This document shows positions 1 through 64,000 of a stretch of 64,000 bases of DNA, piece after piece. How positions within the stretch are numbered: the first letter of the stretch is position 1; each line of letters opens with the position of its first letter. Under the pieces are notes generated by a model. The model was not told the origin of the DNA, did no database searches, and worked only from the letters and a program-made list of their open reading frames with translations. The stretch spans positions 29,264,001-29,328,000 of the forward strand of contig OZ024750.1 in assembly GCA_964016885.1 (NCBI GenBank), in the 5' to 3' direction. Position numbers and translations under genes: made by a program. The DNA is from Eledone cirrhosa. Its lineage: Eukaryota.

Positions 1-149
1 CGTGTGTTGTATGTATGTTATGTGTGTAGGTGCGTGTGTTGTATGTATGTTATGTGTGTATGTGTGTGTTTACCTTTATTTGGATGTTGGGTGGGTTATA
101 TATGTGCTTTCGTTTTCTAAGCATTATATCATTATATTTCTTTTTATTA

Positions 150-189
<40 letters not shown>

Positions 190-261
190 GGTGTATATGT
201 GTGTCTTTTGTTTACCCGTTTTATATGTATATGTGTCATTTTTTATGAGTTTTCTTTGTAA

Positions 262-622
262 ATAATTGTTTCTACTTTTGGCACAAGGCCAGCAATTATT
301 CCAGTGTATTACTGGTACTTTATTTTTCAACCACGTAAGGATGAAAGGCAAAGTTAACCTCGGCGGGATTTGAACTCAGATCATAAAGGGAGGTAACTCT
401 ATGCTTCAAAGCATGGCGTCCGACCCTCTACCGATACTGCCAATCCACAGCCCTCCCTTACCGATACTGCCAATCCACCGCCCTCATCCTTTCTTTTTAA
501 ATAATTGTTTCTACTTTTGGCACAAGGCCAGCAAATCACCCAGTGCATTACTGGTACTTTATTTCATCGACGCCTTGAGGATGAAAGACAAAGTTAACCT
601 CGGCGGGATTTGAACTCAGAAT
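262..622 (-). mobile_element. Two Meta-type SINE copies
   Basis: Reverse-complement matches to the 58346 SINE (GGATGAAAGGCAAAGTTAACCTCGGCGGGATTTGAACTCAG). Confidence 0.85.
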
Positions 623-1649
623 AATGTTACAAAGAAAACATTGTCCGTCCATGTATTTAGTTTAACACCCTGTCAAACATGAAAAACGTGGCAATGTTTA
701 TATTTGAATATCTTTGATATAATATATTTACACACACAGTCCAGTACTAGAGTCGATTCTTCCTGTATAGAACAAATCGACTGTGTTCAGTCCTGGAGAG
801 GATTGGGCTCCGCCAAGTTTAAATGTGCTCTAGACACGTCGTATGACGGTGCCTCTACAACTTCACAAGGAGTTATGGGATCTTTATCTTTTTTATACAC
901 ACATACATACATACATACATACATACATACATACATACATACATACATACATACATACATACAAATACATATTCTATAAGAATCGTATACTATTTAAGCC
1001 CCAATACACGGTAAAAAGTTTCAATTTAACTCTTATACAGTAAGAGCTGGGTTAACCTAAGTGACCTAAATCAAAGAACCACTGTCAAACAAGTCAAGGA
1101 ACTTCTACGTGGTCGCTCGATCTGTTAGAAATAGCAACCAAATATCCCTCAAATTACATCCTATCGTTTTACAAGACAGAACAAAATTGTGTTGTCTTAC
1201 ATAGTTCTAAAAAGACGAGATGGTGATAACTGAAAAGCTTATGATCACCGGTCTGTTCGATTAGGGTGGACTCGAGACTAAATAACTAATAAGCTATCGA
1301 TCTCATGTGTCCGCAACGGAAGAAAGACAAATGTTTAACAATCGCCTGTCTGTTGTTTTGACGAAAGTGGAATGGCATCCAATAAATAAATAAATAAATA
1401 AAAAGGCAGGAAGAACGAAAGCTGATCCTTTGAAAGGGTACATTGTGTAGTTATAAACACCACCCTGTCTGGTTATAAGTGTGGGAGGATAAATAAGAAA
1501 AAGAAAACCCCAACGAATTGAGGAAGGAATAAAGAGGAGATGGTCTCCATCACTTAGTAAATGATTAAATCTACTTTCTTATAACATCTAAACACATGAA
1601 GAGAAAGTGAAATTGGATAAGAACACGGAAGTACATAGCTGAGGGCCCT

Positions 1650-1732
<83 letters not shown>

Positions 1733-2971
1733 AAGAGGTTTTTTTAAATGCCGGTTTATCTATAAATCATTCAAACATTAACTGAATGAGGCCTCAATAC
1801 AGGAGAAAAAAGGTGGTAGAGGTTTCGAAAAGTGGTTGTGCTTCGCTGGAAATGTGTCTACATTACATTCTGTGTCAATCACTAATGTGTGGTGTGTGTG
1901 GTGTGTGTATGACAGACCGGGTACTGTGCGTGTGAGAGAGGGAGAGACTGTCAGACAAGGTAATGTGTGTGCGTGCGTGTGCGTGTGCGTGTGTGTGTGT
2001 GTGTGCGTCTCGGACCGGGTACTATGTATGTGTAAGTAAAGTATAAACAGACTGCTGAGCCTTTCACATCACACACAGCCTCCCCTCTCCACTTCCCTCT
2101 TGTTCATACAACACATTGGAAGGAATTTAGGGAAAGGTTTTCACAAAATACGCCTCGGAATTCTAGCTTCTGAAGCAATTGCTATTTTTACCTATTGAGG
2201 AAGTCATTTCTGACATTAAGAGTGATACAGTGGATATAATGAGAATATATATATAAAACATAAAAATTAGGGAAAGAGAGAGAAGAAGTAACCAACATGG
2301 AGATATCAGCCATGAAAATCTCAGTGATATTGCCGTTTGTAAGGGTTAACAGTAGAAAACATACAAGGAGTTTTCTCCACCCACCCTAAAAATACTACCA
2401 TCATTACACTCACACAGAGTTAAGGGTGAAGTTCCGATGGGGATAGGGAAATGACCACAGTTTAAAAAAGTACTCAATACGTTAGTGTAGGCATCTTTAT
2501 TTTATATAGAAAAATGACTTCTACAGGACTAGAACCGTTTCCTTCGTATGAATAAATATATATATCTATACATACATATATGTGTGTGGTGTAGTTAATT
2601 TGAATAATCGTGGAATGCTTGGTGCCTTGCGTAGGAGAAGGCTTGACTTGGCCTTGTATTCATCATGTACATGCGAGAGAGAGAGAGAAAGAGAAAGAGA
2701 TTGGTATAGAGAGAGGGGGTTGGGAGTCTGTGACGCATCCTATGATTAGTAGTACTAAATAGTAATATTGGTAATAGGTTTGGCAGTTGGTTATGACGAG
2801 GAAATAAATAAAACTAGTGTTTCTTAGTCAATTAGGGAAATCTTATTCAAAGGTTAGAGGTGGAGAGTATTAAAGAACATGATAGTGAGGAAGAGAAAAA
2901 AACTGTCATAATTTTAGAATTTTTTGTTTACTAAATCCGGAAAGACAGTTCCGATGAAGTCGAAAACAAAC

Positions 2972-3009
<38 letters not shown>

Positions 3010-5323
3010 AGAGAGATGTAAAATCCCGACCGCGACGCCAAGCGGTTTCGGCTTTTGTGTGTGCGTGTATAAAAGCCCCTTCGTTCACAAATGACCATAG
3101 GATTTACACCTAGAAATGATCTAACCACTAACCCATGCACCTTCATATTTCACACACACACACTAAATGTAATATCCATGTCTACGTTTAATGTAGGGAA
3201 AGAGTTAATTATTTTAAGATGGCTAGGTAGTTAATTGGATGTGTGTTTATCGTGTAGTTTGGGAAAAATAAAAGGTATGAAGAAATTCCTTCCCGCCCGC
3301 GTCACTGGATAGCGACCCAGACAGCATATGTTGGTGACCTTTTATCGGGAACTAATGGTGAACTGTCCAGACGAAAAATATATATCTGTTTGTCTGTCTG
3401 CCTGTCTGCCTGTTTGCTTGTTTGCTTATCTATATAACCTGTCTGTCTAACAGTCTATCAATATAGATTTCGGTATAATTATCGATCTATCTGTATAGAT
3501 ATCTATTATCGGCCTGTCTATTTATTCATCGATCTTTATCTGTGTGTGTCTGTATTTGTGTATCTATCTACCCACCTTTCTTTCTATTTTCATTTCCTAG
3601 TTATCAAAGCGTATGTACAGAATGAATGGATCGGTGTAATTTATTAACAAAGAACGACATTAATTCTTTAAACAACATTAATTCTTACCATCACTATTTA
3701 ATAGTATTATTTACCTTTCTTCTCTTTCCAGGGTCAATAAAATAAATACAACCACCGGTGTTCATAGCGAGACTCTAGTACGTTTATTATACATAAACAT
3801 ATCGTATATTCCTTCATATTCCATATATACATCTTTTATAAACCATACTATATTAGTGCTACTGCTATTTACCACCGGTGTAGCTCCGTCTGCCAGAAAC
3901 AGCAGCCAAATCTTAAAATTATCTACTCTCCGTCTTAAAAGAAGAAATCACATTTCATAATGTAGTGTTAGTCACACATTGTATTATGGAGTGTTTAGAT
4001 ATACAATGTCTGGAATTTAAAAACAAACAAACAAATTATTGTCATGGCTGGAATGATTTCCTACGATCAAAATCGTAGGACTTCTCGATCAGAGCCGACC
4101 TGGGGCTAAAGAACAACATTTACCATTCCGACAACCGACTAATACCCCAGTCCCCTTACAGAAAAGGGACTGCGTGCCTGCCTAGATAGAAGAAATAGGC
4201 AGTGTCACACGTAGCTTTTATAGTTCCTTGTCTATTTGTATTATCTTAGATTTTTACACGAGTGACACCTTAGAGTCCTCACCTTTGAGTGTTGTTTGTT
4301 TTAAATGTTTATTTTCTTAGACTGTTATAAATTTTATTTCACACAAAGAAAAACCCACACTGTACCGTCCTGTACCGACTTTAATGTTTCCTTAATGCGA
4401 GCCCTGTGTGGCTAATAAGGAAATTATTATTATTATTATTATTATTTTGTAAAATTATTCTTCATATAAAGATAACATGAATGTGAAAAGCAACGGTTAC
4501 AGTTGAAGAAAAAAAAACAAGAAAACACCGCTGAATAATTCCATCGTAACAGCATTTCCAGCCGACGTTCGGAGTTCTAGCTAAATAAAACAAATTACTG
4601 ATAATTATCCGAGGGATGATATTTGTAGGGAGACAATGACTAATAAGAGGGGGGATGGTCTATCTAGATACTTAATCTCCACAACTTTACCCCCACCTAT
4701 CTTACATGTCTATCTAGCACTCGGATAAGTTAAATAGATGCTTCAAATAATGGAATAATTAGCTAGACGTCCGACAGATTTAGAAACTAAAACCCATGTT
4801 AAACTAAAGGATTAGAAAACTAAATGTAATTTGTTTTTTTAATTATTTTTTTTATTAGTTCCGATTGGAGCAACCCCTCCCCCATTCTTTTTTTTTCAAT
4901 AATATATTCTAGCTTCTAGTTTAATGTGTTGAGAGAAAGGCATCTACACCACAACATCCCACTCTTCTCCCTAATAAATCAGATCGTTGTGTCAATATAT
5001 ATATATATATACATATATAATAACACACACATGTACATATACACATATACACACACATGCATACATATATGTATACGCACACACACAATGTTTTTTGTCA
5101 CGGTTGTAGCCATTTCATTCCGCCTACGATGTACATGACCTTTGGGGGAATGTATGAAGACCACAACTTCGTTCTGATTTCAATCTCCTTACATTTGTTG
5201 CTTCGTTTCCAAATAAGAATTTGTGATTAGTAATATTTGAGTGGGAGATTAGATTAGTAAGAAACGAGGCGTTAGAGAGAGATACAGGATCATGAGTATC
5301 AAAATGATGGAGAGGAGGGGAGA

Positions 5324-5355
<32 letters not shown>

Positions 5356-5775
5356 AAGAGAGAAGAGAAAAGAGAAAAGAGAGAAAAGAGAAAAGAGAGA
5401 GAGAAGAGAAAAGAGAAAGAGAGAAAGAGAGAAGAGAAAAGAGAAAAGAGAGAGAAGAGAAAAGAGGAAAGAGAGAGAGAGAGAGATAAGAGAGGAGAGA
5501 GAGAGAGAGAGAGAGAAAGTGTATGTGTGTGTGAGTGTGCAAGAAAGAAAGAGATATGGTATGAGAGAGAGAAAGGGAGTGCGTGAAAGAAAGAGAGAGT
5601 AAGAGTGTGTGTATGAAAGGGAGAGAGATGAAAGCCAGTGTGAGAACGGGGAGACCTGAAGCATTTTAAAAGGTGAAACTTGTCATAAAGAGTCCCAATG
5701 TGACCATCACTTCTGTAATATCACCAATTGCTGCTAAATGAAATGTCAAGAAAGTTAACTTCCAGTTAATGTTGT

Positions 5776-7597
5776 TGTTGTGTAGCCCAAGGTCTACTGT
5801 GACCAAGCAGAGCTATGATCAAAGGTGTGTTGGTACTGTTGTTTAGCCCAAGGTCTACTGTGACCAAGCAGAGCTATGATCAAAGGTGTGTTGGTACTGT
5901 TGTTTAGCCCAAGGTCTACTGTGACCAAGCAGAGCTATGATCAAAGGTGTGTTGGTACTGTTGTTTAGCCCAAGGTCTACTGTGACCAAGCAGAGCTATG
6001 ATCAAAGGTGTGTTGGTACTGTTGTTTAGCCCAAGGTCTACTGTGACCAAGCAGAGCTATGATCAAAGGTGTGTTGGCACTGTTGTTTAGCCCAAGGTCT
6101 ACTGTGACCAAGCAGAGCTATGATCAAAGGTGTGTTGGTACTGTTGTTTAGCCCAAGGTCTACTGTGACCAAGCAGAGCTATGATCAAAGGTGTGTTGGC
6201 ACTGTTGTTTAGCCCAAGGTCTACTGTGACCAAGCAGAGCTATGATCAAAGGTGTGTTGGCACTGTTGTTTAGCCCAAGGTCTACTGTGACCAAGCAGAG
6301 CTATGATCAAAGGTGTGTTGGCACTGTTGTTTAGCCCAAGGTCTACTGTGACCAAGCAGAGCTATGATCAAAGGTGTGTTGGTACTGTTGTTTAGCCCAA
6401 GGTCTACTGTGACCAAGCAGAGCTATGATCAAAGGTGTGTTGGCACTGTTGTTTAGCCCAAGGTCTACTGTGACCAAGCAGAGCTATGATCAAAGGTGTG
6501 TTGGTACTGTTGTTTAGCCCAAGGTCTACTGTGACCAAGCAGAGCTATGATCAAAGGTGTGTTGGTACTGTTGTTTAGCCCAAGGTCTACTGTGACCAAG
6601 CAGAGCTATGATCAAAGGTGTGTTGGCACTGTTGTTTAGCCCAAGGTCTACTGTGACCAAGCAGAGCTATGATCAAAGGTGTGTTGGTACTGTTGTTTAG
6701 CCCAAGGTCTACTGTGACCAAGCAGAGCTATGATCAAAGGTGTGTTGGCACTGTTGTTTAGCCCAAGGTCTACTGTGACCAAGCAGAGCTATGATCAAAG
6801 GTGTGTTGGCACTGTTGTTTAGCCCAAGGTCTACTGTGACCAAGCAGAGCTATGATCAAAGGTGTGTTGGCACTGTTGTTTAGCCCAAGGTCTACTGTGA
6901 CCAAGCAGAGCTATGATCAAAGGTGTGTTGGTACTGTTGTTTAGCCCAAGGTCTACTGTGACCAAGCAGAGCTATGATCAAAGGTGTGTTGGCACTGTTG
7001 TTTAGCCCAAGGTCTACTGTGACCAAGCAGAGCTATGATCAAAGGTGTGTTGGTACTGTTGTTTAGCCCAAGGTCTACTGTGACCAAGCAGAGCTATGAT
7101 CAAAGGTGTGTTGGTACTGTTGTTTAGCCCAAGGTCTACTGTGACCAAGCAGAGCTATGATCAAAGGTGTGTTGGCACTGTTGTTTAGCCCAAGGTCTAC
7201 TGTGACCAAGCAGAGCTATGATCAAAGGTGTGTTGGTACTGTTGTTTAGCCCAAGGTCTACTGTGACCAAGCAGAGCTATGATCAAAGGTGTGTTGGTAC
7301 TGTTGTTTAGCCCAAGGTCTACTGTGACCAAGCAGAGCTATGATCAAAGGTGTGTTGGCACTGTTGTTTAGCCCAAGGTCTACTGTGACCAAGCAGAGCT
7401 ATGATCAAAGGTGTGTTGGTACTGTTGTTTAGCCCAAGGTCTACTGTGACCAAGCAGAGCTATGATCAAAGGTGTGTTGGTACTGTTGTTTAGCCCAAGG
7501 TCTACTGTGACCAAGCAGAGCTATGATCAAAGGTGTGTTGGCACTGTTGTTTAGCCCAAGGTCTACTGTGACCAAGCAGAGCTATGATCAAAGGTGT
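5776..7597. repeat. Minisatellite, 61-bp unit, ~30 copies
   Basis: AGCCCAAGGTCTACTGTGACCAAGCAGAGCTATGATCAAAGGTGTGTTGG(T/C)ACTGTTGTTT, one variable position. Confidence 0.98.
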
Positions 7598-8259
7598 TCC
7601 AACCATAACCAACCTGTCTGTCTTCTATGTACAAGGAAACCAAGACCACATTACAAACACTGTTTTCTATGATGGTGGGGCCTTATATATGTATATATAA
7701 GGTCCCACCATGGGTGTATCTATATGTATCTATGAGTGGAGTTACCTACAAGTCATACACACCTGAGGATTTATATGCGCTTTCATCTGGAAACCGTTGG
7801 TAGTGCCAAGTTACTTCAAACTATAAACACTCAACTTTAAAACGGTGCCCCAGCATGGTCGCAGACTTATGACTGGAACTAGTAAAAGAGTGTGGTGTTC
7901 CAACATAGCCAGTCTAACGACTGAAACCAATAGAAGTGTGGTGCCCCAGCATGACTACAGTAATGACTGAAACCAGTAAAAGTGTGTGGTGCCCTAGCAT
8001 GGCCAAAGTCTAATGGCAAACCAGTAAAAGAGTGCAGTGTCCTAGCATGGCCACAGTCTAATGACTGAAACTTGTGAAAAACAAAAAAACAAAAGTTTGT
8101 TAGTGTCGACCTATCCAATATTAAGATATTCAGAATGTCTAGCGTATAAGACGACCATATTATTGTATAACTCGTTGACTCAGGGTTGTTGATGTGTTGG
8201 GGGGGGCGATTGGAAGTAAAACATCTTAAACAAGATAGGATATTAACTAAGTTTACAGA

Positions 8260-8871
8260 GTTATATGTGTGAGTGAGTGTGTATGAGTGAGTGAGTGAGT
8301 GAGTGAGTGTGTATGAGTGAGTGAGTGAGTTTGATTGTGTGTGGGTGAGTTTAAACTATGACTGTGTGTGTGTGTGAGAGTGTGAGTGTGACTGCGCGCG
8401 TGAGTGTGACTGTACGCGATTGTGACTGCGCGTGCGAGTGTGACTGCGCGTGCGTGAGTGTGACTGTGCGTGCGTGAGTGTGACTGCTTGTCAGTGGCTG
8501 TGTGAGTAATGTTGTTGGTTAAAGTGACCGTATCACTTTTGTCGTGCTCCAATGTTCATGTTTTTACAATAACATACAAAACGATAGTTTTATTTGTTAT
8601 ATTATTAAAGTCCTAGATTTTTATAGGACGAAACTTGAGAAGTTGTGTCATTCATACCTTTCTCAAGGGCATCAACGGCGCACAATATATATATATATAC
8701 ACACACACACACGCGCGCGCGCGCGCACAAACAATAGCATATACATATATATACATATATATACATACTATTATGTATGTGTATACTTATATATATATAC
8801 TCACATACAAATAGTATGTATATGTACATATATATTGATGTTTGTGTGTATACACATAATATTATTATGTA

Positions 8872-8903
<32 letters not shown>

Positions 8904-9068
8904 CATACATTATTATGTATGTGTGTGTATATATATTATTATGTATGTGTGTGTGTATATATATATATATACATATTATTATGTATGTGTGTGTGTGTGT
9001 ATATATATATATACATATTATTATGTATGTGTGTGTGTATATATATATATATATACACATATTATTAT

Positions 9069-9104
<36 letters not shown>

Positions 9105-9115
9105 CACATACACAT
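8260..9115. repeat. Compound microsatellite field (GTGA, TA, TG, TATTATTATG)
   Basis: Direct reading; similar fields at 1-200, 900-960, 1655-1730, 5310-5630, 10460-10635, 19000-19190, 19885-20120, 52415-52510, 60805-61195. Confidence 0.95.
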
Positions 9116-9972
9116 ACCGGTATGCATAGAAACGCAAGAAAAAAAGCACCCAGTTCCTTGTACAGAGTATATTTGTATATCTTCACAAAATATCGATTCC
9201 AAGAGACAGAGTATAAGTAAACATAATAGATATTTAAATACGAGCCCCAAATTAGCTGTCCAGCGAAATGGTTTCGGTTAGCTTTCCGCAGTGGAGAGAG
9301 AGAGGGGGGAAAGCAGAAAAGAACCCTAAAAAGACAAGACAAGCCCTTAATTAGAAGTGATAAAAACGCTTTGACTGGGACAGCCAAGTGTCAGAATCTT
9401 CACCAAACGGAAGCACAGGTCACAGAGAATATGTAGTAGTATAATTATTATTATTTTTATTAAATGTATAAAGGGTAGAGAGAAAGAATAAAACTGTAAG
9501 CTATTGGTTTCTGGAAGACACGAGAACAACAAGTGACGGAAGAATCGTTATTTGATGTGATAAAATAATAAAATCGAACTGAACTGATGGTTGAGAATGA
9601 AAGACAAGAAAGAAAGTATGAGTGGGAGAGAGAGAGAGAACGAGAGAGAAAGAGAGGCAGACAAAGAAGGGAAGAGAACGAGAGAGACAAAGACAGAATG
9701 ACAATAGATAGAAAAGGGAAGAAGGAATTGAAAGAGTTAACGGGATTGATGCTGTAAAAAGAAATATAAGCGGCTAAATAATAACAAGAGAAAACATGTC
9801 TTTTGTAATATTTAGCGCATCTCCGATCTTATTTTTTTTCGTTTTATTCTAAGCCTGCTGTTGTTATTCACTCATCTTGTTTTGTTTTTTCATTCTTTCT
9901 CTTTCTACGCTGACTCCTACCTTTAAAAACTGACAAAGGGACTTGAGGGTAAAATCTTATGTTATTACCTAC

Positions 9973-10032
9973 CTGTAATTTGTAATAATCATTCTGTTTC
10001 ACTGCTTTGAATAAGTCGTCTTCTTTTCCCAT
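9973..10032 (-). CDS. CASKIN: First coding exon of a Caskin/ANKS1-family ankyrin-repeat scaffold gene (rest of gene lies to the left, further exons not identified)
   Basis: Minus strand reads ACA-ATG GGA AAA GAA GAC GAC TTA TTC AAA GCA GTG AAA CAG AAT GAT TAT TAC AAA TTA CAG|gtaggt = MGKEDDLFKAVKQNDYYKLQ, 60 nt, phase-0 donor. It matches the Caskin N-terminus pattern MG(K/R)EQ(E/D)L..AVK..D; ANKS1 proteins start similarly, so paralog assignment is uncertain. Confidence 0.75.
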
Positions 10033-10239
10033 TGTTAAACAACCTCCTCCACCAGTTGGACTGGGACAACTGGACAGCTTATGCCCAGCACACTAATACA
10101 GCCAGCCAGTATTGAGTGAGATTCAGCGAGTCAGCAGCGCTCGTAATCCCTTCTTATAATACATCACCGCCATCGCTTTAGCCATAATGAAAGAGGCTCA
10201 GTTCCAGCTCACTATGTAAGGGGGCACCTACCAACAACA

Positions 10240-10430
10240 GCAATGGCGGGGGGCGGTAGGGTAGATGTTAGTGTCGCAGTTGTCTAGTACAGCGTATTTT
10301 TACTCAGTAGGTGGGACTTGATCTTACGTAATCGACTAGTGTGCTATATCCGATCAAGTGGGCGGAGCTACAGTGACGTTTTACATTCTGATTGGTTAAT
10401 TGCTTGGTGAGTCGTTGCTACTAGTAAAAA
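10240..10430 (-). promoter_or_regulatory. Probable promoter of the Caskin-like gene
   Basis: Locally CpG-richer stretch upstream of ATG 10032 with a GC box GGGCGGAGCT (~10360-10369), an NF-Y type CCAATCAG on the minus strand (~10388-10395) and an X-box-like GTTGCTACTAGTAAA (~10414-10428). Confidence 0.55.
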
Positions 10431-10479
10431 TGCCGTTTTGACTATTCATTGTTCTCAATATATACATGTAAATATATAT

Positions 10480-10529
<50 letters not shown>

Positions 10530-10534
10530 ATATA

Positions 10535-10567
<33 letters not shown>

Positions 10568-10577
10568 GTATGTGTGT

Positions 10578-10621
<44 letters not shown>

Positions 10622-11399
10622 ATATTTATATATGACTCGCAAGTTTCTTTTTTTTGTTTTAGATCTGAATCAATAGTGAAGTTAGTCATGAAGTTTTTAA
10701 TAGCATTTTATATCTTATATTCTCTCCGTTATAAACAAAGGAAAGTCTGAACAGGATATCGTTAAGAAACATCAAATCACAGTGATGTTTGAGCTGCTGG
10801 AAGCTTTAACGTGTTGCTTACGGTGTTTCTTTGAAAAACAGAAAGAAGAAGCAAACAAAACAGCTTAGACTTCTCTTTGATGTTTATAGTAACATGTTAC
10901 AGTATTAAATCAATTGAAACTATTAACAAGTTCCTACTTATTTGGGTCGTGTTTTTGTTTTTAACTTCCTTATTTCTTTGATCTATTTTTAGTTGATACT
11001 TGGTTTCAAATAATTTGTCTTTAAGTCTTGAGACTGTTCAAATTGACCCAGTATTCCATTGGTACTTAATTTTATCGATCCCGAAAGCATTACAGGCAAT
11101 GTTTATTCAATAAAATTTGAATTCAAAAAGTAAATAGCCGTGACTAAACTACCGTAAGACATTTATTTATCCAACGATCTAATGATTCTAATAATTTATA
11201 ACATTGAAATTAAATGTAATTGTTCCTCTACTAAGTATATAAAAGGCGTGCTTGACTAAACCGTTGCCAGCAGTGATGCCCCCCCCCCCCCAAAGTGAGA
11301 GAGAGTTTCTACCTAACTTTCTTATAGTACATAGCAGCTACTTGCAACCATCGCAATTAATTTGATTAGAATGACAATGAGATTCTAAGCTTTATTTGC

Positions 11400-12745
11400 T
11401 GAGAAAAATTGGAATTTCTAATTCCAACCAAAGGGATCCATAATGAACAAGTAAAAATGGCAGCCTTCACTTAGATTCACCAATACAGTACAAACAAGGT
11501 CCTCCAAGAAATGCAGTACTTCAGGCTCATTACAAATAAAGGTGAGATTCAGAGATATGCCGATAAACGAGGACTCTCAAGAGATTTTATGTCACACAAA
11601 AGATTGTTTATGGTCCACAGTCCTCTGGGCCATTGTCCCACCCCCACCCTCTCCAGGTGAGATTTAGAGCTATGGAGATAAACGAGGACTCTCAAGAGAT
11701 TTTATGTTACACAAAAGATTGTTTATGGTCCACAGTCCTCTGGGCCATTGTCCCACCCCACCCTCTCCAGGTCAGATTCAGAGCTATGCAGATAAACGAG
11801 GAATCTGAAGTGATTACACTGACGATACACTGAAAACTGTTTATGTTCCACAGTCCTCTGGATGATTCCCCCAGCCTTCACCCTTATAAGTGCTGACAGC
11901 CAAACATTGCTCACAGAGAAACAGTAAATACTAGAGAGATAGGCAGAAAACTTTGATAATGGTCTTAACCAGTTATCTTCCTACCACATGTAAAGGTCAA
12001 CCACAAGCTTGACTTCCCATCCACACTTCCAGAAGTCATGAAGCCAATCTCACGGATCTCCGGTTCCAAGACCACTGGTCCAGATGTAATTTCTACCAGC
12101 TACAAAGCAACTGGTCTAGATGTCATTTCTACTAGCTACAAATCAGCCAGGACATTCACCTTTGTACAGTTGACTAATGCCCTTCAATCCAAAGGAACAG
12201 AACATTTCCAGAGATTTCAAAGATGTTTACATTGCCCATGAGTATAAAAGTAAAGGGAACTACTGGTCATGTGACAAACCCAGAAGAATATGGCTCTTGT
12301 CCGTTGCTGCCAAGATTTTGGTCCATACCTTGTCAACCATCTGCTGTGATTCTTTAAACAAGTCATACTCCCCCTAGGGGGTCAATGTGGCTTCTGTGTT
12401 GGCCATGGGACTGTGAATATGAATGAATATGTCAAGAGCAACACTGGAACCTTAATATCACCTTTGTTGACCTGATGAAGGTTTTTAATAAAATCAACAG
12501 CTTATGGAAGATCAGAGACATATGGCTGCTCTCGTAGGTTCATTATTGTGGCCTGATAGCTCTACAACAGCATGATGGTCTATATACTGGATGATGGAAA
12601 GGCATCAAATGCCTTCCCAGGAAAAAGTGGTGTTACACAAAGCTGTGTCCTAGTTCCTACACTCTTCAACATAATGTTTTTGGCAATGATGATCCATGCT
12701 TCTGACAGCAGCATCCAAATCATGTACTATACTGTCAGCAAGCCC
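11400..12745 (+). mobile_element. RTE (BovB-like) LINE remnant with internal ~112-bp tandem duplication
   Basis: Decayed RT motifs TGPDVI, RIWLLSVAAKILV, QCGF, FVDLMK, GVTQSCVLVPTLFNIMF; repeated block at 11540-11880. Confidence 0.8.
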
Positions 12746-14024
12746 TTTCATTCATTCATTCATCATACTTCTACATCCGTTGTTCCACACTTGCATGAGT
12801 TGGACAGGTCCTTCTCAGTATAGCATCTCTCCACTTGTCACACTCTTTTGTTATCTCTTCCATGAGCTTTAGCGATCTGAGATCAGCTCTCAACATTTCC
12901 ATCCAGTTCTGTGTCAACTAACCAGCTCCCTTTTACCCCTCCATCAGTGTCCAGTGGAGTGACCTATTCTCTCTCCGTTGAAAGATAAAAAAAACAATTA
13001 GAAATAACTTGCCTTGCCTATCAAGATACCTGAGGCCCTCTCTATGTCTCGTGAAACCATGGATCTACATACGAGCAAGGTGTTTCTGTGAAAGACCAGC
13101 AGTCACCCACTCATTCCAATTTCCTATATCCATACCAAGAAACAATCAAAGGCCAATGACGTCACAGCTTGGCACCAATGACATCACAAGCAAACTTAGA
13201 CTGCAAAGGGCTATAAGAGATACTGCAAGGGATTACATCAGATGTCCTAATAATTATACTTTAGCAGAAAAGTCTTTTAAATAATATTTTTTGGTTGCGA
13301 GAAGGGATCCTTAAAGAAGATTAGATTATAAGGCTGTGTGTTTAAGTTTCTTCATGAGGAAAGGATCAAATAGGAAAGCACAGCGAGGAAATTATATAAA
13401 AGGTTTATTTTTATCCGTAAATTATTACATGTACTGAAAGAGTAAAAAGCTGGTGGCATGCCGCATGATTAAGTTGAACTAGTTGTTGGGCCCTTGCTGA
13501 TAGGGCCAAAGTTTCTTGGTAAGTTCTACATCTTGCCAGTTGCTCCAGGGAATGCCATTAGTAACCTCTTGTCTCTCCAAAAATGAAGCTGGAACTCTCT
13601 AGAAGTGAAAAGAGGCGCAAATTCGCTTGCTGAGCAGAAGTCACTGCTTGGTATTTCTACGCTGCTGACTTACCAGCCTGGCGACGGACCAAGCACAACC
13701 CAATTGTTCCGCCGCGATAAGTTAGTGCCATTGCTTACTACAACACCAATCCACTGTTTTGAACTGTGACTTTATTTAATAAATCACCATGGAAAGATAA
13801 AAGGTAAAGTTGACCTCAGTGGGGTTTGAACTCAAAATGCAGAGAATTAGAACAAATACTGCCAGGCATTTAATCCGTCATTTTAATGGCGCAACAAAAA
13901 TATTTTTTTAAAACCCATAAAAATGCACAAAATTCTTTGTAGAGAATGAATAACTATATCTTTTATTATTACAATTATAAAACAAATTTAATAACAAAAA
14001 AAAAAACATGGCCACAAATTTATA

Positions 14025-16542
14025 AGGGAGAGTGGGAATATACAATTGAATTGACTATAGGAGTATCTAGGACCCAGTGTTATTGATCCCTCAGGGAGAG
14101 TGGGAATATACAATTGAATTGACTATAGGAGTATCTAGGACCCAGTGTTATTGATCCCTCAGGGAGAGTGGGAATATACAATTGAATTGACTATAGGAGT
14201 ATCTAGGACCCAGTGTTATTGATCCCTCAGGGAGAGTGGGAATATACAATTGAATTGACTATATGTGCATCTAGGACCCAGTGTTATTGATTCCTCAGGG
14301 AGAGTGGGAATATACAATTGAATTGACTATAGGAGTATCTAGGACCCAGTGTTATTGATCCCTCAGGGAGAGTGGGAATATACAATTGAATTGACTATAG
14401 GAGTATCTAGGACCCAGTGTTATTGATTCCTCAGGGAGAGTGGGAATATACAATTGAATTGACTATAGGAGTATCTAGGACCCAGTGTTATTGATCCCTC
14501 AGGGAGAGTGGGAATATACAATTGAATTGACTATAGGAGTATCTAGGACCCAGTGTTATTGATCCCTCAGGGAGAGTGGGAATATACAATTGAATTGACT
14601 ATAGGAGTATCTAGGACCCAGTGTTATTGATCCCTCAGGGAGAGTGGGAATATACAATTGAATTGACTATAGGAGTATCTAGGACCCAGTGTTATTGATC
14701 CCTCAGGGAGAGTGGGAATATACAATTGAATTGACTATATGTGCATCTAGGACCCAGTGTTATTGATCCCTCAGGGAGAGTGGGAATATACAATTGAATT
14801 GACTATAGGAGTATCTAGGACCCAGTGTTATTGATCCCTCAGGGAGAGTGGGAATATACAATTGAATTGACTATATGTGCATCTAGGACCCAGTGTTATT
14901 GATCCCTCAGGGAGAGTGGGAATATACAATTGAATTGACTATAGGAGTATCTAGGACCCAGTGTTATTGATCCCTCAGGGAGAGTGGGAATATACAATTG
15001 AATTGACTATAGGAGTATCTAGGACCGAGTGTTATTGATTCCTCAGGGAGAGTGGGAATATACAATTGAATTGACTATATGTGCATCTAGGACCCAGTGT
15101 TATTGATCCCTCAGGGAGAGTGGGAATATACAATTGAATTGACTATATGTGCATCTAGGACCCAGTGTTATTGATCCCTCAGGGAGAGTGGGAATATACA
15201 ATTGAATTGACTATATGTGCATCTAGGACCCAGTGTTATTGATCCCTCAGGGAGAGTGGGAATATACAATTGAATTGACTATATGTGCATCTAGGACCCA
15301 GTGTTATTGATCCCTCAGGGAGAGTGGGAATATACAATTGAATTGACTATATGTGCATCTAGGACCCAGTGTTATTGATCCCTCAGGGAGAGTGGGAATA
15401 TACAATTGAATTGACTATATGTGCATCTAGGACCCAGTGTTATTGATCCCTCAGGGAGAGTGGGAATATACAATTGAATTGACTATAGGAGTATCTAGGA
15501 CCCAGTGTTATTGATTCCTCAGGGAGAGTGGGAATATACAATTGAATTGACTATAGGAGTATCTAGGACCCAGTGTTATTGATTCCTCAGGGAGAGTGGG
15601 AATATACAATTGAATTGACTATAGGAGTATCTAGGACCCAGTGTTATTGATCCCTCAGGGAGAGTGGGAATATACAATTGAATTGACTATAGGAGTATCT
15701 AGGACCCAGTGTTATTGATCCCTCAGGGAGAGTGGGAATATACAATTGAATTGACTATATGTGCATCTAGGACCCAGTGTTATTGATCCCTCAGGGAGAG
15801 TGGGAATATACAATTGAATTGACTATAGGAGTATCTAGGACCCAGTGTTATTGATTCCTCAGGGAGAGTGGGAATATACAATTGAATTGACTATATGTGC
15901 ATCTAGGACCCAGTGTTATTGATCCCTCAGGGAGAGTGGGAATATACAATTGAATTGACTATAGGAGTATCTAGGACCCAGTGTTATTGATCCCTCAGGG
16001 AGAGTGGGAATATACAATTGAATTGACTATATGTGCATCTAGGACCCAGTGTTATTGATCCCTCAGGGAGAGTGGGAATATACAATTGAATTGACTATAG
16101 GAGTATCTAGGACCCAGTGTTATTGATCCCTCAGGGAGAGTGGGAATATACAATTGAATTGACTATAGGAGTATCTAGGACCCAGTGTTATTGATCCCTC
16201 AGGGAGAGTGGGAATATACAATTGAATTGACTATATGTGCATCTAGGACCCAGTGTTATTGATCCCTCAGGGAGAGTGGGAATATACAATTGAATTGACT
16301 ATAGGAGTATCTAGGACCCAGTGTTATTGATCCCTCAGGGAGATTGGGAATATACAATTGAATTGACTATAGGAGTACCTAGGACCCAGTGTTATTGATT
16401 CCTCAGGGAGAGTGGGAATATACAATTGAATTGACTATAGGAGTATCTAGGACCCAGTGTTATTGATCCCTCAGGGAGATTGGGAATATACAATTGAATT
16501 GACTACAGGAGTATCTAGAACCCAGTGTTATTGATTCCTCAG
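14025..16542. repeat. Minisatellite, 68-bp unit, 37 copies
   Basis: AGGGAGAGTGGGAATATACAATTGAATTGACTATA(GGAGT/TGTGC)ATCTAGGACCCAGTGTTATTGAT(C/T)CCTC. Confidence 0.98.
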
Positions 16543-16627
16543 ACAGAATAAATGGCAAAGTCAGCAAATAGTCAAGTGTTTTGTATTAATAGTAGTAGTA
16601 GTATGAGGAGGAAGGGGAGAAGGACTG

Positions 16628-16829
16628 ATTGTTTCTAAAATAGGCACAAGGCCTATAATTTGTGGGGAAGTCGATTATATCGACACCAATACATGACTGG
16701 TACTTTATTTTATCGACCCCCACCCCAAAGGATGAACAGCTAAGTTGACCTTGGCAGGATTTGAACTCAGAACCTAAAGGGCCAGAACAAATACTGGTGA
16801 ACCTTATTCTGATTCTTAAATGATTCTGC

Positions 16830-16881
<52 letters not shown>

Positions 16882-17265
16882 ATTGTTTCTAATTTAGGCA
16901 CAATGCCAGCAATTTGAAAGAGGAGGGGGGAAAAATCAATCAATTCAACCCTAGTGCATTACTGGTACTTTATTTTATCAACCGTGTAAGGATGAAAGGC
17001 AAAGCTAACCTAGGCAGGATTTGAACTCAGAACATAAAGGGCCATAACAGAATGCCACAAAGCAACTTGTTCAATGCCCTACCGATAATAATAATAATGG
17101 TTTCTTATATAGGCACAAGGCCAGTAATTTTTTTTTTTGGGGGGGGGGGGAGTCGATTAAATCGACCCCGTAAGGAAGAAAGGCAAAGTTAACCTCGGCA
17201 GGATTTGAACTCAGATCATAAAGGGCCGTAACTCTATGCTGAAAAGCATGGTGTCCACCGCCCTT
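16628..17265 (-). mobile_element. Three tandem Meta-type SINE copies separated by (TAG)n/(TAA)n
   Basis: Same diagnostic motifs repeated three times. Confidence 0.85.
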
Positions 17266-17401
17266 GTATAATAATAATAATAATAATAATGATAATAATA
17301 ATAATGATGATAATAATAATGGTTTTCCCCAGTACTTTACTGGTACTATATCTTATCCAAAAGCATTTAGTTTTACCCTGCTGGTTTCCATATTAAAACA
17401 G

Positions 17402-17534
17402 TTAAACCTTCTCCAACTGGCTGTTTTTTTGTAAAGAAGAAGAAGCATTTTTCTGATTTTCTGCGATTCTATATTTATCTAGGATCGACTCATTCAGTAC
17501 ACTTCGATTGAACCGACCTGGATGTATCCTTCGC
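17402..17534 (-). CDS. FAM228B: Candidate terminal exon 2 of FAM228-like gene, (M)[43 protein letters not shown]
   Basis: Branch-point CTAAC plus tttaattctttcgtttcag| acceptor, phase-2 compatible, 43 further open codons. Confidence 0.6.
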
Positions 17535-19912
17535 CTGAAACGAAAGAATTAAACAGTTAAGAGTTAGTTGATTAGTCTGTGTTGGTGCCAAACAGCGGTA
17601 CAATGTAGCTTTATTTACATTGAACTTGAATTAGAACCCTACCACAGCATATCTTCAGCTTCTCAGGAGTATTTGAATTCGAAATATACTTGCAACTTGT
17701 ACCTTTTTATTGCTTTGTTTAATTTCTTAACCAGGTGTAACACTTGTTATGATACCAAACGTACCTCTCTACTGTTGAATTTTCTCTGCCAATCAAATTC
17801 CTGCTTCAAATCCTGAATACACAGATTCAAAAATATCCTCTCAGTTACTAAATGTTCTTCATTGTAGGAGCACATCAGAAATGTGGAACAACTAGTTATG
17901 ATGAAGGCTTGTAGTAAATATATTTTCATGCTATACTTGTTTGTATTGAGTACTATTATTTCTAATTTGTACATTCTCATTTGTACATTCAAACCTGCCC
18001 TTGAATTGCTGAGTGCTATTTACATGCAAAGAACTTTAGGTTGTAATATAGAGCAGCAACCTTTCATGTACTCAATGAACAAATATATCTACTCCACTAC
18101 ACAATATTTATATTATTAACCTTTAATGCGCTGTTGGTGACAAATAGCAACAAGAGAGTAATTTCCCCTTAATACATAATGTAGTGTCAAGGGAAGCAAT
18201 TCATAAAATAATTCAGCATGCTGAACGTAAAATACCTAATGGAGAACACAAAGGGTGGGATAAATAGAAAGAGATGGAAAGCTTTCTTCTATAAAGAAAA
18301 AAGTAAATGCAGTAAATTCCCTGACAATAAATTTTGATTTAAAACCCACAAATGTTGATCCCTAACTGCAGAATTAGAAAAGTTTGAATCTGATCTTTTC
18401 TTTGAAACATAATCAACATGGTAAGATTTTTAAAAAATATACCAACGACTTCTAGAACCTACCAAAGGAGAGCAATTAGAAACTCTAATTAAACGATGTA
18501 CCCGCTAAACTAACAATTCCACATATTGAAGATTTCTCTCCGACAATGTTGTGGACACTTATTGAAAAATAAAATCATAATACATATATAATTAAATCAA
18601 TAAAGAAACAAGAGACATTTGCAATTCAGTTACAAATAGAGAACAGAGTGGAAGGTATTTTCAGGGAGAATCCATACATAACACTAAAAGATCACAAGGA
18701 CAACTTCTGCATAGACACCTAAATGTAGACTAATTTTCAGTTAAAGGTGAACTAGATATAACAAGTAAGCATATTATAGACATAATTATCTTTTAAATCA
18801 AATAAGCCACAGGACTATCCATAACACATCTGTTATCAAAGGGTTCAACAATACATATATTAAAAACAATTGCAAATACACCTTATTTGACATTGTTCAA
18901 TCATATCCATTCATTACAAAATCTTTTCTCTAAAATAACCCTTTAGCAAAAGTTTTACCTCTTTCACAGAAACTAATATCAACCTATTGAACGCATGTCA
19001 GTGCAGAAGGTGGACATATGATGATGATGATGGTGATGACGACAAGGACGATGATGATGATGGTGATGACGACAATGATGATGATGGTGTTGATGACGGT
19101 GATGGTGGTGGTGATGGTGGTGGTGGTGGTGCTGGTGCTGCTGATGATGATAACGATGATAATGATGATGATGGTGATGATGATAACGAATGCTGTTGTA
19201 ATACATGCTAGTATGGAGGCACATGGCTTAGTGGTTAGAGCATTGGCCTTGCAATCGAAAGGTTGTGAGTTCAATTCTCAGACCGGGTGACGTGTTGTTT
19301 CCTTGAGCAAGACACTTTATTTCACATTGCTCCAGTTTACTTAGCTGTAGAAATGAGATGATAAGGACTGGGGTCCCTATCATTCCACTGCAAAGTGGTC
19401 GTGGGGGTGCCACGGCAAAAAAGCACCCAGCACTCACTGTAAATGAGGTTGGTGTTAGGAAGGGCATCCAGCTGTAGAAATCAAGCCAGAATCAGTTCCC
19501 GTCCGACCCTTGCAAGCAGGAAAAAGCGGATGTAAAATGAAATGAAATGTAAATGAATACAGACACATATATACATACACACACACATATATATGTTGAT
19601 TGCTACTTCTTGCCAGAAGAGTTCAACCCTTCATTGAACATTGAACATTGCATGATCATGTGCACACAGGACACATGCCAGATCCACTTTTCTTTTGTAA
19701 GAATGTTACAGCTTTCCTGGTAATACTGACTGGGGTGTGTCTTCTTGCATATGACCATGTGTGGTCAGTCCACCAGGTGTCTTGCAAATTAAGCCATGCT
19801 CATTGCAAAGGGTGTGGCTCAATTTCTCCCTGGCTTGTGTGACAAATGGTTGACAAATCTAACTCTTGATAGAAGAAACTGTTCACACACATACATACAT
19901 ACACATACGCAC

Positions 19913-19947
<35 letters not shown>

Positions 19948-22900
19948 TGACAATATTGATGAGATGAGGATATATATACATGTACACACACACATGCATG
20001 CACAAACACACACACACGCAGAGATAGATATGAATACACACACACACATATGCACATATATACATATGCACATATATACATATGCACATATATACATATG
20101 TATATATATATATGTGTGCATATAAACATTCAACTGCTACACTTTGTAAACAGAAGAAAGAGTACTCAATACTTGGTGTAGAGTATATTATTTATTCAAA
20201 CTAAATTATTTTTCTTGATTTCACACTACTATGATGATATATACGGTGAGTTAGGTTTTTGTTATTCCTGGTATTTCAAGTTGGTTTTATATATACATTA
20301 TAACAGGCTCCTTGTTTTATGTGTGGCCATTGCTGTTACTGTCACTTGCCAACTCATTGGACAATCTATCTTCATTGGTTGATTCCATTATCATTCATGT
20401 CATGTGATCAATGTTGCATTATTGTTTTCCATTGGCCAGTTGATTTGTTGTTCAGTTTTTACCTGTTGACTATGTCATCATATCCTGTTTTGCTAAAATT
20501 GTTTTTCATTATATTATGTAAATGACGCTGTTAAAATATGGTTTTCATAAATCCTGTTTCATTATTTGTCAATTCATCAGTGATTCTGTCTTCAGAGACG
20601 AAGTTTCCGTTCTATAAATATTGTGGAATGAGTGCATGTGTTGTGTGTATATTTAATGAGACAGTGATTACATTACTAAATACCATATATTATAAAACTA
20701 GTCAAGTGACCATATCCATAACTAAACTCACTGCTTATGTTTCAATTAATTTTCTTTTTATAATAATCCCAAATTTGAAGGACTTCTTTTGATTTCTTTT
20801 AAGGCTTTGTCAGAAAAGAAGGAAAATCAATGCTGATCTTTACAGGGTTTCTGATGTTGGAGGGAGAAACTACTGGGAGTAACTGTGATTTATTAGTTAC
20901 TGGTGGGAGAAACTGATTTATCAGTTTCTGCAGTAGGTAGTAACACAACACATACTATCATCAGAGCTGAGGCTAGTTCCAAATACTTGCAATAGACTGG
21001 TCTCTGCTAAAGGTAACAGGTGTACAGGTGTTTAACTGGGCAGATTAGGTTTACAGAGCAAGGACCAGGTCCAAATACTTGAGAGGAGTCTCTTTTAATG
21101 GTAGCAGTTAGTGGTGTTTAGCTGGACAACAGATTAGGCTTACCAGAGCAGAGACCAGGTCCAAATCTTGAGTGGAGTCTCTTCTAAAGTTAGCAGGTAG
21201 TGGTGTTTAGCTGGACAACAGATTAGGCTTATCAGACAAGTTTTTGTTTGGAAAATAACTAATCAAAAGGCCTTCATATAAAAGTATGATGAAATGTTTT
21301 AATTTAAACTTTTTACCTCTCAGCCATTTTCGATCCCTTGCTGGTCAAGTAGAAACTGGACAGCAAGGTCGTTAGTACCTAGGTGGAATTTGAATTCTGA
21401 ATGCAAAAGGCATCTAATCAAATTCTCTAAATATTCCATTAATCTACTGCTCAGGACTGGTACTGGTACTGGGGCTAAACAACAAAATCAACAGCAATCC
21501 TTGAGCAATGGTAAGTTAAATCATTCCTGATTAGACGTGAGTTTAAAATGTTGAGACAAAGTATTTAGCTCAGCACTGTTTTGGTCACTCTAATATGGTC
21601 AAATTACAATATTATTTTATTATCATTCTATTTTATCTTACTAAACAGTACTACTACAACTCTGAATGAAAGTATTTGAAGGAAATGATATCAAAGAATT
21701 ATTACTCACATACTAATGGCCCGTGGTGTACTTAAAATGTTGTTTTCAGGTATTAACAACCATTTAGCAGCATCTATTTGCTCTCGACTCATTGAATCTA
21801 CATGCTGGGAGAACTGCTTCAAATTCTTCACATCATCTCTGTTGTAAAATTTACCTGTTAGGAGACACATAGACACCTGCATTTCCTCGTCCTGTAGCTG
21901 TAATGAGTATTTTAAAGGATCCCGGGAAACATTCACTTTAACCTGCAATACATCATACAATATTCACTTTCACCTGTAATAAATAAGGTGAGCATAAAGT
22001 CTTTCCCTGATTATAAAATACCTTTTCTTGTACACTATTTGAGATTTTACTTTTCTATTGTTTTTAATTTATAAATTTCAAGTTTAAAGTTTTTCTGAAC
22101 ATGTTTTACATTTTCTCTTCTACAGGAAGTAATTGTAATTTTCAGTAACAAAATGGCATCTCTATGAAACACAAAGGGAAATACTTTATGCTCACCCTGT
22201 ATTATACAATATTCACTTTCACCCGCAATATATAATACAATACACCAGTAAACCATGAACAAATATAATATCAATTTATTATGATTAGGTACAAGGGCAA
22301 TTTTATTGAAATAAAATCAAACACCAAGATATTGTTATATTAGTATTGTGGAGGTGCGTAGCCTAGTGGTAAGGGTGTTGGACTTATGATCACAATATCC
22401 TGGGTTCAATTCCTGGACCAGGTTGTGTGTTGTGTTCTTGAGCAAAACACTTCATTTCATATTGCTACAGTATATGCAATGGGGTTTAGGAGTTTAACCC
22501 TGCGATGGACTGGTGTCCTGTCCACAGGTGTGTCTAGTATTCTCAGCCATTTCATGCCATAGAAACCAAGATAAGCATTGGCCTGATGAGCCTTTGGGCT
22601 CGAGACAGACTTTAGGCTTGTATAACGTGTCAAGTGTCACCAAAGTGGTTGCAATAGTGTGGTCCTTGAAATAAAATACTGGACAGCTTAGGTGGTCAAG
22701 TCAGACACTCAGAATGGACCAGCAGAGAATACTAAAGGTAGCATTAAGATGGACATCAACTGGAAAGTAAAAATATGAACAGCTAATTAACATTTAGTGT
22801 AGACAGAAAAGGATTGGGTCATAAACTGACCTGGGAATCCTGGTAACACTGACTAACAGACTAATGAGGACCAGAGGAGTATTTACACTGCTCAGCTAAG

Positions 22901-25900
22901 GGTACACTGAGTAACAAACTGTTGAGGACCAGAAGTGTGTATTTTTCTGCCTAACTAAGGTGACACTGACTAACTGCTGAGGACCAGAGGTAAGTTTTCA
23001 CTGCTCAGCTAAGGTGACACTGACTGACTGCTGGGGGCCAGAGGTAAGTTTTCACTGCTCAGCTAAGGTGACACTGAGTAACAGACTGCTGAGAACCAGA
23101 AGTATGATTTTACTGCTCTGTTAAGGTGCCTTCCATTTTTATTTCAATCTGTGTGCTGCTGCTCTCACTTCAATTATACATAACATTTTTTCAGCTTTTT
23201 TCTTTTTACTCAGCCCAGTGACCATCCACATTTGGGTGTAGAACAGTAAAAATGACCAGTCAGTCCACATCTGAGAGTAGAGCAGTTGAAATGATCAGTC
23301 AGTCTACCTCTGGGTGTATAGCAGTTGAAATGACCAGTCCACTTCTGGGCGGAGAGCAGTTGAAAAGACCAGTCAGTCCACATCTGGGTGTAGAACAATT
23401 GAAATGACCAGTCAGTCTACCTCTGGGTGTAGAACAGTTAAAATGACCAGTCAGTCTACCTCTAGGTGTATAACAGTTGAAATGACCAGTCCACTTCTGG
23501 GTGTACAACAGTTGAAATGACCAGTCCACCTCGGGATGTAGAACAGTTGAAATGACCAGTCAGTCTACCTCTGGGTGTAGAACAGTTGGAATGACCTGTC
23601 TACCTCTGGGTGTAGAACAGTTAACAGTTAAAGAGAAGTTCAGAGAAGTACATCTAGCATGAGACAAGTCACAGAGAGTTACTAAAGTCTTATTTCCTAA
23701 TTGGGAAGCGGAATATCAATAAACAATCTCTGAAGAGACAAAATTTAAAAAGTCAACTCTTGGCAGAACATCTACCAAGAGTTAAAACTGGTAGATAGTA
23801 TCAGCAATAGAAAGATCAATGGAGACATTGTGTCCTTGGTCTGATATGACAAGTTCCACCCCACTTGGCAAGCGAATGAGGTCTGGGATCTTGATTGTTT
23901 TTTTAAAAAAGGCAGAACCTAGCAAAACAAAGTTAAATAGTGCATAACATTTATATATTAACATAGAGATATAATTCCTGTAACCATGTAAACAGATGGA
24001 ATGGAGATATGATCACATGGAAAATACATTTGTCACCAACACCACTGCTAGTAGCTAAAAACTATTGGGGCCTAGTTTTTATCAGAGGCTTACAACAGAG
24101 GGTTTCAACAGGGGGTTTCAACAGAGAGTTTCAACAGGAGGTTACAACAGGGGATTACAACAGGAGCTTACAACAGGGGGTTTCAACAGAGGGTTATAAC
24201 AGGGGGTTACAACAGAGGTTTATGACAGGAGGTTACAACAGAGGGTTTCGACAGGGGGTTATAACAGTGTTACAACAGGGATTACAACAGAGGGTTACAA
24301 CAGGGGCTTATAACAGGAGGTTACAACAGAGGGTTATAACAGTGTTACAACAGGGGGTTACAACAGGGGATTACAACAGAGGGTTTCAACAGAGTGTTAC
24401 AACATAAGGTTACAACAGGGGATTACAACAGAGGGTTACAACAGAGGGTTACAACAGGGGGTTACAACAGGGGATTTCAACAGAGGGTTACAACAGGAGA
24501 TTACAACAGAGGGTTAGAACAGGGGATTACAACAGAGGGTTACAACAGAGGGTTACAACAGAGGGTTACAACAGGGGGTTACAACAGGGGATTTCAACAG
24601 AGGGTTACAACAGAGGATTACAACAGAGGGTTACAACAGGGGGTTTCAACAGAGGGTTTTGACAGAACTTGATAGCAACAACAGAAGATAAAAGAAGTAT
24701 AGATGAAATAAATAATTCAGAATTTCAATAAAATATAGAAGATTCTCAGATATAAAATATAAAAATAAAATATTTAAAAGCTCACCTTTTCAGGAGAAAC
24801 TGGGTAGGGGTAGGAATATAATGAATATTCCTCAGGGTCAACAATATCAAGGAAAGCACAGCCCTGGAAGGAAATAGAAATGTCTAGTTGAAAATATGTC
24901 TTTTAAATGCCTTTCATCATCATCTTCATCACCGTTTTACGTCCGTTCTTCCACGCTAGCATGGGTTAGATGGGTTGTCCTGTTGTGGGCAGTGTCCGGT
25001 CGGCTGACCTTGTCTTGCTCATACGGGAATTCTGGCTTGATTTCTACAGCTGGATGCCCTTCCTAACACCAACCTCATTTACAGTGAGTGCTGGGTGCTT
25101 TTTTGCCGTGGCACCTCCACGACCACTTTGCAGTGGAATGATAGGGACCCCAGTCCATATCATCTCATTTCTACAGCTGAGTAAACTGGAGCAATGTGAA
25201 ATAAAGCGTCTTGCTCAAGGAAACAACACATCACCCGGTCTGAGAATTGAACTCACAACCTTTCGATTGCAAGGCCAATGCTATCGAAAGGTTGTGAGTT
25301 TAATAAATATTTTCATATGATGCAGTAAACATATCAGAATGTGATAATTTTCTCTATGTTTGCATTTAACCAAGAAGAGGATGAAGGGCAGCTTTTGCAA
25401 GAAGACCATTATTGAGTAAACTAAGGCAAACATATTACCCATGACTCAACTATTTCATTGTATTTCTCTTTACAACATTCATCACTGTCTCTATTCCTCT
25501 CACCCAGCCCCTTTCATCCTTCCTCAACACATGACCCAACCATCCCATTCCATTTCTCTTCACAACATTCATCACTGTCTCTATTCCTCTCACCCAGCCC
25601 CTTTCATCCTTCCTCAACACATGACCCAACCATCCCATTCCAACATTCATCACTGTCTTTATTCCCATCCTTCCTCTCACCCAGTCACCTTCACCCTTCC
25701 TCAACACATACTAAACAGAAAATAGAAATTAGATTAAAACAGAAATAATCCCAAAACTTCTAAGAGACTCAGATTTGCTGGCCACTGTTGGCGCAGCAAG
25801 GAAGAAATAGCAGGTGATGTGTTGTTATGGAGTCCATCTCATGGAGCAAGAAACGCTGGTCGTCCCAAGAAGACATACGTCAAGCAACTTGAGGACGATA

Positions 25901-28214
25901 CTGGATGCACTGCGGAAGAACTGGCAAACACTATGAGAGACAGAGATGGATGGAGGAAACGTGTCGTAGAAAGCCGAGCAAGCTCGACCTGATGATGATG
26001 AGTTATGAACTATTTGCTAACATTTTTATGTAAATCAAATTGAGACCATAGAAATAAAACAGATCTTCTGAGAAGTGTTGAGTCATTTATATAACATGGT
26101 CTTGGTCTCTTCCCACCCTCATTGCTGAGGGTCAGGGACTAAGGATAATTGTACCAATACACATCTATATGATGCTGCATGTCCATGATTCCCATCAGAG
26201 AGAAATGCGATGTCCGTGGGTCCCAAATCCTCATCAGACTGGGTCCCAACTCCTCAAGAGCTGGTTACTGAACTGCAGCTCATCCCCCTTCATCATAAAG
26301 ATGAAGTTGATGACCACTTGAAAGGTTGTCACCAAGGTGAGTAAGGGATCCCATTTGCCCTGGTTTTGAAATCAGAGTGATCCTTCTGCTAGACATACTG
26401 CCAACCACCTTCATCACAAGGATGAAACTGTTGACCACTTGAAAGGTTGTCACTAAGTTGACTCAGGAGTTCCAGCTACCCTGGTTTTGAAATCAGAGTG
26501 GTCCTTCTACCAGACAGACTGCCAACCAAGGTTAACTAGCTCTGTCTACCTGGTTTATATATTTTACACACTATTGGATGGCTGTTGACTCTTCTCAGTT
26601 CCTCTGCACTTTGAAAGGTTTTGTTTTTATCCCGCAGAGTGTCCAAAAAAAATCACCCTCCTCACCAAAACAAAACCAAGTTTGGTGTGGTTGGTGGTTT
26701 AGTCACCAATGACCCAATCATGTGATAGGTTTTACTGGGTTACATGTTAGCATGTTACTATTAATACTTGTGAGTGACCTGACATATCACTTGCCAACTG
26801 ACCATGTTATTAATTACATCACTACAAAATACCTGATATTCCATAATTTTTAAACATAAGTACTATAAATTATTTCCGCCAGGAGTTGCGACCAGAAGAT
26901 AGTTTCAGCAATAGAAAGATTGGAAACATGTTTCCCTGGTCCAAGTTCACTATTAATTGTTGCTGCGATTCTAATTAATTATACTATTTTATTTCCACAT
27001 GATAATTCATCATTCCAGAGGTGTAACTAGGGTATGGCAACTATAGTATGTGCTGTGGGTGCCACTTGAAGAGAGGGTGGAGTGCCATAAGAAACTTGGA
27101 GCACTTCCTATTAAAGTCAGATAAACTATTGTCGGAGAGTGAAAAAAGAAACTTCTTCAGATGTATGATCTGTCTTTGGTTATCATGAGTAAGGACTGTC
27201 ATGGCTGGCTCATTAAACCTTCTTCTTCTTCACCCATTTATTCTTGAGAGGGTCATGGGGGCAGAGTCCTCAAACACTCCCTCCAGCGGGTCCTGTCAGA
27301 AGAAACCGTATCCAACTGATCTGGCTGGATTCCCAAGCGAGACCAGCCAAGCTCATGGATGTTATCCAACCATCTTGCTCGGGGGGTCTACACCTGGGTC
27401 TCCTGCCAGTTGGTTTTGCCTCTAAAATCTGTCCAGCGATTCTTTCCTGAGATATTCTTACCACATGCCCATAGTATTGGAGCTGTGGTCTCTCGATTCG
27501 GAGAAGTAGCGGCTCTACCTGGAGTGACTCTCTGATCTCTGAGCTATGGACTTTATCAAGTAATGTTACTCCAAAACCCCTTTGGAGGAATCCCATTTCA
27601 GCTGCTTGCATTCGCGATCCTATTCTTTCAGTTATTAAACCCTTTATATAAATTATTAGACCCATAGTTAAAACTACAATGCTGGGAACTACATTAACAC
27701 ATAGGTATACTTTATAGTATGGACAAGGGTGCAATTTCATTGCTTGCTATTACCCCATTACATGTTCCAGCTGATAGGCTGAGGCCATGCTGGGGCACTG
27801 CCATAGGTGATATTTTCCATAGTTAAGCCTCTGTATCTGTTTCTTAGTTCTAACAGGACTGGATCTTCTACTAATGTCCAACATAGTGAAGAGGAATATG
27901 TCCTGTCTTGGAATACTGTTTACCATGTATAATAATAACTCCATTGAGATGTCTACCAACATTGCATATTTTCATTTCTTTTATGTATAGAATGTATAGT
28001 AAAAATATATTTTAAAATGTTGTAAGTAAAATGCCTCCCCCCACCACACACACACACCTCAGGTCAACCATCTGCTGAAGCAAATTACGGGGAATGTAAT
28101 TGAGATACAGGCTCCCTAGGCTATCTGAAAGGTCAGTAGCTCTGCGGCTTCAGTACTGACCTGGTATACGACGACGACCCATCCAATCCTTACTTCCAGG
28201 GAAACAGACAGTAA

Positions 28215-28246
<32 letters not shown>

Positions 28247-31200
28247 AATGGTGGTGATGATGATGACTTGGCTACATGACTTCACTTAGCACTTAATACT
28301 AACATATTGGCTTCAGTTTGTCCAATATGATAACAGAACCCTCTCCTAATTTAACAGTGGAACAATAAAAAGGAGGTAAAAAGTCGTCAGCATTGAATTG
28401 TAAAAATACAAATGGTTTCAATTGTTGTAATAAATACAGTAAAATCAATTTAACCCTTTAGCATTTACATTACTCTATATTTACTATTTTACTTTCACAG
28501 TAAAGGCTTTACCTTACATAATTATCTCACATAATATAGAATCTATGAGATTTTAATATTATTTATTTTGAGAACAATACCTTAACATAAGTATGAGTGG
28601 CCAGTTACAGCTGGTTTGAACAGAAAGAGGTGAGAGAATTCTGGCCGGATATAGCCAGTTTAAAGCCAAGGGTTAACAGTTGAACAGTAAAAAGCAGGTA
28701 GGACATCACCAACATTCAATTGTAAAAAACACAAATGGATTTAATTGTTGTAAAATATTAAAATCAATCTAATGTAACCCCAAATGTCTGACCTTTTTGT
28801 TAACATATTCTAAATAACGTTTGTATATCTCGTGTTTCCTCAATTGTACTGTTTCAAATGGAATGTTTTTCGTGTTTTCCTGTAATTTATTCATCAGTGG
28901 ATTATAGACTTGATTTGTCCATCGTTTGTATCGATTTTCCTGTTGTTTCTTCTTTTTCATTTCAATAGTCTGGAGTTTTGATTCTAGTTCCTGGTAGCAG
29001 GGAGAAAACAAACTATTGTTTATAGTAGCAGGGAGAAAACAAACTATTGTTTATAGTAGCAGGGAGAAAACAAAATATTGTTAATGGTAGCGGGTAGAAA
29101 ACAAACTATTGTTTATAGTAGCAGGGAGAAAACAAACTATTGTTTATAGTAGCAGGGAGAAAACAAAATATTGTTAATGGTAGCGGGTAGAAAACAAACT
29201 ATTGTTTATAGTAGCAGGGAGAAAACAAACTAATGTTTATAGTAGCAGGGAGAAAACAAACTATTGTTTATAGTAGCAGGGAGAAAACAAAATATTATTT
29301 ATACTCTTGGAGAAGTCACATCTTTTTTTTTTTATAATTAAAACAAAAAACCCAGCATGCAACTTATCTACTGAACCTACAAAAGCTTCTATGTTTGTCA
29401 AGTACTAGGTAAAAAATGCTGCATGTAAGATGGAGGAACAAGTTATCTACCAGTTGTAACTTATCTACCAGATGTCATTTATCTACCAGATGTAACTTAT
29501 TTACCAGATGTAATTTATCTACCAGATGTAATTTATCTACCAGATGTAACATATCTACCAGATGTAATTTATCTACCAGGTGTAACATATCTACTAGATG
29601 TAATTTATCTACCAGATGTAATTTAACTACCAGATGTTACTTATTTACCAGATGCAACTTATCTACCAGATGTAACTTAAACATGAGTATACATAGTGAA
29701 TACAATTAAGTGCGAATGATTTACTACACCTAGTGGTTAGGATGTTGTGGGTTCAATTCCCGGACCAAGTTGTGTGTTGTGTTCTTGAGCAAGACACTTC
29801 ATTTCCTGTTGCTCTCATGTGCTCAGCTGAAAATGAGTACCAGCAATCGCTAGGTTGGGGGGATTAACCCTGCAGCGGATTGATGTCCTGTCCAGGGAAA
29901 CCTGGATAAACACCAGCCAGATGAACCTCTGGTGTTGAGATTCATGTTTACTCTAGTGTACTCAGCTGAAAATAAGTACCAGAAGTGGGTGGGGTGGGGG
30001 TGGGGGTAGAAGATAGGGTTAATCCTGCGATGGACTGGTGTCTTGTTCATGGAGAAGCCTTGTACTTTCAGTCACTTAACACCAAGGAAACTGGGATAAA
30101 TACCAGCCTGATCAGCCTCCAGCTTCAAGACAGATTTTAGACTTTTAGAAGACATCAGTATGGCATAACAAACTAGTGTCAATAACTTTGAGCAGAGATG
30201 ATGTAAATTCTAGGCATTAACTCTTCCATTACCATACTGCTATGAAAAACACAGCCTAGGATTTAAAATTCATTCTGAAAATAATCAAGAATTTGGAGAG
30301 ACTTAGTGATATAAGTGGATTGGCAGTATTGGTAGAGCGTCAGACAACATGCTTTGGGGTATAGAGTTACGGCCCTTTATGTTCTGAGTTCAAATCTCGC
30401 CGAGGTTAGCTTTGCCTTTCATCCTTGCGGGGTCGATAAAATAAAGTACCAGTAACACACTGGGGCCGATTTAAACGACTTCCCCTTCCCCCCAAATTGC
30501 TGGCTTTGTGTCTAAATCAGAAACCATTATTAACTTCTTCTAAACTCCTCCTAGTTATTTTATATACCAGCAGGGGGTACCAACTAGCATTTGGAGCATA
30601 ATGATAACAGGGATGTTGCATAGGAGTTTTTAATTTCAAAAATGGCAACTTAAGAGCAGCAAAAAAAAAAAAATATATATATTTTAACACACACACACAT
30701 ATGTATATATATATGTGTGTGTGTGTGTTAAGTATTTCTGTAGAAAAGCTAAAGGAAAGAAGAGTGCTTTATGTATCATACAGAGCTATTTAATTACATA
30801 ATAAACAGCACAATATAATTATTCCATTACTGAAAATTTCAAGAAACTAGACGATTCTTACAGAAACGTCCAGCCTGTTCATCAGACGAAATAATTATGT
30901 TTTGGATATCCAAAAGATAATTATTTTGTCTGACGAATGAGCTAGATATTTCTGTAAGAATTGCCTAGTTTCTCGAAACCTTCGCTAATGGAATAATTAT
31001 ATTGTATTGTTTATTATGTAAATAAAAAAAAAAAAAAAAAATTAAAAAAATATATATATATATGGAGGCACATGGCTTAGTGATTAGAGCATTGGCCTTG
31101 CAATCGAAAGGTTGTGAGTTCAATTCTTAGACCGGGCGATGTGTTGTTTCCTTGAGCAAGGCACTTTATTTCACATTGCTCCAGTTTACTCAGCTGTAGA

Positions 31201-31656
31201 AATGAGATGATAGGGACTGGGGTCCCTATCATTCCACTGCAAAGTGGTCGTGGAGGCGCCACAGCAAAAAAGCACCCAGCACTCACTGTAAATGAGGTTG
31301 GTGTTAGGAAGGGCATCCAGCTGTAGAAATCAAGCCAGAATCAGTTCCCGTCCCACCCTTGCCAGCAGGGAAAAGTGGACGTAAAATGAAATGATGATGA
31401 TGATGATATATAATATAAGATCAAAAGATGGTTAAAAGAGTTCCAAGTATTTTATTATGCGCATTTCAAAAACAAATATCATCATGGGATGATATCTGCG
31501 TTCTCATCAGATAAAATAGGGAGACATGACATGAAGCTTTCATATCATGTCTCCCTATTTTATCTGATGAGAACGCAGATATCATCCCATGATGATATTT
31601 GTTTTTGAAATGTGCATAATAAAATACTTGGAACTCTTTTAACCATCTTTTGATCT

Positions 31657-31699
<43 letters not shown>

Positions 31700-34600
31700 T
31701 TTTTTATTTTTGTTATCTTTGTTATATTTCAAACATTTACTGTCCAATTTACATTGTGGCAGCCTTCAAACAAAACCCGATTTTTTACATTCTACACAAT
31801 GCTTCAAGCAAACCACAACACCCTCCTACAATGGAATGTTTTTATACAAATATAATCACTCCTAAAGTATTGTAGAACTAGGAAGGGAGTCATGTCAGGC
31901 AATTTCGTATCAAAAGGGTTGAGTTATTTTAACACTTGACATTTCAAACACCACTGTACTGACATTTTACTTCTGCACCTTAACTTATTTGAAAGGATTA
32001 GCTTAGGGTCCTTCCTCTCTTTAATTAGACAGCTCTATTCTATTTTCCCTGTCTTTCAAGTAGGTACTTATTTAATCCTTCATATATCCTCACTACTAAG
32101 ATTAGCATAGATTCTCTCAGTCAAGTGACAGTAAAAGAGAATTAGTTAGTTAGTCATTGTACCATGAGAACTAGATTACTAGCTGGTGGGTCTTCAGTTC
32201 AAAACTACATATTTTGTTATATTTACAGAAATAGGGACACTCAGTCAGAGATCCCTATTTCATCAATAGATACAAACAAGACTGGGTGGTTAAGAAGTTT
32301 GCTTATCAATCAAATAGTTCTGGGTTCATCTCCCTGCATATAACCTTAGGCATGTGTCTTCTAGCCAGGACTGTATTACTTATAAAGCAAACTATACTGA
32401 AACCTAGTATCCCTGTAAGGAATAACGGTCAAGGCAGTATTAGGGGGTTGCTGTAGTGAAGTGAAAAATTGAAGCCTGAAAGCTTACAGGCTCAGCAATG
32501 GGGTAATATGGCCCAGCATCAAGAATAGCCTCAGATCAAACTATGGGGTAATATGACCCGACATCTAGTATAACCTCAGAGCAAACTATGGGGTAATATG
32601 ACCCAACATCTAGTATAACCTCAGAGCAAACTATGAGGTAATATGACCCGACATCTAGTATAACCTCAGATCAAACTATGGGGTAATATGACCCGACATC
32701 TAGTATAACCTCAGAGCAAACTATGAGGTAATATGACCTGACATCTAGTATAACCTCAGGTCAAACTATGGGGTAATATGACCCAACATCTGGTATAACC
32801 TCAAGTCAGACTATGGGGTAATATGACCTGACATCTAGTATAACCTCAGGTCAAACTATGGGGTAATATGACCCAACATCTGGTATAACCTCAAGTCAAA
32901 CTATGGGGTAATATGACCCGACATTTAGTATAACCTCAGGTCAAACTATGGGGTAATATGACCTGACATCTAGTATAACCTCAGGTCAAACTATGGGATA
33001 ATATGACCCAGCATCTGGCATCACCTCAGATCAAACTATGGCCTATTGTTTTGTTTAACCACATCACCAGGTTCTTGGCTGTCTTTAGCAGAGTAGATAT
33101 AAACCATTGCATGGGGTGTCATTAGTAGAGTAAACTTAAATGCCTGCCTGGTTTAACACCATCAACCTGGCTCCACCTGATGCCACTAGGCCATGTGTCA
33201 CCAATTAACCATGCAATACAAGTGATACATATTTTCTCTGATAAGCTGATTGAAGCAAGCAGTTTAAGGTTAGATGAAACATTTTTTTAATATTTAACAA
33301 ATTTTACCCTTTTCATGTCATAATCTCTTCCTACCACAGAATCATATTTCTCCATAACTTGTTTGAACTCTGAATATGACTGAAAGAATGAAAAGAAAAA
33401 CAAGCCAAAGCATTAATAAAAATAAATTGATTAAAAAGTTTAAGTTTTAATATTTGATATAAGGAGGACTTTATATTCCGAATGAGGCTTAGCTTAGACT
33501 GTGTGGTATTCACAAGATGTTCATTATCTGGAGGTTTTGACAATTCAGTCTTACGACTTCACAAGATATTCATTGATCTGGAGGAATCGACGATAAAGTT
33601 TTAGGACTTCACAAGATGCCCATTGATCTGGAGGTCTAGACAATAAAGTTTTAGGACTTCACAAGATGTCCATTGATCTGGAGGTCTTGACACTAGAGAC
33701 TTAGGACTTCAAAAGATGTCCATTGATCTGGAGGGCTACACAATACAAAGTTAAAACTTTACAAGATATGTCAATCTATCTATACCAACTGTCAGGTCAC
33801 CAGATGAATATATCTATGTCAACTGTCAGGTCACCAGATCAATATGTATATGCCAACTGTCAGGTCACCAGATCAATATATATATGTCAACTGTCAGGTC
33901 ACCAGATCAATATATCTATGTCAATTGTCAGGTCACCAGATCAATATATCAGTCAACTGTCAGGTCACCAGATCAATATAGCTGTCAACTGTCAAGTCAC
34001 GAGATCAATATATCTGTCAACTGTTAGGTCACCAGATCAATATATGTCAACTACCAGGTCATGAGATCAATATATCTGTCAACTACCAGGTTCCCAGATC
34101 AATATATCTATGTCAATTGTCAGGTCACCAGATCAATAAATCTATATCAACTGTCAGGTCACCAGATCAATATATCTGTCAACTACCAGGTCACCAGATC
34201 AGTATATCTATGTCAACTACCAGGTTCCCAGATCAATATATCTATGTCAATTGTCAGGTCACCAGATCAATAAATCTATGTCAACTGTCAGGTCACCAGA
34301 TCAATATATCTGTCAACTGTCAGGTCACCAGATCAATATATCTATGTCCAACTGTTGTCAGGCCACCAGAACAACATATTTATGTCAGGTCACCAGAGAT
34401 CATTATATCTGTCAACTACCAGGTCACCAGATCAATATATCTATGTCAACTACCAGGTCACCAGATCAATATATCTATGATGTCTGTTAGGCCACCATAT
34501 CAATATATCTATACTAACTGTCAGGTCACTAGATCAATAAATCTATACCAACTGTCAGATCACCAGATCAATATATCTATGTCATCTGTTAGGTAACCAA

Positions 34601-34782
34601 ACAAGGGGAGGAAAAAGTCGATCAAATTGACCCTAGTATTTATATGGTATTTATTTTACCGGCTCTAGAATGATGAAATGCAAGGATGACCTCGGCAATA
34701 TTTGAACTCAGAAGAAAGGAATAAATACCACAAAGCATTCTATCCAACATTTTAACAAATTTGCCAACTTGTTTAATAGTAA

Positions 34783-34817
<35 letters not shown>

Positions 34818-35151
34818 GTAATAATAATAATTATTTCTACTTTTGGCACAAGGTCAGCAATTACCCAGTGCATTACTGGTACTTTATTTTATCGACCCCG
34901 TAAGGATGAAAGGCAAAGTTAACTTCGGCGGGATTTGAACTTAATGGTTTCTGATTTAGGTACGAAGCCAACAATTTTGGGGAGAGGGGAAAATTGATTA
35001 AATCAACCCCAGTGCATTACTGGTATTTTTAATTTATTGACCTCGTAACGATGAAAGGCAAAGCTAACTTTGGCAGGATTTGAACTCAGAACGTAAAGGG
35101 CCACAACTCTATGCTGCAAAGTGTGGTGTCTGACGCTCTACTAATACTTCC

Positions 35152-35183
<32 letters not shown>

Positions 35184-38100
35184 TTTCTTATATAGGCACA
35201 AGGCCAGCAATTTTAAGGAAGGGAAAGTCGATTAAATCGACACCAGTGCATGACTGGTACTTTATTTTATCGACCCCGTGGTGATGAAAGGCAAAGTTAA
35301 CCTCGGCGGGATTTGGACACAGAATGGGAAGGCCCGTAATCTATGCTGCGAAGCATGAGATCTGACCCTCTACCGATACTGCCAATCCACTGCCCCTATA
35401 ATAATAATAAACAAGTTGGTGATCAAGGCAGCAAGAAATAATTAGAAAAATTGAATTTTAACCCTTTATCATTCACATTACTCTATATATACTGAGGCGG
35501 TGGATTGGCAGTATCGGTGGAGGGTCGGACGCCATGCTTTCCAGCATAGTTACGTCCCTTTACGATCTGAGTTCAAATCCTGCCGAGGTTGACTTTACCT
35601 TTCATCCTTACGATAAAATAAAGTACCAGTAATGCACTAGGTAATTGTTGGCCTTGTGCCTAAAGTAGAAACAATTATTTTAGTTCTTTTTTATCTTATA
35701 TTTTGGAAATGTACACACCGTTTTTTTCAATTATTTTGGGGCCCCAAGAAAGTGGGGGCCCTAAGCTATAGCTTGTTTAGCTTATACGTAAATCCCACTC
35801 TGCATCCTCCGGGGAAACGCCTTCTCTATTCTGTCCGCCGAGGCCGTGGAGCGGCCAGCGCGTGGGATCCCATTTGTTCGTAAAAGTGAGATATGGGGAG
35901 GGCGAAAGAGATGGAGGCGATGATAGTGGGAGTTCTGACCTTGTGTATGTGTATGTTTACATCTATTCTTATGTGTAGAAAGCTGCCGAGGTTGACTTTA
36001 CCTTTCATCCTTACGGGGTCGATAAAATAAAGTACCAGTAATGCACTGGATAATTGCTGGCCTTGTGCCTAAAGTAGAAACAATTACTCTATATATACTA
36101 TGAGATTTTAATGGTAAAGGCTTTACCTCGCATAATTATCTCACATAATATCGAATCTATGAGATTTTGAAAGTATTTATTTTGAGAACAATACCGTAAC
36201 ATCAGTTTGTGTGACCAGTTAAAGCCGGTTTCAACAGAAAGAGGTAGAGAATTCTGGCCGGTTTTGGCCGGTTTGAACATTAACCCTTTAATGTTCAAAC
36301 CAGCCAAAACCGCCCAGAATTCTCTACCTCTTTCTGTTGAAACCGGCTTTAACTGGTCACTCAAACTGATGTTAAGGTATTGTTCTCAAAATAAATACTT
36401 TCATAATCTCATAGATTCGATATTATGTGAGATATTATGTGAGGTAAAGCCTTTACCGTGAAAATATAATAGTATATATAGAGTAATATGAATGCTAAAG
36501 GGTTAAAGGGTTAAACTTTTACCTGAAAATGTAAATTGTTTTTTCTTTTCATAAATGGTTCATAGCTGGGATCAATATTTTCCGGTTTTTTAACAAGTGA
36601 GTGACCTCCTCTCTCAGGGTTCACTGTCAACTTCAATGAATAATATAACAAGGCATTGGTTTCTTTATTGGCCACAAGGGCTAACATGAAGAAAAACATT
36701 ACAGACGGCACAGAACAGTACAGGACAATACAAAGTGGATTTTGGCCGTGTAAAAAAGGTTATAACAAGATAGAAATATAAAAAAAAATTCAAACAACAA
36801 AAAATACCCCAATAGGGGACAAACTTCTGAGGGTCACTCGTGGCGAAAACCACACAAAAGACCACGGCCACCCTGACCACCAGGGCAAGCGCCCTCTCTC
36901 AGTTTTCCCACTCTTCAGTCTACAGGCGCATACACAGAGCGGGCTCGTTCACTCGGACCAGACTCGCCATTTTCACCCACCTTTCAACAAACTTACTAGA
37001 AGACAGCACTTGCCTCTCCACCCTGATTTTCCTCTTCAAGTGAAACTTGAAAAAGTTAATCAGGGATTGGCTGAAGAGGAAAGTAATAATAATAATAATA
37101 ATTGTTTCTACTTTTGGCACAAGGCCAGCAATTACCCAGAGTATTACTGGTACTTTATTTTATCGACCCCGTAAGGTTGAAAGGCAAAGTTAATCTCGGC
37201 GGGATTATTTGGCAGTATCGGTAGAGGGTCGGATGCCATGCTTTCCAGCATAGTTACGTCCCTTTACGGTCTGAGTTCAAATCTTGTCGAGGTTAACTTT
37301 GCCTTTCATCCTTACGGGGTCGATAAAATAAAGTACCAGTAATGCACTGGGTAATTGCTGGCCTCGTGCCAAAAGTAGAAACAATTATTTCTACTTTAGG
37401 CACAAGGCCAGTGATTTGAAGGTAAGGGTAAAGTCGATTAAATCAACCCTAGAGTATTACTGTTACTTTATTTTATCGCCCCCCGTAAAGATGAAAGGCA
37501 AAGTTAACCTCGGCAGGATTTCAACATACAATGTAAAGGGCCGTAACTCTATGCTGCAAAGCATGTTGACCGACGTTCTACTGACTCAGCCAATCCAAAT
37601 AATAATTAACATCTTAACCCTTTTGATATCAACCCATTTGAAACTACAACTGATTGATTCTATGATACAAAAACTGTGGAATGCTCAGCCACTTGCATGA
37701 TAATTTCATGAACAGGCTGTTACATTGGTCAAACAACTGGATCTCCATAAAACTGGCCCATAAAACTGGCCCTTCCACAAATTTGTGTATCATCATCATC
37801 ATCATCATCATCATCATTTTACGTCTGCTTTTCCCTGCTTGCAAGGGTGGGACGGGAACTGACTCTGGCTTGATTTCTACAGCTGGATGCCCTTCCTAAC
37901 ACCAACCTCATTTACAGCGAATGCTGGGTGTTTTTTTTTCCGTGGGGCCTACACGACCACTTTACAGTGTGGGCTGGATGCTTTTTTGCCGTGGAATGAT
38001 AGGGACCCCAGTCCTATCATTTCATTTCTACAGCTGAGTAAACTGGAGCAATGTGAAATAAAGTGTCTTGCTCAAGGAAACAACACATCACCTGGTCTGA

Positions 38101-41100
38101 GAATTGAACTCATAACCTTTCGATTGCAAGGCCAATGCTCAAACAACTAAGCCATATGCCTCCATGTGTATCCTTAATGTAATTATCAGGGAGATTCAGC
38201 ATGACACAGCATGTGTGTGTGACAAAGCTGGTCCTTTGAATCCCTGGTATAACTCATATTTTCTTGCTGAGTTTAACATGAAATAAAGTGTCTTGAAAAA
38301 TACTAGGAATTGAACTCACAACCTTACAATTGTGAGCCAAATATTAAAATCTCTAAGCCATACACATTGACACAGATCTCGAGTACATTCTGGTTTGTAT
38401 TACATTCATGAATTAAAAAAACCAACCAACCAGCCAACCAACCGACCAACCAACCAGCCAGCCAACCTGCCAAACAACCAACCAACCAGCCAGCCAACCA
38501 ACCAACCAACCAACCAGCCAGCCAGCCAGCCAACCTGCCAAACAACCAACCAACCAACCAACCAACCAGCCAACCAACCGACCAACCAGCCAGCCAGCCA
38601 ACCTGCCAAACAACCAACCAACCAACCAGCCAACCAACCGAACAGCCAGCCAGCCAACCTGCCAAACAACCAACCAACCAACCAGCCAGCCAACCTGCCA
38701 ACCAACCAGCCAGCCAGCCAACCTGCCAACCAACCAGCCAGCCAACCTGCCAAACAACCAACCAGCCAGCCAGCCAACCAACCAGCTAACCAACCGACCA
38801 ACCAGCCAGTCAGCCAACCAGCCAGCCAGCCAACCTGCCAAACAACCAACCAACCAACCAGCCAGCCAGCCAACCTGCCAAACAACCAACCAACCAACCA
38901 GCTAACCAACCGACCGACCAGCCAGCCAGCCAACCTGCCAAACAACCAACCAACCAACCAGCTAACCAACCAACCGACCAACCAGCCAGCCAGCCAGCCA
39001 ACCTGCCAAACAACCAACCGACCAACCGGCCAACCAGCCAACTAACCAACCAACCAACCAGTCAACCAAACAACCGACCAACCAACCAGCCGACCAACAA
39101 GCTAACCAACCAACCAGCCAGCCAACCGACCAACCAACCAACCAGCCAACAAACCAACCAACCAGCCAACCGACCAACCAACCAACCAGCCAACCGACCA
39201 ACCAGCCAACCGACCAACCAACCAACCAGCCAACCGACCAACCAACCAGCCAGCCAACCATCCAACTAGCTAGCCAACTAACCAACCAATCAACCAACAA
39301 ACAAACAAACCAACCAACCAGCCAGCCAACCAAGCAACCAACCAAACAATCAACCAACCAGCCAGCCAGCCAGCCAACCAACCAAACAACCGACCAACCA
39401 ACCAACCAAGCTGGTAATTAAAGCTACAAGAAAAAAAAATCAGTGAAAAAAACAAAAACAAAAACAAAAACAAAAAAACAAAACAAACAAAGTATTAATT
39501 TTTACCCTAGGAGCTTGCTTGTTATGTTTCATAAGATACAATGTCTTACGAGTTGCCTTTTGTTTATTAGCACGAACTGAAGTGAAACTCTCACCGCGAG
39601 ATTCACTCAGTGGCATTTTGTAAGACTGAGAGCTAGATACCTTTAATTAGAAATATAATATAATTAACCATAACAATATTCCACACCAAAAACACAACAA
39701 AATCTATATTAGCTTCATCACAGTATAGGTTATGAAAAGCATTAAAGTTTTTTTTTAGTTAACTACAAATGTAAATACAATTTAATAGAAAAAGAAAAAA
39801 AAAGAAAATTTAGATTGAGAAGAATAGAATGTAAAATAAGAAAATATAAAGGAAAAGAAAATGGAAAAGGGAGGGAATGGCAAGGACTCTAGTGCCGTAG
39901 AGGGAGGGGGATGAGGAGGGGGATTGGGCCCTGGGCCTTGGGCAGTAGAAGGGGTTGCAGCCTGCAGACAAAAGCCAGCGACAACATCCCACTGCAACAT
40001 CCAACCAACCTTGCGAGGGGGCCCCTACCTTAGATGGGCTGCCAACAACAGATCAATATATCTATGTCAACTGTCAGGAACCTCTTAGCTACTTTACAGC
40101 TTTACATTTTGCCTCCCCTTGGTCTTCCCTATTTGGTTTTATTTTATTTTATTTCATTTCATTTTATTTATTTATTTAATTTAAAATTTTATTTCTAAAT
40201 TCACTTATCTTGATTTTATTTTTGTTTCTTAATTGTAAAAAGTATTAGATACTTTCTCTAGTCTGTCATGGTTTACTAGCTCTATACGGATCTTTAAATT
40301 GATTAAATAAATAAATAAATAATAAATACCAAAAGTAAGATTGGAAACTTAAACTGGTTAAATAAATAAATAAATAAAAGCTCCCCTTCGGTCACGAATG
40401 ACCATGGGTTTTTTCACCTAGAAAATTCCCCTCTGTGGCACAAGTCCGGGCAAGGGTGTTTGTGGAAGACCAGCAGACATCAATACACACCTGTTTCCCT
40501 TCTCCACACCACCGATGTTGTCTAAGGGAAAGGCAACAGCTGATACAGCTTGGTGCCAGTGATGTCACAACACATATACATATCATCATCATCATTTTAC
40601 GTCTGCTTTTCCCTGCTTGCAAGGATGGGATGGGTGTTATTAAGCACAGCATCTCTCCATTCGTCACGGTCCTTTGTCATCTCCTCCGTGAGATCTGAAG
40701 TCTGCCCTCACCACCTCTGCCCATGTTTTTTGTGGTCTTCCTCGACTGTATCTTCCTCCTACTGGGATTTCTTGTCACTTCTTTACTCAGCAGTCATCCT
40801 CCATGTGCATCACATGTCCGTACCAATGCAGTCATCTCTTCTGCACACTACAGCCTATCCCTCTTATATACAGTTTCTCCCTCAACTTGTCTATGCTTGG
40901 TCGTTGACATTGCACATCCAATGGAGCATGCTTGCTTCATTTCTCTCCAGCCATTGCATATCTTCTGCAGTTGCTGCCCATGTCTCACTACCAAGTAGCA
41001 TAACACATCTCACACAGGCATTATATAACCGGCATTTCGTTTGTATATACTATATATATATTATATATACACTATACATACTATATATAGACTATATACA

Positions 41101-44100
41101 CACAATATATGATGTTGGCCAATACAGTTTGGCACCAGTGATGTCACAACTCATTTCTATAGCTGAGTGAACTTAGAGTGATGTGAAAAAATAAAGTGTT
41201 TACTCAAGGATGCAACACATCACTTGGCTGGGAATTGATTTGACAACCACCTCATGATTATGAGCTCCACACTCTAACCACTGAGCTACACACCTTCAAT
41301 ATAAACTGGTAAAGTCACCTAATTTATATTACAATAACTGCACATTCTTTTTTGTCTGTCACATGAACACTATAATCTGTCAAAAACATTATCAAAGAAT
41401 GTCTTGCTAATGTAATTTCATGTGGTATTTCAAGGCCTAAAGCTAGTAGGGAGTTTGTTGATTAAGATCTGACTGTTACATTAAACATAACATCTCTTTT
41501 ACTGGTCTTATAACATACCCTCTCCCTTACTGGTCCTATAACATACCATCTCCCTTACTGGCCCCATAACATACCATCTCCCTTCCTGGTACTATAACAG
41601 AGTAATTTTCATCAGTTTTCATTCTAATCATCATCATTTTTATGCTTGCTTTTCCATGCTTGCATGGGTTGGAAGGGTCCTATTCAGCACATCATCTCTC
41701 CACATGTCACGTTCCTTCTTAACTAAAAATATGTGCCACTAGAGTGATTAGGGTTAGCAAGGCAACCCTCATGTAAAAACTACTGTCTACATTAGCTATA
41801 TTCAAATAGGTAATTTTACATAAGCATGCTTACTTACTTCATTCAAGTTCAGTGATGTAAAAACAAGACAAAACAATAAATTCTCCCTTCCAAATCTGAT
41901 GGTCAAAGACACAAGAAAAGATTTCTTCTTTCCATATCTGATGGTCAAAGACACAAGAAAAGATTTCTCCCTTCCAAATCTGACAGTCAAAGACACAAGA
42001 ATAGATTTCTCCCGTCCAAATCTGATAGTCAAAGACACAAGAAAATATTTCTCCCTTCCAAATCTGACAGTCAAAGACACAAGAAAATATTTCTCCCTTC
42101 CTAATCTGACAGTCAAAGACACAAGAATAGATTTCTCCCTTTCATATCTGATGGTCAAAGACACAAGAAAAGATAAGAAAAGAATGAATTTAAAATATTT
42201 ACCAGGCTATTTTGAGTATTCAATTTTGTCAAACTTTGTTTAGGATTTTGAAGATCATCAATATTTATGGAAAAAGAACTGGCATAAACAGTTTCTGAAG
42301 AATTCTGGTTTTTTAATGAGAAATATAACTGGTCATAACTATGTCACATCATAAATATAACTGGTCATAACTATATATAACTAATCATAACAATGTATCA
42401 TATCATATATAACTGGTCATAACTATATACCATGTCATAAATAACTGGTCATACCTACAGACTGCTTCATAAATAACTCGTCATAACTATAGACCATGTC
42501 TTAAATAACTGGTCATAACTACAGACCACTTCATAAATAACTGGTCATAACTACAGACCACTTCATAAATAACTGGTCACAACTACAGACCACTTCATAA
42601 ATAACTGGTCACAACTACAGACCACTTCATAAATAACTGGTCATAACTACAGACCACTTCATAAATAACTGGTCACAACTACAGACCACTTCATAAATAA
42701 CTGGTCACAACTACAGACCACTTCATAAATAACTGGTCATAACTACAGACCACTTCATAAATAACCGGTCATAACTACAGACCACTTCATAAATAACTGG
42801 TCATAACTACAGACCACTTCATAAATAACCGGTCATAACTACAGACCACTTCATAAATAACTGGTCATAACTACAGACCACTTCATAAATAACCGGTCAT
42901 AACTACAGATCACTTCATAAATAACTGGTCATAACTACAGACCACTTCATAAATAACCGGTCATAACTACAGACCACTTCATAAATAACTGGTCATAACT
43001 ACAGACCACTTCATAAATAACTGGTCACAACTACAGACCACTTCATAAATAACTGGTCATAACTACAGACCACTTCATAAATAACTGGTCACAACTACAG
43101 ACCACTTCATAAATAACTGGTCATAACTATAGACCACTTCATAAATAACTGGTCATAACTACAGACCACTTCATAAATAACCGGTCATAACTACAGACCA
43201 TGTAATAAATAACTCATCATAACTATAGACCATGTAATAAATAGCTGGTCATAACTAGATATCACATCACACACATATTAGAGAGTCAGGGCCTGATGGC
43301 TGAGCTCTTGCTGTTTCAACACCAAACTCTCTAATGTATTTACACTCTATTATCCCAGATATTGAGTACTCTGCTGAATAATGTTCTGGAGCTCAAATTC
43401 TGTCAATACCTCACCACCACCTCAAAGCATTGGATGACTCAAGAAGAAGATTAACCCTTTAGTTACCAACCTGGCTAAAACTAGTTCTGGCTCTATAAAA
43501 TAAAATCACCCATTTGAAAGGTTTCCAATTTAACGAAAATTAAAATCTTCCAACACAATTTTACATAAAGACCTTACATTTAGTTACCAACCTGACTAAA
43601 ACTGGTTCTGGTTCTATGAAATAAAGTCATCCATTTTAAAGGTTTCCAATTTAAATTAAAATCTTCCAGCACAATTTTACATAAGGAATTTACATTAACC
43701 CTTTAGTGTTCAAACCGGCCAGAATTCTCTACCTCGTTCTGCTGAAACTGGCTGTAACAGGTCACTCAAACTGATGTTAAGGTATTGTTCTCAAAATAAA
43801 TACTTTCAAAATCTCAGATTCGATATTATGAGAGATAATTATGTGAGGTAAAGCCTTTACCATGAAAATATAATAGTATATATATAAAATAATTGTTTCT
43901 ACTTTTGGCACAAGGCCAGCAATTACCCAGTGTATTACTGGTACTTTATTTTATCGACCCCGTAAGGATGAAAGGCAAAGTTAACCTCGGTGGGATTTGA
44001 GGTTAACTTTGCCTTTCATCCTTACGGGGTCGATAAAATAAAGTACCAGTAATACACTGGGTAATTGCTGGCCTTGTGCCAAAAGTAGAAACAATTATTT

Positions 44101-47100
44101 TATATATATACTATTATATTTTCATGGTAAAGGCTTTACCTCACATAATTATCTCTCATAATATCGAATCTGAGATTTTGAAAGTATTTATTTTGAGAAC
44201 AATACCTTAACATCAGTTTGAGTGACCTGTTACAGCCAGTTTGAACAGAAAGAGGTAGAGAATTCTGGCCGGTTTTGGCCGGTTTGAACACTAAAGGGTT
44301 AATGTAAGTTCCTTATGTAAAATTGTGTTCGAAGATTTTAATTTAAATTGGAAACCTTTAAAATGGATGACTTTATTTCATAGAACCGGAACCAGTTTTA
44401 TGAATGCTAAAGGGTTAAGTTATCATCTTAGTGATGAAATGATTAATAATTTTAGTAAATCCCTCGAAATTCTTCATTAATCAATTGAAACAAAGCGCTT
44501 TTCATTAGAAATGTGGTTATGAAAGGGTTAAGGTGGTGATCAAAGCTGCAAGAAAGAATTAGAAAAAAAAGAAAATGTAATTTTTACCTGAGAATTTATC
44601 TTCTGAATTCCATAATCTGTGGTACTTAGGTTGGAATTTAGGGGTGTTTTTGAAAAGGAGCTGACAGTATCACATTCACTTGCAGGCTTTGCGGGCTGTG
44701 GTGACTTTAATGAGAAATATTAATTATAACAGTATACCATTTTATAAATAACTGGTCATGACTTTATTTCACACACACACACATTATATATATATGTGCG
44801 TGTGTGTCTCTGTGTGTGTGTCTGTGTGTGTGTCTATGCTAGTGTGGAAGATGGACGTTAAACGATGATGATGATGATGATACATTATATACACAGACAT
44901 TACACACATGTTATATAGACAGACAGAGGGAGATAGATAACTTTCTATTGATTTGCCACCAGGGCATCAAAGATTGGGACAAATACAAGGGAGGGGGGGG
45001 GGGAGTTTACATACATTTCAAATGACGTGTAAAAACATATAACAAATCAAATTCAACAATCAAAGTCCTCAATAGGGAAGGGGTGTTGACGTGGGTTGCA
45101 CACACCCCCGAAAAAAATGTGCAACCCTCCTCCTCAGGAGCACAAAGAGTGGGTGCTCCCTTCTTCTCCTCTCTCACCTACAGGCTGATATAGTGAGAAG
45201 GCCCATTCACTTGGGCCATTCTCGCCACTTTCACCCACCTTTCATAAAACTTGCTGGGGTAGAGCACCTCTCTCCCCATTCTGATCCTTCTTCTAAAATG
45301 GTACTTGAAAAAAAGGACCAGTTGTTGGCCAGAGAGAAAAGTGTATGACCTCAGCCCTTTCAACCTCATCCACCATACAACCTCTTTCGCTATAGCTATC
45401 ACACAGAGGAAAACCGCCTCTCCTTCGTTTTTAAAGGGGGGAGGCGGTTTGATTGTGACAATGTACTCGGTGGTCAACCGGATTGGTCCCACCCGCGACA
45501 GTAGTTGTTCCACATAGCCCCACAAGTCAGCAACGCCCGGGCAGTGTATGAATGCGTGCACGACGGTTTCCTCGTCACGCATGCATCTTGGACAGATCTT
45601 CTTCATGGGGTCCCTAACCGGGCGCCCGTGTCTGTAGAGCTTGTCCCGAATGGGTAGAGCTCCTCGGTAACATTGCCAAGCCAGGGACTTTTGGAAGTTG
45701 TCCATCGGTCCCGGCCAAACGTCCTACCGAACAGACTGGCTAGCTTGTCTTTCTCCATGCCCAGAGCCTCTCCGAGAGCGTTGTCGCACTTGCTGCGCAC
45801 CAACCCTCTATAGAATGTTGAGGTTGAGTCTCCACTGATTGAGGGATCCGCTTGCCAGAGGACCGTGAGCACCTGGGCACATTCAATGTGCCAGTCACCC
45901 ATTTTTCTCGGTCTTTGCTTGACCCAGGATTGCAGCTCGGTGAGTGAGACAAGTCTCGGAAAGGCTCGCCTCACAAAAGGGGCCCACACCGGCTGACCAG
46001 TGAGGAATACTTGGAGGTGCCGTAGCCTTAATGCGTGTCTACGCATCATCAGCCACGGCATCCCCAGCCCTCCGTTCGAAGGGTGTTGACAGCAGATGGA
46101 TCTTCTCACCCTCGAGCAGGTGTTGCTGCTGTGCATTGCAGCAATCCAGCCCCTGAAAACAGGTCCGAAGCCTGCCGCCGCGAGCACCGCATCCAGGTAT
46201 CGATGGTCAACCCTATCGAACGCCTTATATTGATCCAAGTTGATCAGGGCCCCACCAAAGCTGGGTTCGTTCCCTACCCTCTCTACGATGTATCGCATGA
46301 GGTGGAGGTTGTCGTGTATGGACCTGGACGGGATTGCGCATGTCTAAGCTTCTCCCACCAGGTTCCCGACGACAAGCGCCAACCTCTTCGCTAACACCTT
46401 GGCCAAAATCTTTAACTCTGTGTTTAGCAGAGTTATGAGCCTGAAGTTATCTATGTCATCCCCCTTGTTCTCGTCCTTCCTCACCAACGTGACTACGCCC
46501 TTGGTCACAGAACTGGGACTGGGAATTCTCCCGTTCTGTTGCCAGCTGCAGTAGACCGCCTCGGGGAGATCGGAGAACAAGTTCGGCATCGCTACATAAA
46601 GTTCGTATGGTAGACCATCGAGACCGGGAGATTTGCGTTTGCCACATTGGCTCAGCACTTCCCCTATTTCAGTGGCTGAAATCGGTCTTTCGCAGGACTT
46701 CGCCTCCCCGTCCGAGAGCCGCGGCAGACCGTCGTGTTATGGACCAAAATCCATGGCCTCACCCGGCCCGCCACCCCTCCCGAACAGTTGTGCAAAGCGC
46801 CGTTGAAAGGCCGCGCACATCCGCTCAGGTTCAAGGATCACGCGTCCATCCTGGTCCTTCAAAGACCGAATCGTGGACTTGTTTCCACTTTTTGCCTCTG
46901 TCACTCAGGCCCAGCTAACAGCTTTGGCTCCCTCGTTACCCAGAACACATATTTTACTCCTGACAACGCAGCCCTCGTGCTTCACGTCAAAGAACCGGTC
47001 TAGGGCCATTCTTGACGCCAGCACGCCGGCCACGTTGCCACTCCTAATCGCCTCTTCTACTCTATCTATCAATTCCCTTTCAGTTCTACTCCTATCTGAT

Positions 47101-50100
47101 GCTAATTCCTGACTAAAACCTATCGATTCTATTCTCTCTCTTGAGAGAGCCCCACCACCTGTTGTTGACAATTTCCCCCGTCAACCGCTGCTTAATGAGA
47201 GTGCTAATCTGCTTACTGTAAGCTTTGTTTGTCGGTAAGGACAAGTTTAGCTTCCATTAACCAGGTCCTTGTCTATGGGTTCTATCAAGGTTGACCACTC
47301 CGGTCACCAACTTGTGATCTGAATAGTCAACCATGAACATTCGTGGACAGCTTAATATGTCCCTATCCTTATTTCTAACTAGGAACCTATCTAGGTACGA
47401 CCTAGATGTTCCGCTGCGATTAGTCCACGTCCACAGTGGCACAGTCGGAAAATCTAGTCGATAACTATCGGCCAGATCAAATCGGCTGATTAACCGTTTG
47501 AGGCTGTTACACCCCACTCTATCGGGACATGCCCCTACATAGTCCCAACGTGCATCCAGGGTACCATTCCAGTCCCCCACTAAAAGGAAGGAGCGAGACG
47601 TTCCCAGAAAAGTCTCTAGGCGCTGGAAGAAGTCTAGTCGCGGTGTCCTAGATGGGGCATACGTTGCCACTGCCGACGTCTAGAACCACCAGTTGGCCCT
47701 CCGGGTCCAGGTGTACCTTCCGTGTTGCGAGGCCCAGGTGTTTTCGCAGCAGAACGACCACCCCGCCCCCACCCCCCGGCTGACAGAGAGATGCATAGAT
47801 CTCAAAGTCGTCAAAGATGGGGGCCAGTTGGTGCTCGCTGCTGATCCTGGACTCGCAAATAGCTATCACATCCATTCTGTGCGACCTAGGGTCATTTAAG
47901 AGTTTTCCCTGCTTCCAGGACATCCCCAGGCCGCGCACATTTAAACATCCAACTCTTATAACAGCCTTGTTGGTGGTGAAGAGTTTAGAGTGGAGAAAAA
48001 GGAAAAGACACCTACCTGGCCTTCTCCTGGGGACCAGGCTGCACAATTTCCATGGTGGTGTCAGCAGGTTTGTTTGGTGGGGTGGTGGTTTGGGATGTGG
48101 TGGGGTGGGAGTGTTTGGTGGGGGAGAAACATTTCAAGAGGACGCGGTTGTTAGGTCTAGTACAGGGGTTCCCCACGTCCTCGGGAAAGTTCTGTTTGAG
48201 CATTACGTAGGTGTCCCTTGGGACCCGAATCATTTTTAAATGCGGTTTAGTCGCCGCGTCGGTGAACATTTTCCCTTCGGTTTCCCTATTGTTTGCATAA
48301 GTGTTTTGTTGTTTGTGTTGATGTATGTAAACTGTTTTTGTTGTGTTGTGTTTGTTTTTGTTTGTTGTTCTTGTGTGTGTTTGCGTTTTGTAGTATGTGT
48401 TATGTTTTCGGGAGGGATGGGTTTTTTGTTTGTGATGTTTGTTCTGTTTGTGCTGGTGGTTGTGTGTTTGTTGCATTTTTGTTAATGTGGTGCCTTCTTT
48501 TCTTTCTTTTTACAGGTTGAAAGGGTTCTTCCTCGTCGTCACTGGGTGACGTTGATAAGGGGTCCTCGTCTGTGTTGTTGGGGAAGGAATATATGTTGGG
48601 GTTTTGTTGTGGTTGCTTTTGTATTTGTTTTAGGTGGGAAGGGGTTGGGTGGACAGTGTCTTATGTTGTTATTTTTTCGTGTTGTTGTTGTAGTGGTGGT
48701 TGTGTGTGGGGTGGGCAGAAGCGTCTTTTTTTTTGGGGGGGGGGCATTTAAAAGGGGACAGGAAGCCCTCAGGTGACCACTTCTTGAACAGTGGTAACAT
48801 GAAGGCCGCCTGCCCTCAACAGAAATGTTTATGAAGGCGACTCCATCCAGGGACACACGCTGCAGTATTCTTGCTATCCGTTCTGGTCTCATTTAGACCA
48901 GAACTTCAAGGCTATTGCCGCCAAATACGCCCCCGGTGGATTCACCTATCGAAAGGATTGTATCCTCATCTTCTAAGAATCCCGTTAGCACCCACCAAAT
49001 GCTCGCATTTGGCCTGATGCCCGAGATTCTTATTTTTTGAGTTCTTTTCCCCAAATATGTGGGGAAAAAGGTGTATGCTTTGGATACAGTTGGCGACAGA
49101 ATATTTCCGTGCCGCCAATTCATCTTGCATTAAAACAGATATGCTTCCATACAGTTTCCCTTTCTGTATGAAAGCGATATCCTTCCAGGCACTACTTAGG
49201 ACCAGCTCAATTTCGCTTTGGGACAATTGAGCCGGTTTCCTAGTCGTTTTCGAAACTGTCCTAAAGGTTACAGTCCTGAGGACTGTGTCCCTTCTAATTT
49301 CTTCGGGGGAGGTAATTACGAATTCGCCACCTTCCCCGGAAGTTACACAATTCCTTGCTTCTTTCAGCAATTTCTTGGCATTCGAAATGTCCAGTGCCTT
49401 GTATGTCTGCGTTTCTTGAACCGCCTGTGTGAAGGAGACTGCAGCTGTGGGTCCGTTTTCTTTCGTGTTGTTATCATTTTTGTTGTTGTTATTCGTGTTG
49501 GCTTGCTTTTTTCCTTTGTTGGTGTTGTCATTATTGCTGTTGTTGGTTGTGTTGTTATTGTCATTGTTGCCGTTGTTGGTTGTGTTGTTATTGTCATTGT
49601 TGTTCTTGTTTGTGTAATTGTTACTTTAGGGGTTTTCACCCATTTCCACAATTTTTTCTTTTGATTCCGTGGTGTCTTTTGCGGGAGTGAGGAGGGAAGG
49701 CTTACAGCGTTGTGCTGCTACCTTCTCTCTATCACTTTCCTTGGGGGGGCGTGGCATGCATCGTATTAATGGCGTCCATTGTCACTAAACGACTTTTTAT
49801 CGACAACTTATAACTATTAAATTTCACCCCAAAAAGGGGCAAAATTTATTTTACCCAACGTCTGCAGGCCCAGGCAAAGGGTTAAACACAACAAATAACA
49901 AATTACTTAAACAAACCTACCGCTTCTCGTAATAAATTCCGACAAAATGCAGGAGTGAAACAAAAACACGTCTATCTTCTCCGAGATAGATAGATAGATA
50001 GGTAGAGAGAGAGAGAAGAGAGGGAGAAGGAAAGAGAAGGAGAGAAAAGCAGAGAAAAGGAGAGAGAAAGAGAGATTGGTTCATAATTTTAGTCAATGTT

Positions 50101-51945
50101 TCTGGATGAATGAAAACATTAAAACATTTCAGAACATTTACTGTTACCCCAGCCCTTTCTCTGACATTTGTGTTTCACGAATTCTAAATATAAATTATAG
50201 AACAGTTTTGACCTAGTGCAGTGTCCATGTGACAGACAGACAAAAAGGCTGCACAGTTGTTATAATATAGATTTACTTTTTGAAGAAGACAGTTTTGTAA
50301 GCATTTGACATGTTATGCAAATTTCAAGTTTATTTAAAATTTTATCAGATAAAAAGCCTGGATGAACTGAGAGAAAAAGTAGGTCTAAGAGGAATCAGAA
50401 GTAGTGTGCAATAGAGAAGACTGTACTAGTATGGACATGTGATATGTATGGATGATGACCATTAGGTGAAGAAGTGCCAAGAAATCCCAGTGGAAGGAAA
50501 CCACAATAGAAAAAGACCATGAAAGACTTGGGCTGAGATGGTGAAAGCTCATCTCAAATTGCTGAAGGTCACACAATAAGTGACGAAAGACTGCGATGTT
50601 AAGAATTAAAACCTGTTTGTGGCCTTCAATGAGATATTCTGTTGTCAGAAGTAACTTCATGTTAACACAGTAAATATAAGATAGAGTCATTAGATCTTTA
50701 AATAAGAATCAAAAGTTAACACCATATAGTGATTTTAATGTCAACTATTTTCACGAAGTTGCCATTGTTAAGTGAAGCTAAGAACATAGAAAAAAACAAT
50801 ATTCTTTCTATACTAAATATATTTCTAGGATAAAATTACATAAAAATAATAAAGAATTTAATAAATAGTTAAACATAGAAAAAAAAGTAGCATAAGGAAA
50901 GACTATAAATGCTATAATTGAGAGGAAAAGGAAGGAAAGGGGGAAGGATTGCCAGGCAACAAAAGAAAAGGGGAAGGATTGTTAGGCAACTAAAGAAAGA
51001 GGGAAGGATTGTTAGGTAATGAAAGAAAAGAGGGGTGGGTTGTTAGGTAACGAAAGAAAGGAGGAAGGGTTGTTAGGTAACGAAAGAAAGGAGGAAGGAT
51101 TGTTAGGTAACGAAAAGGAGGGAAGGCGAGAGGGTGACAGACTCTACACCTAAGTTATAGCGGTGTTTCAGTTGTGCCTCACTGACAAAATGGCAAAGGC
51201 ATTTCCGCGGACAATGGCCAGCAACACTCACTGCAACAGCCACCCCACCTCACAGGGCTCTTTCCTCCAATGGGCTGATGTCATTCCAATTTTACGGAGG
51301 AGGTCAGTTGTATGGGATTCGAGGACACCTGAGGTCTCTACTGTAACCAGTGCAAAGAGACTATTCACGAAAGTGTTCTTTTTCTTCTTTGCCCACTTAT
51401 TCCTAAGAGGGTTATGGGAGTAGAATCTTCAAACACTCTTTCCAGAGTGTCCTGTCAAAAGCAGCCGTTTTCAATTGATCTGGCTGGATCCCCAAATGAA
51501 ACAAGCCAAGCCCATGAATGTTATCTAACCATCTTGTTCAGGGTCTAGCCCTGGGTCTCCTGCCATTTGGTTCTGCCCATAAAATCTTGTTGGAATTCTA
51601 AATTTTATCAATTTATGGGTTTATCAAGAACTGTAACAAATAAAGAGGAAACAAGGTATTTTGGTAAATTCTTAACGGAATGTTCACGTTATATAAATCT
51701 CCTCTTCTTTTCTGCTGATATTTGGCACTGGTTTTACATAGAACATATTTATTAATTTGAACATTTGTGACATTTGAGAACACTGACCTTTACTACAGGG
51801 AAGAATGGGGGTCAAAGGACATTGAAAGAATATATGCTAATTACATGGGTTTACATATTTGTTTTATTATTTAACAAAGAATATTCTTTCATTTTTTTTT
51901 TTTTTTTTTTTGGCATTACAAGAATTTTTACAGAAAGTAAAGGTT

Positions 51946-51979
<34 letters not shown>

Positions 51980-52446
51980 CTATCATTATCACAGTCATCG
52001 TCAGTGTAATCATACAAGAGAGAAATTATTAGAAGGCAAAATACTGAACAAAACAGTTTCTAAACTCGTTATTATTCTTAGATTTCATTTCATAATAAAA
52101 CTTCTTCTTCTACGCCTCCTTCTCCTCCTCTTCGCCTAAGGATGAAAGGCAAAGCTAACCTCGGTGGGATTGAACTCAAAACATAAAGGGCCGTAACTAT
52201 GCCACAAAGCATGTTGCCTGACGCTCTACCGATATTGCCAATCCACTGTAACTATTTTATCTTTTTTATATTGACTAATTCACCTTCCCTGCTGAACCTT
52301 TGAACCCATAACACTTTCCCAACCCAGTAAAGCCTGGCACACCCGTAAATGTCAGACACCACCCACCTCAGCATGCGACAATCATCTAACCCATGCAAGC
52401 AGACATTAAACAGTGATGTTGATGATGATTGTTGTGATGATGGTGT

Positions 52447-52479
<33 letters not shown>

Positions 52480-53037
52480 CGACGATGATAATGATGGTGA
52501 TGATGACGGTGTCATGGAATTGCTCAAGTGTTATGTTCCCTTGTTTTTCCATGATCAAATATCAGCCATACCATAACTATAGAGAAACTTTTTTTGAAGT
52601 AAAACTTGTCATAGTAACCTTGTCATAGTAAAACTTGTCATAGTAAAACATGTCATAGTAACCTTGTTATAGTAAACATGTCATAGTAACCTTGTTATAG
52701 TAAAACATGCCATAGTAACCTTGTTATAGTAAAACATGCCATAGTAACCTTGTTATAGTAAAACATGTCATAATAAACATATCATAGTAAACATGTCATA
52801 GTAACCTTGTTATAGTAAACATGTCATACTAAACATGTCATAGTAAAATTAGTCATAGTAAACATGTCATAGTAAAACTAGTCGTAGTAAAACTTGTCAT
52901 AGTAAAACATGTCATAGTAAAAGTATCATTAAAACTGTTGGCAGAGTGAAGAGATGTTATGTTATTACCTGTTCTTTGGTCTCAAAATCAGTGTTTGATT
53001 CGGCTTCGTTTTTAATATTTTCATTTTGAAGAGACAT
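17402..53037 (-). CDS. FAM228B: FAM228-family protein gene (spliced; exons listed separately), about 390-415 aa depending on terminal exon
   Basis: Phase-compatible GT-AG exons join into ...YDMKR|ELESKL...[13 protein letters not shown]...YLEYVNKK|[13 protein letters not shown]...|[10 protein letters not shown]...TGKFY...[14 protein letters not shown]. This matches recalled FAM228 motifs (YKRW...V..PL; VNKKGNAFIEHYDPKEY; RDPL). Identification is from memory, not a search. Confidence 0.8.
18300..18975 (+). mobile_element. Penelope-like retroelement RT fragment, decayed
   Basis: Translated pieces [41 protein letters not shown] resemble the RT N-terminal region of marine invertebrate Penelope/GIY-YIG elements. 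Confidence 0.6.
19215..19555 (+). mobile_element. tRNA-derived CORE-type SINE, young subfamily
   Basis: A box TGGCTTAGTGG, B box GAGTTCAATTC, CORE-like CCTTGAGCAAGACACTTTA...GCTGTAGAAATG, (AAATG)n tail. Confidence 0.88.
20735..20804 (-). CDS. FAM228B: Candidate terminal exon 1 of FAM228-like gene, (I)[22 protein letters not shown]
   Basis: ttttccttcttttctgacaaag| acceptor, phase-2 compatible, TAA at 20737-20735, AATAAA on the minus strand at ~20190. Confidence 0.45.
21710..21942 (-). CDS. FAM228B: FAM228-like conserved exon [10 protein letters not shown]...STPRAIS
   Basis: tattgcag| ... AT|gtgagt, 233 nt, phase 0-2 (ORF 21706..21960). Confidence 0.85.
21984..22201. mobile_element. Tc1/mariner-type MITE
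   Basis: TIRs GGTGAGCATAAAGTCTTTCCCT / AGGGAAATACTTTATGCTCACCCTG-TA. Confidence 0.65.
22347..22616 (+). mobile_element. Second CORE-type SINE family (CCCTGCGATGGACTGG body, CAGACTTTAG tail)
   Basis: tRNA-like head plus CORE; other copies at ~29728-30150 (+), 54690-55000 (-), 56110-56385 (+). Confidence 0.75.
23215..23625. repeat. Minisatellite, 35/39-bp units
   Basis: GAAATGACCAGTC(AGTC)TACCTCTGGGTGTAGAACAGTT. Confidence 0.9.
24085..24668. repeat. Minisatellite, ~13-bp unit ACAACAGRGGGTT
   Basis: Direct reading; explains ORFs 24009..24407 and 24394..24672. Confidence 0.92.
24786..24863 (-). CDS. FAM228B: FAM228-like conserved exon [26 protein letters not shown]
   Basis: tttctatttccttccag| ... 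AAG|gtgagc, 78 nt, phase 0-0. Confidence 0.88.
24915..25282 (-). mobile_element. CORE-type SINE, young subfamily, 5'-truncated
   Basis: Near-identical to the 19215 copy in reverse. Confidence 0.88.
25760..26000 (+). mobile_element. 3' end of an RTE/RTE-X-like LINE
   Basis: [47 protein letters not shown]...RDGWRKRV* followed by a (TGA)n tail. Confidence 0.8.
27218..27635 (-). mobile_element. 3' end of an RTE-clade LINE
   Basis: [10 protein letters not shown]...[29 protein letters not shown]...GRRPR with a (GAA)n tail; a related fragment lies at 51380-51600. Confidence 0.8.
28450..28676. mobile_element. piggyBac-type MITE (TTAA-CCCTT termini)
   Basis: TTAACCCTTTAGCATT...AAGGGTTAA; other copies at 35458-36283 (interrupted), 36280-36506 and 43696-44418. 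Confidence 0.75.
28793..28990 (-). CDS. FAM228B: FAM228-like conserved exon ELESKLQ...[12 protein letters not shown]...YLEYVNKK
   Basis: ttttctccctgctaccag| ... AAG|gtcaga, 198 nt, open (ORF 28769..29011). Confidence 0.88.
28994..29302. repeat. Minisatellite, 31-bp unit abutting a splice acceptor
   Basis: GTAGCAGGGAGAAAACAAACTATTGTTTATA, about 10 copies. Confidence 0.95.
29438..29680. repeat. Minisatellite, 18-bp unit
   Basis: TTATCTACCAGATGTAA(C/T). Confidence 0.92.
30313..30530 (+). mobile_element. Meta-type SINE
   Basis: Full head-to-tail match to the family. Confidence 0.85.
30817..30896 (-). ncRNA. Degenerate type I hammerhead ribozyme motif (mirror copy)
   Basis: Minus strand AATTATTTCGT-CTGATGA-ACAGGCTGGACGTTTCT-GTA-AGAATCGTCTAGTTTCTT-GAAA-TTTTCAG-TA-ATGGAATAATT. 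Confidence 0.6.
30919..30998 (+). ncRNA. Degenerate type I hammerhead ribozyme motif
   Basis: AATTATTTTGT-CTGACGA (30930-36)-imperfect stem II-GAAA (30975-78)-CCTTCGC-TA-ATGGAATAATT; stem I pairs over 11 bp with G-U pairs; stem III decayed. Confidence 0.6.
31063..31405 (+). mobile_element. CORE-type SINE, young subfamily
   Basis: Near-identical to the 19215 copy. Confidence 0.88.
31448..31518 (-). ncRNA. Minimal type I hammerhead ribozyme motif (mirror copy)
   Basis: Reverse complement of the left palindrome arm: TATTTTAT-CTGATGA-stem II-GAAA-TGCGCA-TA-ATAAAATA, with a perfectly palindromic stem III ATGCGCAT. Confidence 0.82.
31556..31626 (+). ncRNA. Minimal type I hammerhead ribozyme motif
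   Basis: Stem I TATTTTAT (31556-63) / ATAAAATA (31619-26); CTGATGA core (31564-70); 16-bp stem II with CCAT loop (31571-31606); GAAA (31607-10); near-palindromic stem III A-TGTGCA-T; UA cleavage site at 31617-18. Confidence 0.8.
32498..33042. repeat. Minisatellite, 42-bp unit
   Basis: ATGGGGTAATATGACCCGACATCTAGTATAACCTCAGATCAAACT-like units. Confidence 0.92.
33308..33379 (-). CDS. FAM228B: FAM228-like exon [24 protein letters not shown]
   Basis: Strong acceptor ttttcttttcattctttcag|, donor AGG|gtaaaa, 72 nt, phase 0-0, joins in frame to the conserved ELESKL exon. Confidence 0.75.
33505..34595. repeat. Two adjacent minisatellites (~49-bp degenerate unit, then 30/34-bp unit)
   Basis: CACAAGATGTCCATTGATCTGGAGG... 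then TCAACTGTCAGGTCACCAGATCAATATATCT(AT)G. Confidence 0.9.
34605..35397 (-). mobile_element. Cluster of four Meta-type SINE copies
   Basis: Repeated ACTGGTACTTTATTTTATCGACCCC...GGATGAAAGGCAAAGTT motifs. Confidence 0.85.
35494..36082 (+). mobile_element. Chimeric SINE + transduced flank + SINE 3' half
   Basis: 35496-35987 is nearly identical to 58346-58843; 17-bp TSD ATTACTCTATATATACT (35477-93, 36083-99). Confidence 0.88.
36523..36630 (-). CDS. FAM228B: FAM228-like N-terminal paralogous exon [37 protein letters not shown]
   Basis: attattcattgaag| ... CAG|gtaaaa, 108 nt, open, phase 0-0; lies inside ORF 36511..36711. Confidence 0.6.
36661..37083 (-). mobile_element. 5'-truncated 3' end of a related L1/Tx1 LINE
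   Basis: [28 protein letters not shown] aligns with [28 protein letters not shown] of the long copy; tail CAATAAAGAAA. Confidence 0.85.
37098..37597. mobile_element. Three Meta-type SINE copies in -/+/- orientation, forming local inverted repeats
   Basis: 37098-37204 (-), 37210-37388 (+), 37385-37597 (-). Confidence 0.85.
37790..38165 (-). mobile_element. CORE-type SINE, young subfamily
   Basis: Reverse match to the 19215 copy. Confidence 0.85.
38420..39408. repeat. Compound (CCAA/CCAG)n microsatellite
   Basis: Direct reading; explains the QPTN/GWLV ORFs. Confidence 0.97.
39506..39640 (-). CDS. FAM228B: FAM228-like N-terminal paralogous exon [46 protein letters not shown]
   Basis: atttctaattaaag| ... 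AGG|gtaaaa, 135 nt, open, phase 0-0. Confidence 0.6.
40590..41040 (-). mobile_element. 3' end of an RTE-clade LINE
   Basis: Minus strand encodes LREKL...[39 protein letters not shown]; related fragments at ~12770-12950, ~25330-25710 and ~50350-50600. Confidence 0.7.
41880..42175. repeat. Minisatellite, 42-bp unit
   Basis: ATTTCTCCCTTCCAAATCTGAYRGTCAAAGACACAAGAAAAG, about 7 copies. Confidence 0.93.
42203..42304 (-). CDS. FAM228B: FAM228-like N-terminal paralogous exon [35 protein letters not shown]
   Basis: atttctcattaaaaaaccag| ... CTG|gtaaat, 102 nt, open, phase 0-0. Confidence 0.55.
42322..43260. repeat. Minisatellite, 32-bp unit
   Basis: ATAAATAACTGGTCATAACTACAGACCACTTC, with degenerate edge copies. 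Confidence 0.95.
43597..44400. repeat. Long inverted repeat, ~390-400-bp arms, 10-nt spacer
   Basis: 43597-43988 is the near-perfect reverse complement of 43999-44400. Confidence 0.95.
44588..44704 (-). CDS. FAM228B: FAM228-like N-terminal paralogous exon [40 protein letters not shown]
   Basis: atttctcattaaag| ... CAG|gtaaaa, 117 nt, open, phase 0-0. Confidence 0.6.
44940..49982 (-). mobile_element. L1/Tx1-clade non-LTR retrotransposon, both ends present, disrupted and internally deleted
   Basis: ORF1 remnants with CCHC knuckle [14 protein letters not shown]; APE endonuclease motifs (CLNVRG, ICE, VGDWN, YLDRFL, YSDH); RT motifs [35 protein letters not shown]; C-terminal CPRC...[10 protein letters not shown]; many stops and frameshifts; TSD GAGATAGATA at 44930-39 and 49983-92. 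Confidence 0.92.
52597..52925. repeat. Minisatellite, 14-15-bp unit
   Basis: TGTCATAGTAA(AACA/CCT). Confidence 0.9.
52969..53037 (-). CDS. FAM228B: FAM228-like first coding exon, [23 protein letters not shown]
   Basis: ACA-ATG start, 69 nt open, CAG|gtaata donor; upstream acceptor tttctttcag| at 53105/53106 implies a non-coding exon further upstream. Confidence 0.6.
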
Positions 53038-53499
53038 TGTTAGATTTAGAGCAGCAAATCTTTGTTTTTATAACAATTGAATGGGGCAGAAAACACCGTG
53101 TTTATCTGAAAGAAATAAAACAAAGTTGTTGAAAAATACATTTATTGATATCCATCTTGCTCAGATCTTTCAATATCATACGTTGTCACACTTCTTACAA
53201 TTCATCATCATTTACATCTATTTTAACATGATGGCATGGATTAATCTACCTATTGTAAAGTGGTTGGTGTTAGGAAGGACATCCAGCCATAGAAAGCTTG
53301 TCAAACAATGGGTTGAGAAAACCCTTCAGTTTGTGACAAAAGACATGACAACCTCTCTTGTGCATTTATAAGTGATGCAGATGCCACAGTCTGTTTGTGA
53401 GGTCAGTAGCTCCAGTTGAGGTCAGTAGACCCGTCTAACCCATGCTAGCAAGGAAAGCAGATGTTAAACTATGATGATGATTGTACAAAGAAAGAAACC

Positions 53500-53880
53500 C
53501 ATTGTTGATAACAGAATTATTAACTACTACACCAGACCACATGTTAAATATCTTGTGTTGACAACAGACCACATGTCAAATATCTCTTGTTGACATCGGA
53601 CATATCAAATATCCTGTGTTGACATCAGAAGTATGAGATACTACAACATACCAGATGTCAAATATCTTGTATTGATAACAGACCACATGTCAAATATCCC
53701 GTGTTGACATCAGAAGTATTAGCTACTACAAATTACCAGATGTCAAATATCTTGTATTGACAACAGACCACATGTCAAATATCCTGTGTTGACAACAGAC
53801 CACCTGTCAAATATTCTTTGTTGACATCAGAAGTAATCGCTACAATAACTAGATACATACCAAATATCCCGTGTTTATCA
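53500..53880. repeat. Degenerate minisatellite
   Basis: GTCAAATATCYYGTGTTGACA.CAGA units. Confidence 0.8.
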
Positions 53881-54282
53881 ATTCTCAAAGTGATAAATCA
53901 TACCCTACTATCTACTATATAAATGGCAATTTCTGTCTGTGTATCTGTGTACTGTATATAACCAGTTGGTGCCTACACCAGTGATCCAATCCTGATGAAA
54001 CTTTGCACACGTGTTAAGCTAATATTCAGAAACAGGACTGGCTAATTGGATTTCAATAAAAATCAATAATGGAACCCCTGGGAACATCTTTACAATAGAG
54101 GAGGAAAGAGAAGATGTTTCAGTGAGGGGGGAGGGAGAAGAGATACTACTACTATATGTTAAACCTTCCTTCCCACAACTCAGTCCTCCAAAACAAGGCA
54201 ACAACTTATTAGAAATGTACATAAAGAAATTTCAAACAAAGCAGACAACAATCTAATTTCGGTTGATGACTGAACAGATGTC

Positions 54283-54334
<52 letters not shown>

Positions 54335-55798
54335 ATCCACTGATATGGATTCTGAACACATGCACAAGCTTAGGTCACATTAAGGTCAACTGCAGGAATC
54401 GGTGAGAAGTTACAAAAAAGTGTGATGATCAATGACCTGGAAGTTGGCTTACTATGAGATTAGTCTGAAGAAAATAACCCAAATCATATGTTGACGAATA
54501 TTCGTACTCCTGGCATGTTAATGGTAACATGCAGTCTTGGAGAGTGGAGTTTATTTTGTCGATGTCAGCTTTATTACCCAAATAAATCTTTGTGTACAAA
54601 ATAAGTTTGTTTTTATTTATATTTATATGGCTTAATCAGAGGAGTTACAGTTATGTTCATAAACCTTCCCGAAGCTTCCTTTACTGGTCTAAAAGTCTAA
54701 AAAGAGTCTAAAGTCTGTTTCAAGCCTGGAGGCTCATCAAGCTGGTGCTTATCCTGGTTTCTGTGGTGTGAAGCTACTGAGAATACAAGACTCCTGCCTG
54801 GACAGGATGCCAGTCCATCATACTGTTAAAGCCCCAGCTACTGCTGGTACTCATTTTTTTTTTCAGCTTAGAATACTGGAACAACATGAAATGAAGTGTT
54901 TTGCTCAAGAATACAACACGCAACCCAGCCCAGGAATCGAACCCATGATATTATGATCATAAGTCCAACACCTTTAACACTAGGCCATGCGCCTCCACAT
55001 CCTCTACTGGTAGGACCACCAAATATCTGGCCTGAATGCTTGTAACAGAATGGACTCTATTAAAGTCACCAAAGTGACACGTTTTAGAGACATTGAACAA
55101 CAAATTAAGTCAACCACCCAAGTAACAGTTTGAGGTATCAAACTAATCAACACACGAGTCAATCAGTCAAACTCCTATGCCAAACACACACACACACACA
55201 CACAAAATGGTGGTGGAGGGAAGAAGAAATTAACCACTAATGAAATAAATTGATTTCTGAGATAGAAACAAGGTTTTGAGTTTAGGGGAAGAGAAAAATT
55301 GATTATAGTGGCCCCAGATAAAACATACGGAACAAATCAGGGAAAATCACAATACAAAACAATAAACCAATAACAACGCTTCTAAGCCATAGTTTGATCT
55401 GCTGGAAACAGGAATGAAATATCTTTCAAGTCACAGCCTCTGTTGATAACAGTATACAGTATGTCTGATAAAAGACAGGATGGTTGCAGCTAGAATGTTT
55501 TTTATTATAAGTCTTCTCGGTCGGAACAACCTGGGGCTAAATAGCAGCAGCAACAACAAAACAAAAACAAAACAACAACGACAACGAGAGAGAGAGAGAG
55601 AGAGAGATGATTATGTAGTTTAGTTCTAAAAAAATGTCTAAAGTCTGTCTCGAGCACGAAGGCTGGTCAGGCCGGTGCTTATCCTGGTTTCCATGGCGTT
55701 AAGCATCACACTCTACCGTCTTAGAAAATATAAAACACACTAGACAATGTTGTCCGAGGTACATAATATTTGATAAAAGACTGGGTGACTATTAAAAA

Positions 55799-56033
55799 TT
55801 ATTACGCCCGTCTCCGTGACGAGTATAAGAGTAATGTTTTTTTTTATTTGTTTTTACTTTTAAAGTTAGTTGCTTGATAAGTTTCGTTAGAAATTTAAAA
55901 ATGACGTTTTTTCTTCTTTCTATAAATCTTTGTTTTAAACGAATATGGCCTTCACAACCGTCATAAATTATTCGTTTTCTGTGGTTCCTTCATCTGAGAA
56001 CTCCCTAACATCTGCCGTGGAGACGGGTGTAAT
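55799..56033. mobile_element. MITE with ~19-bp TIRs
   Basis: TTATTACGCCCGTCTCCG ... TGGAGACGGGTGTAATAA. Confidence 0.6.
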
Positions 56034-56624
56034 AAACATTTACCAAAGATAGTATTGTTTCGACTGGAATGTCTCTAGTCTATGAAATTAAAGCTGGACC
56101 GGGGGTAAACCTCGCATGGTTAGGATGTTGGACTTATGGTCATAATGTCGTAGATTCGATTCCTGGATTTGGTTGTGTACCGTGTTCCTGAGCAAAACAA
56201 TTCATTTCCCGTTGCTCCAGTATACTCAGCTGAAAATGAGTACCAGCAATAGCTGGAGGTTCAACTCTGCGGTGGGCTGACGTCCTGTTCAGGGAAGTGT
56301 CTTGTATTCTTAGTCGCTTAAAGCCATGGAAACTGGGATAAGCACAACCCTGATGAGTCTCCTGGCCTGGGCCAGAGTATTGTTACGACTAAAATGCCTT
56401 CAGTCCATTAAATTAAAGAACTTAAAAGTTAAAACATTCGCTTGGGGAAATGATGGTTTCTTCTCTGAAGACCTACTGTCCAGCTCTACTGAGAGTTTCT
56501 TACCACTAAGCTGAGACGAAGGTAAACAAGAAAAAAAATTCGTCTATCAGGGATAAAAACCAATGTAGAAATCTTAAATTCTTGACTTAAAATAAATAAT
56601 TAGTTTGTGTAACATAATACTTAC

Positions 56625-56735
56625 ATAGGTATGTTTAATTTAAAGGCGTCCTAGAAGAATTTCTACCTTAAAAAACAAAGGAAATACATTGTCATTTAAC
56701 TGTGGCTGGTAATGCTTCTATGACAACGGTGTCAA
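56625..56735 (-). promoter_or_regulatory. Candidate non-coding first exon and RFX X-box-like promoter element of the FAM228-like gene
   Basis: Consensus donor |gtaagt at 56624-56619; GTTGTCATAGAAGC on the minus strand at 56727-56714 resembles an X-box. Confidence 0.4.
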
Positions 56736-57409
56736 ATAACATGTTGTTCTGTTGTTAATTATATCCGTATGAACGACAACTGAAATATGCAACGTAAACA
56801 AAGGTGGAGGAAAAAAGAGTGTTTTATACACACACACACACATGTACACAGAACACAGGTACACATAACACAATATGTACACACATACGTATATATACAA
56901 CACGGACACACAACACGCACACATAAACACACACACACATACACACCTCAACACAAAACACACAACAACAACAGCAATAACAACAAAGTATGTTAGTCAA
57001 CAAAATTTATGTCAAATCACTAACTTCGATTTATTGAGCACACAAACTATAATGGACCTCCGTCAGCTACGACGATGAGTGTTTCAATTTAAACAACTCA
57101 TAATTAGACAATAAACAATATTTGTTGTACAGTGGAAGTTTAAATAAAAAGAAAAGTTTGTCACCACCATCTCCACCACTGATCGCTCTCGCTCTCTCTC
57201 TCTCTCTTACACACACACAGAGGCAAAAAAATAACTTCACACACATAAACACATACAGAAATACACAAACACACACACTCATACGCACGCGCATACACAC
57301 ACGTACATAAACACAACCATACTATCTCTTTTCCATAAAAACGTGAAATAGTCTGACATTGGAAACACACACACATTATTTAATTATGTAAGTTTAGATA
57401 GTATATCTC

Positions 57410-57990
57410 AGCTGTGTCTCGTGGACAAAATGATAAAGGTATTGACACACTGAATAACCAGTGCATCAGCCACGCCACCTCACGAGACTTATTCTTCTTA
57501 AGAGATGCACTCCTCCAAATTTTTGCTGAGGAAAACAGCAGTTCGGGAACCGAGGACACCAGAGGTCTTTACAGTGACCGGCACGAAAAGGAAGGGGTCA
57601 ATCAAGTCCCGGTATTTGGCTATCTTCTCCTCCTCTCCGTGTTACAGGTGGCTGTGTTCGGGTTCGTGGCCGAAGCGACAATGTTCTAGAAGGAGAATAT
57701 GTCGCAGTAGGTGGCCTCCCATTTTAGAGATTCACTTTTTTTGAACGGGAAGAGGGTTATCTCATCTGGACGTTTAACATCACCACTGTCGACGCCAGCT
57801 TGCTCCAGATGTGATGGGAAACCAGCCGTGACAAGGCTCCAGATGTGATGGGAAACCAGCCGTGACAAGGCTCCAGATGTGAAAGGAAACCAGCCATGAA
57901 AAGACTACTTTTGACGACGCCGTTCAAGGCAGCGTGTCGAGAGATATTACTTGCATTCTTTCTAATAAAACCGTGGCATTTCCTCGAGGC
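57410..57990 (-). mobile_element. CRE-clade LINE fragment (restriction-like endonuclease domain)
   Basis: KRPDEITLFPFKKSESLKWEATYCD and EEEKIAKYRDL...FVPVTVKTSGVLG match the CRE-type RPD/WD/K..KY/VET.G pattern; related pieces at 51150-51400, 58140-58740 ([19 protein letters not shown]) and 59670-60060. Confidence 0.7.
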
Positions 57991-58199
57991 CTCTTTGAGT
58001 AGATTAATTATTGTTATCTCTGCACACTTATATTTTCAACAGATGTATATAATACAACACCTATATTTTCAACAGGTGTATATATATAATATACATATTT
58101 CGCTCTTCATATAACATGTATATTTTCAACAGGCCAACCGCAGGTGTGAGCCTAGCGAGATGAAATGGTTCTTCCAGCACATCCCCCTTACCATCCTCC

Positions 58200-58658
58200 C
58201 AGGGCCCGGATTTAGATTTGATGAGGCCCTAAGCTATTTGATATAATGGGGCCCTTTATATGTTATTAAAAAATGTTATAAAAACTGCAAAACGTTCAAT
58301 ATTAAAGCAGAAAACTGTTTAAAACTATTGCATTATTTTAGTTCTGGCGGTGGATTGGCAGTATCGGTAGAGGGTCGGACGCCATGCTTTCCAGCATAGT
58401 TACGTCCCTTTACGATCTGAGTTCAAATCCTGCCGAGGTTGACTTTACCTTTCATCCTTACGGGGTCGATAAAATAAAGTACCAGTAATGCACTAGGTAA
58501 TTGTTGGCCTTGTGCCTAAAGTAGAAACAATTATTTTAGTTCTTTTTTATCTTATATTTTGGAAATGTACACACCGTTTTTTTCAATTTTTTCGGGGCCC
58601 CAAGAAAGTGGGGGCCCTAAGCTATAGCTTGTTTAGCTTATACGTAAATCCCACTCTG
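58200..58658. mobile_element. hAT-type MITE with a nested SINE
   Basis: Imperfect TIRs CAGGGCCCGGATTT / AAATCCCACTCTG; 8-bp TSD CATCCTCC at 58192-99 and 58659-66. Confidence 0.8.
58346..58529 (+). mobile_element. tRNA-derived SINE with Meta-type domain, full length
   Basis: GGCGGTGGATTGGCAG head, B box GAGTTCAAATCC, CCTTTCATCCTTACGGGGTCGATAAAATAAAGTACCAG body; 14-bp TSD ATTATTTTAGTTCT (58332-45, 58530-43). Confidence 0.9.
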
Positions 58659-59149
58659 CATCCTCCGGGGAAACGCCTTCGCTATTCTGTCCGCCGAGGC
58701 CGTGGAGCGGCCAGCGCGTGGGATCCCATTTGTTCGTAAAAGTGAGATATGGGGAGGGCGAAAGAGATGGAGGCGATGACAGTGGGAGTTCTGACCTTGT
58801 GTATGTGTATGTTTACATCTATTCTTATGTGTGGAAGGCTGCCCAACAACGACGTCATGCTTATTAGATGCAGAGTTTGAGACATTCGAACGGATTTTGC
58901 CCTTTACAATCGACGGAGAGGAATAACAGATCTTTAAAAGAAAATTTCAAAGGATTGATTGTGGATTCACTGCCCCCATTCCACTGGAGACAACGCATGA
59001 ACGGAACCAACCTGGAACAATAATTGTATCACGCAATCACACACACAATTATACATTCCTCCTTAACTTACACTCGCAATTTTTCAAAAATAACAAAAAC
59101 AATAAAAAATAACTAAAAATGGCGAGGAACTGGCACTAGCTTCACAAGA

Positions 59150-59660
59150 AGAGATAACACATGACACCATACCATCTTATATTCTTCTTGTGACGCTAAA
59201 CTCCGCCAGTTGCAGACCACGCATCAACATGAGATATTTTTCTCCACAAAGTTCGATCACCACCAGCAGAGTTTAAAGAACAAAGATCAACTCCAGTCCA
59301 TAAGTTGACATTATCAAGCCATCATTTTGGCTGCCGTCCTCTGCTTCTCTTACCAGCCAACCTTCCTTCCAGGCATAACCTACTCACGCCACGAGTTGAT
59401 CTTTTTATATGGCCGTATAGTATGAGTACTCTTGACTTGACAATAGATGTAATTGGTCTAAGTTTGGTAATGTTGAGCAGCTCACTGATACAGATACGGT
59501 CGCTGAGCCTCTTGTCAGTCATAAGTCTCATGATGTGGTTCTGGAATGTAGAGTTTCTGAAGTGACCTTGTCATCTAATTAACACAGTCAAGACCATATA
59601 ACACAACTGGTAGGATGTAAGTATCAAAGATGGCTACACTCACAAACCACCACCTTTTCT
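59150..59660 (-). mobile_element. 3' end of an RTE-like LINE
   Basis: ILPVVLYGLDC...IVKSRVLILYGHIKR...LEGRLAGKRSRGRQPK. Confidence 0.7.
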
Positions 59661-60252
59661 TCGCCCTCTTTCTCTGGTCGAGCTGGCGCGTAAGCCTGTC
59701 TGAGGCCAGGCTGCACAGGATGGCATCCCAAATGCTTGGGGGGGGGGGGGGGGGGGGGCTTGAAATCAGCAGGGGGAGAAGGAGGAGGGACATCTACTGG
59801 GCTAAGTCCCAGCCGGTCCCACGTCTCACAGGCGGCCTCACGTTCCCCGATCACAGAGGGTTCCATTGTTTTGGAGAACCCTGCTGACGAGGACGTAGTA
59901 TGAGGTTATCGACGAAAGAAACGCCGGCAAAGCCAGCGAGATCAGTGACCATATCTAAGAGGTAAAGTGGCCTGTTGCCATCCAATGTCGTCAAACCTGA
60001 CGTTGCATATCTCCTCAGCTGCAGCTCGGATACAACTATCGAGGTCGGCGTGGTTGTACCATCGAGTTAACTTGGAGGCCGATTCCCGCTAGGGCAGGAA
60101 CCACCGATTGTAGGTCATGGCAGACGTCCATCCCTTTCACCTGCCTTTTGTTGTGATCGCAGATGTGTATTTTTTCTTTTTCTCTTTCTTTTCTTTTCTT
60201 TATTTTCTGTTTCCCCTCTCCCTTTTCTCTATATTATATTTGTTTGTGCAAT

Positions 60253-60470
60253 CGGTGAATTGGCAGTATCGGTAGAGGGTCGGACACCATGCTTTGCAGC
60301 AAAGAGTTACAGCCCTTTATGATCTGAGTTCAAATCCTGCCGAGGTTAACTTTGCCTTTCATCCTTACGAGGTCGATAAAATAAAGTACTAGTCACGCAC
60401 CGGGGTCGATTTAATCGACTTACCCCTCCCCCAAAATTGCTGGCCTTGTGTCTATATAAGAAACCGTTAT
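60253..60470 (+). mobile_element. Meta-type SINE
   Basis: Family motifs; older copies also at 62325-62745 and 52138-52248. Confidence 0.85.
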
Positions 60471-61073
60471 TATATCTCTTTTTAGATAACATATTTTTTT
60501 TGTATTCGTATTTTGTTCTTATTATGATCAAATATAAACACACAAAACAAAACAGACATACATACACACATCTGTATACTGTATATACTTTTCAACAGGT
60601 GTATATAATACATTAAGCTCTTAAAATAACTTCTAAACAAACTATTTTGTTTAGAAGTTGACACATGTTCTCACACGTCGCAAGATCGAATTAGTAACTT
60701 GATATTTCTTAATATTGTTTTCATTAAAATAAAGAGGGTTTTTTTAAATCTTAATAATCCCTTTCTCAACAACACTTTACACCTTTATGGGGCTTAATGG
60801 TGTCTCGTGTGTGTGTGTGTGTGTGTCTACGTGTGTATGTATGTATGTATGTATGTATGTATGTATGTATGTATGTATGTATGTATGAGTATGTCCATGT
60901 CTGTATGACTGTGTGTCCACATATGTATGTGTGTGTATATATATAGACCAACACGAAGCAGTCGGTCAAAGGTTGCCAAGCCCCATCCTCTTCCTCCAAA
61001 CCGTTAGCCTGTTCTGTATCACAGACGTACAGATAGTTCCCCAGGGATAAGTCTCTTTGTGGTTCCAACGGAC

Positions 61074-61197
<124 letters not shown>

Positions 61198-61463
61198 ACG
61201 TCACCCCAGCGGACAGTAATGGTGTTATATTAAAACAGACATGCCAACTCTCGAGACTCACCCTTGCGGGTAGCCAGCCAACTCCACCCTGATAGCTGTG
61301 AGTGGGGACCCAGAAAGTCAGAAGTTTCCACAAACGACAAAACTATCAGAAAATGATCGATACTTGAAACATAATATTATAATCCTTTTAATACACTGGG
61401 TAATTGCTGGCCTTGTAGAAACAATTATAATCCTTTAAATCTTGTAATAACAATTAGATCGTT

Positions 61464-61477
61464 GTTGTTATGACAAC
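61464..61477. promoter_or_regulatory. RFX X-box-like motif GTTGTTATGACAAC
   Basis: 14-bp imperfect palindrome fitting the GTTNYY-AT-RRNAAC X-box consensus. Confidence 0.4.
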
Positions 61478-63154
61478 GGTGTCAACCAAAACATATCCCC
61501 TAATTTATTTATTAAGACAGTAAAAACATTAAAAACAACAGCTAGTGTCTAGTTTTACGATCTAAATTCAATTAAATATATCAGTAATTTCACTGAAAAG
61601 TCAGAAACAAAATAAATAGAAATTATTTACATATATTTCAAAATGTGTCTTTAAAACATTTTTGACAAATTTTCAATCAAAAGGATTGCTAATCAACTCA
61701 TTTTTTCTTCTTCTCAAAGCTTGATATTTGTGAGTTCCGAGATTGCTGAATATTATCGTTTTCTATAATTTATTTTTATTTTGTAAGTAAAAATACATAT
61801 ATATTTTATTATACAAATTTTGTTATATTAACATTATTTCGAATTGTTTTCTAGTTTTATTACTAAAGCGTGCCATTCAGAAAGCCAAACGGGACGCAAC
61901 CCACAGCAGCTATAAATCATAGTTTAGAAAACCGGTTAAAACTTTCTATATTTCCTAAGAAATTCAACACACTCGACACTCCACTGGTTTGTTTACACAC
62001 ACGCAGAGACAGACAGACACACGCACACTCAGACACATATACACACACCTTTTAGGGTCCTGTCAGACTACCCCCTTCTCACGGTTCATTAACTTCTTAT
62101 TTTAAGAAAATTATTAAAATAAATAGGATTTATTCATTATATAAATTCATTTCAACAGTAAATAGATTGTATTAAATAAAACACAAGAAAGATTTATTTT
62201 TGTTGGATTTCTCCAACGTTACATGAATACGAAATAGAATAAGTTTGTATATTGTGAGAACATAAATCTAACGATTCTTGTTGGATCCTGATTCGGAACA
62301 AAGAATTAACTAAAATTATTTCCCGTGGGGAATTAACAGAGTCGTTAGAGCGACGGAATCTGTTGTGACTTTCTACATTGTGAGTTCAAATCCCGCTGAA
62401 GTTCACTTTGCCTTTCATCCTTACGGTATCGATAAAATAAAGTACCAGTACTGCACGGGAGTCGATTTAATCGACTCCCCCAAAATTGTTGACCTTGTGT
62501 CTAAATCAGAAACCGTTATTAAGATGTCGTACATTGGCGAAATTGTTACAGTGTCGGAGAAAATGCTTTGCGGCATTTAATTACGATTTTCTGTTTTGAG
62601 TTCAAATCCCGTGGAGGTTAACTTTACCTTTCATCCTTCCTATGTCGCTAAAATAAAGTACCAGTTAAATACTAATATGGATATAAGAGACTTTCCCTTT
62701 CCCCACAAAATTGTAGGCCTTGTGCCTAAATTAAAAACCATTATTGTTGTTATTGTTGTAATCTGGTGATAATTAAAGGGAAGTAAGTCATTTTTGAAAG
62801 GGAAATAATTATTTACCAGCTTTGGAAGGGAAGTAACTTTTAATAGTGGCGTTGTATTTGTTTTGCAAGGTTTTTGATATGAAATTGTGTGTTGAAACAG
62901 ATATTGAAAAACTATATTTATATTTATATTTTAAACTGTTGGACAATCAATGATAAACATTAATTGCCAGCTAAATTATTTATAGAAATATGAAAATATA
63001 CTGAAGCGAAAACCAAACCAAACAGTGAGTGTGTTTTTCTATACAACATGACCCTCTCCAAATATAACAATAACTTTTAATAAGCTTCGATCTAAACAAG
63101 AGGAGTATCTTTTAACAAGACTTGATTTTTGGAATAATATATATCTGTGTGTGT

Positions 63155-63470
63155 GTGTAGCTTAGTGGTTAGAAAATTGGCTTCACAATCGTGAGGTTGT
63201 GAGTTCGATTCCCAGAGCAGACAGTGTGTTGTATTCTTCAACAGGACACTTGTTTCACATTACTCCAGTTCACCTAGCTGTAGAAATGAATTGCAACGTC
63301 ACTAGTACCAAGCTGTGTCGGCCATTACCTTCCCTTGGACAACATCGGTGGCGTGGAGAGCGGAAACTGGTATGCATGGGTGACTGCTGGTTTTCCTCAA
63401 ACAATTCTACCCAAACTTGTGCCTCGGTGGGGAACATTCTAAGTGCAAATCCCATAGTAATTCGGAATTT
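63155..63470 (+). mobile_element. Third CORE-type SINE family
   Basis: tRNA-like head plus CORE; its 3' part recurs reversed at 40380-40570. Confidence 0.7.
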
Positions 63471-64000
63471 GTTGTTTAGGACCAGGTCATTTAAGAATTA
63501 CGCATGTTAGTTTGTTTGTTTTTCTGACATAACGTATCTAGGGCTAGTTTAATATTCAATGTGTCCTATTTTAAGACGGTAATATGTGATTTGGTTGCTA
63601 TTTCTAGTAGGACGGTCAACCATGTAGTGGCTCATTCTATAGATATTGTAAATACATGGGGATAATTATTCGTAGTGGAGTATATAAATAGGGGAAATAA
63701 ATCTTTTTGGTAAATGATTTCTTCTGAGATCGCGTGTTGAATGTAAAACAGTCTACATTTTAGCCATTAAAAACAACAAAAAACAAAACTAGAAAAACTG
63801 TTCTAGTCATTTGTCATGTATCTCGGTAACTGTTGATAAGATTTCTATAAATTGCTTTACAATATTTTTTTGTGTATTATATTTGTGAGGTTCCTAGCAA
63901 TAATTAATTGCATTTATTATATGTGTTTATACTTGTATTTATATTTTCATTCTGTAAGGATTATAAACAAATTGTGATGTTTATAGAACTGTGAATAAAA

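Follow-up and report, generated by a model that had tools for sequence, protein, structure and literature searches.

Two head-to-head hammerhead 3' ends of a Penelope-like retrotransposon form an intronic palindrome in Eledone cirrhosa, probably by a single insertion

We analyzed a stretch of 64,000 nucleotides from Eledone cirrhosa (contig OZ024750.1, positions 29,264,001 to 29,328,000; hereafter the window), in which a first-pass annotation had recorded a 263-bp palindrome with two arm mismatches. The sequence confirmed this description. The palindrome spans 31406-31668, with arms of 130 nt around a 3-nt centre (31536-31538) and mismatches at 31461/31613 and 31530/31544. The element proper extends from ~31411 to ~31663, and the outermost 5 bp on each side belong to the TA target (Table 1). 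The palindrome had also been described as set in (TA)n, which is correct for the right side, but on the left its immediate neighbour is a tRNA-type SINE that ends in (GAT)n. This SINE is a separate element with a weak tRNA match at 31073-31130 (E 0.51) in an Rfam search, and a (TA)n remnant lies beyond it at 31050-31063. Two further long near-perfect palindromes are present in the window, at 43597-44400 (277-nt arms, 99%) and 36137-36434 (147-nt arms, 97%). Both belong to a different repeat family, have sequence in common, contain SINE pieces, and gave no match to the type I hammerhead descriptor. In addition, a tandem array at 13882-16600 contains ~37-40 copies of a 68-bp unit with 95-100% identity.

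The palindrome had been placed in an intron of a FAM228-like gene, and our analysis supported this position. In an exhaustive protein search, homologue P0002 mapped to collinear minus-strand exons, and the intron concerned starts with GT and ends with AG. The upstream exon (~33308-33369) was weak by itself (E 1.4), and one run X4 contig aligned only to 28792-28991, in the exon region. The Atlas supplied the name FAM228 (0.94, with 206 features in common; its recognition value of 1688 did not reach the mark of 2300). A Pfam scan of six candidate exons detected no FAM228 family and a word-index protein search likewise yielded nothing useful, and we treat the FAM228-like identity of the host gene as a lead. 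Because the palindrome is intronic, the pre-mRNA would contain a 130-bp hairpin, and the previously suggested potential for long double-stranded RNA is supported.

Table 1. Positions of the palindrome, its parts and its surroundings within the window
Feature	Position	Strand	Description and basis
Left arm	31411..31539	-	Inverted 5'-truncated 3' pseudo-LTR, -83 to ~+46 from the cleavage nucleotide; junction mapping
Right arm	31539..31663	+	5'-truncated copy, pseudo-LTR as in the left arm, -79 to ~+46; junction mapping
Head-to-head junction	31534..31540	.	Self-complementary hexamer AAGCTT plus one T; arms overlap by 1 nt; sequence
(TA)n target microsatellite, right flank	31664..31689	.	Sequence
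tRNA-type SINE ending in (GAT)n	31064..31405	+	Separate element, abuts the palindrome on the left; repeated within the window
Type I hammerhead motif	31556..31626	+	H17 at 31618; stem III 8-mer with minority U at 31613
Type I hammerhead motif	31448..31518	-	H17 at 31456; stem III 8-mer AUGCGCAU
Host intron of FAM228-like gene	28991..33307	-	Between exons ~33308-33369 and 28794-28990
P0002-matched exons (about)	33364-33308, 28993-28793, 24875-24780, 21939-21712, 17569-17486	-	

A type I hammerhead descriptor was applied to both strands of the whole 64 kb and matched only the two palindrome arms, in agreement with the earlier claim of a complete fold on each strand with an 8-bp stem I and a UA cleavage site. 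In the plus arm, stem I (8 bp) pairs 31556-63 with 31619-26, the core comprises CUGAUGA (31564-70), GAA and the UA cleavage site, stem II pairs 31571-86 with 31591-606, and a self-complementary 8-mer occupies 31610-17. Stem II, previously given as 16 bp, has 15 pairs (three of them G-U) and one C/U mismatch over its 16 positions. The stem III 8-mer of the minus motif was found in 85 of 105 family arms, and the U of the plus motif in 7 of the 105. The minus-strand motif is the sense copy in the host pre-mRNA. The 86-nt arm motif folded better than its shuffles (z = -3.0 and -3.3), and the full 130-nt arms folded no better than theirs (z about -0.6). Searching positions 29000-34000 against Rfam, a check proposed in the first-pass annotation, returned 34 matches at E<=10, with no hammerhead family among them; they included hairpin-shaped miRNA models, all below their own thresholds. 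The descriptor and the variation within the family are thus the grounds for calling the motif.

The hammerhead stem pairs were retained in 149-160 of ~160 family arms. All nine frequent stem variants preserve pairing, three of them at G-U pairs, where any transition would do so. Addition of a second hammerhead family, described below, brought the number of pairs that change on both sides to five, all from that single sequence. The conserved core, stems I and II and the palindromic stem III support the proposed assignment to the minimal Penelope-like type I hammerheads with a dimer-type stem III. At the base of stem II, a G-C pair (G10.1-C11.1) is highly conserved according to PMC4209133, where a related minimal motif had no activity as a monomer and low activity as a dimer. 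By contrast, none of 158 arms of this family carried G-C at this position, 115 having G-U and 41 A-U, and the second hammerhead family likewise has G-U. The G-U pair noted earlier is indeed present in both arms of the palindrome, but it is a family trait and not decay of this copy.

Judged from their sequence, both arms derive from an abundant Penelope-like retrotransposon, of which they represent the 3' end (pseudo-LTR). A 26-nt motif pattern had 3,350 exact matches in the genome and 0 in the control; this number is a lower bound, as the pattern misses the subfamily with intact frames. When the 3.0-Gb genome, in which the window lies on contig C10, was searched at the DNA level, 675 candidates were obtained and 40 of them were scored. 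The question had been raised whether copies are always palindromic; among 30 fetched loci, most held a single arm running upstream into shared sequence. In L013, L015, L029 and L032, the arm is preceded by a 3' UTR of ~1.2 kb and this in turn by GIY-YIG-type and RT frames; three of the fetched loci reached through the 3' UTR into endonuclease and RT frames. From 150 scored matches of a protein search, 10 loci were chosen for their long frames, and eight of them had frames of 819-821 codons followed by the arm at 88-89% identity. The first-pass annotation had asked whether any copies adjoin Penelope RT/GIY-YIG ORFs, and such copies were thus found. Its proposal that the palindrome is itself an ORF-less, strand-symmetric mobile element is not supported; the arm represents the 3' terminus of a more extensive RT/endonuclease element. 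A layout of pseudo-LTR, tail, ORF and pseudo-LTR was observed in L088 and L089. The pseudo-LTRs are direct in L088, L089 and L090 and inverted in L087 and L031. The left arm of the palindrome is 98.5% identical to a natural family copy, L076; the right arm is 97.8% identical to L076 and 88% to the pseudo-LTRs of the intact-ORF copy L088. In L032 and L094, the copies examined among those most similar to the window (94-99% over the arm), the frames were broken or shortened.

The frames contain QFD, DDG and YFGST motifs, and 26-50% of the members among Atlas look-alikes of the protein carry GIY-YIG, with related domains also occurring in part of the members. Pfam gave no RT or GIY-YIG match on the element frames, and a PDB sequence search gave nothing relevant. 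On the basis of the motifs, the Atlas look-alikes and by-eye comparison with Hydra sequences, we assign the parent protein as an RT with a C-terminal GIY-YIG-type endonuclease. The family has the features of an endonuclease-bearing (EN+) Penelope-like element: a single ORF with these two parts upstream of the arm, and direct or inverted pseudo-LTRs with a type I hammerhead. L087-L092, L095 and L096 belong to a subfamily in which many intact 800-aa frames are nearly identical, which points to recent activity of this subfamily. On the minus strand of L032, Penelope-like RT/endonuclease frames of other families adjoin the element in one 9.5-kb stretch.

The Hydra clade has been defined among C-terminal EN+ Penelope-like elements, with Hydra-1_Obim as its member for Octopus bimaculoides, and (TA)n targeting has been reported for it (PMC8557442). 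The parent protein has RLRW at 35, DKT at 123, CNCRIKNKC at 659, YFGST at 693 without the cysteine pair, CNLC at 759 and CLH at 787. These correspond to the N-terminal RWK-type motif, the change of DKG to DKT, the CxCX5C linker, the absence of CCHH, and the CxxC and CxH close to the C-terminus of the clade, with the first motif reading RWT or RWI instead of RWK. The flanks of the present locus and of fetched family loci likewise showed insertion into (TA)n. From this motif match and a by-eye comparison with the published alignment, whose Hydra sequences the protein resembles, the parent element is, as far as its sequence tells, a Hydra-type Penelope. It shares with the clade a single ORF with RT followed by a C-terminal endonuclease, a canonical hammerhead and (TA)n targets. 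Hydra-1_Obim belongs to a different family: its protein is clearly divergent by eye, its hammerhead sequence differs, and it is annotated as 'no pLTR', whereas pseudo-LTRs are evident in the parent element. The parent unit is ~3.7 kb with a long 3' UTR, versus less than 3 kb in the clade. The family would extend the Hydra clade by clear pseudo-LTRs, intact frames and a hammerhead without the usual G-C base pair.

To describe the ends of family copies, positions were counted from the hammerhead cleavage nucleotide (= 0). Two fixed 3' ends were found, one at +46 (short) and one at +133, after an 87-nt tail (long); 221 segments comprised 121 short, 95 long and 5 between. The surroundings of all 100 listed motif matches (contig C1, 1.6-104.4 Mb) were fetched, and pair ends were assigned by motif typing; the samples are one chromosome stretch and the top matches, selected by the motif pattern. 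On C1, 36 of 39 head-to-head pairs were long/short, two were short/short and one was long/long (p 1.8e-8 versus 50%), a count in which L086 stands as short/short although it is a long/short pair whose tail contains a SINE, and in which one further pair has an uncertain end. Similarly, 16 of 20 pairs in other loci, and 13/15 and 5/5 in two further sets, were long/short. The tail-bearing end of EN+ Penelope-like elements is therefore usual in the family, as the 36 pairs show, but absent from the present copy, both arms of which have the short-type end without a tail. Displacement of a tail by the neighbouring SINE was considered and rejected; tail sequence is absent throughout the 64-kb window, which holds only two Penelope-family matches of note, the palindrome arms themselves.

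The 5' ends are also clustered: 46 of 106 ends in the region -240 to -61 fell at -125 to -121, a further cluster at -199 being ignored as probably an alignment break in a pyrimidine tract. The hotspot at -123 lies within an initiator-like motif. Genome-wide, hotspot junctions numbered 1,763 exact matches, 968 with 0-12-nt centres and 795 centred on CATATG. A hand count of 50 listed 0-12-nt junctions gave 19 different centres, the commonest recurring 17 and 11 times, and inserted bases were present at 22 of 40 junctions. The pattern for the centre type of this copy matched 0 sites in the genome; near its junction position, five sites were found with four different centres, none equal to its own. 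The centre patterns were exact and miss diverged copies, and neither of them matches the window, which has a substitution or the extra T of its own. The present palindrome thus belongs to a very common class of products but is a rare form of it, short/short and more truncated (-83/-79). Two insertions in L078 (2322-2576 and 3871-4117) lie 1.5 kb apart with an identical, unusual junction (+53/-123), and probably represent a local duplication.

The relationship between partner arms was then assessed. In 34 pairs, the arms differed at 18 of 235 polymorphic cells, compared with 97.5 expected from a random pool, and two templates drawn from a random RNA pool were rejected on this count. Of 40 long/short pairs, 29 had a long arm whose start lay downstream of that of the short arm, and 13 had arms that did not overlap. 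Each arm of the 29 pairs thus holds sequence that the other lacks, which, with the non-overlapping pairs, indicates that neither arm was copied from the other. Ten CATATG-centred palindromes, taken from 15 loci after exclusion of five with stubs or complex centres, showed 20 differences and 0 recurrent arm-specific changes. Their distance was 1.2% within a copy and 5.9-6.7% between copies; this 10-copy test points toward each arm being closest to its own partner, and away from left arms grouping with left and right arms with right. Fold-backs of 20 nt at CATATG, observed in L160, L161 and L167, show that snap-back also occurs.

We asked how the ribozyme would behave in this arrangement, as the RNA had been thought to fold either as a hammerhead or as a hairpin. 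The predicted energy was -207.5 kcal/mol for the full hairpin versus -13.9 kcal/mol for the hammerhead fold, and the predicted probability of the hammerhead stems was 0 in the 263-mer versus ~0.8 for stem I in the arm alone. Moreover, transcription from either strand yields the antisense arm first. Since the hairpin outweighs the hammerhead and the antisense arm precedes it, the ribozyme in this palindrome is predicted to be silent and non-cleaving, and the supposed choice between two folds is not supported. In the parent element, the hammerhead would, according to the literature, act only as a dimer or with the help of protein. No excess of 5' ends was found within -3 to +4 of the cleavage site (3/55, p 0.48) as a genomic trace of cleavage, suggesting that templates usually traverse the site uncut. 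A footprint of ADAR editing in the copies was not supported (A>G 16/2,792 versus T>C 36/4,022 on the sense strand, p 0.16).

These observations lead us to conclude, with good confidence, that the palindrome consists of two head-to-head, 5'-truncated Penelope hammerhead 3' ends, likely from one insertion into (TA)n, and is predicted to be immobile and non-cleaving. The long/short pairing and the sharing of alleles suggest that one RNA is primed twice, once per target strand. As the underlying mechanism, double priming from two nicks on one element RNA appears the probable one. Its fuller form, to which we give somewhat better than an even chance, is that one RNA starting 123 nt upstream of the hammerhead is primed from both (TA)n strands at two fixed sites and that the cDNAs are joined head to head. 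The element protein would nick the two strands of the (TA)n target, and reverse transcription of a single shared RNA would be primed from each nick, in the usual case at +133 from one and at +46 from the other. Both cDNAs would extend toward the RNA 5' end, the likely start site of which, at -123/-124, is read from cDNA ends only, and would be joined through short homology or a few added bases. The present copy would be a rare variant with both arms beginning at +46 and ending prematurely at AAGCTT. ORF, tail and presumed start site are all missing from it, and its short/short type is not predicted by the long/short model (1-2/39); a single cDNA that snapped back, or a central deletion at a later time, would account for this one copy just as well. 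The shared alleles could also reflect arm-to-arm conversion, or periods in which a single source locus prevailed.

Alternatively, the inverted arm could have arisen when one cDNA, or an antisense RNA, primed itself (snap-back), as proposed for rotifer Penelopes; this is possible but distinctly less likely, and would not alter what the feature is. Allele sharing would follow from it directly, and the short/short, nearly symmetric form of this copy with its 3-nt loop, the 795 junctions centred on a palindrome and the fold-back stubs all accord with it; junction palindromes have been read in this way (PMC3846280). However, it does not explain the sequence unique to each arm in 29 of the 40 long/short pairs, the 13 non-overlapping pairs or the bases inserted at 22 junctions. 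Taken together, the long/short rule, the shared alleles, the non-overlapping arms and the 5'-end hotspot would favour double priming on one RNA over self-priming, as far as sequence patterns can tell. Later loss of the centre of an ordinary, longer palindrome (arms to -123) by deletion between two copies of AAGCTT seems improbable. Long perfect palindromes are prone to deletion, the self-complementary AAGCTT forms a direct repeat on both arms and the junction lies on it; yet a clean event would leave no extra T, the five junctions nearby have four different centres, as expected of fresh joins, and the missing tail would be unexplained.

The first-pass annotation had favoured a hammerhead element that is non-autonomous and strand-symmetric and that moves as a palindromic unit through transcription, cleavage and reinsertion, a view we now regard as very improbable. 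The ~1,760 near-uniform palindromes with the -123 junction, the centres recurring 17 and 11 times among the 50 listed, and the similar palindromes made by the second hammerhead family would suit such an element. However, dispersed copies of the same palindromic unit, expected of a self-propagating (MITE-like) element, were not found (0 and 5 pattern matches): no site repeats this centre, and centres vary. Furthermore, no arm-specific change recurs across the 10 copies, no folded hammerhead is predicted for a read-through transcript, the cleavage site shows no enrichment of 5' ends, and no tandem array of the non-LTR retrozyme kind was seen. An assembly fold-back artefact is barely credible. 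It would suit the lack of any contig or read across the palindrome, but two sites distinguish the arms, the flanking sequences show no mirror symmetry, each arm terminates at the end used throughout the family, and >1,700 sites have this design. The palindrome is thus likely a dead-end by-product of one insertion and not a new self-copying element.

As a feature, the palindrome is ordinary: its architecture, that of a truncated and inverted Penelope insertion, has been published. Canonical Penelope-like units, as described in PMC3846280, PMC8557442 and PMC4209133, share with it an inverted, 5'-truncated copy at the 5' end in head-to-head orientation, and dual hammerheads on opposite strands, 100-700 bp apart, have already been described (PMC4209133). 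The family also shares a tail that is usually on a single end and junction palindromes (PMC3846280, PMC8557442). It differs from these accounts in the length of the tail, 87 nt versus 30-40 (PMC3846280, PMC8557442), and in a sharp 5'-end hotspot used by both arms, and the present copy differs in being tailless at both ends. Non-LTR retrozymes (bioRxiv 10.64898/2026.07.22.740005) resemble this copy in having a type I hammerhead, no ORF and a Penelope-like origin. In contrast, they are head-to-tail tandem units with a hammerhead in each, whereas this copy is a single head-to-head pair, and no head-to-tail tandem units of this kind were found in the window.

Purified Penelope protein was reported to cut and extend both strands, with two RT start sites that bound the tail (PMC11167929). 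In that system, PAc (Poseidon from Anolis carolinensis), the hammerhead needs protein and is dispensable in vitro. Like the present family, PAc has two tail-bounding start sites, an AT-rich target, extension of both strands and templates that run through an uncleaved hammerhead (PMC11167929). PAc belongs to a different clade, and its start sites lie inside the ORF (PMC11167929); in this family, by contrast, both lie upstream of the ORF, whose start codon probably follows the tail by ~65 nt. The twin-priming reading would fit this result. The formation of tandem and inverted ends of Penelope-like elements is named as unresolved in PMC8557442, and our literature search, outside which most subscription journals lay, found no paper stating the model of double priming on one RNA for these elements. 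If true, twin priming would tie the two start sites seen in vitro to the rule of a tail on one end, and well over a thousand hairpin-forming inserts of 400 bp would have been seeded through the genome. The family supplies many perfect hairpins, intronic or intergenic, which could feed RNA editing or small-RNA pathways.

A second hammerhead family was observed in the same genome (L094:2450-2535; L145-L156). It comprises 830 candidates that are very uniform, many of them 100% identical, and has the same core, stems I and III, short and long ends and 5' hotspot as the first. It forms head-to-head pairs ~183 bp apart, and no ORF was found in 12 fetched loci. In L051, L054, L081 and L086, a tRNA-type SINE of ~180 nt lies at the AT-rich +46 site of the element, and it was also found upstream in L155; this suggests either a target preference shared by SINE and element, or use of the Penelope machinery by the SINE. 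Finally, the tail, read on its antisense strand, contains a consensus 5' splice donor near +115 to +133 (e.g., L009 and L030), which could affect host splicing where long arms sit in introns.
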